64,000 nt of DNA from a virus (taxonomy: Duplodnaviria > Caudoviricetes): positions 56,755 to 120,754 of IMG/VR virus record IMGVR_UViG_3300028602_000007; one strand, written 5' to 3'. Of the stretch, positions 1-64,000 are shown piece by piece. Made by a program: the position numbers and the translations under genes. The notes beneath the pieces were generated by a model. It had not been told where the DNA came from, did no database searches, and saw only the letters and a list, made by a program, of their open reading frames with translations. The first letter of the stretch is position 1, and each line of letters begins with the position of its first letter.

Positions 1-1659
1 GATACGTGGATGCCTATTTTGGAAAGCTATGGAGCAAGCAAAGAGACTTTAAATGCTAGACCTTGGTTAGTTGACATAGCACATTATCATGCAATTTTTG
101 ATAATGCAGGCGCAGTTAACGAATCAACTGCACCTGGTTTATTTTATCAACAACCTGGTTCAGTTAGCAATATGGGTTCAATTAGTGCACCAACTAGCTC
201 AATGACTCCTTTTTCAGCATTCGGTGCTGGAACCGCAGCTAAAGCAAGTTATGCAAGTTCTGGATCTGGTGATAAATTCCCGAGTTTACTTCCTGTAGCT
301 ATTCAAGTTGCAGCTAAAACTATTGGTTTTGATATGGTTGGTGTAGTTCCTATGGACGCACCGGTTGGTTTCTTACCATATTTAGATTATGTATACCAAG
401 GTGGTAATACTGATCAAGAATACAATCCATTCGTAGTAAAAATTAATGGAGTTAAAGGTTCAACTGTTCTTACTACAGGAGGAACATTCTCTCAATTAAT
501 TAGTGGTGACACTGCTACTATTACAGTTGGTGGTGATGTATTAACATTATCTTTTATTGGTTTCTCAAGAGTTGACGGAACTGGTATGTGGAAAGTTATT
601 AGTGATTCATCAACTAGCGGAGAAAAATCATTAGCTGATTATATTACAACTGGTAGTGTTTTCACAACGGCAACAATTGCAGGAGCTGCATTAGTTAAAA
701 CTTATACACTTCTAGCAGCAAATACTCCATCATTAGTATCTGCATTAGAAAACCATATTTCTGGATTCACAACTTCATCTGATGCAAATTATGCAACTGA
801 TGCATGGGACGGACCATATCTTGGAACAACTGATTCTCAAATCGAAGGAATGAAGAGAGAAACAGCAGAAGTTTCTAAATTCCGTCAAATGGGTTTAAAA
901 ATGTTCACTAAGTTCGTTGAAGCTAAGGGCGACCAAGTATCTGTCTCAGCAACAGTTGAGCAGATCCAAGATCTTAATAGAGTTTGGAACTTTGACGTTA
1001 TTTCTATGTTAGAAAATGTTGCAGTTAACGAAGTGGCACAATCAATTAACAAAAAACTTGTTGATAGATGCTTTGCACTCGGAGCAATACATAAAACTAA
1101 CATTGATGCAATCGAAGGTAGTGGAATTACTACATTGGATTTAACAGTTGGTTCTGGATTCGAAAATGTTTCTACTCTACAACGTAGAGTTGTTACTAAG
1201 ATCTTAGAAATGGCTAACTTGATTTATCACAGAGGTCGTTTTGGAGCAGGTACGCATATCGTTACTAACGGTAGAGTAGCATCAGCTCTAGCAGACGTAT
1301 CTGGATATTCAATCGCACCATTTAATAATGATCTTCCATCAGGACCTGGACAATTATATCCAGCTGGTAAAGTTCACGGTTTAACAATTTATGTTGATCC
1401 TAACCTCAAATTTGGTGATAATAGAATTCATATTGGACGTAAAGGCGCAGATGAAGAACCAGGTATTAAATTCTTACCTTATATCATGGCAGAATCTCTA
1501 CAAACTATTTCCGAAGGTACATTCTCACCAAAAATTGGTTTAAAATCACGTTATGCTATTACTGAAGCAGGATGGCACCCAGAAACTCAGTACATCACAA
1601 TGACTGTTAATGGTCTTGGAGTACTTACTGGATCGGTTGCTCCTTCTACTGCGTATTAA
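1..1659 (+). CDS. Major capsid protein, T4 gp23-like (HK97 fold); probably 5'-truncated by the window edge
   Basis: Frame is open from base 1 (DTWMPILE, like the gp23 N-terminal KWxPIL motif). Contains VGVVPMDAPVG, TVEQIQDL, YVDP and FLPYI...TFSPKIGLKSRYA, which are gp23-family motifs. Confidence 0.93.
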   Translation, partial: DTWMPILESYGASKETLNARPWLVDIAHYHAIFDNAGAVNESTAPGLFYQQPGSVSNMGSISAPTSSMTPFSAFGAGTAAKASYASSGSGDKFPSLLPVAIQVAAKTIGFDMVGVVPMDAPVGFLPYLDYVYQGGNTDQEYNPFVVKINGVKGSTVLTTGGTFSQLISGDTATITVGGDVLTLSFIGFSRVDGTGMWKVISDSSTSGEKSLADYITTGSVFTTATIAGAALVKTYTLLAANTPSLVSALENHISGFTTSSDANYATDAWDGPYLGTTDSQIEGMKRETAEVSKFRQMGLKMFTKFVEAKGDQVSVSATVEQIQDLNRVWNFDVISMLENVAVNEVAQSINKKLVDRCFALGAIHKTNIDAIEGSGITTLDLTVGSGFENVSTLQRRVVTKILEMANLIYHRGRFGAGTHIVTNGRVASALADVSGYSIAPFNNDLPSGPGQLYPAGKVHGLTIYVDPNLKFGDNRIHIGRKGADEEPGIKFLPYIMAESLQTISEGTFSPKIGLKSRYAITEAGWHPETQYITMTVNGLGVLTGSVAPSTAY

Positions 1660-1684
1660 TATCTAACAAAATCTTAATTGATAT

Positions 1685-1713
1685 AAACTCCTAATTTATT
1701 AGGAGTTTTTTTT
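1685..1713 (+). terminator. Rho-independent terminator after the capsid gene
   Basis: AAACTCCTAA-TTTA-TTAGGAGTTT stem-loop followed by a T run. Confidence 0.85.
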
Positions 1714-1765
1714 GTATAATTAAGATATATAAAAATAAACCAATTTTAAGAGAAATCATAGCACT

Positions 1766-3460
1766 ATGGAAAAACAAATTAAAGAATTAAGAGAAACTTT
1801 AAAATATAAAAAAGAACATAAAATACGAATAATTAAAGAACTTAAAGAATTATCAATTAATCAACAATTAATTGATTATATCATGATTAAATATGATATA
1901 AAAGATTTAAATATTTCCCAACTATTATATGAAGTGTTAACTGATGGAACTAACTCTACTTGTGTTTGTGGAAGAAAAAAACAGTTCTATCGATATTCAT
2001 CAGGATATCACAAAACGTGTGGAAAAAAAGAATGCATAGACATAAGTAGAAATAAAAATTATAAAAAAACTATTAAAAATAAATATGGAGTAAACCATGC
2101 AACTCAACTAAAAACAACTAGAGATAAACAAAAACAAACAATGTTAAAAAAATATGGAGTCGATCATAATTCAAAAGGAGAATTAAGACAAAATTATACA
2201 AATACAATGTTAAAAAAATATGGAGTCGATTCGCCATTAAAAAATAAAGAAATATTAGAAAAAAGAAATAATACTGTTTTATCTAAATTTGGAACATTAG
2301 ATTTCATACAATCAAATAAAACAAAAGAAACTAATTTACAAAAATATGGATTTGAAAACGCAGCAAAAAATGAAAAAATTAAAGAAAAAATTAAAGAATC
2401 AAACACTAAAACCAGTATTAAAATCGCAGCAAAGAAATTACAAAAACACGATATCGAAATAATAAAGTATTATTCAGATTCTCAAAAATATGAACTACTT
2501 TGTAAAAAATGTGGAAATTCTTTAAGTTTACCAGGATGCTCAGTTAATACTAGATTAAGACAAAACGAATCGCCATGTTTGATTTGTAATCCATACGTTC
2601 CAGATAAATCAAGTTCAAATTTAGAAAAAGAAATTATTGCTTTTATTAAAGAAATATCAAACATACCAATTTTAACTAATTATAAACAAGCAATTAAAAA
2701 TATTGAATTTGATATTTATTTCCCTACTAAAAAAATTGCAATTGAAGTTAATGGAGTATATTGGCATTCTGAAATTTTTAAAGAAAAAAAATATCATTTT
2801 ACTAAATCACAATTAGCAATAAATAATGAAATTAAAGTATATCAAATATGGGAAGATGACTGGAATTTGAATAAAGAATTAATAAAAAATATGATTAGTA
2901 TTTGGTTAAATCATGACATTACAACTATTTATGCCAGAAATTGTAATATAAAAATAATTAATAATAAAACAGCAATAGACTTTTGTAATACTAATCATTT
3001 AAAACGTGGAAAATCGTCAACTATACAAATTGGATTATTTAATAAAACTGAATTAATTGGGGTTATGACATTTTTAAAAATAAAAAATATATGGCACTTA
3101 GATCGATTATGTTTTAAACAAAAAACTAAAGTGATTGGTGGAGCATCTAAGTTATTAAAATTTTTTATTAGAAACTACTCTCCCAATAAAATTTTAACAA
3201 AAGCCGATGTTGATTTAAGCCCAGATAAAAATAATAACGTTTATCAAAAATTAGGATTTAAAAATATTGGATGGACTCAGTCTTATAGTTGGGTAATAAA
3301 TGGAATTAGAGAAAACCGCCGTAAATTTACAAAAAAGAAATTAGTTAAACTTGGATATTCAACTAAACTTAGTGAATCTGAAATAATGAGTAATCTAAAA
3401 TATTATAGAACTTTCGAAAGTGGAAATTGGTCATATTGTTTAAACTCTACAAACTTATGA
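1766..3460 (+). CDS. Putative free-standing homing endonuclease (Zn ribbons, KKYGV repeats, Vsr/DUF559-like nuclease domain, C-terminal Hef-like/GNAT-like domain)
   Basis: CxC/CxxC motifs, repeated (K)KYGV units, EKEI...EFDIY...IAIEVNGVYWHS nuclease motif and IYARNC motif. Inserted directly downstream of the capsid gene. Confidence 0.7.
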   Translation: MEKQIKELRETLKYKKEHKIRIIKELKELSINQQLIDYIMIKYDIKDLNISQLLYEVLTDGTNSTCVCGRKKQFYRYSSGYHKTCGKKECIDISRNKNYKKTIKNKYGVNHATQLKTTRDKQKQTMLKKYGVDHNSKGELRQNYTNTMLKKYGVDSPLKNKEILEKRNNTVLSKFGTLDFIQSNKTKETNLQKYGFENAAKNEKIKEKIKESNTKTSIKIAAKKLQKHDIEIIKYYSDSQKYELLCKKCGNSLSLPGCSVNTRLRQNESPCLICNPYVPDKSSSNLEKEIIAFIKEISNIPILTNYKQAIKNIEFDIYFPTKKIAIEVNGVYWHSEIFKEKKYHFTKSQLAINNEIKVYQIWEDDWNLNKELIKNMISIWLNHDITTIYARNCNIKIINNKTAIDFCNTNHLKRGKSSTIQIGLFNKTELIGVMTFLKIKNIWHLDRLCFKQKTKVIGGASKLLKFFIRNYSPNKILTKADVDLSPDKNNNVYQKLGFKNIGWTQSYSWVINGIRENRRKFTKKKLVKLGYSTKLSESEIMSNLKYYRTFESGNWSYCLNSTNL

Positions 3461-3515
3461 AAACTTCCCTAATAAATAAAGATAGTTATTAATATTAAAA
3501 AAAAAGTAAATAAAC

Positions 3516-3938
3516 ATGGGTAAAAATGTTGTTATGTCATATGATGAATTTCTATTAGAAAAGAAAACTAATCAAGAACTAAGTAATTCTACTCCAAGCG
3601 GAAGTAAAATTTCTAATTCAGTAAATGACAATATGGCTAAACTGCCAGAGAAAAAAGGATCTACTCCAAATAAACGAACAGATTCTAATATGGCTAAAAT
3701 GCCAGAGAAAAAAGGAAGTATTCCTAAAAAAAGAGTAAATCAAGGTACAACGACTTTGCCTACTAAAAAAGGATCTGCTCTAACTAAAGTAATTAATCAA
3801 AATACCGCAGATCTTCCAAAAGGAGGAAGTTCATTAAGTAAAACAGTTGATCCAAAAATGGCAAAAATGCTAATTGGCAAAGTTACTCCAAATGCAGCAG
3901 TTAATAAAGCATATACTGGAATGAAAAATAAAAAATAA
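3516..3938 (+). CDS. Basic repeat protein, putative internal head protein
   Basis: N-terminal SYDEFLLE motif, then about 5 degenerate ~19-aa repeats (MAKLPEKKGS); Lys-rich. Confidence 0.55.
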   Translation: MGKNVVMSYDEFLLEKKTNQELSNSTPSGSKISNSVNDNMAKLPEKKGSTPNKRTDSNMAKMPEKKGSIPKKRVNQGTTTLPTKKGSALTKVINQNTADLPKGGSSLSKTVDPKMAKMLIGKVTPNAAVNKAYTGMKNKK

Positions 3939-3944
3939 GATTAA

Positions 3945-4463
3945 ATGACAAATCAATCTATAAAAGCATATGCTACATTTGAATCATTTGAACAAGATAT
4001 GAATTCAATTGATACAACTGGAACTGAAGTTGAACTAGATAGTCCAATTGAAAATCTTTATCAAGAAAATGTAGAAAATTTGCCAGATACGATAGAAGAT
4101 GCATATAGACAAGGATTAGAAGATATGCATAATTATATAGAAAATCGAGAATCTGAAATAATTGAAGAACCTGATCCAGAAGATCCATCCGGTCCCCCGG
4201 TTGTTAATGAAGAAAATTCATTAAAAGATTTGGTTGGAAAATCAGATGATGAAGAATTAGATTTAGATGACGCTAGATCTATTGGAAAGAAAATTTCTAA
4301 AATGAAAGGAGACGATCGAAAAAAGTATGTAGGAATTGTTAATTTCATGGGAGCATCTTGTCGAATATATAATGAAATTTGGGCAAATTATAAACCAGTT
4401 GATCCTTCTAAGAAAAAATCGAATAAAGGAAAAGAATTTAAAGGTAATAAAGATAGATATTAA
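3945..4463 (+). CDS. Hypothetical protein, possible head-associated
   Basis: Tightly packed ORF with an acidic N-half and basic C-half; ATFESFE and VVNE motifs. Confidence 0.6.
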   Translation: MTNQSIKAYATFESFEQDMNSIDTTGTEVELDSPIENLYQENVENLPDTIEDAYRQGLEDMHNYIENRESEIIEEPDPEDPSGPPVVNEENSLKDLVGKSDDEELDLDDARSIGKKISKMKGDDRKKYVGIVNFMGASCRIYNEIWANYKPVDPSKKKSNKGKEFKGNKDRY

Positions 4464-4466
4464 ATA

Positions 4467-4874
4467 ATGAAAAAACTTATATTTGATTATAATAGTTTTG
4501 TAAATGAAATGTTTAGGTCTGATTTAAAACCTAGAATTAAAAAAGATTTTATAGACCCTAATAAAGTTTATGATTATACTATCGGAAATGCAAAACTTGA
4601 TCAATTAGTTTCAAATTATAATTTTAAACCAGAAAATCAAAGAATTAATATTTTACCTAATGATACTGTTCGATTTTATATAACTGAACCTGGTAAATTT
4701 ACTCATATTAAAAATATAATAAAGAAAAAAATAAACGATGACATTAAAAAATATAAAATAGAAGATCCAAAAATCGAAATTTATTATAATGTCATTAATG
4801 GAATATCAGATAATCCAGAATTATCTCAAAAAGTTGAAATTGTTGGAGTATTAGCTGCAACTTTTATTGATTAA
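4467..4874 (+). CDS. Hypothetical protein with capsid-targeting-like N-terminus
   Basis: Begins MKKLIFDYNSFVNE. Confidence 0.6.
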   Translation: MKKLIFDYNSFVNEMFRSDLKPRIKKDFIDPNKVYDYTIGNAKLDQLVSNYNFKPENQRINILPNDTVRFYITEPGKFTHIKNIIKKKINDDIKKYKIEDPKIEIYYNVINGISDNPELSQKVEIVGVLAATFID

Positions 4875-4891
4875 TAAAATATAATAATATT

Positions 4892-5350
4892 ATGGAAAAA
4901 ACAATTATTACTGATTATAATACTTTTATAAAAGAAAGATATAATCGTTCAATTAATGAAAGCTTTGAAGCTGACAATATTGAAAATGACAATACCGAAA
5001 ACACAGAAGATCTTACAGATGATAATTTAAATAATGAAGAACAATCCGACTTTGATTATATTAGTAAAGAAGAATTAATCAAGAAAGCAGAAGAATCAGA
5101 AGAACCTATCATTATTGTAACAATTACCGAAGATGAGTTAGATGAATTTATAAATGAAGTAGACGATGAAATAAAAGATCGTTTTGAAATATTTAAATTT
5201 GGCGAACCTACTGAAAATGAGGAAGAAGCTAAAACTGAAAATGATTTAATGGCTGATAATATTGAAGATAGTAACGAAGAGCTTGAATATTCAAAAACTA
5301 TTCAAAGTCGATATGGTGCTAACGAATCTGATTTTAATAATGAAGATTAA
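4892..5350 (+). CDS. Acidic hypothetical protein with capsid-targeting-like N-terminus
   Basis: MEKTIITDYNTFIKE...SINE; very Asp/Glu-rich. Confidence 0.6.
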   Translation: MEKTIITDYNTFIKERYNRSINESFEADNIENDNTENTEDLTDDNLNNEEQSDFDYISKEELIKKAEESEEPIIIVTITEDELDEFINEVDDEIKDRFEIFKFGEPTENEEEAKTENDLMADNIEDSNEELEYSKTIQSRYGANESDFNNED

Positions 5351-5361
5351 TATAAAGAAAA

Positions 5362-6447
5362 ATGGTAGGTGACGGAATAATTGTAGAATCTAAGGTTAGT
5401 TTTAAAATAACTTGGGATAATCCAGGTAATAATAAACAGCCTATTTGGAATCAAAATAAGCAAGAAGTTATTATACACGAATCAGACATATATCCTGATT
5501 TAATGTATACTAATATGTTTGGTTTATCTACTTATTATAAATATACAAACATTGATAGCTTATTAAATTTAATAAAACGAATAAATTCATATATTGATAA
5601 TAAGATAGCTGTATCTGAAAATTCAAACAAGTCTATTAAGTCAATAGCAAATAAAGAATATCCAATAGCAAATAAGGAATATCCAATAGCAAATAAGGAA
5701 TATCCAATAGCAAATAAGGAATATCCAATAGCAAATAAGGAATATCCAATAGCAAATAAGGAATATCCAATAGCAAATAAGGAATATCCAATAGCTACAA
5801 AAACATCAAATGTTCCTAGCGTACAAAATAGAGGAGGTGTTCCTAGCGTACAAAATAGAGGAGGTGTTCCTAGCGTACAAAATAGAGGAGGTGTTCCTAG
5901 CGTACAAAATAGAGGAGGTGTTCCTAGCTTACCGAATCAATTGATTCATAAAGATGAGATAACTAATGAACCTCAGCCGATAAACTCGCCAGATGCATCA
6001 AATGAATTGTCTGAGTCTTCTAAATATAAAGTTATAGTGTATGGAAAAGAATTAAATTTTATTGATGCACAATCAAATAATGAAAGCATAGAAGTTAAAC
6101 ATTTTGTTTCTAAAAATTTATATCGTAAAATTAATAATGAAACTATTGATAATACTGAAAAAATTTGGATAGAAATAATAACTAAATCTAAAACTTATAA
6201 ATTTCAAATGTCTGAATTCGGACAAACAGAAGATGGTGTTAATCTATTAGTTGAAATATTACCAACAATACAATTAACGATTACACCAAATGAAAATAAT
6301 AATATTACTAAAAATACAGAAATTGATGACGATATATATTTTAATGAACTTTCAAAAATTAAAAATTCAGATATAGAAAAAGAAAGATATCGAAAATCAA
6401 AAGAAGAAACCGAAAAAATGGCAAAAATGGCAAAATCAATAAAATAA
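5362..6447 (+). CDS. Hypothetical protein with two in-frame tandem repeat arrays
   Basis: 361-aa ORF containing (IANKEYP)x7 and (VPSVQNRGG)x4. Confidence 0.7.
   Translation: MVGDGIIVESKVSFKITWDNPGNNKQPIWNQNKQEVIIHESDIYPDLMYTNMFGLSTYYKYTNIDSLLNLIKRINSYIDNKIAVSENSNKSIKSIANKEYPIANKEYPIANKEYPIANKEYPIANKEYPIANKEYPIANKEYPIATKTSNVPSVQNRGGVPSVQNRGGVPSVQNRGGVPSVQNRGGVPSLPNQLIHKDEITNEPQPINSPDASNELSESSKYKVIVYGKELNFIDAQSNNESIEVKHFVSKNLYRKINNETIDNTEKIWIEIITKSKTYKFQMSEFGQTEDGVNLLVEILPTIQLTITPNENNNITKNTEIDDDIYFNELSKIKNSDIEKERYRKSKEETEKMAKMAKSIK
5642..5795 (+). repeat. 21-bp tandem repeat, about 7.3 copies
   Basis: Unit CAATAGCAAATAAGGAATATC; copies are near-identical. Confidence 0.95.
5811..5928 (+). repeat. 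27-bp tandem repeat, about 4.4 copies
   Basis: Unit TGTTCCTAGCGTACAAAATAGAGGAGG; copies are identical. Confidence 0.95.
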
Positions 6448-6503
6448 GTAGCTATTAATAAAGTGCCAAGTTCTCTAATAAATAAATAAAAACATAATTA
6501 CAA

Positions 6504-7106
6504 ATGGCTGGTTTACCACATTTTAAAAATCATACAGCTGGTCCTGGAAGATATGAACCGATTTATTTAAATCAGTTCGAAGTAATAATTACTCCGCCTC
6601 CAGCAATTTCAGAAAAAATTGGATTTCAAAACAATCTTACATTAGAACATATTATTAAAGTTGGACCATTACCTGAACTTTCAGGAAATGCAGGCGGCCA
6701 ATTAGCAACACAAAAATATAAATTCGCTGACCGTGCGTATGCTGCAGCTCGTCCTGCTACAACATTATCTAAATTTAAAATAGATTTTTCTCTTAACCTT
6801 AATGAAGATAATGATAATTACATTTATAATGCATTTAGAGCTTGGTCTGATTTAATTTATAATCCAATGACTGGCGCACAAGGTTTAAAACGAGATTATG
6901 CAGGAAGTACAGCAAATCCAGCAATTGTTCAAGTAACAATATTTAATAGAGCAGGACTTATTTTTAGAGATTTTGTATTCAATCCAGTATTCTTAGATTC
7001 TGAAAAGTTCAATGAATGGTCACTAGATTATTCAGATGAAGGTATTGCAACATTATCTGTTCCATTTGTAGCAGATCGATATATTGAAACTCGAATTGGG
7101 CAATAA
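6504..7106 (+). CDS. Tail tube protein, T4 gp19-like
   Basis: 200 aa. EPIYLNQFEV, FRAWSDLIYNPMTG and LDYS motifs are typical of gp19-like tubes of large myoviruses; ATAAATA upstream. Confidence 0.8.
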   Translation: MAGLPHFKNHTAGPGRYEPIYLNQFEVIITPPPAISEKIGFQNNLTLEHIIKVGPLPELSGNAGGQLATQKYKFADRAYAAARPATTLSKFKIDFSLNLNEDNDNYIYNAFRAWSDLIYNPMTGAQGLKRDYAGSTANPAIVQVTIFNRAGLIFRDFVFNPVFLDSEKFNEWSLDYSDEGIATLSVPFVADRYIETRIGQ

Positions 7107-7123
7107 AATAATTTTTATTCAAA

Positions 7124-7819
7124 ATGGACATGTTTAATGTAAAAAGAAGAGATTTTCCAAAAACGTCAAACTTTACAGAAATTGACAAACCTCCATTTGG
7201 TGGTCCAAATGAAACTGAAAAATTTGATGGAAATACTAGAAAATCTTTAGATAAATATCAACGAAAAATAGAAAGAAATCATAAAACTGAAGGGCAATTA
7301 ACAAATCCACAAACTGGAGAAAAAATGTTTCAGCCAAATTATGATAGCGCATGGAATGCAATGTCTAAAGACAAAGTAAACAGAGATGCAAAAATAAAAC
7401 CAACAAAAATTATGAATGCAAAATCAACAGTTTTTACAGATAAAGTAAATGAAAAGGTTCAAATATTAACATTTGATAGATTTGTTAATGAAAATTTTGA
7501 AAATGAAGAAGAATTTCAACCTGAGTATATGCAAAATGAAGAAGAAGATCCTAATTTAGAAAATCAAATGGAAGAGCCTTTAGATACTGCATATGAAGTC
7601 GATGAAGAACAATTAGAGTCAGTTATTGAAGAATATGGTGATGACCTAAATGAAGTTATTGATAAAATTATAGAAGAATTAGAGATTGAAAAAGAAGAAG
7701 CTGTTGATTTAATTTGTGCAGCAATTGAAAAATTATGTAAATCTGAAGAAAATGACGAAGAATTACAAAATACGGAAGATGCTGAATTAAATAATGAAGA
7801 TAATTTAGAAATGAATTAA
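7124..7819 (+). CDS. Hypothetical protein with acidic C-terminus, possible head/scaffold-associated
   Basis: Internal ILTFDRFVNE motif followed by a Glu-rich region. Confidence 0.6.
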   Translation: MDMFNVKRRDFPKTSNFTEIDKPPFGGPNETEKFDGNTRKSLDKYQRKIERNHKTEGQLTNPQTGEKMFQPNYDSAWNAMSKDKVNRDAKIKPTKIMNAKSTVFTDKVNEKVQILTFDRFVNENFENEEEFQPEYMQNEEEDPNLENQMEEPLDTAYEVDEEQLESVIEEYGDDLNEVIDKIIEELEIEKEEAVDLICAAIEKLCKSEENDEELQNTEDAELNNEDNLEMN

Positions 7820-7834
7820 TACTTTAAATTTTTT

Positions 7835-7865
7835 AAAAAGGAGCAGGTATTCTGCTCCTTTTTTT
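7835..7865. terminator. Bidirectional intrinsic terminator between convergent operons
   Basis: A5-GGAGCAG-GTATT-CTGCTCC-T7. Confidence 0.9.
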
Positions 7866-7995
7866 ATTTTTGATAAACTTTAACTGATTTGACATACATA
7901 TTAGATTGAGTTGATCCATTAAATACTCGATTAATACTAACATTTGAATGTTTCTTTTTTAATAAGTAACGATAATATGATTTTAATTTTAACAT
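7864..7995 (-). CDS. Small basic protein (43 aa), not in the ORF track
   Basis: MLKLKSYYRYLLKKKHSNVSINRVFNGSTQSNMYVKSVKVYQK*. AAGGAGGT lies 5 nt upstream of the ATG, and the ORF fills the gap up to the terminator. Confidence 0.5.
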   Translation of the reverse strand: MLKLKSYYRYLLKKKHSNVSINRVFNGSTQSNMYVKSVKVYQK

Positions 7996-7998
7996 AAC

Positions 7999-8403
7999 TT
8001 ACCTCCTTGTATTTATAATTTTTATAGAATTTGGTATTGTTATAAATTCATCTTCTAAATCTAATAAATATGCATCAAAGCTAATAGTTAAATATGTAGC
8101 TTTTAAAAAATCTAAAGTATTTAAAATAGTATTAATAGATAGATTTGTATTTATGTAAATAATTCTTGTATATTTTCTACTTCTAACATTTATTGCCTTA
8201 TCTAAAATTTTTCGAATTTCATAATTTATTAAAAATGCCTGAATTTTATTAGGTATCATAATATTATGACCAAATTTATCTTTCATTACTTTATTTACAT
8301 TTAAAAAATAATCAGATTTGCTCTTTTTTCCAAAAGTATGTACAAAGTGTTTTTGTTCTTTAACAAAAAGAATATCTAATTCTCTTAATTTTTCATCAAT
8401 CAT
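7999..8403 (-). CDS. Hypothetical protein
   Basis: 134-aa ORF overlapping the dCMP deaminase stop. Confidence 0.6.
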   Translation of the reverse strand: MIDEKLRELDILFVKEQKHFVHTFGKKSKSDYFLNVNKVMKDKFGHNIMIPNKIQAFLINYEIRKILDKAINVRSRKYTRIIYINTNLSINTILNTLDFLKATYLTISFDAYLLDLEDEFITIPNSIKIINTRR

Positions 8404-8851
8404 CCATATCTATTTTTTTAAGTTCAACACCTGCCTTTCTTAAAAAATCTAATCCTGTTGTATTTCGGAATTCATTTTTATAAACAACACGCTTAATTCC
8501 AGATTGAAATATTAATTTACTACATTCTGGACATGGAGAATATGTTAAATATAAAGTAGATCCTTCACTATTTTGTGTAGATCTAGCTAATTTTAAAATT
8601 GCATTAGCTTCAGCATGTAAAACATACCATTTAGTTTGATACTTAATAAGAGTATTATCTTCTGAATATACAGGCTCTTCACATTCATTTTCAAAACCAC
8701 TAGGTGTTCCATTATATCCATCTGATATAATTGCACCATCTTTAACAATTAAAGCACCAACTTTTAAACGTTTAGCATATGATAGAGTTGACCAAGTTTC
8801 GGTCATTTTCATATATACTTTATCTAATTTATTTTGCTTGTCTATATTCAT
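8396..8851 (-). CDS. dCMP deaminase
   Basis: HAEANA and SPCPECSK zinc-binding motifs; GYNGTPSG. Confidence 0.95.
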   Translation of the reverse strand: MNIDKQNKLDKVYMKMTETWSTLSYAKRLKVGALIVKDGAIISDGYNGTPSGFENECEEPVYSEDNTLIKYQTKWYVLHAEANAILKLARSTQNSEGSTLYLTYSPCPECSKLIFQSGIKRVVYKNEFRNTTGLDFLRKAGVELKKIDMDD

Positions 8852-8854
8852 TTA

Positions 8855-9739
8855 TTATAAAATATTTGAGTAAATCCATTGGTATATGTCTTGACGATCT
8901 TCTTCATTTAAAAAAATTAAATACTCAGGATCTCTATTTTCTATATGAGAAAATAATGTATTTAAATCATTTGTTGGATGTCCATCTGTGTCTATTAAAT
9001 CTACAAAAAATTCACCAATCTTAGATGGAATAAATTCATTTTTTAACATATTATTTACAACATCATAATGCTTGTCATAAATATGATATGAATCTGCAAC
9101 ATGTGTATATGTACCTAATTCTAAATTTGGATATACTTGTCTTAAGTGACTTAACATTTGTAATTGTAATGAACAAAAAAACGCAACGTCGGTTGGAGTA
9201 CCCCAAATTGCATCATTACTCCGTATATTTAATTTTAAATGTAATTTATTTTCTCTAATGTGAACATTAACATACATTGAACAAACAAAATCTTTATTTT
9301 TTGAATATTGATGTCTTGGCATATTAAAATGCATAATTGCTTGTCTAGTATTTGGATCATTAATTAAAGCTTGTATTGCCCACTGATATTGAGTGTAACC
9401 GTGTTCATTTACTATATTAAAAATTAAATTTCCATATGCTGAATTACAAGTACCGTCTTCATTTTGTATTTGTTTCCAAAATTTAGCATATTTTGAAATA
9501 AAATCAACATCATTTCTTCCTAAATAATACCATAATAATTCAGCTGAAATATATTTTTTCTTAGACCCTCTAATGTTATTTTCATATAAACATAAACTAG
9601 GATCTTCAATCACTAATGCAACATCTAATAATTCTAAACTCGAGGTTTCTCTAGCTTTATTTTCTATACCATTATCCATTACATATTTTAATGACTCTTT
9701 ATATGCATCTGCAAAATTTTGTGATTTAAATACTAACAT
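8855..9739 (-). CDS. Thymidylate synthase superfamily enzyme, dCMP (hydroxy)methylase-like
   Basis: TRQA, KDFVC (catalytic Cys), RSNDAIWGTPTD and SYHIY. Has Asp where canonical ThyA has Asn177. Confidence 0.85.
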   Translation of the reverse strand: MLVFKSQNFADAYKESLKYVMDNGIENKARETSSLELLDVALVIEDPSLCLYENNIRGSKKKYISAELLWYYLGRNDVDFISKYAKFWKQIQNEDGTCNSAYGNLIFNIVNEHGYTQYQWAIQALINDPNTRQAIMHFNMPRHQYSKNKDFVCSMYVNVHIRENKLHLKLNIRSNDAIWGTPTDVAFFCSLQLQMLSHLRQVYPNLELGTYTHVADSYHIYDKHYDVVNNMLKNEFIPSKIGEFFVDLIDTDGHPTNDLNTLFSHIENRDPEYLIFLNEEDRQDIYQWIYSNIL

Positions 9740-9772
9740 ATTTTTATTATTTTACTATTATTTTAATATTAT

Positions 9773-9799
9773 TTTATATTAAGAAAATTAAATAAGTTT
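9773..9799 (-). promoter_or_regulatory. Putative early/middle promoter for the TS-family/dCMP deaminase operon
   Basis: AAACT-N16-TATAAA. Confidence 0.55.
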
Positions 9800-11471
9800 A
9801 GGAAATTGTAATATCTGAAAAATGATCAATTTTAGAAACAGATAATTTGCGATCAAATAATTCTTCAGGCAACTGTTTATGAGAAATTACAAATATTGTC
9901 ATTTTATATTTAGTAGAAAAAGTTTTTAATAAATCAACGACTCTATATGTTGTTTCTATATCCAATGATGAAAATATCTCATCTAAAAATAAAAGATTTG
10001 TATTTGAATTTTTAAGCTTTATTAATTCAATTATGCTCAATAATACAATTAAATTCATTTTCTTTTGTTCCCCAGTAGATAATGAATCAGGTGAAACACT
10101 AATACCTAATTGAGTAATAATTGGTTCAAAATTCATATCAAATTCAAAACTAAATGGAAAATCTAAAATCTTAGAAGTACGTAGAATTTTTTCATTTAAT
10201 GTTGGAATTACTTGACTCATTAATATTTTTTTAATTCCTCTATCTGATAATGCTTCTTCTAACTCTTGTAAAATTTTTAAACGTTGAGACTCTTTCTCTT
10301 TTTTTAAAAGATTTTGATTATTTGATTCAGTTAACGAATTAATAACATTATTTAAATAAACAGTTTGATTAGAATCATTAATTGTTTCTTCTAATTCTAA
10401 ATTTGATAATTCTTGTTTTAATGGAGAAATTAAAGCTTTTATTTGATAAAAACGTTCTTTGCTAAAATTCTGTTCTTCACTTTCTTCTTTAATTTTCTTT
10501 TTTAATTTATCGAGCTTTATTTGAATTGCTGGAAATTCATTAATTAATAAATTTCGTTTTTCAGATAATTCAGTTTTTATTTTAGAATGAGAATCGTCTG
10601 TTAATTCAGATAAACAATGTGGACATTTACTATTAGATTCATATAACTTCAGTTTTTCATCAATATCATTGATTTTTAAATTGATTGAAGTTTTAATGGA
10701 ATCAATTTTTGATAATTCCAAGTTAAGGTTATTAATAACTTTTGAAAAATTATTAAAAGTTTCTTGGTATTTCGCTAAATCTATATTTAGAGTCTTTAAT
10801 CTTTCTTTAATTTCAGCAATTCTATCTAAATTTGCTTTAAATAAATCAGATTTCATTGACTCTAATTGAAGTTTTGAATTTTCTAATGATTTAGAATTAG
10901 CAAAAACTGCTGATTCAATAGATGATATCTCAGATTTTATATTTTTAATATTTTCTCTATTTTTAATAGACATATCATTTACAATTTCTAATCCAAAAAT
11001 TCTATCTATTATTTTTCGTTTATCTGCTGCACTTAATTTTACAAAACTTTTAAAATCATTAACCGATAAACTAATAGTATTTGAAAAAACACTAAATGGC
11101 ATTTTTGCTAATTGTTCCTCAATAAAATCGTCAATTTTTCTTTTATCTGGCAAATTATGATCTTTTTCATTAATTACTAACCTTGAAAAATTTGGATCTA
11201 TTCCGCGTTCAATTTGAACAAGATCATTCGAATCTGTTATAAATTCGATATATGTGTATGCATTTTTATTTAAACGATTAGGTAAATCTTTTACTTTGCG
11301 TATCGCAGATTTGCCATATATTGAAAATGTTAAAGCATCTGAAATTGTAGATTTTCCACCACCATTTTTTCCTTCAACTAAAACTAATTCAGGATTATCT
11401 GAGAATTCAAAACTCTGCAATTTATCTCCGTAAGAACATAAATTCTTAAATGATAATAATTTTAATTTCAT
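9798..11471 (-). CDS. Recombination ATPase, gp46/SbcC/Rad50-like
   Basis: GKNGGGKST Walker A, CPHC zinc hook, LSTGE signature, LFLDE Walker B, ISH. Confidence 0.93.
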   Translation of the reverse strand: MKLKLLSFKNLCSYGDKLQSFEFSDNPELVLVEGKNGGGKSTISDALTFSIYGKSAIRKVKDLPNRLNKNAYTYIEFITDSNDLVQIERGIDPNFSRLVINEKDHNLPDKRKIDDFIEEQLAKMPFSVFSNTISLSVNDFKSFVKLSAADKRKIIDRIFGLEIVNDMSIKNRENIKNIKSEISSIESAVFANSKSLENSKLQLESMKSDLFKANLDRIAEIKERLKTLNIDLAKYQETFNNFSKVINNLNLELSKIDSIKTSINLKINDIDEKLKLYESNSKCPHCLSELTDDSHSKIKTELSEKRNLLINEFPAIQIKLDKLKKKIKEESEEQNFSKERFYQIKALISPLKQELSNLELEETINDSNQTVYLNNVINSLTESNNQNLLKKEKESQRLKILQELEEALSDRGIKKILMSQVIPTLNEKILRTSKILDFPFSFEFDMNFEPIITQLGISVSPDSLSTGEQKKMNLIVLLSIIELIKLKNSNTNLLFLDEIFSSLDIETTYRVVDLLKTFSTKYKMTIFVISHKQLPEELFDRKLSVSKIDHFSDITIS

Positions 11472-11962
11472 TATTTATAATATGTTAATTGTGTACCTTT
11501 TTGAATAAAAGAAATTGATTTAAATATTCCAACTTTATCCATAGAATTATATTCAAATACTAAATTCGGAGTTTCGCTGATTTCATATAATAAGCTATTT
11601 CCTAATAAAAGAACATGTGATTTCGAAGACAATATTGAATCTGTGTCAACATTTGAAAATAATAATTTAATAAAAGTAGATTCATCAATTTCTCCGCTAT
11701 TTAAACGGTCTTCTAAATTTAATTCATTAATATAAGAAAAAGATTTAGCTTCTTCTGATATAATTTTATTATCAATAATAATTATCGGTAAAATACTAGG
11801 AACCGCTTTACTTAACATAATTGCATCCTTTTTTGTCATTGAAATAGTTGGACAAATTTCAATTATTGTATTCGGATTTATATTATCATTTGCATATGCA
11901 ATAAATTTTCCATTTTTTAAATTTTTAATAGAAACTGCACTATGTATAAACGGATTAAACAT
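11471..11962 (-). CDS. Degenerate SET-domain protein
   Basis: YANDNINPNTIIEICP, LGNSLLYEISETPN and IQKGTQLTYY align with SET motifs (FA..DI..G..IE.P; G..SLYNHS..PN; I..GEELT.Y). NHS is replaced by EIS. Confidence 0.55.
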   Translation of the reverse strand: MFNPFIHSAVSIKNLKNGKFIAYANDNINPNTIIEICPTISMTKKDAIMLSKAVPSILPIIIIDNKIISEEAKSFSYINELNLEDRLNSGEIDESTFIKLLFSNVDTDSILSSKSHVLLLGNSLLYEISETPNLVFEYNSMDKVGIFKSISFIQKGTQLTYYK

Positions 11963-13064
11963 ATGACCTTTCCTCCAATATTTGTTTTTTAATTAATAAA
12001 AATTCATTAATTACTTTTTCTTTAATATCAATATCATATTCTTTTTCTTTTAAATAAATTTTAAAAATTTCAGTTAAATCAAACGAATCCTTTATTTTAA
12101 TAGTATTTGAATTTTTTGTTTTATTTTTAGAATAAGTAAAAAATTCAAGAGTTCGATGTTTTGAATCAGAAATTAAATCTAAAAAAGTAGGTATTGTTAT
12201 TTTATTAGCAAAGCTAATATCAATTAGTACATCAATAAAATTATTATTAAAAGTTTTAGATATTTCAAGTTTTGACATTTCTAAAATATCATATAAATCC
12301 ATTTTTATAAATTGTGGAGAATATGTATTCTTAATAAATTGTTCTTTAAGATCTGAAGAAGTTACATCAATTTTATAAAAGCCTCTAGTATTACCTAAAT
12401 CTCCTCTATCCATTTGATATGGGGTTCCAGTATATAAGATATTTTTATTACTTTGCCTATTATGTAAATGCCCACTATAAATACGAGTATAATCTGAAAA
12501 ATCTTCTGAGTTTAATCCTTTTTCTACTTTAACCCATTTATTAAAATTAAAACCTATAATATCGGTATGACATATTACATAATTACAAAGTTTAACATAT
12601 TTAGATAAAAGACTTGTCATATACTTTTTATCTTCAATCCAAGGCAACATTAAAAAATTATGATTTCCATTAATTGACAATACTTCTGGATTTTCAAAGA
12701 TATGTATATTACTCGCTAAATCGCTTAATGGTTTTAATGAATGAATTTCACGTTTATCTTTATAATAAATGTCATGATTTCCAGTTATTGCGAATACTCC
12801 ACGCTTAAATTTCTTAGATAGAACTTCAAACAAATCCCTAACTTCATTTTGAATTCTAACATTAACAGACTCACGATAATGAAAAATATCTCCTTCAAAA
12901 ATTAGAATGTCGTGTTCTGGTTCAAAATCTTTTTCTATTTTTTTTAAAAAAAAATCTATAAAAAAAGATTTTTGTATATTAGACCATTCTAATGAATTAT
13001 TTCGTATTCCAAAGTGAGTATCTCCTATCAAATAAATATTATGTATATTATCTAATTTTATCAT
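11955..13064 (-). CDS. Recombination nuclease, gp47/SbcD/Mre11-like
   Basis: GDTHFG, GDIF, GNHD and SGHLH metallophosphoesterase motifs. Confidence 0.93.
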   Translation of the reverse strand: MIKLDNIHNIYLIGDTHFGIRNNSLEWSNIQKSFFIDFFLKKIEKDFEPEHDILIFEGDIFHYRESVNVRIQNEVRDLFEVLSKKFKRGVFAITGNHDIYYKDKREIHSLKPLSDLASNIHIFENPEVLSINGNHNFLMLPWIEDKKYMTSLLSKYVKLCNYVICHTDIIGFNFNKWVKVEKGLNSEDFSDYTRIYSGHLHNRQSNKNILYTGTPYQMDRGDLGNTRGFYKIDVTSSDLKEQFIKNTYSPQFIKMDLYDILEMSKLEISKTFNNNFIDVLIDISFANKITIPTFLDLISDSKHRTLEFFTYSKNKTKNSNTIKIKDSFDLTEIFKIYLKEKEYDIDIKEKVINEFLLIKKQILEERSYV

Positions 13065-13741
13065 TCATACATTTGATTTTTTGGAGATTTATTTAAAAAT
13101 GAATATTTTTTATCTAATTCTATTAATAAATTTTCTTTATTTTCATAAGTTAGCATATCAAACAGTTTCTTGTATTCTAAATTTGTTAAAGAAGATATTG
13201 TATCTAATATGTGTATTGAATTAACAAAAGCATTAGAATTATGTGAATCTATTAAATATTTACGCAATTCATCAAAAATTTCATTAATTTCAATTTTTGT
13301 AAATTTCTTTTTACTACCGTCTTCTGGTTCTTTTAATATTTCTAAAATTAATTCAGAATTATCAATAAAATTTGAAATATCTGAACTCATTATGATATTA
13401 TCAACGAAATCAGATTGCCGATCTTTATTATATTGATCATATTCAGCAGAACCTGGATCTACTTTTATTTCTGTTCTTACAAAAGAGTCATCCATTTCAT
13501 CAGAAATAGTTCCCATATTGTAAGAATTATTAAATATCTTATCGTCTTTTTTTAATATTGAATAAGCTTCCTTTCTTCTTTCTAACTCAGATATTCTATC
13601 CTCATCTGTTGGATCATCTAAATATGATGAAACTAGTCTATCATCTCTATCTTTTCCAGAAATACTTAGTTCTTCTGCAATATCATCAGAATCATCTAAA
13701 AAATCATCAGTTAATTCATCATTATCTTCTATGTATTTCAA
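13061..13741 (-). CDS. Acidic hypothetical protein
   Basis: 226-aa ORF coupled to the gp47-like start. Confidence 0.6.
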   Translation of the reverse strand: MKYIEDNDELTDDFLDDSDDIAEELSISGKDRDDRLVSSYLDDPTDEDRISELERRKEAYSILKKDDKIFNNSYNMGTISDEMDDSFVRTEIKVDPGSAEYDQYNKDRQSDFVDNIIMSSDISNFIDNSELILEILKEPEDGSKKKFTKIEINEIFDELRKYLIDSHNSNAFVNSIHILDTISSLTNLEYKKLFDMLTYENKENLLIELDKKYSFLNKSPKNQMYE

Positions 13742-13757
13742 AATTAAATATTTTTTT

Positions 13758-15317
13758 TTATATGCTATTTAAAATATCGTCATGCGTTTTTCTACTATAA
13801 GAGCCAGCACTTGAATCTTTTGTAAAATCTAATGGATTATCAAAATTTTCATTGTTAGGAATAGATTGAATACTTAATTCATCAATAGGAGGCTTTGTTG
13901 TTTGTATAGTAGTATATTGAGCACGCATTTGTTCTTCTAATGATATTATCTCATCATCATCTGAATAATATTCAGAAGCTGGATCTACTTCTTCAATTAA
14001 TTTAGAATATTCATAATCTAATCTAAACATCTTATAACTTTCAGTATATCCGCCATCACGGTTTGCAATTAGTTTAATTTTCATACGTCTTTCCATTGGA
14101 CCTCGCATTAATCCAAATAAAGTATCTACTGTATGAACTAGTCCAAATGATTCAGCAACGTCATCCATTCCTAAATCTTGATCATTAACTGCCTCTCTTT
14201 TAATTTGAGTAGCTGATATTATACACCATTCATTTCTAATAGCAACTGCTCTAAGTTCTTCAGATATTGCTTTAATTTTACCATAACTTCCTTCTTGATC
14301 CTTTAGTGGCCGCATTAAGTTAAGATAGTCTACTACAATTACTTTAAATTTAAATCCTTTATTTTGTTGAACTTTCAAAAAATAATTTTCAATATCAATC
14401 GCAGAAGCAAAACCTGCACCAAATTCTTTTACTTCAAGCTCTCCTAAATTTTCTCTAGTTTCTCTAAGATTTTTTATTTTCTTAGCAATTCCGGATTCAT
14501 CATCCTTTCCTAAAAAAGTATCATATTCTTTTGTTTTAACATCAAGTATCATAGAACCTAACCGTTTCATATATTTACGATCAGATAATTCAAGAGTAGC
14601 AACACCGATATTATTACCTGATAAAAAAGCTCTAGCACTAATATTTGATAATACCATTGATTTACCGACCTTAGGCCGACCTTGAAATATAACTAAAGTC
14701 TTAGGATTCCAACCTCCATCTAATACTTTATTAAAAAAGGGAAATCCAGTAGGAGTTCCTATTTTTGATAATTGTATATGATCTGCTGCATTATAAAAAC
14801 TTAAACCTGAATCAGAGCTAGTAAATGATAAATTTAACTTATCATTAAATTTTGTTCTAACTTCGTTTGTAATTAATTCAACATTATTAGGATTAACCTC
14901 AGTTGTTTTTAAATACGATAAAGTATCTAAAACTACCTCATTTAAATTTTTATAAAAAACAAAAGATTTTGTGTATTTTACTAAAAAGTCATAAGTGTAT
15001 TCACTTAAACTAATAGCAAATGACTTTTCAAAATCATTATCTGAAATATCTAAATTTGCAAGGTTTGCAAGTTCTCTAATTTCATATTTAGATGGAACTT
15101 TATGATATTCTATAAAAAATTTTTTAATTTCTCTATATAAATGCTGTATTGTATTATCATTAAAATAGTGAGATTTTATTGCTAATAATACTTCTCGTTT
15201 ATCAAGTTCATCACTATTAACTGGACGAACTACAATATCATTATCATCTGGAGAAATAACAAAATTAAATATTAACCGCTCAAGTAATTCAATATTTTCT
15301 TTAAAGTCTATAACCAT
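13758..15317 (-). CDS. Replicative DNA helicase, T4 gp41/DnaB-like
   Basis: GRPKVGKS Walker A, TLEL, IVVDYLNLM, SATQ, AESFG. Confidence 0.93.
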   Translation of the reverse strand: MVIDFKENIELLERLIFNFVISPDDNDIVVRPVNSDELDKREVLLAIKSHYFNDNTIQHLYREIKKFFIEYHKVPSKYEIRELANLANLDISDNDFEKSFAISLSEYTYDFLVKYTKSFVFYKNLNEVVLDTLSYLKTTEVNPNNVELITNEVRTKFNDKLNLSFTSSDSGLSFYNAADHIQLSKIGTPTGFPFFNKVLDGGWNPKTLVIFQGRPKVGKSMVLSNISARAFLSGNNIGVATLELSDRKYMKRLGSMILDVKTKEYDTFLGKDDESGIAKKIKNLRETRENLGELEVKEFGAGFASAIDIENYFLKVQQNKGFKFKVIVVDYLNLMRPLKDQEGSYGKIKAISEELRAVAIRNEWCIISATQIKREAVNDQDLGMDDVAESFGLVHTVDTLFGLMRGPMERRMKIKLIANRDGGYTESYKMFRLDYEYSKLIEEVDPASEYYSDDDEIISLEEQMRAQYTTIQTTKPPIDELSIQSIPNNENFDNPLDFTKDSSAGSYSRKTHDDILNSI

Positions 15318-15318
15318 C

Positions 15319-15657
15319 TTATATTAATGTATAATATTTTTTAATTTCTGAGCTATTTATGAAAAACTGAGAGTCTTCTTTTTTTAAAACAGAGGATTCT
15401 ATTAAGTCTCTTAATATTTCTTTAATCATTGAAAAAAATTGATCATTTTTTAAATTTTCTCCAAAAACATATTTTAGAGTTTTTGGAGAAAATTTAAACT
15501 CTTTTATTGGATTTAATTCATTAGATTTATCATTTTTCAATAAATATGAAATAATATCAAACATAAAATCTTGATGAGTTGGATATGACAATAATTTTTT
15601 ATGTACATTTAGTTCATATTTAATTGGTAAATCTTCATTAATTTTATAATTCATCAT
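15319..15657 (-). CDS. Hypothetical protein
   Basis: 112-aa ORF between UvsX and the helicase. Confidence 0.6.
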   Translation of the reverse strand: MMNYKINEDLPIKYELNVHKKLLSYPTHQDFMFDIISYLLKNDKSNELNPIKEFKFSPKTLKYVFGENLKNDQFFSMIKEILRDLIESSVLKKEDSQFFINSSEIKKYYTLI

Positions 15658-16855
15658 CTTCTAAATCACCAACTGCTTCAAAATCTTCAGACTCTAATTC
15701 TTCTAAACCAGCTAAAGTATCTGGATATTTAAAAGTTGGTTTAATTATTTTTTCGTCTAATTCTAATAAAACGTCCTTTGTAAATACTCTATCTGAGAAA
15801 AAATGTTTAACTGGAATTAATTCACCAGTAAATTTATTTACATAATTTTTAGCAAGAGAACCTGGCATAAAATATTTGGTTTCATCATTTACTTTAAATT
15901 CTGAACACTTAGTTTGATCAGATTCTTTTAATTTAGAAAATTCGTTTTCTGTTAATATTTTACCTCGACCAATTCCACAATTTTCCCAACTAACATATTC
16001 TTGTAATCCAACATACGGATTCATGCCTTTTTGGTGAGAAATATGAAATTCAATATCAATCGGTTTAGCTAATCTATTTTTTCTGGTTTTAGACCTAACT
16101 ATAATACCAGTCACGGTTGTTTTATCTGCACCGTCTTTTAATTTACCTTTACTTAGCATCAATATAATAGAGGCTGCAAATTCAGGACCACCGCCTCCTT
16201 GCGGAGTCTTTCCAGTATATTGATCAGTTCCTTCATAAGTATGATTAGTAAAGATAAATGGAACATATAAGTTAGATAATTCCAAAGTAAAAGCTTTGAA
16301 TAAAGCCCTAAGCTCTTTAGCCCTAAGTCCCATATCTGCTGCATTTTTTCCTTTTTTAATATCTGACCTAGACTTATCTGTATCTAATTGCCCTAGTGAA
16401 TCCACAAATAATGCAATTTTTAAATCTGGATTATCTGACCTAAGTTCTTTAATTGTTTCAATGATACCGTCTATAAAGAATTTGATTTCACTAATCAAAC
16501 CAATTCTATAGTATCTAAGCATATTAAGATCACAACCAAACTTTGGATAATCGGCTGAATCAATTGCTCCTTCTGTATCTACATAAAATACTAAATACCC
16601 ACTTTTTTGTAATTCTCTAACTGCATTTAAACATAAAAAGGTTTTTCCAGCTCCAGAATCACCAGCCATTCCAATACTTCTAGTATTAGGGTATCCTCCG
16701 AATAATGATCCTGATAATTGAGCATTTAACAAATAATTACCAGTAGAAATATATTCACTAATATCTGCAAATCCTTTTAATTCAAAATTAGAACTTACGC
16801 GTTTTTCTAATTTACTAGTAAACTTATCAAACGCACTAATTGGTGTTTTTGCCAT
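15644..16855 (-). CDS. uvsX: RecA-like recombinase UvsX
   Basis: LSGSLFGG, GDSGAGKT, DTEGA, FVDSLG, DMGLRAK, TNHTY, GGGG. Confidence 0.93.
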   Translation of the reverse strand: MAKTPISAFDKFTSKLEKRVSSNFELKGFADISEYISTGNYLLNAQLSGSLFGGYPNTRSIGMAGDSGAGKTFLCLNAVRELQKSGYLVFYVDTEGAIDSADYPKFGCDLNMLRYYRIGLISEIKFFIDGIIETIKELRSDNPDLKIALFVDSLGQLDTDKSRSDIKKGKNAADMGLRAKELRALFKAFTLELSNLYVPFIFTNHTYEGTDQYTGKTPQGGGGPEFAASIILMLSKGKLKDGADKTTVTGIIVRSKTRKNRLAKPIDIEFHISHQKGMNPYVGLQEYVSWENCGIGRGKILTENEFSKLKESDQTKCSEFKVNDETKYFMPGSLAKNYVNKFTGELIPVKHFFSDRVFTKDVLLELDEKIIKPTFKYPDTLAGLEELESEDFEAVGDLEDDEL

Positions 16856-16881
16856 AAATTTTTATAATTTTTTATATACTT

Positions 16882-16908
16882 ATTGTATATAAAATAAGAT
16901 ATCAGTTT
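16882..16908 (-). promoter_or_regulatory. Putative early/middle promoter for uvsX
   Basis: AAACT-N16-TACAAT. Confidence 0.55.
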
Positions 16909-17510
16909 TACTGAAAATATGAAATAAGAAGAAAAGTAGAACCTAATATAAAAACATCAGAATAATCACCATTTACTATTTGATGAAATCCTACTTTAAT
17001 GATGTCAGACGAATCTTTAATAAAATTAAATTTTGATAAATTAGTAGTAAAATCAATATTTTCACCTGGCCTATTAATTTTTGTTAAATCGATTGCATAA
17101 CATTTAACATTTGAATAAATTGGATCATTTATCGATAATGGACCAATATAAAAAATCTCATCTTCTCCCAGTCCCTCTTCTTCTAAATTTAAACCAGCTT
17201 CCTCTAATAAAACTCTACCAACTGCATCATATGATGTATTATCTCTATTAAAATCAATTATATCCATAATCATAGTTGAAATAGATTCATCTTTTACTGG
17301 GTCAGTATATTTTTTAATATAAATATTTGATATACTATTATCTTGAGTTCTATCAAATGGTATGATTAATATATAGTCTTGAATAACTTCAATTTTTTTA
17401 GTTGAAATACCGTCTCGACTTAATTCGATAATATTTAATTTTCCATCAATTAATGAAGAACTATTTTTAGTTATATTTCCTGGAATAAGAGGGTTTGTAT
17501 TATTTTCCAT
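16908..17510 (-). CDS. Hypothetical protein, possibly degenerate Nudix fold
   Basis: AVGRVLLEEAGL resembles the second half of the Nudix box. Confidence 0.45.
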   Translation of the reverse strand: MENNTNPLIPGNITKNSSSLIDGKLNIIELSRDGISTKKIEVIQDYILIIPFDRTQDNSISNIYIKKYTDPVKDESISTMIMDIIDFNRDNTSYDAVGRVLLEEAGLNLEEEGLGEDEIFYIGPLSINDPIYSNVKCYAIDLTKINRPGENIDFTTNLSKFNFIKDSSDIIKVGFHQIVNGDYSDVFILGSTFLLISYFQ

Positions 17511-18198
17511 CAGATTTAGTATTTTTATCTAATCCTAATAATTTATAAACAGCTAAATTAACAGAATCTAAATTTATATTACTATTTATATAATTAGATA
17601 ATTTGTTAGTAAATTCATCTTTATCTTGAGCGTTATTTAGCATCATTTTTAAAAGATTTTTATCTGGAAGCTTTATGTTTAATTTTAAAGATATTTGAGT
17701 ATCTTTTACTTCAAACATTCCAAATAAATCAAAATCATTAAGAACATTTTCATTCTTCGCCAGAGGTTCTATACTTTCAAAATCAATAGACTGTAATTTA
17801 TTTAATTCTGAAATTGGTTTATTTATTAAATCGTTTGATTTTATATTATCAATAATTTCATTATTTATTGGTAAATCTTTTAAAATTGCATCAACGTCTA
17901 ACCTTGGTTCTTGATATATAGATAACACCTCAGTTTTAGACAAAGGCTGTTGATTTTCATGTATTCTCATTAGTACATTATCTAATGCACTAGTTTCAAT
18001 TGCAATCCCATCTGATAATTTTGCATAATATAATTGAATATTACCAGTTAGTGTATTTTTCCTTTTACCTGGAATAATATCTAAAACTTTAACAAGATTT
18101 CCTAATTTATTTTTATCTTGTGGTTTTATCCACTGATATTCGTTTCCTTTATATGCATCGTTTAGACGCATTAGCTCGTCCATATCAAATTCAGCCAT
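17500..18198 (-). CDS. Hypothetical protein
   Basis: Likely start MAEF at 18198, because the longer ORF-track start overlaps the polymerase. Confidence 0.6.
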   Translation of the reverse strand: MAEFDMDELMRLNDAYKGNEYQWIKPQDKNKLGNLVKVLDIIPGKRKNTLTGNIQLYYAKLSDGIAIETSALDNVLMRIHENQQPLSKTEVLSIYQEPRLDVDAILKDLPINNEIIDNIKSNDLINKPISELNKLQSIDFESIEPLAKNENVLNDFDLFGMFEVKDTQISLKLNIKLPDKNLLKMMLNNAQDKDEFTNKLSNYINSNINLDSVNLAVYKLLGLDKNTKSDGK

Positions 18199-18214
18199 TT
18201 TATTTTTCTTTTTT

Positions 18215-19603
18215 TTAAATTTTAATTTCATCTAATACTAATTCTAATTTTGCCATTTCCGACTTTATATCAACACGTCTTTGATATAGTCTAGTTAAAA
18301 TAACTCTAGCTACTGAATCTTTATTATTAGAAAATAAAGTATCATTCTTAGTAAAAATTATATTATCTGGTATAGGATCGTTTAGGTTTTGCATTTTCCC
18401 CAAATATACGTCAGGCGACATATTAAATTGTATAGTTAAGTTTGGGTACATTGATGCAAAATCATCTAACATTATATACTTATAATATCCAGGAATCGGC
18501 TTCATAACATATGCACCAGCATATGTAGAATCTTCATCTAAATCTCGTTTATCATTTGCTAAAAATTTACCATTTGCTAAAAATTCTCTACACATTAATG
18601 TTTCTGTAATAAAAACTGCACTAAATACTCTAGATACTTCAATATTTGCAATAATAGAAATTGCAAAAGCAACATCTAATAATTGTAATTTATCATCAAT
18701 TAATTTAACTAAACAGGTATCAATAATATTGTATTTTGCAAAATTAAAAGTATCTTGTTGCGCTTCTAGCATTGTAGAATAATCAGTCTTTAATTTAGTT
18801 ATTCCAAGAACTAGTTCTGAAATATAATCTAATTTATAATTTTCAACAACTTTATACGGTTTAGTATTCATAAATACTTCCATATAATCAAGAAGCCCTA
18901 AGTGTAATGGCATTTGAGATTTACCAATTAATTTATTACTTGTCATATTTTTCATTGGCTCAATTTTTAACCGTTTTGCACGATTAATTAAATATAACCA
19001 GTCAAACCCAATAACATTCCAACCTGTTAAAAATGACATTCGAGGTAAACATTTATGAAAAAAGAAAGTTAACATATCTATTTCTTCCTTAAAATAAATA
19101 TAATTTAAAGTAAACTTAGTATTTATTTTACTTTTTAATAGATATTCATTAACTTCATTAATCATTTGAGATTTAGCATTTTTATCAAAATCTTCAGTTG
19201 TTGATAATGTGAAAACTACATTATTTTCACCAACAAACGTAATTAAATTTACTTCCATTAATGCTTTTGATGGTTCTGGAAAATCTTGAGATTCTAATTT
19301 TATCTCAATATCTAAAAACGTTCGATTTGGGCTGTTTTCTGAATATAATGCTGACTTTTCAGCATTAGTTAATCTAGATTGAATTAATTCTTCTAATCTA
19401 AACCCACTTGGCCATTTAGTTGGAGCTTTTCTTAAAAACCGATCATCCCAATTCCTAAATTCAGTTGGATTAGTAGTAGTTACCCAATTAAATTGGTCTG
19501 CTTTTGGTATTGGTTTTTTAATAAATGCAATATTACCGTTATTATCAAAATATGATGCAATTAACGATGATGATTTTTCATCAAATTCTTTACTTATTAT
19601 CAT
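18215..19603 (-). CDS. Family B DNA polymerase, N-terminal subunit (exonuclease plus motif A); split polymerase
   Basis: LDIE (ExoI), GWNVIGFDW (ExoII), YNIID (ExoIII), YAGAYV and DFASMYPN (motif A). Ends before the KxxxNSxYG and YGDTDS motifs. Confidence 0.88.
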   Translation of the reverse strand: MIISKEFDEKSSSLIASYFDNNGNIAFIKKPIPKADQFNWVTTTNPTEFRNWDDRFLRKAPTKWPSGFRLEELIQSRLTNAEKSALYSENSPNRTFLDIEIKLESQDFPEPSKALMEVNLITFVGENNVVFTLSTTEDFDKNAKSQMINEVNEYLLKSKINTKFTLNYIYFKEEIDMLTFFFHKCLPRMSFLTGWNVIGFDWLYLINRAKRLKIEPMKNMTSNKLIGKSQMPLHLGLLDYMEVFMNTKPYKVVENYKLDYISELVLGITKLKTDYSTMLEAQQDTFNFAKYNIIDTCLVKLIDDKLQLLDVAFAISIIANIEVSRVFSAVFITETLMCREFLANGKFLANDKRDLDEDSTYAGAYVMKPIPGYYKYIMLDDFASMYPNLTIQFNMSPDVYLGKMQNLNDPIPDNIIFTKNDTLFSNNKDSVARVILTRLYQRRVDIKSEMAKLELVLDEIKI

Positions 19604-19877
19604 TTTTTATATTTCTATTAACATATGGAGCTGAATCTAAATAATCGAATGCAAAATTCCGTCTAGCCATAGATTTACTAATTTTTAATTCTTTAGATAT
19701 TGTATCAATTGCCCAATTATACCATTCATCATGTTGATCTTGTGTAACCGGAAATAATTTAAACCAATCAGGTGTTCTAATTTCATTTGGGTATTTATTA
19801 ATAATACTAGATACAGTTATATTATGATATTTTTTGAGCCACCAATTAAGAAAATCTTCTCTTTTTAATGTTTTCAT
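19590..19877 (-). CDS. Hypothetical protein
   Basis: Likely start MKTLKR at 19877, directly after the dUTPase stop. Confidence 0.6.
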   Translation of the reverse strand: MKTLKREDFLNWWLKKYHNITVSSIINKYPNEIRTPDWFKLFPVTQDQHDEWYNWAIDTISKELKISKSMARRNFAFDYLDSAPYVNRNIKNDNK

Positions 19878-19878
19878 A

Positions 19879-20352
19879 TTAATTATTATTTGTTGAACCA
19901 AATCCGCCTTCTCCACGAATAGAATTAGACGGAAACACTTCATCAAGAGTATCACAAAATTCTAAAGTTGCATGAATATATGGTAATAAAATAAATTGAA
20001 CAAGTTTATCACCTGGATTTATGTGTACATGTTTATCTCCAGTATTATATACATGTATATGAATTTCTCCTTGATAATCACTATCTACAACTTGAGCACC
20101 AACTACTAACCTTTTTTTAGTAGCTACTCCACTTTTATTAAATGCAATTAGAGCCATGTTATCTGGAACATTTGCTCTAATTCCACTAGGAATCAAAACA
20201 GATCCGCTCGGTGGGATTAATAAAGATGGGCCAATATCCGGAGGTACGAAAAAATCAATACCTGCTGATCCAGGAGTTCCATACTCAGGATCCTTTACTT
20301 CTCTAGTTTTAAATATTTTAAGTTTTTCCATAAAAAATTGCATTTTAATCAT
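19879..20352 (-). CDS. dut: Trimeric dUTPase
   Basis: SAGID, NKSG, VVDSDYQGE, GDKLVQ, RGEGGFGST. Confidence 0.95.
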   Translation of the reverse strand: MIKMQFFMEKLKIFKTREVKDPEYGTPGSAGIDFFVPPDIGPSLLIPPSGSVLIPSGIRANVPDNMALIAFNKSGVATKKRLVVGAQVVDSDYQGEIHIHVYNTGDKHVHINPGDKLVQFILLPYIHATLEFCDTLDEVFPSNSIRGEGGFGSTNNN

Positions 20353-20379
20353 CTTTTATATAAAATATATAAATAGTTT
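20353..20379 (-). promoter_or_regulatory. Putative early/middle promoter for dut-pol
   Basis: AAACT-N16-TAAAAG. Confidence 0.45.
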
Positions 20380-20495
20380 ACGTTTAGATACGCAATACTT
20401 TGATAAATAAGATAAGATACAGTTTAACATTTCAAAAAATATTAATTTTTGAAATTAAAGATTGAATAAATAATCAAAAATAATAACCGCATACG

Positions 20496-23400
20496 ATGGC
20501 AGAAAAATTAAATCTGAACAATTATAAGTCAAGTGGTGTATACACGATAGAAGTAGATGAAAGTCAAAATCTTTCTTTACCAATTTCGACAGGTCGTCTT
20601 ATTATAGGATCTAGTAAAAAAGGCCCTATCAATTCAGTAGTATTAATTGATAGTACAAGAACAAATAGACTTATTTATGGAGAAACTGATACTAAATTAG
20701 AGAAAAAAGGCAGCTACTTTCATAGAACAATTGATGTTGCTCTAAGAGAAGGTCCTGTTTATGCTATGAACGTTTTACCAGTAGATGATGACGATACTGC
20801 ATATTATACAACATTCAATACTGAATCTGGATCAAATAATTCAGTTTGGAATGCAACTCGATATAACGATTCAATGTCACATTTCTATAATACTCAAAAA
20901 TTATGGTTTGCTGATGGTGATATGGTTAATAAGTGGAAAAATATTAATTTAGGAGACGACTACTTATTAAATCCGTCAACTCACGGAAGTGCTGATAAAG
21001 ATGCTAATAAAATTTTAACATTAGTTAATTTATCTAGAAAAGACATAACTGCTTGGGTGAGATTAGCAAGCGTATCTGGATATGATATAACAGTTAAAGA
21101 ATATTATGCATTACTTGGAAATGATACTCAAATTCCTGAATATTTAAATATTGATGATTTTGTTAAAGATTATTTTATTGAAGTTATTGTAGTCGAAGGA
21201 GATTGGACAAATTACCAATCATTATCTAGCGATCCAGTATATAGCGAATATTTTAATGCAGATGGTATTATAAATTCAAAAATTGATGAATTTATTGCTT
21301 TACGTGAAATAACTTTATATAATCAATCAATTGGGTGTATTATTCCAGAATTTAGAGATTTAAGTAATACTATTGTAGCAATAGATACTGTATTTAATCG
21401 TAAATTCGCTCAATCTGGTATATACTTAGCAATTGATTATAATAAAATTGAAATGATGGATTTATCAAATTCAACATTTGATAGCGGATCTTCTACTGAA
21501 CCTATTGAAAATCAAAGACTTGATTTGATTGGATATGGTGTTGATGATTTAAATATTACATCTGGTTTAAATGATACTTATACAATTGATGATGGTATAA
21601 CTGGAACAAATGCAGTTGCTTTAATTGATATATTAAGTTACAAAAAACCTATCGATTCTACTTACCATTTTAAATTAGATACTTATTCTGAAACATATGC
21701 TAATAATAAAACTTATATAAGTGAAGTTGGTACAATCATTGCTACTGAAAATTCTAAACTTTATAATGCATGGATGAATGGTTTCATAGAGAGCGGAGAT
21801 ATTTACTATTTAGTTGATACTCCAGCTACTTATTACTTAGGTTGTGATGGTGTAATATACACACAATCTGAGACTAGTATTAATTATATAGTTTTTAATG
21901 TATATAAGGATATTACTAGAATATATCAAGAAACAAGATGGACCGCTGATAATGATTCAACTACAGATGATGATTATTTGAAAATTGAAAAATCAAACGC
22001 AAGTGCAGCTGATGCATATAAAAGAGATTTTGATTTAAAAAATGAAAATTATTTCTGTGCAACTACTTCAACTTCTCAATATTCATATCAAGCACCAAAT
22101 GTAATTACATTTACACTAAACGCAAGATTATATGGTAATCCTAATAAAAACGAAACTGCTAATACTGCGGTAGGATTCCCATATGATTCAGCTAACCGTG
22201 CAGAAATTGATGAATTCTTTAAAGTTGGTCGTTATATAAAAGCTAGAGTAACTACAGGTTCACAGCGTAATAGAATGTTAAGAATAGAAAGCGTATATGC
22301 TCAAAAAATTACAGATTCATCATATGGACCATCGGGATCAGCAATTACTACTTTAAAATACACAGTAACAGTTAAAGCACCAAATGATCCAAATACAATT
22401 GGTGTATATTTTGATACAACAAATGATCAATTTAAACTTAGAGTATATAAAGGAATACCAAATTATGCAACAAACTTAGTTGGTTATAAAATACCAGCTA
22501 TGGTATTAGATGATATTAATTTATATCCTAATGGTACTGCTGCTATGCAAAACACAATTATGGATTTCTTATTAAATTCAAGTAATTTGGGCGAAACTAT
22601 TTCAGATAATGAAACTTTAGATATTAGATATTTAATAGATTCATATGAAGGTCAGATTTATCCTGGTTCAAAACAACAATTAGCACAAATTGCAGCAAAT
22701 CATGGAAAATTATTAGTTATTGCAAATGCTCCATCTTTTGCACAATATGAAAAATCAGTAGATCCAAGTTTTATTGATTTACCTACTCGATTAATTTCAA
22801 CTGAATTTATTTCTACTGGTGGAGATATTAGTTCAAATCCTGAATTTTTATTTAAATTTGCAACTGGTGAAAAGAATGGAATTCCATTATCTTCATATAC
22901 TTCATATTTTATGCCAAACATTGTAATTTATGAAAATGGTAAAAATAAATCTATTCCACCTGCAATGTATGTAGCTAATGCATATATGAAAAAATATAAT
23001 AGTGGAAATACTTTTTCAATTGTTGCAGGAAAACGTGGAATTTTATCTGATCCTGAAATAGTTGGAGTAGAATATGATTTAACAAACACAGATAGAGATT
23101 ATTTAGAACCAGCTGGTTTTAACTTAATAGTTAGACGTAGAGGATTTGGTGTTATGGTATTTTCAAATAATACTGCATACCAAAAAGTTAATTCTGCTTT
23201 AAATAACATTCATGTTAGAGAAGCACTCATTACGATTGAAAAAGATATAGAACGAATATTATTAAACTTCTTATTTGATTTTAATGATACTGTTACACGA
23301 ATGAGAGTTAAAACTATGGTTAATAATTACTTGGAAGCAGTTAAAGATGCTAGAGGAATTTCATGGTTTGATGTTATCTTTGACGATAGTAATAATGGAA

Positions 23401-23546
23401 CTGAAGTTCTAGAAAATAATGCAGGCGTTGTTGATATTTTAGTTGATTTCCCAAGAGGAATTCATAAATTCATAAATAGAATTACAAGAACAAGAGTAGG
23501 TGGAAAACTTTCTTCACAATCTACTGGATTTACTCCGTCATTCTAA
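20496..23546 (+). CDS. Tail sheath protein, T4 gp18-like, with large insertions
   Basis: SGVYTIEVDES, GSSKKGPIN, PPAMYVA, LNNIHVREAL, FDFND and DDSNN sheath motifs. Confidence 0.92.
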   Translation: MAEKLNLNNYKSSGVYTIEVDESQNLSLPISTGRLIIGSSKKGPINSVVLIDSTRTNRLIYGETDTKLEKKGSYFHRTIDVALREGPVYAMNVLPVDDDDTAYYTTFNTESGSNNSVWNATRYNDSMSHFYNTQKLWFADGDMVNKWKNINLGDDYLLNPSTHGSADKDANKILTLVNLSRKDITAWVRLASVSGYDITVKEYYALLGNDTQIPEYLNIDDFVKDYFIEVIVVEGDWTNYQSLSSDPVYSEYFNADGIINSKIDEFIALREITLYNQSIGCIIPEFRDLSNTIVAIDTVFNRKFAQSGIYLAIDYNKIEMMDLSNSTFDSGSSTEPIENQRLDLIGYGVDDLNITSGLNDTYTIDDGITGTNAVALIDILSYKKPIDSTYHFKLDTYSETYANNKTYISEVGTIIATENSKLYNAWMNGFIESGDIYYLVDTPATYYLGCDGVIYTQSETSINYIVFNVYKDITRIYQETRWTADNDSTTDDDYLKIEKSNASAADAYKRDFDLKNENYFCATTSTSQYSYQAPNVITFTLNARLYGNPNKNETANTAVGFPYDSANRAEIDEFFKVGRYIKARVTTGSQRNRMLRIESVYAQKITDSSYGPSGSAITTLKYTVTVKAPNDPNTIGVYFDTTNDQFKLRVYKGIPNYATNLVGYKIPAMVLDDINLYPNGTAAMQNTIMDFLLNSSNLGETISDNETLDIRYLIDSYEGQIYPGSKQQLAQIAANHGKLLVIANAPSFAQYEKSVDPSFIDLPTRLISTEFISTGGDISSNPEFLFKFATGEKNGIPLSSYTSYFMPNIVIYENGKNKSIPPAMYVANAYMKKYNSGNTFSIVAGKRGILSDPEIVGVEYDLTNTDRDYLEPAGFNLIVRRRGFGVMVFSNNTAYQKVNSALNNIHVREALITIEKDIERILLNFLFDFNDTVTRMRVKTMVNNYLEAVKDARGISWFDVIFDDSNNGTEVLENNAGVVDILVDFPRGIHKFINRITRTRVGGKLSSQSTGFTPSF

Positions 23547-23561
23547 TTAAATATTTTAAAT

Positions 23562-23599
23562 AAAAAAAAAAAGGACTTCAATATGAAGTCCTTTTTTTT
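23562..23599. terminator. Bidirectional intrinsic terminator
   Basis: A11-GGACTTCA-ATA-TGAAGTCC-T8. Confidence 0.9.
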
Positions 23600-23603
23600 A
23601 TTT

Positions 23604-23700
23604 AGGCTGACTTTTGTGAATAATTAAATTTCTTTAAATATAACTACTTCTAAGTTAATATACAAACGCCAACTCCACCACTCGGTTTAAGTCCGAGAAC
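23604..23700 (-). ncRNA. Candidate structured ncRNA or structured 3' UTR (~100 nt)
   Basis: Locally GC-richer intergenic sequence with a CTCGG/CCGAG hairpin and long-range GTTGGCGTTTGT/ACAAAAGTCAGC pairing. Ends at the terminator. Confidence 0.4.
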
Positions 23701-23726
23701 TATTATTATTTAAAATTTTTTTATAA

Positions 23727-24389
23727 TTATGATAAATTTTCCTGATTTTCTTGATTCTCAATATTATCATCTTCACTTTTATCAATTTCATCTTCGTTTG
23801 AAGATTCTCCTCTAAGTTTAGCAAAAATTTCTTCTAATACTCGAATAGTATCAGTCGAATCATTGTGTAATATTCCAGTACCTCCAGCATTTGTCCATTT
23901 TTCAATATTACTTTCCTTATCATCAATTAAAATATCATTTTTTCCTTTAACGAATAAATCTTTTTTACTTGATAAAATTACTCTTAATTCTGGACGCTCT
24001 TCGTGCTCTTCTGGAGTAGTTACTGCTTTTCGCTGACTAAACCCTAAATTTAATTTAATCCATTGCAATTTACCATCTTTTGAATAATCACTTCTGCTTG
24101 GAGAAGATAAAATATATGGTTTATATCTATCTAAATAATCCCATAACTCTCGACCATCTTTTGTCCAAGGCAACCTTTTCCAAAAATATTCTTTACGTTT
24201 ATCAATTATTTTCCAAATTGAATGCTTTCCGAATTTATCTTCATATTCTTTTGGAGTTCTATGATGTTTGTTTGCTTTTAACCGTTTAAATCCACGTTTA
24301 AAATCAGTTAAAACTCCATCCATATCACAAAAAATACGAATTGGAGTTTCAGGCTGTAATTGTTCATTAATGAATTCATTAAAATTCAT
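23727..24389 (-). CDS. HAD-family 5'(3')-deoxyribonucleotidase-like protein
   Basis: FCDMDGVL, ILSSP, ILIDD. Likely start MNFNEFINE at 24389. Confidence 0.85.
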   Translation of the reverse strand: MNFNEFINEQLQPETPIRIFCDMDGVLTDFKRGFKRLKANKHHRTPKEYEDKFGKHSIWKIIDKRKEYFWKRLPWTKDGRELWDYLDRYKPYILSSPSRSDYSKDGKLQWIKLNLGFSQRKAVTTPEEHEERPELRVILSSKKDLFVKGKNDILIDDKESNIEKWTNAGGTGILHNDSTDTIRVLEEIFAKLRGESSNEDEIDKSEDDNIENQENQENLS

Positions 24390-24405
24390 TATTGTGTTTT
24401 TTAAA

Positions 24406-24720
24406 TTAGTCATATGTTTTAAAGTCAAATGATTTGTTTATAGAATTATCTATAATGCCAATCAAATCATTTGCCATCACTGCATGATATAAAGTATCAT
24501 TTAATTCAAGATCAAGTCCTGAATATTTTAAATACAAAACTTTATCACCAATTTTAAATGGTGAATTCTGTAACAAATGACCAACTGCAACTATGGTTCC
24601 ACTATTAGGTCTTTGTCTAGTTTCTGGTGGTAAAATTATACCAGTTTCAGTTTCTTTTTCAACTTCATCTGGTTTAATTAAAATTCTTTCATATAACGGG
24701 ATAAATCCTGGATTTTCCAT
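24406..24720 (-). CDS. groES: Co-chaperonin GroES
   Basis: PLYERILIK, ETETGIILP mobile loop, GTIVAVG, GDKVLYLKYSG. Confidence 0.93.
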   Translation of the reverse strand: MENPGFIPLYERILIKPDEVEKETETGIILPPETRQRPNSGTIVAVGHLLQNSPFKIGDKVLYLKYSGLDLELNDTLYHAVMANDLIGIIDNSINKSFDFKTYD

Positions 24721-24723
24721 ATA

Positions 24724-25830
24724 TTAATGTATTAAATTTTTTTTAAATTTAAAATATTTGAATCGCTCTAAATTCTCTAAATTAATTGATTTTTTAATAT
24801 TTGAACGTATTTCTTTTGGAAAAAATTTACTATTTAATCGTATTATTGAACGATTACGTTTATAATTATTCAGAATCATCTCAAATGAACTAGATTCACT
24901 TAATTTTATAGTATCACATATTATATTAATGAATAGCTTAGTAAACTCAGAATCATCAGAATCTATTAAATTAATGATTTCATTCCAATTAGTATTTTCT
25001 TTTATTAAATCAATTACTTTGTTAACTTTAGTCGGTGTTAATTTTCTATGTAATCTTGGTATTGAATCAGATTTATCACCTGCTAAAATTTTAGTTAGGA
25101 TTTCAAAAGTTGGATCAATTTTTAAATGTTTATATCCTTTAGTTGATAAATCATTAATAATATTAATGATTGATGAATTATTAATAAATGATGCATCTAA
25201 ATTAAATAAATCAATTTTACTTTCTTTAATTTCATTAAAGTTCTCGGTTGTATATATTCTTTTATATTTAGCCATCATTTTTGGCATTAATAATATAATT
25301 TTTCTAGTATTATTTTCAGCTAATTGGATTAAATCTTTATCAACTGTCCAAATACAAATATCATCATCTAATGATTCGCATAAATACGCAATTATATCAT
25401 CACCTTCTGCTCCATTAACTCTACTAAAATATAAACCATAATCGGTAGATAAAATAGGAATTAATTCTTCTCTAAAATAATCAAAAAATAAATATGAATG
25501 TTCATCAAATTTACGGTCTGCTTTATATTTAAAATCTTCACTTCCGTGTAAATCAGAATGTTGACTTATAAAATCATTCCGCCAACTCTTAGAATCAAAA
25601 ACAAAAAAAACCGAATCTAAATTTTCTTTAAATGGAAATAATATACTATTTAAGTAATTCATAGAAAAACGTTTAAATTCTCGAATACTAGCATCCTTAA
25701 GAATATACTTGTCTGAATATAAATCACTTACGTAAAAACGTTCTCCAACTGAAATGTTTTTAGCTAAAATATTTTTAACTATACTTACTGAAACACTTAA
25801 AAATGCATTTCCATCTATAATAATATTCAT
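24724..25830 (-). CDS. 5'-3' exonuclease / T4 RNase H-like
   Basis: IIIDGN, FDSKSWR, EGDDII, DKDL, GDKSDSIP. Confidence 0.88.
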   Translation of the reverse strand: MNIIIDGNAFLSVSVSIVKNILAKNISVGERFYVSDLYSDKYILKDASIREFKRFSMNYLNSILFPFKENLDSVFFVFDSKSWRNDFISQHSDLHGSEDFKYKADRKFDEHSYLFFDYFREELIPILSTDYGLYFSRVNGAEGDDIIAYLCESLDDDICIWTVDKDLIQLAENNTRKIILLMPKMMAKYKRIYTTENFNEIKESKIDLFNLDASFINNSSIINIINDLSTKGYKHLKIDPTFEILTKILAGDKSDSIPRLHRKLTPTKVNKVIDLIKENTNWNEIINLIDSDDSEFTKLFINIICDTIKLSESSSFEMILNNYKRNRSIIRLNSKFFPKEIRSNIKKSINLENLERFKYFKFKKNLIH

Positions 25831-25836
25831 TTTTTA

Positions 25837-26163
25837 TTATTTAGTATCTTGTTCTGTTGTTTTATCTGCACTATCGCTAGTAATTGGATTATTTTGTAAT
25901 TTAGTAATTGTTTTAATAGCTTTTGTAATTAATTCTGCTTCTGCTAAATTATATGAACCTTTAGATTGAGCATAATTCACACCATGTATTAATACAACTA
26001 ATGCATTATCAATTGACATTGTATTTAAAAAATTTTCCCAATCAGTTTCATTACTATAACTAATAGATCCAAGTAAAGTTGCTATTGGTTTTTGAGTTTC
26101 ATTATTTGAAGCAGGGTCACTATTTTTTAAGTGACCCTGTTCTTTTTTATTTTTGTCTAACAT
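25837..26163 (-). CDS. Hypothetical protein
   Basis: 108-aa ORF within the operon. Confidence 0.6.
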   Translation of the reverse strand: MLDKNKKEQGHLKNSDPASNNETQKPIATLLGSISYSNETDWENFLNTMSIDNALVVLIHGVNYAQSKGSYNLAEAELITKAIKTITKLQNNPITSDSADKTTEQDTK

Positions 26164-26178
26164 TAATCAAATATTTTT

Positions 26179-27225
26179 TTACATATCATTTAATAAAGAA
26201 TCTAAATCTGAATCAGATACTTCAGTAGTAGTACTTTCTAAATCTTTAGTATTATCTAAGGTATTAGTAACAGCAGTAAGTTCATCTAATTCTATAGAAA
26301 GAGTTTCACTCGTTTCTTGATGTGACTCCATTTTAGTTTGCGAATCATCAGATAAAGATATTTTACGATCATCTGTTTTTACAAATTGAGCTTTCATTTT
26401 AGGATCTCTTAATCCAGCTACTAAATTATTAATGATTTCTTTATGAGGAACTATTGCTTTAATAAATTCTGCAATTTTCGCATAATCGGAATCAGTCCAT
26501 TCCTTTATGAAATATTGACTTAAATCAGGAGAATTTTTTCTTAAAAAATCTTCTGTAAATTTAGCAACCTTTGGTTCAGTTGAAACTGGTATTTCTTTTC
26601 CATTATGTGTAATTATTAATGGACTAACTTCTTTCATAAATTGACTTTGTGAATAGTCTCTCCAGTTTTTAGTTTTGCGTTTAACGACTAAAACTAAGTC
26701 TTTACCATTAATTAAATCATAAGGATTAATTTTCTTAGCTGATTCAATTAAATCTGATTCAGGATGAAGTTCTTGTTGAATTAGTTGATCAATTCCATAT
26801 CCAAATGAATATACTTTAATTTGTCCTTCTAATTCTTCAAGTTGAGGATCTCTCTTTATATAAATTAATGAATAATAATTATAATATCGTTGAAAATATT
26901 TTCTAATATCTTCAACTAACTGAGGTTCTGACTCTTTTAAATTTTTGAGTTCAGTATCTAACGACCATAATATAGAAGGTGCACCAGTAGTAGATGGACA
27001 ATCTATATATAATCTTTCATTAGTTAAAGGATTAACTAATTTAGCTGAATATTTCTTATATTTACTTTGTTCTGGGTCTTCTACCCATGGAATAAATCGA
27101 ATAATCGATTTATATGTACCATTTTTTCCTTGATCAGGGCTAGGATTAAAAAGATTTGGATCAGATTGATTAGTTTTCTTTGAGTCTGAAAAGCTGTCTG
27201 GATTAAGATTAAAAAGATCTTGCAT
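26179..27225 (-). CDS. Single-stranded DNA-binding protein, T4 gp32-like
   Basis: IIRFIP, CP, GQIKVYSFG, PYDLING, DYSQSQF and acidic tail DLDSLLNDM. Confidence 0.85.
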   Translation of the reverse strand: MQDLFNLNPDSFSDSKKTNQSDPNLFNPSPDQGKNGTYKSIIRFIPWVEDPEQSKYKKYSAKLVNPLTNERLYIDCPSTTGAPSILWSLDTELKNLKESEPQLVEDIRKYFQRYYNYYSLIYIKRDPQLEELEGQIKVYSFGYGIDQLIQQELHPESDLIESAKKINPYDLINGKDLVLVVKRKTKNWRDYSQSQFMKEVSPLIITHNGKEIPVSTEPKVAKFTEDFLRKNSPDLSQYFIKEWTDSDYAKIAEFIKAIVPHKEIINNLVAGLRDPKMKAQFVKTDDRKISLSDDSQTKMESHQETSETLSIELDELTAVTNTLDNTKDLESTTTEVSDSDLDSLLNDM

Positions 27226-27263
27226 AGTTTTCTTAGTTTTTTTTAGTTTTTAATAGTTAAAAT

Positions 27264-27290
27264 ATTTTATTTAAAATACAAGTAAAGTTT
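27264..27290 (-). promoter_or_regulatory. Putative early/middle promoter for the gp32-like gene
   Basis: AAACT-N16-TAAAAT. Confidence 0.55.
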
Positions 27291-27293
27291 CAT

Positions 27294-27328
27294 AAAAAAA
27301 GTGAGTAACTTTAAAAATTACTCACTTT
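27294..27328 (-). terminator. Intrinsic terminator after the Hc1-like gene
   Basis: AAAGTGAGTAA/TTACTCACTTT stem with a T run on the minus strand. Confidence 0.75.
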
Positions 27329-27347
27329 AAAATTATAAAAAATACTA

Positions 27348-27536
27348 TTAGTTTTTAGAATTAGATTTTGTATCTTGGATATGAGTTCTCCCGGCTTGAG
27401 AAAGTTGCTTTATTTCTTGTAGAAGTTTTCTTGCTATAGTGCCTGCTGACTTATTATTCTTCACATAAAATTTATCATATTCAACTTCTAATTCATTAAT
27501 TTTTTCTTTAATTTCAGTTAACCAATTTTCTTGCAT
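27348..27536 (-). CDS. Histone H1-like (Hc1 family, Bacteroidota-type) small protein
   Basis: KNNKSAGTIARKLLQEIK matches the GNKAAGTRARK family motif; 62 aa. Confidence 0.75.
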   Translation of the reverse strand: MQENWLTEIKEKINELEVEYDKFYVKNNKSAGTIARKLLQEIKQLSQAGRTHIQDTKSNSKN

Positions 27537-27572
27537 ATTGTTTTTATTATTTTAATTATTATAATTTTGATT

Positions 27573-27600
27573 ATTATATATTAATTAAAAAAAATAGTTT
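27573..27600 (-). promoter_or_regulatory. Putative early/middle promoter for the Hc1-like gene
   Basis: AAACT-N17-TATAAT. Confidence 0.5.
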
Positions 27601-28172
27601 TATTTAGTTGATCTTAAAAAAACAACAGATAAATCATCAGTTGATGGATTATCAAAGTCTGTATCAGAATCAAATGAAATATCAATAGGTCCCTTATCGG
27701 TTCCTAAATCTCCAGCCAATACATCCTTTTTAAATTTTGAATATATTAGAGATGGCATTTTTCGTTTTCCTTCTAGCGCTGCTTTTATCTTTTCTGGGTC
27801 ATAGTCACCAGCATGAGAATCTATCCATTTAGTAAGTTCTTCTTTATCAATTGAATATGTCGAAAATCTTTTAGTTCCACCGTTTTTATCAGAATGTCCA
27901 TGCCATTTTTTATGAGCTGCATCTTGTATAAAAACAAATTTATACGGTTCAGCTGGCTTAGAAATAGCAGTTTGTTGATTTGGATCTTCTGGCAAGAATG
28001 GGTCCATTGCTCCACCAACAGAACCTAATGAATCATCAGTAGGCGGCATACTAGTAGAAGGAGGAATATCTCCAGCTGGAGATGGAGGAGGCGGAGCTGC
28101 TCCCATTGTATCATCCTGTTCTAAGATTAAATGTTTATTTTTAATAAACTCAGTATATCCTAATATTTCCAT
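27600..28172 (-). CDS. Hypothetical protein with capsid-targeting-like N-terminus and Pro-rich region
   Basis: MEILGYTEFIK...LILE; exact TATAAATA upstream at 28195-28202 (-). Confidence 0.6.
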   Translation of the reverse strand: MEILGYTEFIKNKHLILEQDDTMGAAPPPPSPAGDIPPSTSMPPTDDSLGSVGGAMDPFLPEDPNQQTAISKPAEPYKFVFIQDAAHKKWHGHSDKNGGTKRFSTYSIDKEELTKWIDSHAGDYDPEKIKAALEGKRKMPSLIYSKFKKDVLAGDLGTDKGPIDISFDSDTDFDNPSTDDLSVVFLRSTK

Positions 28173-28207
28173 GAAATTTTATTATTTTCAATATTATTTA
28201 TATAGAA

Positions 28208-28353
28208 TGGGAAGAGCTAACGTTAACTCTTCCCAAATTAGGCCTAATTTATAAGTATGAATACTAGGTTCTTGGTAGTAGGTGAGCTTGAAAACTTTCT
28301 AAATTGACTAGCTATCTATCAACAAACTATTTTATGTATATTGACTCATACTT
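28208..28353 (-). ncRNA. Candidate late-expressed structured small RNA (~145 nt)
   Basis: TATAAATA at 28359-28366 (-). The 5' end pairs with 28253-28262 (10 bp). Also a 16-bp palindrome at 28235-28250 and a terminal hairpin at 28208-28235. No plausible ORF. Confidence 0.5.
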
Positions 28354-28379
28354 TAATTTATTTATATGTATGCATTAGA

Positions 28380-29567
28380 TTAAACATTTTTAAAATCTAA
28401 TTTTAAATTTTTACGTATAAGATCAACTCTTAATATTTCAACATCTCCGCTATTTGGAATTTGAATTTTACCTTTTAAATAGTTCACATCTGTTGTAAAA
28501 ATACTATCGCCATCTGGCATTTCAACATCAATATGAAAATCGCTTTTATCTAAAGTATATTTTAAAGTTTTACCTTGAATTTTATTTTTAAAATCTTGCC
28601 AAGCTAAATTTTCTTCATTTACTTTTTCGAGTTTATCAGTGAACAAAATTCTAGGTTCACCTCTTTTTATTGTAATATCTTTAACATATACATCAATACT
28701 ACTATTTAAATTAGATAAATTTTTACAAAAATCGTCGTAATCTTCAAATTCAGTTTTATGTAATAACCCCGTAAAATAATTATTTAATTCAACAAAAATA
28801 CCAAATGAATATGGGTTAACTGTCATATTTCCAGTATACTTTTTACCGTATTCTAACTCATGTATTTTTATAGGTAAAGTCTTTTTAATATACTTTTTAT
28901 ATGAAACGATATATAAATCATTAGCTGAATCATAATTTTCAATGACAACTGGTAATTCCTTTCCTAAATATTCATCGAAATCTATGATTACATTAGCTGC
29001 AGCATGTGATCCTGGTAAAAAGCATTTTATTGTATTTTTATACAATGCTAAATACCCGCCTTTAACCAAACTGGTTATTTTTACAGTAAACCATTGATCA
29101 GATGACATGTGATCATTTAAATCATCTATGTATGTCAAAACAGCAGTTTGTTTTTCAGAGCCTTGATAATCTCCAGAATTAAGTTTAGTTATAATAACAT
29201 TAAATTCTCTAGAATCTTGATCATTTATTAAAATTTGTGGATCTTTTGAAAAGTCTCTAAATGGTATAACTATTCTAGCTTTAGAATATTTTTCTTCAGC
29301 GATAATTAGTTTTTCATCAAAGTTTATTGTTTTTGCTATTGCTATACATAATTGACCTTCTTTGAAATCTTTAGTCGCCTCATTTATCGGCAATCCACTT
29401 TTTACAAATCGATCATACAATTCTTGAGCATATGGCTCTTTGCATAAAATTTTAACAGAATTAGAATCAGTTTCATTTAATATAACAGTTTCGTTATATT
29501 TAGTGATTGACATAGTTAATGGATCAATTTCGTTATTGATCGCTTTCATAATTTGTAATTGGTTCAT
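28380..29567 (-). CDS. Ribosomal protein S1-like multi-S1-domain protein
   Basis: VKGGYLA...CFLPGS and FGIFVEL...GLLHKTE are S1/OB repeat motifs. Confidence 0.8.
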   Translation of the reverse strand: MNQLQIMKAINNEIDPLTMSITKYNETVILNETDSNSVKILCKEPYAQELYDRFVKSGLPINEATKDFKEGQLCIAIAKTINFDEKLIIAEEKYSKARIVIPFRDFSKDPQILINDQDSREFNVIITKLNSGDYQGSEKQTAVLTYIDDLNDHMSSDQWFTVKITSLVKGGYLALYKNTIKCFLPGSHAAANVIIDFDEYLGKELPVVIENYDSANDLYIVSYKKYIKKTLPIKIHELEYGKKYTGNMTVNPYSFGIFVELNNYFTGLLHKTEFEDYDDFCKNLSNLNSSIDVYVKDITIKRGEPRILFTDKLEKVNEENLAWQDFKNKIQGKTLKYTLDKSDFHIDVEMPDGDSIFTTDVNYLKGKIQIPNSGDVEILRVDLIRKNLKLDFKNV

Positions 29568-29604
29568 AAAAATATTTTTAAAAATAACTTAAATTATCTA
29601 TTAA

Positions 29605-29631
29605 ATTATATCTATTTAGATTAATAAGTTT
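29605..29631 (-). promoter_or_regulatory. Putative early/middle promoter for the S1-like gene
   Basis: AAACT-N16-TATAAT. Confidence 0.55.
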
Positions 29632-32600
29632 TACACTAAATGGGGAGTAATGTGTACAATTGGAAAAGTTGGAGAATATGGTAATAATGCAGGAGTTTTA
29701 CTTTGAAAAATCAATGATCCAGTTGCATACATTGATCCTCTCCAAGCAATTTCATCTAAAAATATAGCAAACAATGGGTTTTTATATGTTAATCTTTCCC
29801 ATGGAGGTAAATCATCTGAATTCATAATAGGATGTAATAATCTAGCGCCCAATGTCGGTAGCCAATTTGTAACAGGAGATGATAATGAACATAATGCAAT
29901 TGTTCCAAGCCATGCAACTTCCTTTAAAACAGGTTCAATTTTTTCTAAATTTGGAATAAGATTATCTTGTATTATTTTAAATGCATCTTCATTTATTATT
30001 TTGACTTTCATTGATGGCGGAATTATTGAATCTATTAAAATTTTTGCTAATTTTAATAAGCTTAAATTTGGAATAGCTGCTTCAATAATATTAAAACTAA
30101 AACTATTTAATGATACCATTAAATTTGATAATAATTTAACTATATTAAACAAAGGTTTTGTTATCTCAGAATATACTGCATTAATAATTGTCCTAATAAA
30201 TTCAATAATATCATTTCCTGTAATTAAATGGAAGTAATTTTTCGTATCTAGTGCTAATAATGGTAAAGTTAATAATTCAATAGAAGTATCATCATTTAAT
30301 GTTAAAATTACATTAAAAACAGGATCAGTAGTTGATGAAGTTCCGTCCGCGGTATCAAAAGTAATCCTTTGCCCAGTCGGGACTCCTTCAGAATTTACAA
30401 TAATAGATAAAGTTGAATCTATTCCACATGATACTGAGAATATTTGTTTAGTCGTTTCTACATCAGACTCATTTTTTGAAAAAACTTTATTAGAATTGGA
30501 AAGATTAATTGTTTCTATTCCATCTTTTTCTATTTTTTTAATAGTACCATCTAAATTATAAACAGTATTAACTTCATCAATTAGTTTAAATATTGATTCA
30601 ATAATATTTGGAACTAAACTCTTAAATATAGGTTTAATTATTGTATCTAAAGGGATTGTCATTGGAACAATAATAGGTTGCAGTGGATTAATTGCTTTAG
30701 GAATAGATATTAATAACAATATTGGCATTAAAAAAGCTTGTATTAAAATAAGTAAATTTGCTGGATTTGGTAAAGAAACATTAGGTATTGAGATAACTAA
30801 ATTATCAAACACATTTAATAAAAATGAAGTTTGAACTTTACTATTTGTTAACCCTAAGATATTTTTAATTGAAATTTCGTCTAATTCATTTATTATAGCA
30901 TGCATAAAAGTTGATAAAGAAGAAAAGGCGATAGTTAATAATGGCGGAATTCCAGTGAATACTGAGTCAGTTGATATTTCACAACACTTTTTAGAAAAAT
31001 CAAATATTTGTATTTTAGGTAAGTTTAATAAACCCAATGCAGTAAAAGACAATGATTCTTTAGCTAATTGTTGACGCTCTTTATTTGATTTAATTATTTC
31101 AGCTTTTTCAGTTTCATTACTTGCCATAGAAACATCAAATGAAACATCCTTACCTTTTAAATAATTTAAAGTTTCATCTACTATTTTATGTAAAGCCTGC
31201 TGTATATCAAATAAACCAGAGTCAGTTGATATATCAAAAAATTGCTTATTTGTAATATTTGACATATCAATATTACCAATTGCTTGTTTCATTTTATGAT
31301 TTAAACTTAATGCTGATTTTTCAATTTTTAAATCACCTAATGATGCTAATGTAATGAGATCTAATATTGAAGTTATTGCTTCTGGTAAACCTGGATTATT
31401 CTTAGTAGGATCTTTAGGGAACGTTATTGTTCCGAATTTAATATTTTCAATATGTTTATTAAAGTCAGCTAATGTTGATTCAATTTTTTCATTAAGAGTA
31501 ATTGTATTAATTCTTCTAGCTTTATATTTTTCTATTCTTTTTTTATTTAATGCAGTTTCTTTTTGTGCAAGCTTTAAAGCTTCAACTTTTTCAATTCTTA
31601 ATCTTTCTCTTAACTGATTTATATTAGAAGTTTGCATTTCTCCTAATTTTGTAAGTTGTCGATTTATTGTTCCCTTTAGGTTATCGAGCTCTCTAAAAAA
31701 TTCATCACTAGGTTTAGCATCTACAAACTCTTTCATTATTTCTAAATCGCTTTTATAAAATTTAGAGTATTCATCAGTTTTCATAGAAAATGGTAATTCT
31801 TCACCATTGATATTTGTAATTTTTTGATTTTTACCAGAAGCAAGGTCTGCTGCAATTTTAGTAAGACGGTCAGCTTTAGATAAAGCCGCTCCAATAAACA
31901 ATGGCTGTATTAATGAACCTTTAATTAAATATCCCTTATATGGATTAGACGCAGTTAACCCTATTGGATTTTGTGAATTTGATGAATTATCTAATTCAAA
32001 TCCAAATAATAAATTTTTAGTATTACTCCATAAAGATGGCAAATTCGTTGCTAATACTAAATATTTTGTACCATCTGGTGCAAAATAAAACAAATAAATA
32101 GAAGGTAATGGAATTCCAATTGGTGCAATCGGAAAATTTAAAAAACAAACAAGAGTTCCTACAGCAGTAGGAATAACAAATAAAGGTTTCCATATTGGAG
32201 GAACTGTTATTAATGCTAAAGCTGGCCCTGCTGGTAAAATACAATTAATTGGCCAATATCTAAATCCTAAATTCGCAGGAGGAGGCCCAGTTAAATCTGG
32301 AAATGGTAATAATGAAATTTTATTTAGTGATTTTGCAAACTCTTTCCAATAGCATTGAGACCCTATATCAGGTAATCCAAAATTTAATGAATTTAGAGTC
32401 CGTAAATATAATGGATCTTCTCCTAATTTTTCTTTTGCTGAATTTTCACATTCTGGTGCAGTTTGTGGATTTAAATTGGCTGCTTCTGTAAAACATGGTA
32501 TTTCTGAAATTTTTTCACCAATTTGAGATTCATCTAAAATATTATTAGATATTAAATTATTTAAATTTTCTAATTCAGAATTAACTTTTTTTAAAATAGA

Positions 32601-33767
32601 AGTTATATTTTCTAAATTAATTAAAAAATATTCTAAAATATTATCGAAACCTAATAATAATCTAGTTCGAATAGCATCAGCCGCTTCTCTTTTTGCTAAA
32701 TTTGATAATTCTTCTAAAATTGGAGAAGTTATATTTGGGTAAACAACACTCTTTTCTTTTTCTACTCTAATGTTATATTCATCTTTTAAATTTTCATAAA
32801 ATGATTCATATACTTGTTGATCTGCTATATAATAAGTTATATCATCTTCAACTAATGTGGTTGGTGCATCTTGTATATCTTTTAAAACTGGATCAACTTG
32901 TTCTGAATCTAAACTTAACCCTCTTTCTTCTAAAGTGAATAAATATTTTAAAGGTTTTGCTAATTTCTTATAAAGACCGATATAATCATTATCTTCTATC
33001 CCAGTATATAATAATCCAAGTAAACTATCATAATCAGATTCTTCAATTGGAGGATTATTTGAAGAATTTGGATCATATGCTTCTTGATTTATAATATTAA
33101 AGTATTCATAACTTTTAAAAATATCATTTATTAAATATTCACTATCTTTTATTAAAATAGTATTTTTTTCAGATTCATTTGTTTCAGGATTAATTAAATT
33201 AATAATAATTTGATCCAAATTAATTAATCTAAAATCAATTGTTGTTGTTCTAATCGGAAAACCCGATCCTATTCCCCAAAAATTAACAATCAATTGATTT
33301 GATAATTTTGAAAAAGTCTTTTGTATTAAATTTTTTGCAAGCGGACTTAATATAGGTAATGGTTGAATTTTTTGTAAAGCTTCTCTAACTGCATTAAAAC
33401 CTTGATTATTCGCTAAATTGTTTAACTCTAACGCAGTTTGGTATCTTTCATTATAATAAAATTTAATAATTTCTAAATTATCTTTTAATTCATTAACTTT
33501 TGATCTAACAATAGTTTGGTGAATCCCTGGAATAATATTTTTCTTTTGGTCTTCTATTATTTTTTGAATTTCATCAATTCCACTAGACATACAATCAATT
33601 TGTGAAGTATCTAATTCAATGTTTGGTGAAAATTCATCAACTTCAATTGGAGTAACTTCGGATATACATGCTTTAATATTATCAAAATCTTCTTCAGAAA
33701 AACCAAAAGACGAGGTTTTACCACAATGAACTTTATTAATTAAAGTTTTAAAATCAAGGATTTCCAT
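29631..33767 (-). CDS. Large hypothetical protein with Pro-rich hydrophobic segments
   Basis: 1378-aa ORF; family not recognised. Confidence 0.7.
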   Translation of the reverse strand: MEILDFKTLINKVHCGKTSSFGFSEEDFDNIKACISEVTPIEVDEFSPNIELDTSQIDCMSSGIDEIQKIIEDQKKNIIPGIHQTIVRSKVNELKDNLEIIKFYYNERYQTALELNNLANNQGFNAVREALQKIQPLPILSPLAKNLIQKTFSKLSNQLIVNFWGIGSGFPIRTTTIDFRLINLDQIIINLINPETNESEKNTILIKDSEYLINDIFKSYEYFNIINQEAYDPNSSNNPPIEESDYDSLLGLLYTGIEDNDYIGLYKKLAKPLKYLFTLEERGLSLDSEQVDPVLKDIQDAPTTLVEDDITYYIADQQVYESFYENLKDEYNIRVEKEKSVVYPNITSPILEELSNLAKREAADAIRTRLLLGFDNILEYFLINLENITSILKKVNSELENLNNLISNNILDESQIGEKISEIPCFTEAANLNPQTAPECENSAKEKLGEDPLYLRTLNSLNFGLPDIGSQCYWKEFAKSLNKISLLPFPDLTGPPPANLGFRYWPINCILPAGPALALITVPPIWKPLFVIPTAVGTLVCFLNFPIAPIGIPLPSIYLFYFAPDGTKYLVLATNLPSLWSNTKNLLFGFELDNSSNSQNPIGLTASNPYKGYLIKGSLIQPLFIGAALSKADRLTKIAADLASGKNQKITNINGEELPFSMKTDEYSKFYKSDLEIMKEFVDAKPSDEFFRELDNLKGTINRQLTKLGEMQTSNINQLRERLRIEKVEALKLAQKETALNKKRIEKYKARRINTITLNEKIESTLADFNKHIENIKFGTITFPKDPTKNNPGLPEAITSILDLITLASLGDLKIEKSALSLNHKMKQAIGNIDMSNITNKQFFDISTDSGLFDIQQALHKIVDETLNYLKGKDVSFDVSMASNETEKAEIIKSNKERQQLAKESLSFTALGLLNLPKIQIFDFSKKCCEISTDSVFTGIPPLLTIAFSSLSTFMHAIINELDEISIKNILGLTNSKVQTSFLLNVFDNLVISIPNVSLPNPANLLILIQAFLMPILLLISIPKAINPLQPIIVPMTIPLDTIIKPIFKSLVPNIIESIFKLIDEVNTVYNLDGTIKKIEKDGIETINLSNSNKVFSKNESDVETTKQIFSVSCGIDSTLSIIVNSEGVPTGQRITFDTADGTSSTTDPVFNVILTLNDDTSIELLTLPLLALDTKNYFHLITGNDIIEFIRTIINAVYSEITKPLFNIVKLLSNLMVSLNSFSFNIIEAAIPNLSLLKLAKILIDSIIPPSMKVKIINEDAFKIIQDNLIPNLEKIEPVLKEVAWLGTIALCSLSSPVTNWLPTLGARLLHPIMNSDDLPPWERLTYKNPLFAIFLDEIAWRGSMYATGSLIFQSKTPALLPYSPTFPIVHITPHLV

Positions 33768-33811
33768 AAAATGTTTTATTTAAATTATCTATTCGATATA
33801 TTTAAAATAAC

Positions 33812-33843
33812 ATATGCCTAGTATTTTTATACACTAGGCATAT
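33812..33843 (-). terminator. Hairpin, probable terminator after groEL
   Basis: ATATGCCTAGT/ACTAGGCATAT 11-bp inverted repeat. Confidence 0.65.
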
Positions 33844-33867
33844 TGTTTAATAGATGGTTATTTGTAA

Positions 33868-35472
33868 TTATTGAGCAGTTTTATTATTTTCATTAGGTTT
33901 ACTAACAATTAAACAATCAGTTGTTAATAATAATGAAGAAATTGATACTGCATTTTCTAAAGCAGTAATAGTTACTTTAACTGGATCAATTACTCCCATT
34001 TTAACTAGATCTCCGTATTCTTCGGTTTTTACATTAAAACCAAAATACTTATTATCTACAGAATTTGTAGATTTAATTTTATCCCAAACAACATCTGAAC
34101 TTATTCCAGCATTTTCTAAAATAATTCTAAATGGTTGTTGACATGCTCGTTTAAGTAAATCAATACCTAATTGTTGATCTCTATTATCAAGAGTAAGAGT
34201 TAATCTATCTGCAGCTAAAGCAAGTGGAGATCCTCCACCTGGAATTATTCCGTTAGCAATTGCTGCTCTAGTTGCACCAAGTGCATCATCAATGCGATCG
34301 GCTTTTTCTCGAGCTTCAATTTCAGAAGTTGCACCAATTTTAATAATTGCAACTCCTCCTTCAAATTTAGAAAGCCGCTCTTTTAATAAAAGTTTAGCAG
34401 ATTCATCTTTTGCATTATTAATTTGATATTTTATTTCTTGAATACGTTCTTTAATTTTAGAAGAATCTCCATTTCCACCAATCATTATAGTTTTTTCATT
34501 GGTTATTTCAAGTCTATCACACGAACCTACATATTCTGAAGCAACTGCATCTGATAAAGTAACTCCTTCTAATTGGGAAATTAAAATACCGCCAGTCAAG
34601 ATTGCCATATCTTCAAGCTGGTGTTTTTTTAAATCACCATATCCAGTATACCGAATAACAGCTGCTCTTATTTTACCTTTAATTTTATTAAGAAGCATTG
34701 TGTTTAATGCATCACCTTCCATTCCATCACAAACGATTAAAATAGGACGACCTTGTTGATTTGAATATTCTAAATATTGAAGTAGTTCTTTTAAATTTGA
34801 AATTTTACCATCATAAAATAAAATAATTGGATTATCAAATTCAACTGTAGAATTTTCAATATTTGTAATAAAATATGGTGAAAGATACCCTACGTTTAAT
34901 TGTAATCCTTCTACTATATCTACATAAGTTTCAGTAGTTTTACTTTCACCCATAGTAATAATTCCGTCAAATCCAACTTGTTCAATTGCATTTGAAATTA
35001 ATTCACCAATTATTTCATCGTTATTTGCTGAAATAGTAGCAACTTGTTTAATTTTAGTTAAATCTTTAACAGGAATACTTTGATTATTCAAATCCATTAT
35101 GATTTGTTTAGAGGCAAGATCTATTCCTTTTTTTAAATCCATCGGATGCGCTCCTGAAAAAATTAAACCATTTCCTTCATTAAATATAGAACTTGCTAAT
35201 ACAGTAGCAGTAGTTGTTCCGTCTCCTGCTTCTAGTGACACTTTATGTGCAACTTGTTTAATCATTTGTGATCCAACATCATTTACATAATCTTCTAATT
35301 GGAATTCTTTTGCAACAGTTACTCCGTCTTTTGTAATAGCTACACTATTATCTCTTGCAATTACTACATTTCTACCACGAGGGCCCAATGTTACTTTAAC
35401 TGCATTAGATAATGAATTGATTCCAGTTAATAGTGAATCTCTAGCAGATGTATCAAAAAGTACTTTTTTCAA
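33868..35472 (-). CDS. groEL: Chaperonin GroEL (TTG start, no GGM tail)
   Basis: VTLGPRGRNV, ITKDGVTVAKE, GDGTTTATVLA, DDALGATRAA, GIIPGGG, VIDPVKV. Confidence 0.97.
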   Translation of the reverse strand: MKKVLFDTSARDSLLTGINSLSNAVKVTLGPRGRNVVIARDNSVAITKDGVTVAKEFQLEDYVNDVGSQMIKQVAHKVSLEAGDGTTTATVLASSIFNEGNGLIFSGAHPMDLKKGIDLASKQIIMDLNNQSIPVKDLTKIKQVATISANNDEIIGELISNAIEQVGFDGIITMGESKTTETYVDIVEGLQLNVGYLSPYFITNIENSTVEFDNPIILFYDGKISNLKELLQYLEYSNQQGRPILIVCDGMEGDALNTMLLNKIKGKIRAAVIRYTGYGDLKKHQLEDMAILTGGILISQLEGVTLSDAVASEYVGSCDRLEITNEKTIMIGGNGDSSKIKERIQEIKYQINNAKDESAKLLLKERLSKFEGGVAIIKIGATSEIEAREKADRIDDALGATRAAIANGIIPGGGSPLALAADRLTLTLDNRDQQLGIDLLKRACQQPFRIILENAGISSDVVWDKIKSTNSVDNKYFGFNVKTEEYGDLVKMGVIDPVKVTITALENAVSISSLLLTTDCLIVSKPNENNKTAQ

Positions 35473-35488
35473 ATTTTAAAAATTATTT

Positions 35489-36238
35489 TTATTTAAAAAT
35501 TATTGTAGAATCATCAAATTGTTCAATCAAACTTAGTTTAAAAATTACACGAATTAATGAAATTACATCCATATTACAATAATCTTTAATTTTATCGATA
35601 TTTCCATTATAAAAATTATAATGAACTTGATCTCCAGACATTTCATCTTTAGGAGATGGTAAATCTAAAACATTACATAATAAATCTAATGAAGTAAATC
35701 CTTCTTGCCATGCACCAAAACTCCATAATTCTGATGTATCTTTAATATTAATTTCCCAAGGTTTCTTATCCCAAATCTGAAAGGGTAAAGCTGGCTCCAT
35801 ATTGTTGATAAGAAATCGTTTTGCTAAAAATGGAATATCGAAACGTTTAACATTATGACCAATTGGTATCATTTTATGTTTATGCATACCATTAAAAACC
35901 CTAAGAGCTTCTTTCAAAACAAAAGTTTCATCTTCATTATGATAACTTGCAATTTGAATAATAGGTTTTTGTTCAGGGTTATCATCACTAAATTTAACTC
36001 GGCCAAATGAAATTCCTACAACTTTCCCAAATTCAGCTTGAAGGCCTGCTTTTTCTAAAAATAATTCAGAATCAGATTTTTCTAAATTTTCTGGATGAGA
36101 TTGAATCGTTCTTATATATTCACAACGTTTTTGCCATAATTTTTTCATATTATTTGGCAAATCATTAAATTCTTTTTCTGATCCAGCTGTTTCTATATCA
36201 AAAAATAATAATTTTTCGATTTCATATTTAGTAAACAT
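35489..36238 (-). CDS. Stand-alone PolB-related 3'-5' exonuclease (DEDD)
   Basis: FFDIET, GHNVKRFDIPF, KKPWE...DTSELW...SLDLL, YCNMDV. Confidence 0.85.
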   Translation of the reverse strand: MFTKYEIEKLLFFDIETAGSEKEFNDLPNNMKKLWQKRCEYIRTIQSHPENLEKSDSELFLEKAGLQAEFGKVVGISFGRVKFSDDNPEQKPIIQIASYHNEDETFVLKEALRVFNGMHKHKMIPIGHNVKRFDIPFLAKRFLINNMEPALPFQIWDKKPWEINIKDTSELWSFGAWQEGFTSLDLLCNVLDLPSPKDEMSGDQVHYNFYNGNIDKIKDYCNMDVISLIRVIFKLSLIEQFDDSTIIFK

Positions 36239-36266
36239 TTGATTAATTTTTTATTAAACTTACTTT

Positions 36267-36293
36267 TTTATACTTATGAAAAAAAATAAGTTT
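36267..36293 (-). promoter_or_regulatory. Putative early/middle promoter for exonuclease-groEL
   Basis: AAACT-N16-TATAAA. Confidence 0.55.
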
Positions 36294-36299
36294 TTACTT

Positions 36300-36320
36300 G
36301 CGCCCGCGCCCGCGCCCGCG
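36300..36320. repeat. GC-only hexamer repeat (GCGCCC)x3.5
   Basis: GCGCCCGCGCCCGCGCCCGCG inside an extremely AT-rich intergenic region. Confidence 0.9.
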
Positions 36321-36369
36321 TCTTAGAATCTTAAGATTTTAAAATCTCTTTTTTTTTATTATTTAAGTA

Positions 36370-36390
36370 TTCTTAGTTCTTAGTTCTTAG
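36370..36390. repeat. (TTCTTAG)x3 tandem repeat
   Basis: Three exact copies; further TCTTAG/TCTTAA at 36321-36334. Confidence 0.85.
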
Positions 36391-36421
36391 AATTTCTTTT
36401 CTAAACCCTCCCAACACCCTT

Positions 36422-36477
36422 ATTATATAGTGAAGCTAAAAAAGGTTTTAAAACTAATTTTATTTTTTTAATAAAAA
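36422..36477. promoter_or_regulatory. Back-to-back AAAC(T/C)-N16-TAnAAw promoters sharing the palindrome GTTTTAAAAC
   Basis: Minus: AAACC(36448-44)-N16-TATAAT(36427-22). Plus: AAACT(36451-55)-N16-TAAAAA(36472-77). Confidence 0.55.
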
Positions 36478-36497
36478 AAATAAAATGTTTAATTTTA

Positions 36498-37178
36498 ATG
36501 ATAATTATAGGTATAGATTTCTCAATTCAATTTCCATCAATATGTATATCAAAAGATTTTAAAGAATTTAAATGGGTTTCTGCAATTAACACTAATATTC
36601 CAAAAATACATAAGAAATTTTTAGATGATTTATCATTAGAATATAAAAATTTTAAATTTATATACTTAGAACCTCGCAAAAAAGACAAAGATACTTATTC
36701 AATAATAGAACGCTCTAAATTAGTTAACTATTCAACTCTAATCGATTCATTAATCTTAGCAATAAACGAAGAAATCAAAAACGATTCACATATTATTATT
36801 TCAATTGAAGGTGTCTCGTATGGCGCACAAGGTAATGCATTACTTGATATTAATCAAGCAACAGGTATGCTAAGAAAGTCAATATTAGATAATGTATTAA
36901 ATGGTCATAGTGAAAAATTATTTATATTTTCGCCTAGCGAATTAAAAAATGCAATCGGTGCAAAAGGTAATGCTGGTAAATTTGATATATTTACATCATT
37001 TTTAAATAATATTACCCCTGGAACAAATAGCCAATTATATAAAGCAATAAATAAATATTCAGACACCATTATTAAAACAAATGGAAAGGATATAAAACCT
37101 CCATTTACAGATATGATAGATTCATATTTAGCTGTTTTGAAAATTTATGAATCTATTAGAAAAGAATCAAATAACTAA
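36498..37178 (+). CDS. RuvC-like Holliday junction resolvase
   Basis: IIIGIDFS, IEGVSYG, PSELK, K.D and DMIDSY acidic motifs. Confidence 0.75.
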   Translation: MIIIGIDFSIQFPSICISKDFKEFKWVSAINTNIPKIHKKFLDDLSLEYKNFKFIYLEPRKKDKDTYSIIERSKLVNYSTLIDSLILAINEEIKNDSHIIISIEGVSYGAQGNALLDINQATGMLRKSILDNVLNGHSEKLFIFSPSELKNAIGAKGNAGKFDIFTSFLNNITPGTNSQLYKAINKYSDTIIKTNGKDIKPPFTDMIDSYLAVLKIYESIRKESNN

Positions 37179-37600
37179 TGTCAGCCAAAGCAAAAAAAAA
37201 TAAATATTATATAAACAATAGAGATTTTACTAATGAAATTATTCGTTGTAAATATGGTCTATTAAATGAAGAAACTGGATATCAACATAAAGCTGGAGAA
37301 TTATCACCAATTGTAATAAATTATTTTATATTATTAGCAAATCGAGCAGTTCATAGATTAACTTTTCCAAATCCATTAGATAAAGAAGATTGTATACAAT
37401 CTGCAATTTTAGATTTATTAAGATATTGGAAAAACTTTAATGAAGAAAAATCAAATAATGCATTTGCTTATTTTACGCAAATTGTAAAAAATGGATATGC
37501 TAAAGAATATAAGAAATTATACAAACATATTGGAACAGGCGAAAAAATTGAATTTGTTTCACTAAATACTAGTGGAGATAGTGAAATATTTACAATATAA
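37178..37600 (+). CDS. Late-transcription sigma factor, T4 gp55-like
   Basis: YYINNRDF and NFNEEKSNNAFAYFTQI resemble gp55 YVNNKE and NFD..K..N.FAY.TQ. Confidence 0.85.
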   Translation: MSAKAKKNKYYINNRDFTNEIIRCKYGLLNEETGYQHKAGELSPIVINYFILLANRAVHRLTFPNPLDKEDCIQSAILDLLRYWKNFNEEKSNNAFAYFTQIVKNGYAKEYKKLYKHIGTGEKIEFVSLNTSGDSEIFTI

Positions 37601-37657
37601 GTCCTTTTTAATAATATGTATTTCTTTAATAAATAATTGAAAGGTAATGCAACTAGC

Positions 37658-40600
37658 ATGAATGTTAATAATTTAGTTTTTTTTGATAGAAATGGTGAAT
37701 CTTATAATTTCACTTTATCGAATAATGGATATTGGGAAGGACATGAATACTTTTTACCAATTTCATTAGGTCTTTTTGATGTTTCTAATATTTTTATTTT
37801 AGAAAAAAGTGATTCTGTTGAATATTCATATCCAATAATGGAAGAAAATTCATATTTTGAAATAAAATGGAAAACTCAAGATAGTAAAGATAACTTTTTT
37901 CTATTTACAATTAGTCGAGATGGAATTCATGATGATGATCCTCCATATTTAAATAAACAAAGTTCAATAACAATAAATCATGGTGATTTTGGAGTATCTG
38001 GTGATTTATCATTATCTTATCCTTTACAAATAAATGTTGCATTTACACCAAACTTAGAAAAATCATATACTAGAACACTTGAACTTTACTATAATGTTAG
38101 ATCCAATTCAACTAAGGTTTTACAATTATTATTTTATGGTGAAGGCGAGGGAGAAGATGAAAGATACAAAGTTTGGTTAGAAAATTTTGGTATAAAATTT
38201 AATAGAGAAGATGCTCTATTATTAAAAGATTATGATTTAAAAGAAGGGTACCCTGATTGGAAACAAATAAACACAGCTAGAAAAAGTTTATTAGTTAATA
38301 TTGATCAAGTTTATCCATATGTAGGTACGTATAAAGCACTTGTCAATATAATAAAATTATTAGGATATTCAGATGTATTAAAAGTAAAAGAATATTGGCA
38401 AGATTCTGATAAAAATTCATTATATTACAATAAATATGCGATGGTTGATGTAACCGAATTAATGAATATTGGAGATTCCTCTAATATTAATTTAGTTGAC
38501 TTAAATGGGCAAATAAAAAAAGGTGGAAAGTTTAAAAAAACTGAATTTTTAGCATTAACTTATCAATTTACACAAGTAACAGATACATATGATGACGATG
38601 GATTACCTGAAATAGAATCAACAACAGGTTTTAGCATAGAAGAAATTTTTTTTAAACTAAAAGGTATTGAACATAAATTAAAAGAAGAAATTTTACCAAT
38701 AAATGTTGTAATTAAAGACGTAATAGGTGAATTTATATATTTTTCAAAATTTAATTTACGAAATTGGTCAGATACTACATATATAGAATCATTAAACATA
38801 AACGATGATTACACAATAAAGGTGTTATCGCCTTCTAGTAAAAGTACCTTATTTAAAATAAGAGATATTAAAACTTTATATCCTAAAATTGATGGAACTT
38901 CTCAATTTCCAGTTATTTCATTTAATGCTGGTGAAATTCGACCATATGATAATAATCAAACATATAATACTAATGATATAAATGATTTAATTAATGCAAT
39001 TTATTCATTTTATGATAATGCTAATGATTATACTTATAGAAAATATGATCAGCTTGATCCGTCTTTAGTTGGAGCCGATTCTTCTCAAGAAATAGGATGC
39101 CCTATTGTATTAGAAGCATATATACCAGATTTAATGTTAGAAGATTTAGATGGATTAAAATTTAGTGATTTTGTATTAAGCGAAGCAACAACATCATCAA
39201 CATTAAGTTCAATTGGAACAGGTTTAAAATATTTTTCATGTGTAACGACTCAGGTTTTTGATATAGGATCTAAAGTTAAAATTTATTCAACAATAAATCC
39301 ATCTCAATGGATGGAAGGAACTGTTTCTGAGATTGCTCCACTTGGTTATACTGATTCGACTATAAAAGTTAATGTAACTTCAAGTGAAGGTAATATTGTT
39401 GGAACCGGTTGGACAATTACTTTATTAGATACTCATTATGTATTAGATTTTTTAAAATATAAAAATGCATATGAAATAGAATGGATAATTAATGGACCTA
39501 ATAATTATGAATTTAAATGGCGAGATACAGTTAGAAATGTTTATAAAATTCCTCATATTTTACCATATTCTGGAACATATACTATTTTAGTAAAAGTATA
39601 TGATATGCATGGAAGTGCATCAACTGCGCATAAAATAATTGAAGTTATTAAAGATATTCCATTTTTAAAATCATTTGTTAAAATACATGATAAGAGTAAA
39701 TATACTTTTGAGAATTTACAAAATGTTACAATTAAAGATTTAGAAAATAGCCCATTATATAAGCCTTTTGCTAGTATTGTTGATTTAGATGGAAAAGATT
39801 CAAATTCTACTAATTTAGATGGGCACTATTTAGATTGGAATTTTTATTCTAATTATTATAGTATCGGATTACCACAAGAAGAAGTCGAAATTTATAATAA
39901 TAATACAGGTAAATATGAGAAACTAAAAGAGTCTAATTTATCTGAAAAATATCAATTTGGAACAGGCTCCATTAATAATCAACCGACTTTATCTGATTAT
40001 AATAATGCAATCTTATCAGATTTAAAGTTTGTTACATTTGAAGATTTATCATATTCTCCAGATATAATTGATGGCTTTTATATAGATTTTGATAACTTAA
40101 ATACTACTAATCCAAGTTCATATTTACTAAGTTTACAATATGGAGGATTTAACGAAGTTTCTTTTCCAATCTTAATATCTTCACCTAGTGAGTTTATTGC
40201 ATATATAGAATCTGCGAATCTTCCTGGCTGGAAAAATTATAGATACGAAGTATTTGGAAATAGAGTTAAAGCAACTGCAATTTTACAAGATAAGAAAAAT
40301 CATTCAATATTAAAAGTCACAAACCAAGTATCTGGAACTTTTAACAATTCACCATATGTACCAAGTTCAGTAGATTTAGATATTTCATCTATTGATATAC
40401 AGCTTGGAATATGTACATTGTTTCAAAGTGAAATGATTGGAGCATCTGGTCCATTTTGGCAAGGTCCTAGTGGACCATGGTGGCCAGGACCAAGCGGACC
40501 ATTTTATGAATGGGATAATTATTCAACTATTTTTAGTGGACCTAGCTCTAATCCAAGTTTAATAGGTACTGCTTCTGGACCATATTGGATTACTCCAAGT

Positions 40601-41530
40601 GGACTAGTTTACTATGGCCCTTCTGGATATGATCTTACACCAAGTGGACCAGTTTGGGGAGGACCATCTTCATGGTTAGATTCACTTAATGAAGTTTGGC
40701 CAAACCCATCAGGCACAGTTTGGCCATATTCAACGAATTGGTTATTTCCAACTATTTACTCTAATACTAATCTGAAATTAGGAGATAGAATTAGAATTAA
40801 AAATTCAAGTGGAGGTTGGGCTGAAGGTACAATATTAACAATATCAGATTATCAAATTGAATTAGATATTGATAAAATTAATAAAATTGGTAATTTTATT
40901 AATTTTGATTTATCATTAGTTAAAACGATTTATACATTTAATGAACCAGTTAATGTAATTAATACAAATTTAATTAATGAAATTCAATCAAACCTATCAC
41001 AAATTAATAAAGAATTAGATAGAGATTTACTATTTTTAGATGCTCCATTTTCAGATTATTTAAATGATACTAACTTATATACAAAAGCAAATGCTTCAAA
41101 CATAGAATACTGGATAAATAATGGATTCATAAGTTATGATAATATATTAGGTATTCAAACTGGATATTTACCATCTCCATATGATGAAAATAGTTTAAAT
41201 ATCATAAATACTAGAATTTTTGAAAATACTATTAATGCTTTAATATTTACTCCAATATTCATTGTTATTTCAAATTCAGTGTCTAGTGTTGAATCTACTT
41301 GGACATTAACAAAAAATAATATAGAAATAGTTAAAATAAAGACGCCATCATATTTTATATGGAAGTTTGATAAAATTGGTAAATACTCATTATCGGTTAC
41401 ATATAAAGATGCTAGGGGCAATATTACTACATTAAATACAAAAATTAATGTAGTTAATTCAATGTCTTCATATGAATATTCAAATTATATAGAAGAATAT
41501 TTAGATAATAGAAAAAGTGAAAATACTTAA
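37658..41530 (+). CDS. Large virion structural protein (baseplate-like, PKD/Ig-like domains)
   Basis: Likely ATG at 37658 after ATAAATA (37629-35). YVGTYKAL..IIKLLGY motif, two G.Y.I.V PKD-like segments and Trp/GPSG repeats. Confidence 0.6.
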   Translation: MNVNNLVFFDRNGESYNFTLSNNGYWEGHEYFLPISLGLFDVSNIFILEKSDSVEYSYPIMEENSYFEIKWKTQDSKDNFFLFTISRDGIHDDDPPYLNKQSSITINHGDFGVSGDLSLSYPLQINVAFTPNLEKSYTRTLELYYNVRSNSTKVLQLLFYGEGEGEDERYKVWLENFGIKFNREDALLLKDYDLKEGYPDWKQINTARKSLLVNIDQVYPYVGTYKALVNIIKLLGYSDVLKVKEYWQDSDKNSLYYNKYAMVDVTELMNIGDSSNINLVDLNGQIKKGGKFKKTEFLALTYQFTQVTDTYDDDGLPEIESTTGFSIEEIFFKLKGIEHKLKEEILPINVVIKDVIGEFIYFSKFNLRNWSDTTYIESLNINDDYTIKVLSPSSKSTLFKIRDIKTLYPKIDGTSQFPVISFNAGEIRPYDNNQTYNTNDINDLINAIYSFYDNANDYTYRKYDQLDPSLVGADSSQEIGCPIVLEAYIPDLMLEDLDGLKFSDFVLSEATTSSTLSSIGTGLKYFSCVTTQVFDIGSKVKIYSTINPSQWMEGTVSEIAPLGYTDSTIKVNVTSSEGNIVGTGWTITLLDTHYVLDFLKYKNAYEIEWIINGPNNYEFKWRDTVRNVYKIPHILPYSGTYTILVKVYDMHGSASTAHKIIEVIKDIPFLKSFVKIHDKSKYTFENLQNVTIKDLENSPLYKPFASIVDLDGKDSNSTNLDGHYLDWNFYSNYYSIGLPQEEVEIYNNNTGKYEKLKESNLSEKYQFGTGSINNQPTLSDYNNAILSDLKFVTFEDLSYSPDIIDGFYIDFDNLNTTNPSSYLLSLQYGGFNEVSFPILISSPSEFIAYIESANLPGWKNYRYEVFGNRVKATAILQDKKNHSILKVTNQVSGTFNNSPYVPSSVDLDISSIDIQLGICTLFQSEMIGASGPFWQGPSGPWWPGPSGPFYEWDNYSTIFSGPSSNPSLIGTASGPYWITPSGLVYYGPSGYDLTPSGPVWGGPSSWLDSLNEVWPNPSGTVWPYSTNWLFPTIYSNTNLKLGDRIRIKNSSGGWAEGTILTISDYQIELDIDKINKIGNFINFDLSLVKTIYTFNEPVNVINTNLINEIQSNLSQINKELDRDLLFLDAPFSDYLNDTNLYTKANASNIEYWINNGFISYDNILGIQTGYLPSPYDENSLNIINTRIFENTINALIFTPIFIVISNSVSSVESTWTLTKNNIEIVKIKTPSYFIWKFDKIGKYSLSVTYKDARGNITTLNTKINVVNSMSSYEYSNYIEEYLDNRKSENT

Positions 41531-41571
41531 TAAATTTAAAATAAAATAAATAAAAAAAAGAATTATAAAAA

Positions 41572-42693
41572 ATGGCATTTACCGATACATCTTTGTCAAT
41601 AACAGAATTAAAAGCAACAACATTTATTGGAGATATGCGAACTGCAATAAATGCAAACAATACGCTTTTTAAAAGTAAAATTGAATCTTTGATTAATACT
41701 TTAGAAATCGATTTAGTGAATTCATATATTGGAGTAGATACTCCAGTTGCTAAAATCTTTTCTTCAGATTCAGTTATATCTAATAGTTTAATTTTTAAAG
41801 CTGGAGCTGCTTCTTCTGCTGCGACTATTGCAAGTTTAACACAGACAGCCGGAGTTTCAACTTTTCTAGTTGATAATATCACTATGAATAAGAGACTTAG
41901 TGCGTCTACTGCAGGCTCAATGATAGCTATTCCAACCTTAGTAATTGGAACAGATGGAAGTGATTCAACAGTTTCATATCCAACAACATTAGGTGTTGCA
42001 GATCGAGGCTTATATGTCGGTGATTCAACAACTCCGATTAAAACTCAAATATATGGAGAAGTTGTTTTACCTAAACAAGCAATTACTGAAAGTTATTCAA
42101 ATTCAGGTGGATCATTTTCACCTAGACAAATTTCATTAACTGCTGGCGCAGCTGATGCATATACATATTCAAAATTAACGTTAAGTAAAAGCGATCCTAA
42201 GTTTATTTACATAGATTTAATTTTACCAAGTGGATATACAAATTATTCAAATGATATATGGTTATTACTTAATGAATCAGCAACCGATCGTCCTTCTGCT
42301 GGACAATCATTCACGATAATATTAAATCGAGTACTTAAATATGATTTGTCAGAAGTTAACTATTCACAATTACCTGCTATTTCTAATACTGCAAGCGATA
42401 AAGGAATACATATTATTAATGGAACAAATTCATCGTTAAGCACACACAAAAGAGGCCATATTAATAATTCTACTTGGACTTCAATTCCAACAACTGATGT
42501 TACTGGAATAGCAAATGCTGGTGTTGATAATTCATATTATGTTAGATTTGGAAATATTAATAATATTGTAACAGCTCAACATTCGCCAAGAGATTCATCT
42601 ATAACATTCACAAAAACTGAACAATCTACTGATTATTCAAATTTTACAATTACAAATAGCCAAAATATGGTTATTATTAACGAAAACATATAA
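41572..42693 (+). CDS. Putative virion structural protein
   Basis: Ser/Thr-rich, beta-rich composition; late gene cluster. Confidence 0.55.
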   Translation: MAFTDTSLSITELKATTFIGDMRTAINANNTLFKSKIESLINTLEIDLVNSYIGVDTPVAKIFSSDSVISNSLIFKAGAASSAATIASLTQTAGVSTFLVDNITMNKRLSASTAGSMIAIPTLVIGTDGSDSTVSYPTTLGVADRGLYVGDSTTPIKTQIYGEVVLPKQAITESYSNSGGSFSPRQISLTAGAADAYTYSKLTLSKSDPKFIYIDLILPSGYTNYSNDIWLLLNESATDRPSAGQSFTIILNRVLKYDLSEVNYSQLPAISNTASDKGIHIINGTNSSLSTHKRGHINNSTWTSIPTTDVTGIANAGVDNSYYVRFGNINNIVTAQHSPRDSSITFTKTEQSTDYSNFTITNSQNMVIINENI

Positions 42694-42702
42694 TTTTAAA
42701 AA

Positions 42703-44913
42703 ATGGCAGTTGCACCTTTAATAAAACCAATACAAACTAAGAAAGGAATGTTTTATACATTTCAAAGCGGGTTAGAAGATTTAAATTTAACGTTTAATAA
42801 TAATTCAAATAAATTTAAATTTTCAAAATTTGCATTACTTAGAATACCAGAAATAGCAATACCTTCTACTTTAGCTACTGATAATGTTATGCAGTTTTTA
42901 GCTCAAGGAGAAACTCCAATGCTAAATAATTTAAGTTCAGATCAAAATATAAATTTAGCATTAAGTTTTCAAAATTATGCATTAAATTTTGAAAGTTTAT
43001 TGATTTCAGAAGATTCATATGAACGTGAAAGAAAACGAAATGTGTCTGAAAGAGTTTTTTGGAAATGGCTAAAAGAGTTAGGTGCAATTCGTTGGAGAAA
43101 TTCAAGTGCAACTGAGGTTACTTCTATTTTACCAAGTGATCAGCGTAGATATTCAGAAGATTGGTATGATTTAGAAACTTCAACATATAACAGAGTTGTA
43201 AAATATATTGGAGATATTGATGTAATTAATTCTGTTAGAAGTAATGATAATTCTTATAGTGAATTATATATAAATGTACCAACCAATGTAGGAACTTCTC
43301 CGACGGTTTTATTTGAATCTATAGCCGATGCGAATTATCATCCAGATATGGCTATTATAAATTCACCAAGTGATCCATTAGATTTAGAATATTTAAATGG
43401 ACGGCATTACGGTGACAGTCACCCTTATGCTGGAATGAATTTACTTGCCTTTTATGATATGGATTCAGGTGGAGTTACTCAAAAATTAACTGATACTATT
43501 ACTGGAACTACTGATTGGTCTACTATTTCTGAAAGTTATTGGTGGGGAACTAGTTCTTTAAATAATACGTATTATACAGACCAAGCATCATATTTTGGAG
43601 ATTTATATGGATCATCTACTTCAACTTCTCCGAAAATACAAAAATTATATAAAGAATATGATGATGGTTCTGAAACTAGAACAGTTGAATATTTAAGATC
43701 AACACATGATGGAATGTCAATTGATTTTGAATTATCAAATTATAAAGTAGTTGAAGATGATCCAACTATTAAGAGTTTAGCACAAATGGGAGATTCTGTT
43801 TACAATTATGACTTTGAGTTCAATGCAATCTTAGTATATTATGATGTTTATGATTCAACTGGGCAAGCTAGTTCAGATGAACCTAGTTGTGTTACTAATT
43901 TATATGGCATTTATTTCTTAGATAAAGTTACTCAATCTGGAATAGAATATAATATTCCAATGATATCTAAAGAAAAGCCAAATGCAATTGATAGAACAAA
44001 CGGTAATGCTTTTGCTCATAAAATTAATGTAAAATTTGATACTTCAATAGAAGATGTTGCAGTTGAAAAATCTATTAATGATTATACAACATTTGGATTA
44101 GATTTGTTTTTAGATGCAATGACTAATTTGCGTAGAGTTCAAACTACTATAAATGATAAAATTACAGAGTTGCAGTTATTAGCAAGTCAATTAGATTCTG
44201 CAAAGCAAGCATTAATTAATACTAATAATTTAGACTCATTAACTAAAAGGGTATCTATTTTAGAATCAACTGTGTCTACTGCAAGTGAGGCTTTTTCTGA
44301 AACCGATGCAATTATGGATTTAATTTCAAGCATTAATAATCGATTAAATGATTTACATAATAACAAAACAGAATTATTATTATCTTATGATTTAAGACCA
44401 TTTGTTAATGGATATGGAATTACTTTAGATAAATCAATAAATGGACAAATGACAATAAGCAATTCTGCACAAGAATATTCATTATTAGCGGAATATGATT
44501 TATCTAGTCCATTTATTAATATTTCTAATGTTTGTACATTACCTTTAGGTTTTACAAATTCGTATTATAAACATTATAAACCAATTTCATCAACTAATTT
44601 GAATCCTGCTACTTGGACATTAAACTCGAATCTTGACATATTAATTGATGATTCGACCTATTCTTGGAAAAAGGGGCAAACTTTTAAATTAGTTATAGAT
44701 ACTCAAATAATCACAGGATCTTCATACTCAATTAATATAAAAACAGATTCAAATAATATTACTAATCAAACTGCTAGTTATAGCAAAATAATAACGACAT
44801 TAAATGCAGCAGATTTTCCAGAAACATATGGGCGAACTGGAAGGCCTATTATTGAAATTACATGTACTAATGCAAGTAATTTAACATTCCAAGTAGATAA
44901 AATAATTAGATAA
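42703..44913 (+). CDS. Putative virion structural protein with coiled-coil segment
   Basis: 736 aa in the late cluster. Confidence 0.55.
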   Translation: MAVAPLIKPIQTKKGMFYTFQSGLEDLNLTFNNNSNKFKFSKFALLRIPEIAIPSTLATDNVMQFLAQGETPMLNNLSSDQNINLALSFQNYALNFESLLISEDSYERERKRNVSERVFWKWLKELGAIRWRNSSATEVTSILPSDQRRYSEDWYDLETSTYNRVVKYIGDIDVINSVRSNDNSYSELYINVPTNVGTSPTVLFESIADANYHPDMAIINSPSDPLDLEYLNGRHYGDSHPYAGMNLLAFYDMDSGGVTQKLTDTITGTTDWSTISESYWWGTSSLNNTYYTDQASYFGDLYGSSTSTSPKIQKLYKEYDDGSETRTVEYLRSTHDGMSIDFELSNYKVVEDDPTIKSLAQMGDSVYNYDFEFNAILVYYDVYDSTGQASSDEPSCVTNLYGIYFLDKVTQSGIEYNIPMISKEKPNAIDRTNGNAFAHKINVKFDTSIEDVAVEKSINDYTTFGLDLFLDAMTNLRRVQTTINDKITELQLLASQLDSAKQALINTNNLDSLTKRVSILESTVSTASEAFSETDAIMDLISSINNRLNDLHNNKTELLLSYDLRPFVNGYGITLDKSINGQMTISNSAQEYSLLAEYDLSSPFINISNVCTLPLGFTNSYYKHYKPISSTNLNPATWTLNSNLDILIDDSTYSWKKGQTFKLVIDTQIITGSSYSINIKTDSNNITNQTASYSKIITTLNAADFPETYGRTGRPIIEITCTNASNLTFQVDKIIR

Positions 44914-44917
44914 TATA

Positions 44918-47900
44918 ATGAGTAATAAAAATTCGATATCTGATATTTTAGCAGAACTTGCAGTTGATATAGCAAACATGCAAGAATTTTTATCTAAATT
45001 ATCGCTAATGCTCAATACCAATGCAGATTCTGTGTCTATTGATCAAGTTTTACAAGACGGTTCTTCTAAAACATTTAAAGTTCCGTCATTCGCATATTTA
45101 ACGAATAAAGTAGAATCAATTGATTCTAAATTTAATAGTTTATTAACCGGAAATGGAAGCGAAATCGGAGTAATTGATGAAGATGGAAAAACTAGAACAT
45201 TTGAATTAAAAGATATTTCACAAATTGTATCAGATTTAGAAAATAGTTCAACTTCAACTATAAATAAACCAACCACTTTTAAATATAAAAATAATTGGTT
45301 TTTTGAATCTTTTTTAAATCCATTATTATACATTGATATTCCGGTAGAAAATTTTATAACTTCAACAGATATTGATAAATTTCAAATAGGTAGAATTATC
45401 ATAACCTCAACAAATAATTCAGACTTAGAATATTTTGATAATACATATAAGGATCAGACAGAAATTTCATATTCTACTTTGATTGAAGATTTGGAAAATC
45501 GAGGAATTTCTTATTTTGAAGACAATAATGAATCAGTTTTACCTTTTGCTAAAAATAAAGTAACAGGTTCATTTGATATTATTAGAATTTTAGAAGATAG
45601 CGAAACTAGTTTAGTATTATCAGAACCTCAAACAATTACCGTTGCTCGATACTTTTTGAATACACTAAAATATTATGAGCAATCTGTTAATTCAACAAAT
45701 GGAATAATTCAAAGAACTTTACAAGTTGGAGATTTATTAATTACTTCAGATAGTTCTGAATATAAAATAAAACATGTAGATACTAATAATTCTAGTGTTA
45801 TTTTAGAAAGAACGTTTGGGTTAGGAGAGCTTTCTTCAGGATCAAATAAATTAACAATAAAACCAACTTTAGAATTTAGTAAATATGCACCAATCAATAT
45901 AGGATTTAATGAAAGACAAGTTATTTTTATGAGACCTGTTAGTTCTAGATTAAAAGTTACAACTCAAAATTATTCATATGGATTTGGTTTATATTCTAAT
46001 GAACTAACAATAACATTAAATACTGGAGAAACTTATACTTTATCAGATTTCTATGATAAATTTGTTTCAGACTTTAGCTTATTATTTTTAAATTATTCTA
46101 AAGAAAAAAAGGTACCTAAATTACTTGGTGAAAAACCTAATGCTGTTACATTATCTTCTAGTTTTTTTAAAGTAGTTCAAGTTGATAAACACATACAATC
46201 AGCAAATGATATAGATACTGTGAAACAAAATATTGCATCAGTAGAAGCAATAAAATCTCAAATATTAGAAGTAGATAAACAAATTAGTGAAAAACGAGCA
46301 TTATTAAATACAAATGCTGCATTAACAGAATCACAACAACTTAAATTAAACAAAGATTTAAAAACATTAAGTGATACTAGACAAACGTTAAGCACTGCTC
46401 AATCTAGTAAAATTGCATCAGTAACTACCGCTGTTAAAAGTACACCTACTTTAATAAAACAGCCAGTTTTTAAAGTTAAAGGAATGTGGCCAATACCTGA
46501 TGCAATTAGGTCAGATAACGGTTTACAAAATATTGCACAATTTAAAGTTGCTTGGCGTATATTAAATACAACTGGTATAAGCGAAGAAGCAGATCAATTA
46601 GATTTTACAGATGCAGGTGGTAATAAAATAACAGGATCATTTTCTCCATGGAAAGAACAATTGACCAAGCCTAGAAATAAAATCTATAATTCTACAACTG
46701 GATATTATGAATGGGAGGATGAAGATGTTGCTAATTCAGAGGTTGTTAATTCTAATCAAATAGAATTACCAATTAATAAAGGCGAAATTATAGAAATAAA
46801 AATTAAATCATTATCTGAAGCCGGTTGGCCAGATAGTCCAGTTGAATCTGATTGGTCTAATAGTGTTACTGTTGAATTTCCAGCAAATTTAAAAACACAA
46901 GAAGATATTTCAATTATTTCACAACAAGCTTTTGCAGAAGAAGCTAAAATTAAATTTCAAGAAGATTTAAATTCAAAGGGTTTGTCTGCTCATTTAAACA
47001 CAGCATTTAGTAATAAAGATAAATATTTTCCACATAGAGCAGAAGATGTTGCTAGTGGGTTTTTCTCATCTGATGGTAATATCATTGATTTATATTCTAA
47101 ATTAAAAGATATTAGTGATACTTTAACATCAATACAAACTTCATTAGCTAGCGGAGAGGGTGAATTAAAAGTTAGTATAATTGATCAAAGCGGAAACTCA
47201 ATAATAGTAAATAATGGGCAAACAATTGAATTATTTGCTGGGTATTATAAAGAGCTAATTAAAAATACAAGTGGAACAATTACGACGTATGAGCATGGTA
47301 AAATTATTACAAATCAATATATTTTACAAATTGAAAATACTTCACAAACTACTTTAGAATTATTTGCATCATTAAATGGTGGAATTAGTCAACAATCGAC
47401 TATTTCAAATCCAGCAGCAAATCCATATGATGGATATCATACAAATTTAAGGTATGATGCTTCTCCTATTATGATAAATACAGCAACTGCTGGAACGCCA
47501 GGAAGTTTACAACAAATAAATGGATATCAGTCGTCACAAGTAAAAGGTCAAATCTTATATAGAAGATCTAGATCAATTGGTTTATCTGAAAACTTAGTTG
47601 CTGGAGATTTATTAGCTGGTGACTTAGATGATGCTGGTACTATATATGATAATTTATATAATACAAATTATCAATATAACGGAATCACTATTAATAATAC
47701 CAAAATACCATATTCAGCAGGCCATTACTTACCATATGATCCAACTTTATCTTCTTTAGATATTGAGGTCGATTCAATTGATTATACAATGTCTAGTAAT
47801 TCATTAGTTTGGAATGGAACATTATCTAGTAATGAGCCAGTTGGTGGCGGGTTATTGTCAGAATTTTGCATATCAATTGATCACCCAGATATTAAAGAAG

Positions 47901-48523
47901 GTGGTAAATATAATGGTGAATGGTCTACAATATATAGACCTACTATTTCTTCAACTAAGCAAACAACTTTACCGTTTTCTCAAGCTGTACATTGTGAAAT
48001 TGCAAAAGAAGAATTAACAAATGCATTTAGTGCTAAATATTTTACACAAGCAGCATATAAGAAACCAAATAGTGATTCTATTGAGATTCCTAGAGAATTT
48101 AAATACCCTATTAAACAAGGATTTGTTTCAAATGATAAATATTTAATTGGAAAATATACATGTGGTGCATATTTGTATATTTCACCAGATTCATATGAGA
48201 GTATTGCAGCAACTGCGTATTCTCCAACTGATTCAAAAAGATTAGTTAAATATGGAGAGTCTAATGCATTACAAATTCCATTAGTTTTTCAATATAGATG
48301 TTCAGATTATTTAGCTTATGTTGGTGGATATCGAGCAGATGTATCATCTGGTTTAAAAAATGTGAAATATACTAAACGTATAGGATTTGATATTAAACTT
48401 AAAACTGAAACATTTTCTTTTGATATAGTAGTTAGTTCACAATATGAAAAGGAAACCGCATTAGCTACACCAATTAGTAGTGTATCTTCTAGCTCTATGA
48501 GTCAAATCACTTTAAGTGATTAA
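44918..48523 (+). CDS. Putative virion structural protein with coiled-coil segment
   Basis: 1201 aa in the late cluster. Confidence 0.55.
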   Translation: MSNKNSISDILAELAVDIANMQEFLSKLSLMLNTNADSVSIDQVLQDGSSKTFKVPSFAYLTNKVESIDSKFNSLLTGNGSEIGVIDEDGKTRTFELKDISQIVSDLENSSTSTINKPTTFKYKNNWFFESFLNPLLYIDIPVENFITSTDIDKFQIGRIIITSTNNSDLEYFDNTYKDQTEISYSTLIEDLENRGISYFEDNNESVLPFAKNKVTGSFDIIRILEDSETSLVLSEPQTITVARYFLNTLKYYEQSVNSTNGIIQRTLQVGDLLITSDSSEYKIKHVDTNNSSVILERTFGLGELSSGSNKLTIKPTLEFSKYAPINIGFNERQVIFMRPVSSRLKVTTQNYSYGFGLYSNELTITLNTGETYTLSDFYDKFVSDFSLLFLNYSKEKKVPKLLGEKPNAVTLSSSFFKVVQVDKHIQSANDIDTVKQNIASVEAIKSQILEVDKQISEKRALLNTNAALTESQQLKLNKDLKTLSDTRQTLSTAQSSKIASVTTAVKSTPTLIKQPVFKVKGMWPIPDAIRSDNGLQNIAQFKVAWRILNTTGISEEADQLDFTDAGGNKITGSFSPWKEQLTKPRNKIYNSTTGYYEWEDEDVANSEVVNSNQIELPINKGEIIEIKIKSLSEAGWPDSPVESDWSNSVTVEFPANLKTQEDISIISQQAFAEEAKIKFQEDLNSKGLSAHLNTAFSNKDKYFPHRAEDVASGFFSSDGNIIDLYSKLKDISDTLTSIQTSLASGEGELKVSIIDQSGNSIIVNNGQTIELFAGYYKELIKNTSGTITTYEHGKIITNQYILQIENTSQTTLELFASLNGGISQQSTISNPAANPYDGYHTNLRYDASPIMINTATAGTPGSLQQINGYQSSQVKGQILYRRSRSIGLSENLVAGDLLAGDLDDAGTIYDNLYNTNYQYNGITINNTKIPYSAGHYLPYDPTLSSLDIEVDSIDYTMSSNSLVWNGTLSSNEPVGGGLLSEFCISIDHPDIKEGGKYNGEWSTIYRPTISSTKQTTLPFSQAVHCEIAKEELTNAFSAKYFTQAAYKKPNSDSIEIPREFKYPIKQGFVSNDKYLIGKYTCGAYLYISPDSYESIAATAYSPTDSKRLVKYGESNALQIPLVFQYRCSDYLAYVGGYRADVSSGLKNVKYTKRIGFDIKLKTETFSFDIVVSSQYEKETALATPISSVSSSSMSQITLSD

Positions 48524-48537
48524 AATAATAAATAGCT

Positions 48538-51500
48538 TTGGTAACTTCAAATATATCATATAATAGTCTTACTAATAATTCAGCGAGTTTTAGTTTATTA
48601 AGAACTAATCCTAAATTAACATCAAATCTAAAAATAACAATAGATTCTAATGATAATTTATGGTTTAATTCAATTAATTCAACTTCAGAATTGGCACAAT
48701 CTAAATATAAAAATATTCCAATAAATGAAGATTCTAATCATGAAGTTAATGTATTTACCTTTTTTGATGATGGAAAAACTCCTAGTAAAATTTCATTTGC
48801 TATAGGTTCGACTATTACAACTGGGACTGTTGCTGATGATTTAAAAGACCAGTATGATTTTGATCTATATTCTAGTGGAGCAAAATATTTAAAATCAAAA
48901 GAGTATATTGAAAAATTTAGTTATTTAGCACCATTATACATAGATTCAATATTGCCAGAATATTTTATTATTTTAAAAATACCAGGTGCATCTAATTATA
49001 CAGTAGGAGAGTGGAAACAAAAAATATTAGATCCAACTTTTTCTAATTCAAAATTCGCAATTGATTTATTTAAAAAGGCTGAATTAGTAAAAGCAATAAA
49101 ATTGGGCGAAGATTCTAAAATTGGAAAATATATTAGGAATATTCAAAACAATCCAATGTTTAATAATAAACCATTATATGTTAATTTTAAAGAAAATAAG
49201 TATTCTGTATATAGAGGAATTTCTATTTCTACTGGAACATATGTAGAAATTCCAGAATTATTAAGTCCTACACTAAGATCATCTATTCCTCAATTAAAAT
49301 TAGAAAAATATATCACAGAAGGATTTGAAAGAAATAACTTAATTTATCCAAATATTCTAAATTTAGAATTCTTATTTAATGATGATAGCTCAGATACTTA
49401 TTCAATAAACAGATATATTGGATTTTATTGTAATTTAATTGATTTAGTTAAATTCAATATAGATATAGATTCAATGTATTTAAACATTGATAATGATAAT
49501 CCTTTACCTAATAAATTTAATGAAACTGATGAAATTTCATTAAATATTACAAACAAGGATGGTGTAGTATTAAGAGGAATTGGTATAGACTCTGATTTAT
49601 CTGAATTTTCTAAAATAATATCAAATTATAATAATATATTTTTTCCTTTCTTAAAAACAAAAGATGGAAATTTGCATTTTCCTAAAATACAAACATTAGA
49701 ACAATATAATAACACAATAAAATTTAAATTATCAGATAAATCATTTGATTTAGGTCAAACTTTTGGTGCAGGAAAACTCTTTTCACAAGAAACTGCAAAA
49801 CCTAGCAGTATTGATTCTAAATCAACTATCTTATTAACAATTGATACTATTCTAAATCATTTAGATACAATTAGGTTATATCATGAAAATGGATATACAT
49901 ATGATAAAACTGATAAATATGGAAAATATGATGATTTAATTTTTATTGATGATGAATTAAATACAATATTTCCAAATAATGAAAAATATATAATTGATTA
50001 TCCAGAAATAACAAATATTTTATTTAATACAAGCAATCCTAATTTAGGATCTACTGTTTTTTCTCCAAATTCACCAAGCTCTATAAATACACAGTATGTT
50101 TCTTCTATTAATAATACTAAATGGATATGGAATGGCTCTGAATATATTGAAGAAGTATTAGGATCTATCATTTATATTAATTTAAATACTGCTAATTCAA
50201 TTAGCAATAAAGTTACAGATATTAATCAGTTAGCATTAACTATAAAGAATATAATATCTAATTTAAAATCATCATATCTAACAGCATTAACGTATAATAA
50301 TAATATTTTTATACAAGTAAAAAATGTAGGAAATTATTATAATCAATTATCGGTTAGATTATTAGATTCTGCTTATTCTAGAATTAGTATTAACGGAAAG
50401 CATACACAGTCTATAGTTATCGCAGACGGAGGCTTTTCTAATACAAAATATGCAATTGTATCAATAGAAAATCTTGATAGGTTGTCGTCTAATCTAAATG
50501 ACTTAGTTGTTAAAACTACTAATTGGTCTAAAGTTGCTAGAATTAGTCATTGTTCTACTTTTTTAAATAAAACACAATTATGTGAATCTGATATCACAAC
50601 ATATTTAACTAATGGTACATTAATGTTATGTGATAATGAACCTATAGATGTAAAATATGATGTTATAGAGATACGGGAAATTTTTAAACCAACTTTAGGA
50701 ATATTGTCATTATTTGAAATTAAAGATATTGATTTTTATACTTATAGTTCACAATATTCTAAAATACCAGAGATTGATCTTTATCATTATTATTGGGTTC
50801 CACCAAATACTAAAATATTAAATTTTGATGAATATGTATATTCTTTAGTTGGTCAAGGAACCATTGAAGTAAATGGTATACAGTATTCAACGTCAAATAC
50901 ATCAACTATTTGGCAAAATATTACTGGATTACATAAATATACAATAATAGACGGAAATCCTCTTTTAGTAAAAAGTAACATAAAACCAAATACTGAAAGT
51001 GTATTAAGACAAGATGTTGCAAGATTAGATGAAGATAATAATTTATCTAATTTTACTGGCTTTTTTGCATTAGGCGCAGATCATAGCATTCCTAACCCAG
51101 ATCTGCCAACATACACGTATCGTGAAAAATATAAAACCAATAATTTACTTAGTGAATATCATGTTTATTTAGAAAATTTTAATAAAGAATTTTCAGTAGA
51201 AGGTAGAGTTGTTCCATATATTTCAAAATGGGGAATTTTAGATTCTTTTGATTCTCGGAATAATCCATATAGACTAAATTCCGATATTATGTTTGGTGAA
51301 AATAATTTTGGACCATCTCACCGAGAAACAAAACCTACTGCTGAAAAGTTAACACATGAATGGTTTTATATAGAATCTGATTTTGAATACACAGATAGTG
51401 AAGATTTATTAAAAAAGAACTATTGTTATTTTAATGAACCGTTTGATGTTAATAAGATGATATCTGATTCATCATATTTTTTGGAATATTTTACGTATAT

Positions 51501-54279
51501 TCCAAAATTTAATGGAAATGAAATAGATAGAACACAATTCAGATATTCTAAATTAAAATTAGATTCATTTACTAAACAATATTCAACTATTTTTAATGGA
51601 GTAAAAATAAATTTTGCAGAATTAGGAGAAAATGGTATTGAGAGGTCTAATACTAATAGATTTGATAATTATTTATTTAGTATTTTATTAAAACCAATCC
51701 CAGAAAAAACATCAATTAATCAAAATCCTATAAAATATAGAGTAATTGAAAACATTGATGCAAAGGCTATCGTATTATTGATTGAATTACCAATAGGATA
51801 TAAAGAAAAAATAAATGCTCGGTTATTAGAAGACACAATTTATAATACAATTTCTGGAAATACATTACAGTTCCCAGATAGAAGATTAGATCAAACAAAT
51901 ATTTTCATAGAAAGTTTAAGTTCTATGTCAAATATTAATTCTACTAAATTTCAAGTTGATTGGATCTATACAACTGAAAATAGTGTAAGTGGTGATCAAC
52001 TATTTACTGATATTATTAATTCGTCATATATCAGTTTTTCAAATCTAGATTTTTTAAATGGAACAGCGATAAACGGTAGAACAGGAGAGTCATTAACAAC
52101 TTATATTCCAAAGAATAATGAATTAGTATTAATACAGAAAGGTTCTGATTTAACTTCTCAAATTTTAATTGCTTTTGAAGAATCTACTGTGTATAAGATG
52201 GCATCAACTGGTGAATTAATTAGTGGAGCAAAAAACTTAGTTTCTACTGATACTCAATACTTATTAATAAATTTACCAAAAAATGGATATTTGCAAACGT
52301 CTGGATCTTTATTTAGAATAATAGAAGACTCTAATAATACAAATTCACAAATTGAATTAACTGCAAATAATGAATTAATTTTAAGTCTTTCTAATTCTGG
52401 TTTTTTATCAATGCTAGGTGATTATCGTCTTAACTTTAACGAAAATACTGTATCTAATTTAACATATAATTTTTTATATGCAGCAAAGGATAAAAAATAT
52501 AATACAACAAAATCTTCATATTCAACTATAAAATTAGCAATTGGAGTTGATTTAAGTTCAAATAGTTTTAATTCAAACTATTATTTGAATTTAAAACAAG
52601 TAAAGGGACTAAATATTAAAGAATTTAAATTTGAAGATTTTGTGAATGTTTTAAGTAATTCACATGATACCTTCGAAAATTCAGAAATGATAAATTCAAT
52701 AAAATCAAGTTCTGATCCTGAAATAAGTTCACCGCTTCCTTCTTTTTCTCCATTAATGTTTTTAAATACGTTAGGAGAGGTTTCGTTTTTATTAGGAAGT
52801 TCTGCTGATTTTAGCAAAACTGATAATGAAATCAAATTACAATTAATTAATCCTAAAATAACAAATGATGCAATATCTAAAGTTAATGGAAATCTTATAA
52901 TACTTGATAATACTTTGCACGATATTGTTGTTTTAAAATGTAATTTTACAGCTGATCCAATAACTGGTCCAAAATATTCAATTATTAAAGAAAATTATCC
53001 AACTCAAACTCCATCTTATTGGTTAAATGATAATGTTCAATTTCAATTATTTGGAGGTCGTAATTATTTTTCAAATTTATTTGAAAGTTTATCTCTTGCA
53101 AACTTTATATTATTATTAGAAAATAAATCAAATTTAATTTCTTGGGAAAGTTATGAAAATGGTTCATTATCTAATGATCAAAAAATTTCAATTCAAATTG
53201 AAGAAGGTGACCTTATTAATAAATCGACCATTGTTAAATTAGATACTGAGATAGTTAGCACCGAAAGCGCAACTTCACCAGGTGGAATAACTCATACTGA
53301 AAAAGAATCTACTAAGTATGAATTATTTAGATATTCTGGAGAATATGACATTATTACTAGACCAATTTCAGCATTTATTCAATATTGTAAGGTCGATGAT
53401 TATGTATTTAATGGAACTAACTCTTTTTTAAATACTAACGTTTCTAATTTCTTTACAATTCCAGAATTTTCATTTGTTAAATATTCTAATTTTAAAATTT
53501 TAGAATTAGAAAGTTCAGATAAATTTGAACCAGTTTATCCAATGATATATGAATCTCCTATTGATTTTGATAGCTTTTTTACTTTATCTAGTAGTTGGGA
53601 TTTTAATTATCATTATAAGTATTCATCTAAAAAGGATAAAACTAAGATTCCTGGAACAAATCGAATAGTTGAAGATTATTCATTTGTTTCTAAATTAATA
53701 AATTTACCAGACTCCTTTATTGTTGAATCTTTTAATTTTGAGAATTTAACAAATTCTGATTTTAACATAAAGATTTCAGATTTTTTAAAATTAGAAAATG
53801 AGGCTGGAATTATTGACTTTGTTGTTACAAACAAAACTAATAGTTTTGATTTTAAAATTAATTTTTCTAGAGCATTGGTGACAGCATTAACATATGATAT
53901 ATTAAATGGAGAAAATAGATTAAAATCAGAATTTGAAAAATTCTTTGTGGATCAAAATTCATTACCTATTATTTCAGACCAAACTGCATTAGGGGAATTA
54001 ACTTTAAATGAGTATATTTATGAATATTGTAAATATAATATATTACCATTATATGAGTTAATTGAATTAGATTTTTATGTTAAAGACAATCGAGATTTAT
54101 CTGAAAATGAAATAGTATTAGCTCAAGTTCCATATTCTTTATTAAGTAATCTTGGATATTCTAAACTAAAATCAATAAAAATAAATAATAAAAATTCAGA
54201 TATCATAACTGGCTCAATTTTAAAAAAATCAAGCACAGGAATTACTTTGGTACCAAAATTAAAAATTAAATATATCTAA
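48538..54279 (+). CDS. Very large putative virion protein (TTG start)
   Basis: 1913 aa in the late cluster; N-terminal LLRTNPKLTSN motif. Confidence 0.55.
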   Translation: MVTSNISYNSLTNNSASFSLLRTNPKLTSNLKITIDSNDNLWFNSINSTSELAQSKYKNIPINEDSNHEVNVFTFFDDGKTPSKISFAIGSTITTGTVADDLKDQYDFDLYSSGAKYLKSKEYIEKFSYLAPLYIDSILPEYFIILKIPGASNYTVGEWKQKILDPTFSNSKFAIDLFKKAELVKAIKLGEDSKIGKYIRNIQNNPMFNNKPLYVNFKENKYSVYRGISISTGTYVEIPELLSPTLRSSIPQLKLEKYITEGFERNNLIYPNILNLEFLFNDDSSDTYSINRYIGFYCNLIDLVKFNIDIDSMYLNIDNDNPLPNKFNETDEISLNITNKDGVVLRGIGIDSDLSEFSKIISNYNNIFFPFLKTKDGNLHFPKIQTLEQYNNTIKFKLSDKSFDLGQTFGAGKLFSQETAKPSSIDSKSTILLTIDTILNHLDTIRLYHENGYTYDKTDKYGKYDDLIFIDDELNTIFPNNEKYIIDYPEITNILFNTSNPNLGSTVFSPNSPSSINTQYVSSINNTKWIWNGSEYIEEVLGSIIYINLNTANSISNKVTDINQLALTIKNIISNLKSSYLTALTYNNNIFIQVKNVGNYYNQLSVRLLDSAYSRISINGKHTQSIVIADGGFSNTKYAIVSIENLDRLSSNLNDLVVKTTNWSKVARISHCSTFLNKTQLCESDITTYLTNGTLMLCDNEPIDVKYDVIEIREIFKPTLGILSLFEIKDIDFYTYSSQYSKIPEIDLYHYYWVPPNTKILNFDEYVYSLVGQGTIEVNGIQYSTSNTSTIWQNITGLHKYTIIDGNPLLVKSNIKPNTESVLRQDVARLDEDNNLSNFTGFFALGADHSIPNPDLPTYTYREKYKTNNLLSEYHVYLENFNKEFSVEGRVVPYISKWGILDSFDSRNNPYRLNSDIMFGENNFGPSHRETKPTAEKLTHEWFYIESDFEYTDSEDLLKKNYCYFNEPFDVNKMISDSSYFLEYFTYIPKFNGNEIDRTQFRYSKLKLDSFTKQYSTIFNGVKINFAELGENGIERSNTNRFDNYLFSILLKPIPEKTSINQNPIKYRVIENIDAKAIVLLIELPIGYKEKINARLLEDTIYNTISGNTLQFPDRRLDQTNIFIESLSSMSNINSTKFQVDWIYTTENSVSGDQLFTDIINSSYISFSNLDFLNGTAINGRTGESLTTYIPKNNELVLIQKGSDLTSQILIAFEESTVYKMASTGELISGAKNLVSTDTQYLLINLPKNGYLQTSGSLFRIIEDSNNTNSQIELTANNELILSLSNSGFLSMLGDYRLNFNENTVSNLTYNFLYAAKDKKYNTTKSSYSTIKLAIGVDLSSNSFNSNYYLNLKQVKGLNIKEFKFEDFVNVLSNSHDTFENSEMINSIKSSSDPEISSPLPSFSPLMFLNTLGEVSFLLGSSADFSKTDNEIKLQLINPKITNDAISKVNGNLIILDNTLHDIVVLKCNFTADPITGPKYSIIKENYPTQTPSYWLNDNVQFQLFGGRNYFSNLFESLSLANFILLLENKSNLISWESYENGSLSNDQKISIQIEEGDLINKSTIVKLDTEIVSTESATSPGGITHTEKESTKYELFRYSGEYDIITRPISAFIQYCKVDDYVFNGTNSFLNTNVSNFFTIPEFSFVKYSNFKILELESSDKFEPVYPMIYESPIDFDSFFTLSSSWDFNYHYKYSSKKDKTKIPGTNRIVEDYSFVSKLINLPDSFIVESFNFENLTNSDFNIKISDFLKLENEAGIIDFVVTNKTNSFDFKINFSRALVTALTYDILNGENRLKSEFEKFFVDQNSLPIISDQTALGELTLNEYIYEYCKYNILPLYELIELDFYVKDNRDLSENEIVLAQVPYSLLSNLGYSKLKSIKINNKNSDIITGSILKKSSTGITLVPKLKIKYI

Positions 54280-57197
54280 TGGCCATTAATATTAACGTAA
54301 AAGAAATATATGCAACTGATAATCAATTATCATTAGCAAATAAATTAAATTTTAATTTTAATCAATTTTTAAGCTTAGGCGTTGGCGAAAAGGGTGATAC
54401 TGGCCAACAGGGTCCAACTGGTCCAATTGGACCTCGCGGAAGAACTGGTGCAAATGGACAAAATGGATCAACTATTTGGTCAGGTGATCCAACTGTGTAT
54501 ATTGATTTAGGTTCAGCTTCTCCTGAGAATTCAAGCGTTGGTGATTATTATATTGGATCTATTTCTACTGGGTCAGTTACATATGATGGAATCTATAAAA
54601 AAGAAGAAGACTCGACCTGGTCAGTTATTACAGACTTTTCAACTATTTTTAGAACTGCGTTAGATGTTTCAGGCGGAGAACTTTTTCCTTGGAGAGTTGG
54701 AGTTAATACACAAACTCCTCCAGCTAGAATAATAATACCTATAAATAATTCACAAGGAACTGATAGAAAAACAGTCATTCAATTATCACAACCTTCTGAT
54801 TATTATGAAACTTATACTCCAAATTGGCAATTAAATACCACAACTTCGCAAAATGCACAAAATATTATTTTTAATTTTGATGTTAATACTGCAAAAAAAA
54901 TAATAACTAGCACATCTGCTGATTCTAATGGATATACTGTTAAATTAACAGAAGATAGATTAGGTTCAAATATTTCTCAATTAAATAATTCATTCCCATA
55001 TACTTCATTATTATCATTATATTCATTTTATGAAGAAACTGATGCTAGCACCATACCTGACCATTTAGTTGATACAATTGGGTATAGACATCAATTTGAA
55101 TTAGGATCAATTGATAATATCACCGAATATTTACATTCTAGCGATGCAAATGATAATTATGTAATAAGTCCAACCTATCAAAACTTAAGAGTTAGAAAAT
55201 ATAGAAAAGAAGCTAGTGATATTCCAGGAAAAAGTGCAATTTTTTCTGATTTTATTTTGCATTCAAATGATTCAGTTAATGATCCTGCACTAAACTCTAA
55301 GTTTGAGTGGTCTATTAATAAAAAAACAGCAAGTTCATATGATAATAATACAATTATTAAATTTGCATTATCTGGATCTACCTTAGAAGGTAGTTCAAGT
55401 TCAACTGGATTAACTGGATTATCAGTTGATGGTTTGCATTTATTACTTTCACACCCATCATCAACTTATAAATTTGCAATAGGTTTTGATCCAAATAACT
55501 ATACAAATTTAACAAAAAATATTATTGCTAAATCAGATGGAACAATAGACACAATTAAACTTGATGAAATTGGATTAAATTTAAAGTCTGGAACAAATAT
55601 ACTTAATATTAGCGGAACAGGATTAACTTCACAAACAGATACTGATTTAAATATTTTTGCAACAGATGAAGATAATTTTATTAATCTTGGATCTAGTGAT
55701 ACCTCTATTGCAATAAAAATAAAAGGAGATAAATTAGCATCAGGTATTCCATTTGAAACTTCAACTGGAGCAACTCCAGCAAATAGTAGTTCAGATTCAA
55801 ATACGTTAGATGAATACCAAGAAGGAACTTTTACTCCTGCTGTATATTATGGAACTCTTCCTACTCCAGCGACTAGCGTATTAACTAATAATAATCCAAC
55901 TGTATCGAATACATATGGATCATTTGTAAAAATTGGAAAAATTGTTACATTTTCATTAACCTTTACACTTTCAGATTGGACAGTTGTTACTACAACTGGT
56001 AGATCTAGTGGAACACATTTAATCGATCCATATTTTGCATCAGGTGCTTCTGATATTGATGTTGGAAATTTATCAAATTCTCCAGATGGAGAATGGACGA
56101 CTGAACAACATGAATTAGGGAATGAATCATATCCAATAATAATTAGAGATATTCCAGATCATTGGCCTACTCCAAATAATGCAGAAGAAATTATATTTAA
56201 TGTGTCAATAAAACCTAAAATATATAATGGGTATGGAATGAGACCATTTAATATGGATTATAGTTGGACGAATAGTGGAACTAGTTCATCTAGTGAACCT
56301 TGGAGACCGATTGCTCCATCTACTGTTAAAGCTAGATTTGATACATATGAAGATGGGACAACTAAACCACAATTAAAATTATATGGATATCGTGAAGATA
56401 CTACTTCTGGTAGATTGTTTAGTACATTTGAAAGTTTAGTATCAATTTATGATTTTCTTAATTATGTTCATCCTAGCGATCCAACTGATGGAAATACTGT
56501 TGTTATTACTATAAATGGAACATATGAAAGTAATCATCAAACTGCACAAGATGCGTATCCAATAGGAGTAACAACAACTACTTCAACATCTACTACTACA
56601 ACTACAACAGTTTATAGTGGACCAGCTACAACAACTACTACTTCAACATCTACTACTACAACTGCTGCGCCAACCACCTCTACAACAACAACAACTGCTA
56701 GTCCATATGGCAGTGAATTAATGACTAATTCTGGTGCACCAACTTTAACTGATTGGATTAATATTATTAATCCAGATGGATTAGGAGATACTTGGTCAGG
56801 CAATAGAAATTATGAAGACTATTCAATTATTTCTGGATTATATAGTTTCTCAGAAAATGCACAACAAGTAGTTAGACAAACTGCAAAAACTGGACCAATT
56901 GCAATATTATCAAATAGGTTTGCAGGAGATTCATCTAAACGATATAGATTACAATTCAAATATCGAGCATCTCGTGAATTATCAGTATTACAAGTTATAA
57001 ATCTAGCAACTCAATCATATACTACGATTGATGATGTTAATGCAGTAACTGGATCAATTTATGGTAGTGCAGATATTGAATTTGTATCAAGTGCATCTGG
57101 ATTTACTCATATTTTATTTTATATGAAAACCGATGGAGCTAGTGGATCAACTCTTTGGTTCCAAATTGATGAAGTCAGCTTAAAGGAAATTTTATAA
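54279..57197 (+). CDS. Tail fibre / receptor-binding-like protein with short collagen segment, Thr-rich linker and C-terminal CBM-like domain
   Basis: GEKGDTGQQGPTGPIGPRG, LDEYQEGTFTP...FVKIGKIV fibre motif, TTTTSTSTTT linker, YRLQFKYR...IDEVSLKE. Confidence 0.65.
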   Translation: MAININVKEIYATDNQLSLANKLNFNFNQFLSLGVGEKGDTGQQGPTGPIGPRGRTGANGQNGSTIWSGDPTVYIDLGSASPENSSVGDYYIGSISTGSVTYDGIYKKEEDSTWSVITDFSTIFRTALDVSGGELFPWRVGVNTQTPPARIIIPINNSQGTDRKTVIQLSQPSDYYETYTPNWQLNTTTSQNAQNIIFNFDVNTAKKIITSTSADSNGYTVKLTEDRLGSNISQLNNSFPYTSLLSLYSFYEETDASTIPDHLVDTIGYRHQFELGSIDNITEYLHSSDANDNYVISPTYQNLRVRKYRKEASDIPGKSAIFSDFILHSNDSVNDPALNSKFEWSINKKTASSYDNNTIIKFALSGSTLEGSSSSTGLTGLSVDGLHLLLSHPSSTYKFAIGFDPNNYTNLTKNIIAKSDGTIDTIKLDEIGLNLKSGTNILNISGTGLTSQTDTDLNIFATDEDNFINLGSSDTSIAIKIKGDKLASGIPFETSTGATPANSSSDSNTLDEYQEGTFTPAVYYGTLPTPATSVLTNNNPTVSNTYGSFVKIGKIVTFSLTFTLSDWTVVTTTGRSSGTHLIDPYFASGASDIDVGNLSNSPDGEWTTEQHELGNESYPIIIRDIPDHWPTPNNAEEIIFNVSIKPKIYNGYGMRPFNMDYSWTNSGTSSSSEPWRPIAPSTVKARFDTYEDGTTKPQLKLYGYREDTTSGRLFSTFESLVSIYDFLNYVHPSDPTDGNTVVITINGTYESNHQTAQDAYPIGVTTTTSTSTTTTTTVYSGPATTTTTSTSTTTTAAPTTSTTTTTASPYGSELMTNSGAPTLTDWINIINPDGLGDTWSGNRNYEDYSIISGLYSFSENAQQVVRQTAKTGPIAILSNRFAGDSSKRYRLQFKYRASRELSVLQVINLATQSYTTIDDVNAVTGSIYGSADIEFVSSASGFTHILFYMKTDGASGSTLWFQIDEVSLKEIL

Positions 57198-57214
57198 TAA
57201 CCAAATGACTTTAC

Positions 57215-57222
57215 TATAAATA
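57215..57222 (+). promoter_or_regulatory. T4-type late promoter TATAAATA
   Basis: Exact match 16 nt upstream of the ATG at 57239; a gp55-like sigma is encoded in the window. Confidence 0.6.
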
Positions 57223-57238
57223 ATAAAAAGTAAAGTTA

Positions 57239-59326
57239 ATGAGCAATATTTGTTATAAAATATCACCAGATCCAAATAAAAATTCTATATCTTATAGTAA
57301 GAATTATAGAATTTTTACAACTGGTGAACCTGTTAGAAAAGCTATTAAATTTAATAAAGATAATATATTTGATGAGTATTTAGATATAGGAGATTTAGAT
57401 CCTTTAAATATTATTAGAAAAATTAGATATTCAACAAATAGATTAGATTGGTCATTATGGTATGATTTTTCAAAATCTAATTTAACCGAATTAGAATCTT
57501 TATTATTTGACGAATCTGATATTTTTTTCGAAGTAAAATACATATATGATAATTCTACATTTGATCAATTATCTACTCCATTATCAATTAATTGGATTAA
57601 ACTTTTTTTAGAAACTTCTCAACAACAAGGTGAAAATTATATACCAACAGTTCAATGTTCTGAAGAACAATGTCCAATGTTAATATCTGAAGAATTAGCA
57701 CTATTTAAACCATATGAAGCTGCTCCAGCTATTCAAATTGCACATGAACTAAGTTTGAAAACAAATAAAATATTTGGGCATGATGTAATTTATTTTAAAA
57801 CAGATTCAGATAGAGATGGTGGAGACTTTATTTTTAAGGAATGGACATTATTTAAAACTACTGCTAGAAAATGTATTAAAGCATTAGTTCCAAATAATAA
57901 ATTTCCAGATAATGTTCCACAATTTACTGAGTTTGGTGTAGATTTTGAAATGCCATTTGAGTTGCATATTGATAATATTTATTTTCAACAAATGTTTGGT
58001 AGAAATTCGCAGCCTAGAAAAAGAGATTATTTATATTTTCCATTGCTTAACCGAATGTATGAAATACAGGGTTCATATTTATATAGAGGGTTTATGATGG
58101 AACCTTTATATTGGAAAATACAATTAACAAAATTTCATCCAAATATTGATATGTATATGAATTCTGAAAATAGAACATTTTTAGATAATTTAATAACAAC
58201 ATCTAATGATTTATTTAGAAATGAACAAGCTGCACAAGAATTAGATGCATTAGATAAGCAACAAACAAAAACAATTTCTACTAAATATGATGAAACTCGA
58301 CAAAATTTACATTATGATTTAGTTGTTAAAATACTAGATACAACATATAATTATTCTCCATTAATTGAATATTATTATGATATGAATTCAGTTAAACCGA
58401 CTTTAACTGAATATACTTTAAGTGAATTTTCGAATCCAAACGAAAGCAAAACACAGAAAATATCAGCAAGTGAACCATACGAAATTATTGCATATGAGAG
58501 TAGTGATATTTTTAATGCTTGGCAAAATAGAGAACTGTCGATTGCTGATTTAAACGTTTCGTCTAATTACCCAATTGGTGAAAAAATACCAATAAAAACA
58601 AATGGGCCAAAAGACTCATATTCTCCATTTGGAAAATATGTACTTATTGAAGGTTATAAAAACTTAGGATTTACTACTAGAAAAAACATAGTTTCTTCTA
58701 GTGATTCTGTGCTATTTTTACAAGAAGCAAATGCGATAACTTATAAAAAATTAGCAAATACTGCAACTTTGCCAAATATGACATTTTGTAATTTATTTAA
58801 TTTAAATAGAGGAAGTCAAACTATAACTTTTTTAAAAGGATATGATTCTTTTGATGAATCTGGAATAATCATAAAAGGAACTGTTTCTGATAATTCGGGC
58901 GGAACTCCATCTATTATAATTTATATAACAATAAATGAGGTTACTTATACTTTTAATGTTGGAAATATTAATTATGCTAAATGGTATGCATTAGTTATTC
59001 CAATTTCTGCACAATATGGCCAAATACAAGTTAATTTATATTCATTTACTGAAGATTTAGCAAATGCTAAAAACTTTAACGGAATTAATTCAATTTATCG
59101 TGAAACTATTAAACCTGGCCAATTTTCATTTGAAACAAATTCTCCATATTGTATACCTAGTGCAAATTATCTACTATCAAATATTAGATTATTTAATACT
59201 ATGATACAATTAGAAGATCACGAGTTTGTAATTAGCCAATTATTTGTTAGAGATGAATCTACTTTAGCGATAATAGATAATGCAAGATACCGATTAAATG
59301 CGCCATTTATCGCAATAAATAGGTAA
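57239..59326 (+). CDS. Neck/head-closure protein with T4 gp14-like domain and extra domains
   Basis: FGHDVIYF...FGVDFE...PRKRDYLYFPLLNRMYEI resembles gp14 P.EGDLIYFP..N.LFEI. Confidence 0.65.
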   Translation: MSNICYKISPDPNKNSISYSKNYRIFTTGEPVRKAIKFNKDNIFDEYLDIGDLDPLNIIRKIRYSTNRLDWSLWYDFSKSNLTELESLLFDESDIFFEVKYIYDNSTFDQLSTPLSINWIKLFLETSQQQGENYIPTVQCSEEQCPMLISEELALFKPYEAAPAIQIAHELSLKTNKIFGHDVIYFKTDSDRDGGDFIFKEWTLFKTTARKCIKALVPNNKFPDNVPQFTEFGVDFEMPFELHIDNIYFQQMFGRNSQPRKRDYLYFPLLNRMYEIQGSYLYRGFMMEPLYWKIQLTKFHPNIDMYMNSENRTFLDNLITTSNDLFRNEQAAQELDALDKQQTKTISTKYDETRQNLHYDLVVKILDTTYNYSPLIEYYYDMNSVKPTLTEYTLSEFSNPNESKTQKISASEPYEIIAYESSDIFNAWQNRELSIADLNVSSNYPIGEKIPIKTNGPKDSYSPFGKYVLIEGYKNLGFTTRKNIVSSSDSVLFLQEANAITYKKLANTATLPNMTFCNLFNLNRGSQTITFLKGYDSFDESGIIIKGTVSDNSGGTPSIIIYITINEVTYTFNVGNINYAKWYALVIPISAQYGQIQVNLYSFTEDLANAKNFNGINSIYRETIKPGQFSFETNSPYCIPSANYLLSNIRLFNTMIQLEDHEFVISQLFVRDESTLAIIDNARYRLNAPFIAINR

Positions 59327-59348
59327 ACTTGAATAAATAATGTAAGAT

Positions 59349-60698
59349 ATGTATAAAGATTTAAATAAAAGAAAATTATTTGATAATGTTGAATTAGGTT
59401 TTGAATTTGAATTTTTTTCTCCATTAACAAGAAAGGAACTTTCTGAAAAATTAGAAAGAGTATTAAAGAAAAAAGTAACTTGGTCAAATTCATATCATGG
59501 AAAATCTCAAGTTCAACCTAATATTTTTAAATTAGAACCAGATTATTCGGGCGGTATAAAAACCAATGAATTAATTACTGGAGTAATGCCATATAATGAA
59601 GCAATTCATGTATTACTTAAGGTTTTTAATTTTATTAATGAAAATGGATTTACTAATGATAGAACTGGGTTACATATTAATATTTCATTCAATGAAGTAG
59701 ACTTAAATTTATCTGAGCGTTTACAAAATTTAAATATGTTTAAATATATTTTAAATTTAGATGAAAAGAAGATATTTGATTTATGGCCATCTGCTAAATC
59801 TAGAATTCAAAAAATTTATAAAAATTCAGTTTTAAACATTTATCCCAAGAATAAATTTATTGCAGAAACTAGTATTGAATATGCAAATCCAGATAGTCCA
59901 TTAGATTTTAATTTGCCATATTCTAAATATTTTGGTTTAAATTTTACAAAATTACCTAATAATTATTTAGAAGTAAGATATGCTGGCGGAAAAAATTATG
60001 AAACCAAGAAAAAAGAGACAATTGAATTAATTAATTATATTGCCGAAAGTTTATATGAAACTTTACAAAACAATAAATTTTATTCAATTAATGAGCGTAG
60101 AAAAATTAGTGAATTTATGAAGAATCGAAAAGATTTGATCTTATCGATTAAAACATTTGAAAATTTTAAAAGAAATTTTCCAAATATCCAACTATTAGTT
60201 GATTTGAAAAATGACGAGCGTATAATCGAATCAAATTATTCAAATTTTAGAGATTCGTTATTTTCACTAATTACTACTGGTAATTTAAAATCAGGCTTTG
60301 TAAATTATGATACTTCTATTAAAAAGATACAAGTTAGAGAAGCTAAATTAGTTGAATGCTTTTCATTATCTAATATTGATTTCGTTAAATGTTATATTGA
60401 AGGAGAATTAAATGAATGCAGATTAGTTGATTGTAAAGTGAGATCTTCTAGATTATCAAACTTAACTATTTTAGGAGGAAATGATATAAGATATTCATAT
60501 ATAAAAGAATGCTCTTTTATGAATGGTGGAATTAATAAAATACAATCTACATTTATTAAAAATAATCCAGATCAAATAATATATGCTGAACTAAAGGAAT
60601 GTATTATAAGATCAGGAACAGTCGATCTAAATAGTAAAGTTGATAATAAAACTGAATTTATTCAGCATACTTCTACTTCTATGAATCAAGAAAAATAA
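59349..60698 (+). CDS. Putative amidoligase (COOH-NH2 ligase fold) with C-terminal beta-helix-like repeats
   Basis: GFEFEF, LEPDYS, ELITG, TGLHINIS, KYFGLN, LEVRYAGG. Confidence 0.75.
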   Translation: MYKDLNKRKLFDNVELGFEFEFFSPLTRKELSEKLERVLKKKVTWSNSYHGKSQVQPNIFKLEPDYSGGIKTNELITGVMPYNEAIHVLLKVFNFINENGFTNDRTGLHINISFNEVDLNLSERLQNLNMFKYILNLDEKKIFDLWPSAKSRIQKIYKNSVLNIYPKNKFIAETSIEYANPDSPLDFNLPYSKYFGLNFTKLPNNYLEVRYAGGKNYETKKKETIELINYIAESLYETLQNNKFYSINERRKISEFMKNRKDLILSIKTFENFKRNFPNIQLLVDLKNDERIIESNYSNFRDSLFSLITTGNLKSGFVNYDTSIKKIQVREAKLVECFSLSNIDFVKCYIEGELNECRLVDCKVRSSRLSNLTILGGNDIRYSYIKECSFMNGGINKIQSTFIKNNPDQIIYAELKECIIRSGTVDLNSKVDNKTEFIQHTSTSMNQEK

Positions 60699-60709
60699 TA
60701 AAAAATATT

Positions 60710-62314
60710 GTGTCTGTAACAGTAAAACTAAGTTCAATAAAATCCATAGATAATAGAAGCATTTCATCAATTACTGAAATTTCTAATTTTAATTTTCAAA
60801 ATTTAACAAGTTCAATTAGTGAATTTTTAAATTCTATAAATTATGTACAAGGAGATGAAGTTAGTATTGATATAGATGATATTTCAGCAGATTCTTTAAA
60901 ACTTAGAGAAAGTTTAATTGTTTATGGTAATAAAGTAGGAACAGTTTATCCAGAAAACATTAAATTATTAACAAATGGCTCAATTTTAGCTAAAAATATT
61001 AAAGTTGATGATGTTTCATCAGCAAAACGGATTAGGCTTAGAGTTTTTGGAGAATTACCAATAACTGGTATTCCTGGAGAAATGGTATACATACAAGCAC
61101 AAGGAACTAGAATTGAAGGTATATATGTTTGGTTAAATAGTACTGGCTGGACTTTATTATATGGTATAGGAACGGGTGCAGGATCTGGTGAAATTTCAGA
61201 AATAAGTTCAATATGTAGACAATCAGTTTTACAAGAAGTTTCAGCAGATAATGTAAGCTCAGATAATTCATTAATATCATCTAATTTATTTACAGTTCCT
61301 GCTCCAATCGCAACTGATTTTCCAATTCTTTATATTAATGGATTGCAAACACAAATTGGAAATGGTTCAAAATTAACATCTGCTTATTTTAGCAAAGATG
61401 GTGGAACTACTGCAAGTATAATTGGTGAATTAGATTCAACTGATTTACTATATTTTAATCCAACAATCGCAGAATATGAATTAGATACAGATGACACTAT
61501 CACATTAAAATATTTAACAAGTGATCCATATTGTGCACAGTCTGGATATTATTGTAATACTATAAGTGTTTCTAGTGGAAATACTGAATTATCTCCATTT
61601 TCAATTAATATTATTACTACTCCAAGTACAACTGGACCATTGAGAGTTTGTCAAATTCCAAATCCAATAAGCAATGGTTTATATACTATGCCAGATAACT
61701 ATGATTTATCAAATACGATATCTTCATATTCAATTTTAGATATAAATTCTATATTTACATCAATTATTATTAGATTTACATTATCAAGATCATTGTCAGA
61801 AACAGATTTTGATAATATTAAAATATTTAATGAAGTTTCTGGTGTTATTTCAGATGTAACCATAATGTCTGGAATATATTCTCCAGATTTTTCAAATAAG
61901 TATATTTATGCTCAAGTAATTGAGCCTGGTTCATTTTATATAGTTCAAGGAGTTATTCCTACTACAACGGCAACTTCAACAACTACTACAACAACCCTTG
62001 CCTGTCCAATTAATAATATAAGTTATTCATTAGAAATTGGACCAAATCCAACTCATGTGTTATTTAGTGGAACACCAGAAGGTCCACATACTTTAGAATT
62101 TGTTGATCAACACGGAATGGTATTTAATATAACTGGTTTAATCGAAGATGATATTACTTTACCTTGGACATTAGATTTAAATAATGTAAAATTATCAAGC
62201 GTATCAACGATAATTGGAGTTTATACATTTACTTATGATACTTCTTGTGTATATACTGTAGAAATTCCGTTATCTGCTATTACTACAACTACTACAACAA
62301 CACTTGCAAGTTAA
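60710..62314 (+). CDS. Putative virion protein with Thr-rich tracts (GTG start)
   Basis: PTTTATSTTTTTT and C-terminal TTTTTTTLAS. Confidence 0.6.
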   Translation: MSVTVKLSSIKSIDNRSISSITEISNFNFQNLTSSISEFLNSINYVQGDEVSIDIDDISADSLKLRESLIVYGNKVGTVYPENIKLLTNGSILAKNIKVDDVSSAKRIRLRVFGELPITGIPGEMVYIQAQGTRIEGIYVWLNSTGWTLLYGIGTGAGSGEISEISSICRQSVLQEVSADNVSSDNSLISSNLFTVPAPIATDFPILYINGLQTQIGNGSKLTSAYFSKDGGTTASIIGELDSTDLLYFNPTIAEYELDTDDTITLKYLTSDPYCAQSGYYCNTISVSSGNTELSPFSINIITTPSTTGPLRVCQIPNPISNGLYTMPDNYDLSNTISSYSILDINSIFTSIIIRFTLSRSLSETDFDNIKIFNEVSGVISDVTIMSGIYSPDFSNKYIYAQVIEPGSFYIVQGVIPTTTATSTTTTTTLACPINNISYSLEIGPNPTHVLFSGTPEGPHTLEFVDQHGMVFNITGLIEDDITLPWTLDLNNVKLSSVSTIIGVYTFTYDTSCVYTVEIPLSAITTTTTTTLAS

Positions 62315-62346
62315 ATCTTAATTTTTAATAATGATATAACATTATT

Positions 62347-63318
62347 ATGTTAAACAATAAGATTATTTTTATGTGCGCACAGCCAGATGTGCCATATTTT
62401 CATTGGCAAGTTGAAGTTATGCTTGTTAATTTCATTAAAAATGGAATTAACCCAAATTGGATCGAAGTTTTATGGGCAATTGATCCAGGTAAAGATAGGT
62501 CAATTGAATTACAAAAATTAATTAATAAATATCCATATGTTAGATTTTTTAGTTATCAAAAAACGATTAATAATAATTATGGATATATTCCAATATTGAG
62601 ACCTGATATAATTGAACAACATTTTAAAAGATTTCCAAATTTACGAGGAGAAGTTATATTTTACCATGATTCTGACATAATTTTTAGAAAATTACCAAAT
62701 TTTGATTCTATGTATAATGATATGTATTGGTATTTAAGCGATACTATTTCATATATCGGAGCAGATTACATAAAATCTAAGTCTAAGAATTTGTTTATTG
62801 ATATGTGTAATATCGCGAATATTGATCCTAAACAGGTTGAAGATAATCAATTAAATTCAGGTGGTGCTCAATATTTAATGAAAGGTTTAACTTCTACTTA
62901 TTGGAAAGAAGTTAAAGATACTGCATTGTCTTTATATAAATATATGTCAGATTTAGAAAATCTTGAACGTAAAAAATTATCAAATATAGAATTAAAAACA
63001 TATAATCCTATTCAAAAATGGTGTGCTGATATGTGGGCAGTTTTATGGATTGCTATTAAAAATGGTGCTAATATAAGAATTTCTTCAGAATTATCATTTA
63101 GTTGGGGAACTTCTAGCTTAGATGAATATTATTTACATAATATTATGCATAATGCTGGAGTAACAAAAGATCATGTTAATTTATTTTTTAAAGGTGATTT
63201 TATTAACAAAAATCCATTTACTTTTGATTTTTCTAATATTGATACTAATTCTGCATCATTTAAATATATTGAAGCTATTAACTATGTAAATGAACATAGT
63301 AAAAAGATTGATAAATAA
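62347..63318 (+). CDS. GT-A fold glycosyltransferase resembling plant peptide O-glycosyltransferases (HPAT/SERGT-like)
   Basis: YFHWQ, YIPILRP, YHDSDIIF (DxD), GGAQY, WCADMWA, HNAG. Confidence 0.72.
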   Translation: MLNNKIIFMCAQPDVPYFHWQVEVMLVNFIKNGINPNWIEVLWAIDPGKDRSIELQKLINKYPYVRFFSYQKTINNNYGYIPILRPDIIEQHFKRFPNLRGEVIFYHDSDIIFRKLPNFDSMYNDMYWYLSDTISYIGADYIKSKSKNLFIDMCNIANIDPKQVEDNQLNSGGAQYLMKGLTSTYWKEVKDTALSLYKYMSDLENLERKKLSNIELKTYNPIQKWCADMWAVLWIAIKNGANIRISSELSFSWGTSSLDEYYLHNIMHNAGVTKDHVNLFFKGDFINKNPFTFDFSNIDTNSASFKYIEAINYVNEHSKKIDK

Positions 63319-63351
63319 GATAAATAATATCATATAAAAATATCAGTTTAA

Positions 63352-64000
63352 ATGTCTAATAGATTACCAATAAAACAAGTCGATTTAAGTAAAACTATAG
63401 AAAATGAGTCATTAACAAAAGTTTTAGTTTTAGATGGTGTTACTGGTAAAGTCTATTGGACAACTTCAATTGAGGCTGGTTCAGGAGGAAGCGGATCAAG
63501 CGGAACTTCAGGATCAAGCGGAACTTCCGGAATAGCTGGAGCAGATGGAAGCTCAGGAACTTCAGGATCAAGTGGAACTTCAGGAATAGCTGGAGCAGAT
63601 GGAACCTCAGGAACTTCAGGATCAAGTGGAACTTCAGGAATAGCTGGAGCAGATGGAACCTCAGGAACAGATGGAGCAGATGGAACTTCAGGATCAAGTG
63701 GTTCATCTGGAGTAGACGGAACGGCATTTGGAACCTCAGGAACAGATGGAAGCTCAGGAACTTCAGGATCAAGTGGAACTTCAGGAACAGATGGAGCAGA
63801 TGGAACTTCAGGATCAAGTGGTTCATCTGGAGTAGACGGAACGGCATTTGGAACCTCAGGAACAGATGGAACCTCAGGAACTTCAGGATCAAGTGGAACC
63901 TCAGGAACAGATGGAGCAGATGGAACTTCAGGATCAAGTGGTTCATCTGGAGTAGACGGAACGGCATTTGGAACCTCAGGAACAGATGGAAGCTCAGGAA
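63352..64000 (+). CDS. Collagen-like Gly-Ser/Thr repeat protein, runs off the window (not in the ORF track)
   Basis: ATG at 63352: MSNRLPIKQ...EAGSGGSGSSGTSGSSGTSGIAGADG..., open to the window end; ATAAATA twice upstream. Confidence 0.85.
   Translation, partial: MSNRLPIKQVDLSKTIENESLTKVLVLDGVTGKVYWTTSIEAGSGGSGSSGTSGSSGTSGIAGADGSSGTSGSSGTSGIAGADGTSGTSGSSGTSGIAGADGTSGTDGADGTSGSSGSSGVDGTAFGTSGTDGSSGTSGSSGTSGTDGADGTSGSSGSSGVDGTAFGTSGTDGTSGTSGSSGTSGTDGADGTSGSSGSSGVDGTAFGTSGTDGSSG
63481..64000 (+). repeat. Hierarchical 9-bp / 54-bp / 120-bp repeats encoding G-X-Y triplets
   Basis: The 60-mers starting at 63661, 63781 and 63901 are identical, giving a 120-bp period. Confidence 0.95.

Follow-up and report, generated by a model that had tools for sequence, protein, structure and literature searches.

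A phage-encoded GT-A enzyme predicted to O-glycosylate poly-threonine tracts of virion proteins

Why would a phage keep a glycosyltransferase gene among its structural genes? The question is raised by a 64,000-nucleotide stretch (the window) of a 120,754-bp Caudoviricetes contig from IMG/VR, in which a predicted enzyme of this kind is encoded in a tightly packed + strand structural operon, with a gene order kept in relatives, next to proteins carrying dense Thr tracts (Table 1). The initial annotation had proposed that the phage glycosylates the Ser/Thr tracts of its own fibres, and we evaluated this reading through profile searches, structural models and comparison of related loci.

Table 1. 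Coordinates of the features discussed, in positions of the window
Feature	Position	Strand	Basis
Fibre-like protein, 972 aa, predicted second acceptor	54279..57197	+	PHROG and Thr/Ser tract
Mucin-like tract TTTTSTSTTTTTT-VYSGPA-TTTTTSTSTTTT-AAP-TTSTTTTT of the 972-aa protein	56571..56702	+	sequence read
Partner protein, 534 aa, predicted main acceptor	60710..62314	+	directly upstream of enzyme gene
Poly-Thr linker TTTATSTTTTTT of the 534-aa partner	61961..61996	+	sequence read
C-terminal T7 run of the 534-aa partner, residues 525-531	62282..62302	+	sequence read
Predicted poly-Thr O-glycosyltransferase, standalone GT-A, 323 aa, phrog_4417	62347..63318	+	profile, AF2 model and fold matches
DSD (D108-S109-D110), DxD metal and nucleotide-sugar binding motif	62668..62676	+	conservation and model
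H268-N-A-G271...F280-x-K282, conserved C-terminal His/Lys segment of the enzyme	63148..63192	+	alignments
Pro-free Ser/Thr-rich collagen-like protein, GTS/GSS/GAD/GTD triplets	63352..64000	+	Pfam and composition

A predicted GT-A glycosyltransferase

The enzyme matches phrog_4417, a family annotated as "unknown function", over its full length (E 4.6e-61), while sequence searches against Pfam, NCBIfam and PDB returned no match, and no membrane segment was found in the protein. Its AF2 model (pLDDT 97.1, pTM 0.93) has a GT-A fold and lies nearest to GT8/GT24 enzymes (VIA-align Z 14.8-13.2), including the Skp1 alpha-galactosyltransferase AgtA (14.8), glycogenin (14.6), UGGT (14.5), LgtC (14.3) and the pneumococcal serine-rich-adhesin enzyme GlyE (13.2), a set recovered again by Foldseek (E 3e-6 to 1e-4, TM-scores ~0.45). 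These nearest folds are retaining enzymes, several of which (glycogenin, AgtA, UGGT, GlyE) act on proteins or protein-bound glycans. The expectation that the best structural matches would not be DNA glycosyltransferases was borne out, as GT8/GT24 enzymes lead, LgtC and WbbM are also among the nearest folds, and no DNA glucosyltransferase occurs among the matches listed.

The DxD and the ordered motifs read from the sequence by the initial annotation are all present, and fall on conserved columns of the family alignment. The DxD (context VIFYHDSDIIF) comes after strand 103-106 of the model, and both of its aspartates are invariant whether 49, 94 or 107 sequences are aligned. Within the 49-sequence family alignment, W20 of YFHWQ, Y80 at the start of YIPILRP, and W225 and M229 of WCADMW are invariant, with Q21 (at least 90%) and W230 nearly so; R85 and P86 are nearly invariant in the wider alignments only. 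Towards the C-terminus, F280 and K282 are invariant and H268 and G271 each invariant or nearly so in the three alignments. Across >140 family representatives spanning 32-60% identity, D108, D110, G173, W225 and K282 are invariant and H268 nearly so. GT8 enzymes carry a C-terminal H-x-x-G-x-x-K-P-W motif, and by analogy H268 may be the second metal ligand and K282 the diphosphate-binding Lys. Model and alignments together support the prediction that this ORF encodes a DxD GT-A glycosyltransferase.

Thr-rich neighbour proteins

The Thr tracts that had drawn attention to the locus are present at the positions listed in Table 1, in two proteins encoded upstream of the enzyme. In the 534-aa partner, a beta-rich body is joined by a poly-Thr linker to an FN3/Ig-like bead, which is followed by a T7 tail at the C-terminus. 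In its AF2 model, pLDDT is 70-90 at residues 170-417 and 431-525 and <50 in linkers 418-430 and 526-534, and the bead weakly resembles FN3 and T9SS-CTD folds (Z 6-7). Homologues of this partner in loci L006-L018 and L434-L436 each directly precede the enzyme gene and hold several to ~40 (T6-AAP)-type tracts, with (TTTTTT-AAP)n tandem repeats separating globular beads of 65-100 aa. The 972-aa protein consists of an N-terminal collagen-like segment (aa 36-63), a long shaft and a ~165-aa C-terminal domain, the mucin-like Thr/Ser linker sitting between shaft and distal domain. Its residues 28-223 match tail-fibre PHROGs, Pfam Collagen and Mucin match it weakly, and its homologues were found with Thr tracts (L011) or without them (L007, L016). 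These PHROG and weak fold matches suggest that both proteins would be exposed on the virion.

The whole contig has 92 stop-to-stop ORFs of 150 aa or longer, and only 3 of them contain T6+ runs, two being these neighbours; the corresponding figure for control phage loci (~2 Mb) is 10 of 2,646. The third run lies within a GT2 enzyme, where it forms a linker, and not in a virion protein, so poly-Thr can also be a plain linker.

Association of the enzyme with poly-Thr tracts

The predicted co-occurrence of enzyme homologues with Thr-tract genes holds across IMG/VR: a T6+ ORF is present in 61 of 80 enzyme loci vs. 10 of 227 control loci (Fisher p = 1e-36, a value that overstates independence, as do the other p-values, because the enzyme loci are phylogenetically clustered into three single-linkage groups at 50% identity). 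The poly-Thr ORF lies immediately upstream of the enzyme on the same strand in 59 of 77 loci, and downstream in 1 of 75; by BLAST, these 59 adjacent carriers belong to 12 families, and of the 33 clusters that the enzymes form at 70% identity, 30 have the pairing. Depending on the criterion, 12-19 of the 80 enzyme loci have no poly-Thr ORF. In the reverse direction, the enzyme was detected in 7 of 118 poly-Thr-pattern loci (all adjacent) vs. none of 227 controls (p = 5e-4), and the DNA fetched for the remaining 111 held no phrog_4417-type enzyme, so that the tag is neither necessary nor exclusive. Overall, these comparisons show a strong and directional association with poly-Thr on phage structural proteins.

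Cultured phages extend this pattern. Enzyme and tags occur together in Enterococcus, Staphylococcus, Lactobacillus and Clostridium phages on unrelated carriers (capsid, tail tube, Ig protein): poly-Thr is found on the C-termini of the major capsid and tail-tube proteins (phiFL1A, iLp84, phiCTP1, vipetofem, Staphylococcus SA2); SAC12B has it on an Ig-domain protein and a Chryseobacterium phage on one of its proteins, with the same pattern in Bacillaceae prophages. The phiFL2B record mislabels the enzyme as "major tail protein". Where capsid or tail proteins are homologous, the tag comes and goes with the enzyme, a comparison backed by a positive control: the tail-tube protein of the enzyme-positive phages phiFL1A and R3.3 has a poly-Thr tail, whereas its homologues (51-60% identical) in the enzyme-free Javan47, Javan505, Javan235, Silenus and phiJL-1 do not, and in phiFL1A alone, as compared with Javan47 and Javan505, a poly-Thr stretch comes after the major capsid motif EIPEGVVEATI. 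That so diverse a set of phages shows this pairing makes it probable that the enzyme adds sugar to the poly-Thr linkers.

Alternative acceptors

The enzyme could instead act on a small molecule, on the bases of phage DNA or on a glycan of the host envelope (teichoic acid, LPS or capsule), the poly-Thr tracts being unmodified flexible linkers that share its structural module, a combination that we consider unlikely as a whole. The presence of LgtC (LOS) and WbbM (O-antigen) among the nearest folds fits such a role, and phage glycosyltransferases classically modify DNA or serotype (PMC12619734). Yet strictly lytic phages have the enzyme, as do phages of Gram-positive hosts and of Bacteroidota, and a host-glycan enzyme would not be expected to be common to such different hosts. 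T4 DNA glucosyltransferases are GT-B enzymes, which argues against a DNA acceptor for this GT-A protein. Similarly, the poly-Thr linker of the cytoplasmic GT2 enzyme and the lack of the enzyme in most poly-Thr loci would suit unmodified linkers, but not the joint gain and loss of tag and enzyme, the non-homologous carriers, or the strict order from carrier to enzyme. Cellular homologues also speak against this alternative, as they adjoin peptide exporters rather than polysaccharide loci. Some family members are fused to a second glycosyltransferase domain (Glyco_transf_7C, n = 13; GT2, n = 6; also GT6 and GT25). Fused cellular homologues occur in Bacteroidota, and 28-30 of 44 have a Peptidase_C39 ABC exporter within 6 kb, some also a radical-SAM or Core-2/I-branching enzyme nearby. 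This neighbourhood is of a glycopeptide type and points to peptide acceptors; just 2 of the 44 have poly-Thr neighbours, hence acceptor specificity is not fixed across the family.

The initial annotation also placed a Ser/Thr collagen-like protein just downstream of the enzyme among the substrates. Its ORF does begin there, after a gap of 33 nt, and is truncated by the contig end, the visible part comprising 53 Gly-X-Y triplets with 69% Ser/Thr at X/Y and zero Pro (Pfam Collagen, E 6e-22). This long fibre might be the main acceptor and the poly-Thr tracts secondary ones, in which case glycosylated Thr would stabilize a Pro-free triple helix, although we give this arrangement a low probability. 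Precedents exist, since the cuticle collagen of Riftia is stabilized by galactosyl-Thr and Bacillus BclA carries O-glycans on its GPT repeats. Collagen-like ORFs adjoining the enzyme in the close clade (up to 887 triplets, no Pro) have a median of 83% Ser/Thr at X/Y, vs. 11% for 13 collagen-like ORFs of control loci, and two more distant enzyme loci that lack a neighbouring poly-Thr ORF (L044, L052) hold a Ser/Thr-rich collagen-like gene ~7 kb upstream. However, the link is confined to the window's own clade, with the gene immediately downstream in only 7 of 75 loci, all close relatives, and anywhere in the locus in 15 of 80. Moreover, such collagens are common without the enzyme: G-(S/T)-(S/T)x7 repeats were found at 119 IMG/VR loci, and the enzyme at only 1 of these (p = 0.34 vs. 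controls; short loci and long collagen-like genes limit the power of this test). The general co-occurrence with Ser/Thr collagen repeats that had been anticipated was thus not recovered, and the collagen-like protein is a possible, weakly indicated acceptor.

Finally, a non-catalytic structural or assembly factor with a retained glycosyltransferase fold, as the position among capsid and tail genes and the phiFL2B label might hint, is very improbable given the (nearly) invariant DxD, His and Lys across the family and its fusions to other catalytic glycosyltransferase domains.

Proposed function

Based on its association with the tracts, we consider it likely that the enzyme O-glycosylates poly-Thr tracts of the phage's own particle proteins in the cytoplasm. 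The initial observation is confirmed and its interpretation partly supported, comparative evidence favouring the poly-Thr part while the collagen part is weak. The enzyme would be a soluble, cytoplasmic, metal-dependent GT-A glycosyltransferase, probably using a host nucleotide-sugar to place the first sugar onto Thr/Ser-tract hydroxyls before or during particle assembly. In this phage the 534-aa partner would supply two likely acceptor tracts, with the Thr/Ser linker of the 972-aa protein probably a further one. On this reading, the glycosylated tracts would form stiff, extended, protease-resistant, mucin-like stalks, which would keep the FN3/Ig-like bead and the distal fibre domain away from the particle.

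Comparison with known systems

Among characterized enzymes, the best structural matches are those of GT8/GT24 (glycogenin, AgtA, UGGT, XXYLT1, GlyE; Z 13-15 over 211-250 aligned residues), which share with the phage enzyme the DxD, the C-terminal His/Lys arrangement and a soluble catalytic domain, at 6-12% sequence identity; Pfam Glyco_transf_8 gave no match at E <= 1. The initial label, "plant-type", referred to the plant and algal HPAT (GT95) and SGT1/SERGT1 (GT96), and the motif order that it rested on is real and conserved in the phage family. Nevertheless, PF23452 (HPAT) fails to match the window protein, matches 1 of 49 representatives at E 0.23 and 0 of 94 at E <= 0.01, and the label is unproven because the nearest solved folds are GT8/GT24. 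The one link comes from an ESM Atlas language-model search and is a lead without alignment: among the 30 nearest clusters with Pfam labels, 22 include members that carry HPAT (10-58% of the members in two of these clusters). If the predicted role holds, both groups would add the first sugar to hydroxyl-rich extended protein tracts, the phage enzyme without a membrane anchor and with Thr, rather than Hyp or Ser-Hyp4, as predicted acceptor.

Mucin PTS domains and O-glycosylated Thr/Pro cellulase linkers are glycosylated linker architectures matched by the (TTTTTT-AAP)n and bead proteins of relatives; unlike in mucin-type O-glycosylation, the phage enzyme would be cytoplasmic, independent of a secretory pathway, and is not GT27. 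Chlorella virus PBCV-1 A64R offers a virus-encoded GT-A acting on its own capsid protein (by the title of its structure entry, it takes part in glycosylating the major capsid protein), although this match is weaker (Z 10.6) than those to GT8/GT24 and concerns a eukaryotic virus with no poly-Thr tag.

The closest phage parallel is found in mycobacteriophages, whose virion glycosylation was reportedly described by Freeman et al. in 2023 (Cell Host Microbe 31:1216). As two other papers summarize it, glycosyltransferases encoded by the phages Che8, Corndog and Myrna modify the phages' own capsid and tail-tube C-termini (PMC12619734, PMC12363180). The present system differs in its hosts (Firmicutes, Bacteroidota and uncultured aquatic bacteria, with no Mycobacterium phage among the 77 tblastn-positive records of the enzyme family), in its predicted acceptor, a recognizable poly-Thr tag or linker, and in that glycosylation by the phrog_4417 enzymes is a prediction from comparative evidence. 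Like the sites modified in these mycobacteriophages, the poly-Thr tags of enzyme-positive Firmicutes phages are C-terminal on capsid and tail-tube proteins.

Poly-threonine genes beside a phage glycosyltransferase

Overall, gene pairing points to a phage enzyme that likely attaches O-linked sugars to Ser/Thr tracts in the phage's particle proteins, the best-supported reading of these data. The features from which the initial annotation had proposed such self-glycosylation are all present in the window sequence where it had placed them (see table); its core proposal is the part that the pairing best supports, whereas the plant-type label given to the enzyme and the role given to the collagen-like protein were not established. 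Across the whole contig, 92 ORFs reach 150 aa or more, of which only 3 contain a run of six or more Thr, and two of these three lie no more than 8 kb upstream of the enzyme gene: the Thr tracts beside this gene are not background.

To evaluate this pairing in uncultured phages, we fetched 80 IMG/VR loci around enzyme relatives, 68 of which carried an ORF with a Thr-rich tract. Of the 77 loci whose upstream DNA was available, 59 had a poly-Thr ORF on the same strand as the next ORF 5' of the enzyme gene; a poly-Thr ORF came immediately downstream in 1 of 75. Runs of six or more Thr in ORFs of at least 150 aa were found in 61/80 enzyme loci vs. 2/116 and 8/111 control loci, drawn by poly-Ala and poly-Asn codon patterns respectively (10/227 when pooled, Fisher p = 1e-36), and the reverse search detected the enzyme, always adjacent, in 7 of 118 loci drawn by a poly-Thr codon pattern vs. 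0 of 227 controls (p = 5e-4), both p-values being upper bounds on the strength of the evidence because the 80 loci are phylogenetically clumped. The poly-Asn control was partly contaminated (AAC repeats read ACA, i.e., Thr, after a one-base shift), and pooling is conservative. Co-occurrence of enzyme homologs with Thr-tract genes, a check proposed in the initial annotation, was recovered in both directions, and the pairing was seen in 30 of the 33 enzyme clusters defined at 70% identity. Genes downstream of ten poly-Thr ORFs lacking the enzyme included no Pfam glycosyltransferase; poly-Thr is not always found beside a recognisable transferase.

Positions of the features discussed (window coordinates unless another locus is named)
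Feature	Position	Strand	Remarks
Homing or HNH endonuclease gene, 564 aa	1766-3460	+	directly 3' of major head gene; phrog_3339, E 8e-90
Block of large structural genes	36.5 kb to window end	+	unbroken
Fibre-like protein, 972 aa	54279-57197	+	
Thr/Ser tract of the 972-aa protein	56571-56702		between shaft and ~165-aa C-terminal domain
Amidoligase-like protein, 449 aa	59349-60698	+	Pfam Amidoligase_2, above cut-off (E 6e-6)
Partner protein, 534 aa	60710-62314	+	directly upstream of enzyme gene
Enzyme, 323 aa	62347-63318	+	phrog_4417 family
"...NSGGAQ" segment of enzyme, residues ~139-169	62761-62853		match to TALE repeats, rejected
Collagen-like ORF	63352-64000	+	contig terminates within this gene
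Second glycosylation-type cluster	outside window, G000:C1 ~50,000-53,700 (fetched locus L443 3025-6669)	-	adjoins baseplate hub gene
Poly-Thr ORF of Enterococcus phage vipetofem	fetched locus L005 5671-5826	+	right after major head gene
Poly-Thr ORF of Staphylococcus phage SA2	fetched locus L432 8643-8921	+	overlaps end of major tail gene
Cellular locus, Chitinophaga silvisoli	fetched locus L449 1925-10617		example of the GTDB loci L444-L523

Gene setting

The window forms the final 64 kb of an IMG/VR virus contig of 120,754 bp. The contig is 47% complete according to CheckV, and the genome of this phage is probably ~250 kb; GC content is ~26%. The window encodes a major head protein of the T4 type, along with a tail sheath and a GroEL. 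The gene order around the enzyme (1913-aa protein, 972-aa fibre-like protein, 695-aa protein, 449-aa amidoligase-like protein, 534-aa partner, enzyme, collagen-like protein) is kept in relatives, at 40-76% identity. The contig ends inside the collagen-like gene, probably through an assembly break at its repeats, the counterparts of this gene in relatives reaching up to ~8.7 kb. A promoter and terminator scan of the 54-64 kb region of the window gave signals not above those of shuffled sequences, and no operon boundaries were called. In bacterial assemblies, the nearest relative (63% identity for the enzyme) comes from a 254-kb contig assigned to an uncultured Bacteroidetes MAG, which is at most a hint to the host.

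Other genes of this phage deserve mention in their own right. The amidoligase-like protein is encoded within the structural operon, at the same position in relatives (58-76% identity), and could be another protein-modifying enzyme. An endonuclease gene follows the major head gene, and a second glycosylation-type cluster is found elsewhere on the genome. In the latter, a 484-aa protein has two domains, the C-terminal one being GT2 (E 2e-14), and an STTTTTTT linker; its neighbour is a DUF6395 protein bearing an SGGIDS motif, and a further ORF, of 276 aa, belongs to no known family. The GT2 protein could extend the glycan, and its Thr run shows that poly-Thr can also be a plain linker.

Enzyme fold and family

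The enzyme matched phrog_4417, a family of "unknown function" over its full length (E 4.6e-61; residues 8-315 aligned to positions 3-292 of the 293-position profile), and its sequence had no match in Pfam, NCBIfam or the PDB. The only family-profile matches in the PDB, to TALE repeats (Xanthomonas Hax3) with an E-value of 8e-6 summed over 11 weak repeats, were judged a repeat artefact rather than homology. An AlphaFold2 model built from a 49-sequence alignment (pLDDT 97.1, pTM 0.93) consisted of a single Rossmann-like alpha/beta/alpha domain with GT-A topology, for which Foldseek returned 145 matches at E <= 1e-3, those listed being GT-A enzymes. With both Foldseek and the exhaustive structural aligner VIA-align 2, the retaining GT8/GT24 group ranked first among the matches listed; in the latter, Z-scores were 14.8 for the Skp1 alpha-galactosyltransferase AgtA, 14.6 for glycogenin, 14.5 for UGGT, 14.3 for LgtC, 13.6 for WbbM (residues 279-574) and 13.2 for GlyE of the pneumococcal serine-rich adhesin pathway. 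Identity to these GT8/GT24 structures was 6-12%, with Foldseek TM-scores of ~0.45, and Pfam Glyco_transf_8 matched neither the enzyme nor 49 relatives at E <= 1, nor any of 94 more at E <= 0.01. As judged from the model, these matches mark a structural neighbourhood rather than establishing family membership. The "NSGGAQ" and "HNAG...F.K" segments may correspond to the GT8 motifs "FNSGV" and "HxxGxxKPW", which they resemble.

Several positions are strongly conserved. D108 and D110, the DxD motif that follows strand 103-106 of the model, were invariant in all three family alignments (49, 107 and 94 sequences), and with G173, Q175, W225, F251, H268, G271, F280 and K282 they form a set of columns invariant or nearly so in representatives that are 32-60% identical to the enzyme. 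Conservation of the DxD, His, Lys and other columns at such identities argues for a functional active site, as predicted from the alignments.

The initial annotation had further labelled the enzyme plant-type (GT95/GT96) from four ordered motifs. This order is real and conserved, each motif holding invariant or nearly invariant columns (W20, Q21, Y80, D108, D110, W225, M229 and W230 in the 49-sequence alignment; R85 and P86 only in the wider ones). However, membership was not established: Pfam HPAT (PF23452) did not match the enzyme, matched 1 of 49 relatives at E 0.23, and matched none of 94 at E <= 0.01. Searching the whole contig with the HPAT and DUF7164 models also returned nothing, in a search where control sequences gave no match either. 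The only positive sign of plant-enzyme kinship came from the ESM Atlas, where HPAT labels part of the members in 22 of the 30 nearest Pfam-labelled clusters, an embedding neighbourhood that involves neither alignment nor E-value.

Candidate acceptors

The partner protein consists of a body rich in beta structure, the linker TTTATSTTTTTT, an FN3/Ig-like bead of 95 aa and a tail of seven Thr. Its AlphaFold2 model is moderate (pLDDT 64), with the Thr linkers predicted to be disordered, and the weak fold matches (ZU5/GAIN-like at Z ~9, FN3-like at Z 6-7) suggest a beta-sandwich bead between disordered Thr linkers. In relatives, partner homologs resemble beads on a string, with 65-100-aa domains separated by up to ~40 tracts of the (TTTTTT-AAP)n type, a predicted mucin-like architecture. 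Homologs of the 972-aa protein carry Thr tracts in some relatives and lack them in others.

The collagen-like protein had also been proposed as an acceptor. Collagen-like ORFs beside the enzyme in the close clade are extreme in composition, with a median of 83% Ser/Thr at the X/Y positions vs. 11% in thirteen collagen-like ORFs of control loci, no Pro, and up to 887 triplets. However, enzyme-collagen adjacency was confined to this close clade, and Pro-free Gly-(Ser/Thr)-(Ser/Thr) collagen-like proteins are common in uncultured phages (>119 IMG/VR loci, L524-L642), the enzyme being nearby in only 1 of the 119 such loci listed. Because the adjacency is clade-bound and this reverse scan was negative, we retain collagen-like fibre glycosylation as a minority reading, next to the favored modification of Thr tracts.

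Poly-Thr tags in cultured phages

The 59 ORFs found adjacent to the enzyme fell into 12 BLAST families once Thr tracts were masked, and in cultured phages whose enzymes are only ~32% identical to that of the window the tags are borne by quite different proteins. Enterococcus phage phiFL1A has a tag at the C-termini of both its major capsid and major tail proteins (...GETTTTTKPTTTTTKPTTTTTTTQG and ...GTTTTTSTTTTTTSSTTTTTTTQASSK), and Lactobacillus phage iLp84 on its capsid, a tail protein and a 126-aa protein (40% Ser/Thr). Tags were likewise found on the tail tube of Clostridium phage phiCTP1, the major tail proteins of Enterococcus phage vipetofem and Staphylococcus phage SA2 (the latter with an overlapping poly-Thr ORF), and the upstream protein of Chryseobacterium phage MA9V-3, while an Ig-domain protein of Lactobacillus phage SAC12B ends in (PTTVKP/PTTVAP)x7. 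In each of these cultured phages, the enzyme gene lies directly 3' of a tagged gene or a few genes away. Bacillaceae, Staphylococcus and Clostridium prophages in GTDB displayed the same pattern, with tagged ORFs of ~400, 105 and 210 aa, the last just upstream of the enzyme gene.

Tail-tube homologs of Streptococcus phages Javan47, Javan505 and Javan235 and of Lactobacillus phages Silenus and phiJL-1 are 51-60% identical and end without a Thr run; among the capsids of phiFL1A, Javan47 and Javan505, only the first has poly-Thr after the EIPEGVVEATI motif. A family-profile search did not detect the enzyme in these five complete genomes, and recovered 4 of 4 positive controls. Separately, the poly-Thr ORF of vipetofem carries three poly-Thr runs at a place where the record has a minus-strand hypothetical gene; this ORF and that of SA2 may be C-terminal extensions that result from frameshifting or mis-annotation.

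Cellular homologs and acceptor chemistry

C-terminal fusions to a second glycosyltransferase domain occur in the family (Glyco_transf_7C in 13 of 94 representatives, GT2 in six, as well as GT6 and GT25), which suggests an initiating enzyme whose product is then extended. Other representatives are fused to a methyltransferase or a radical-SAM/SPASM domain. In bacterial genomes, the family splits into standalone forms in phage-like contexts, with tags in 23 of 36, and fused forms (the GT-A domain plus a Glyco_transf_7C-type domain) in Chitinophaga, Pedobacter, Sphingobacterium and kin, with tags in only 2 of 44. A Peptidase_C39 ABC exporter is encoded within 6 kb in 28-30 of these 44 fused loci; radical-SAM and Core-2/I-branching enzymes are present in six and four of them, respectively. 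To judge by gene content, such an exporter neighbourhood is typical of modified peptides that are cleaved from a leader and exported, which independently hints at peptides, rather than DNA or polysaccharide, as the acceptors of the family, and the fused Bacteroidota loci look like an undescribed glycopeptide (RiPP-like) gene cluster.

It is tempting to speculate that a single GT-A family acts on peptide hydroxyls throughout, a unifying scheme that we nonetheless consider rather unlikely as a whole. Under this scheme, the enzyme would convert genetically encoded poly-Thr tags of capsids, tail tubes and fibres to mucin-like glycan stalks, a virion modification that would then be widespread in phages whose hosts are Firmicutes, Bacteroidota or aquatic bacteria. 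Fused forms would build exported glycopeptides in Bacteroidota cells, and in the clade of this phage the enzyme would perhaps additionally glycosylate the giant collagen fibres of Pro-free Gly-Ser/Thr type, thereby stabilising the triple helix. In the cuticle collagen of Riftia, galactosyl-threonine stabilises the triple helix.

Significance and comparison with known systems

The family is large, with ~2,900 protein clusters in a large protein collection, at least 595 copies in IMG/VR and 77 phage genome records, these records including phages of Enterococcus, Staphylococcus and Lactobacillus that therapy and dairy work either use or fear. A full-text literature search returned no paper describing the phrog_4417 enzymes or their pairing with poly-Thr. 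If the enzyme-tag pair works as we infer, self-glycosylation of phages would be common, with consequences for how stable phages are, how the immune system recognises them, and how they adsorb and adhere to mucus. A poly-Thr tag with a phrog_4417 gene would then provide a simple sequence rule for glycosylated virion proteins, and the pair might be a portable cytoplasmic O-glycosylation tool.

According to the cited reports, glycosylation of phage particles has been demonstrated only for mycobacteriophages, in which it protects virions against antibodies (Freeman et al., 2023, as cited in PMC12619734 and PMC12363180). This nearest known system uses enzymes other than the phrog_4417 family, and no Mycobacterium phage was among the 77 tblastn matches of the window enzyme in 50,697 phage records. 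There, glycans are carried by capsid and tail subunits; in the present phage, the gene of the candidate virion-glycosylating enzyme lies in the structural operon. The plant HPAT and SGT1 enzymes (GT95/GT96) are Golgi proteins with a type II membrane anchor, unlike the phage enzyme, which has no membrane segment (its first strand starts at residue 7, the whole chain forms one globular domain, and there is no hydrophobic N-terminus). The likeness to these plant enzymes would be a functional analogy, in that both, as predicted for the phage enzyme, place the first sugar on hydroxyl-rich, extended protein tracts.
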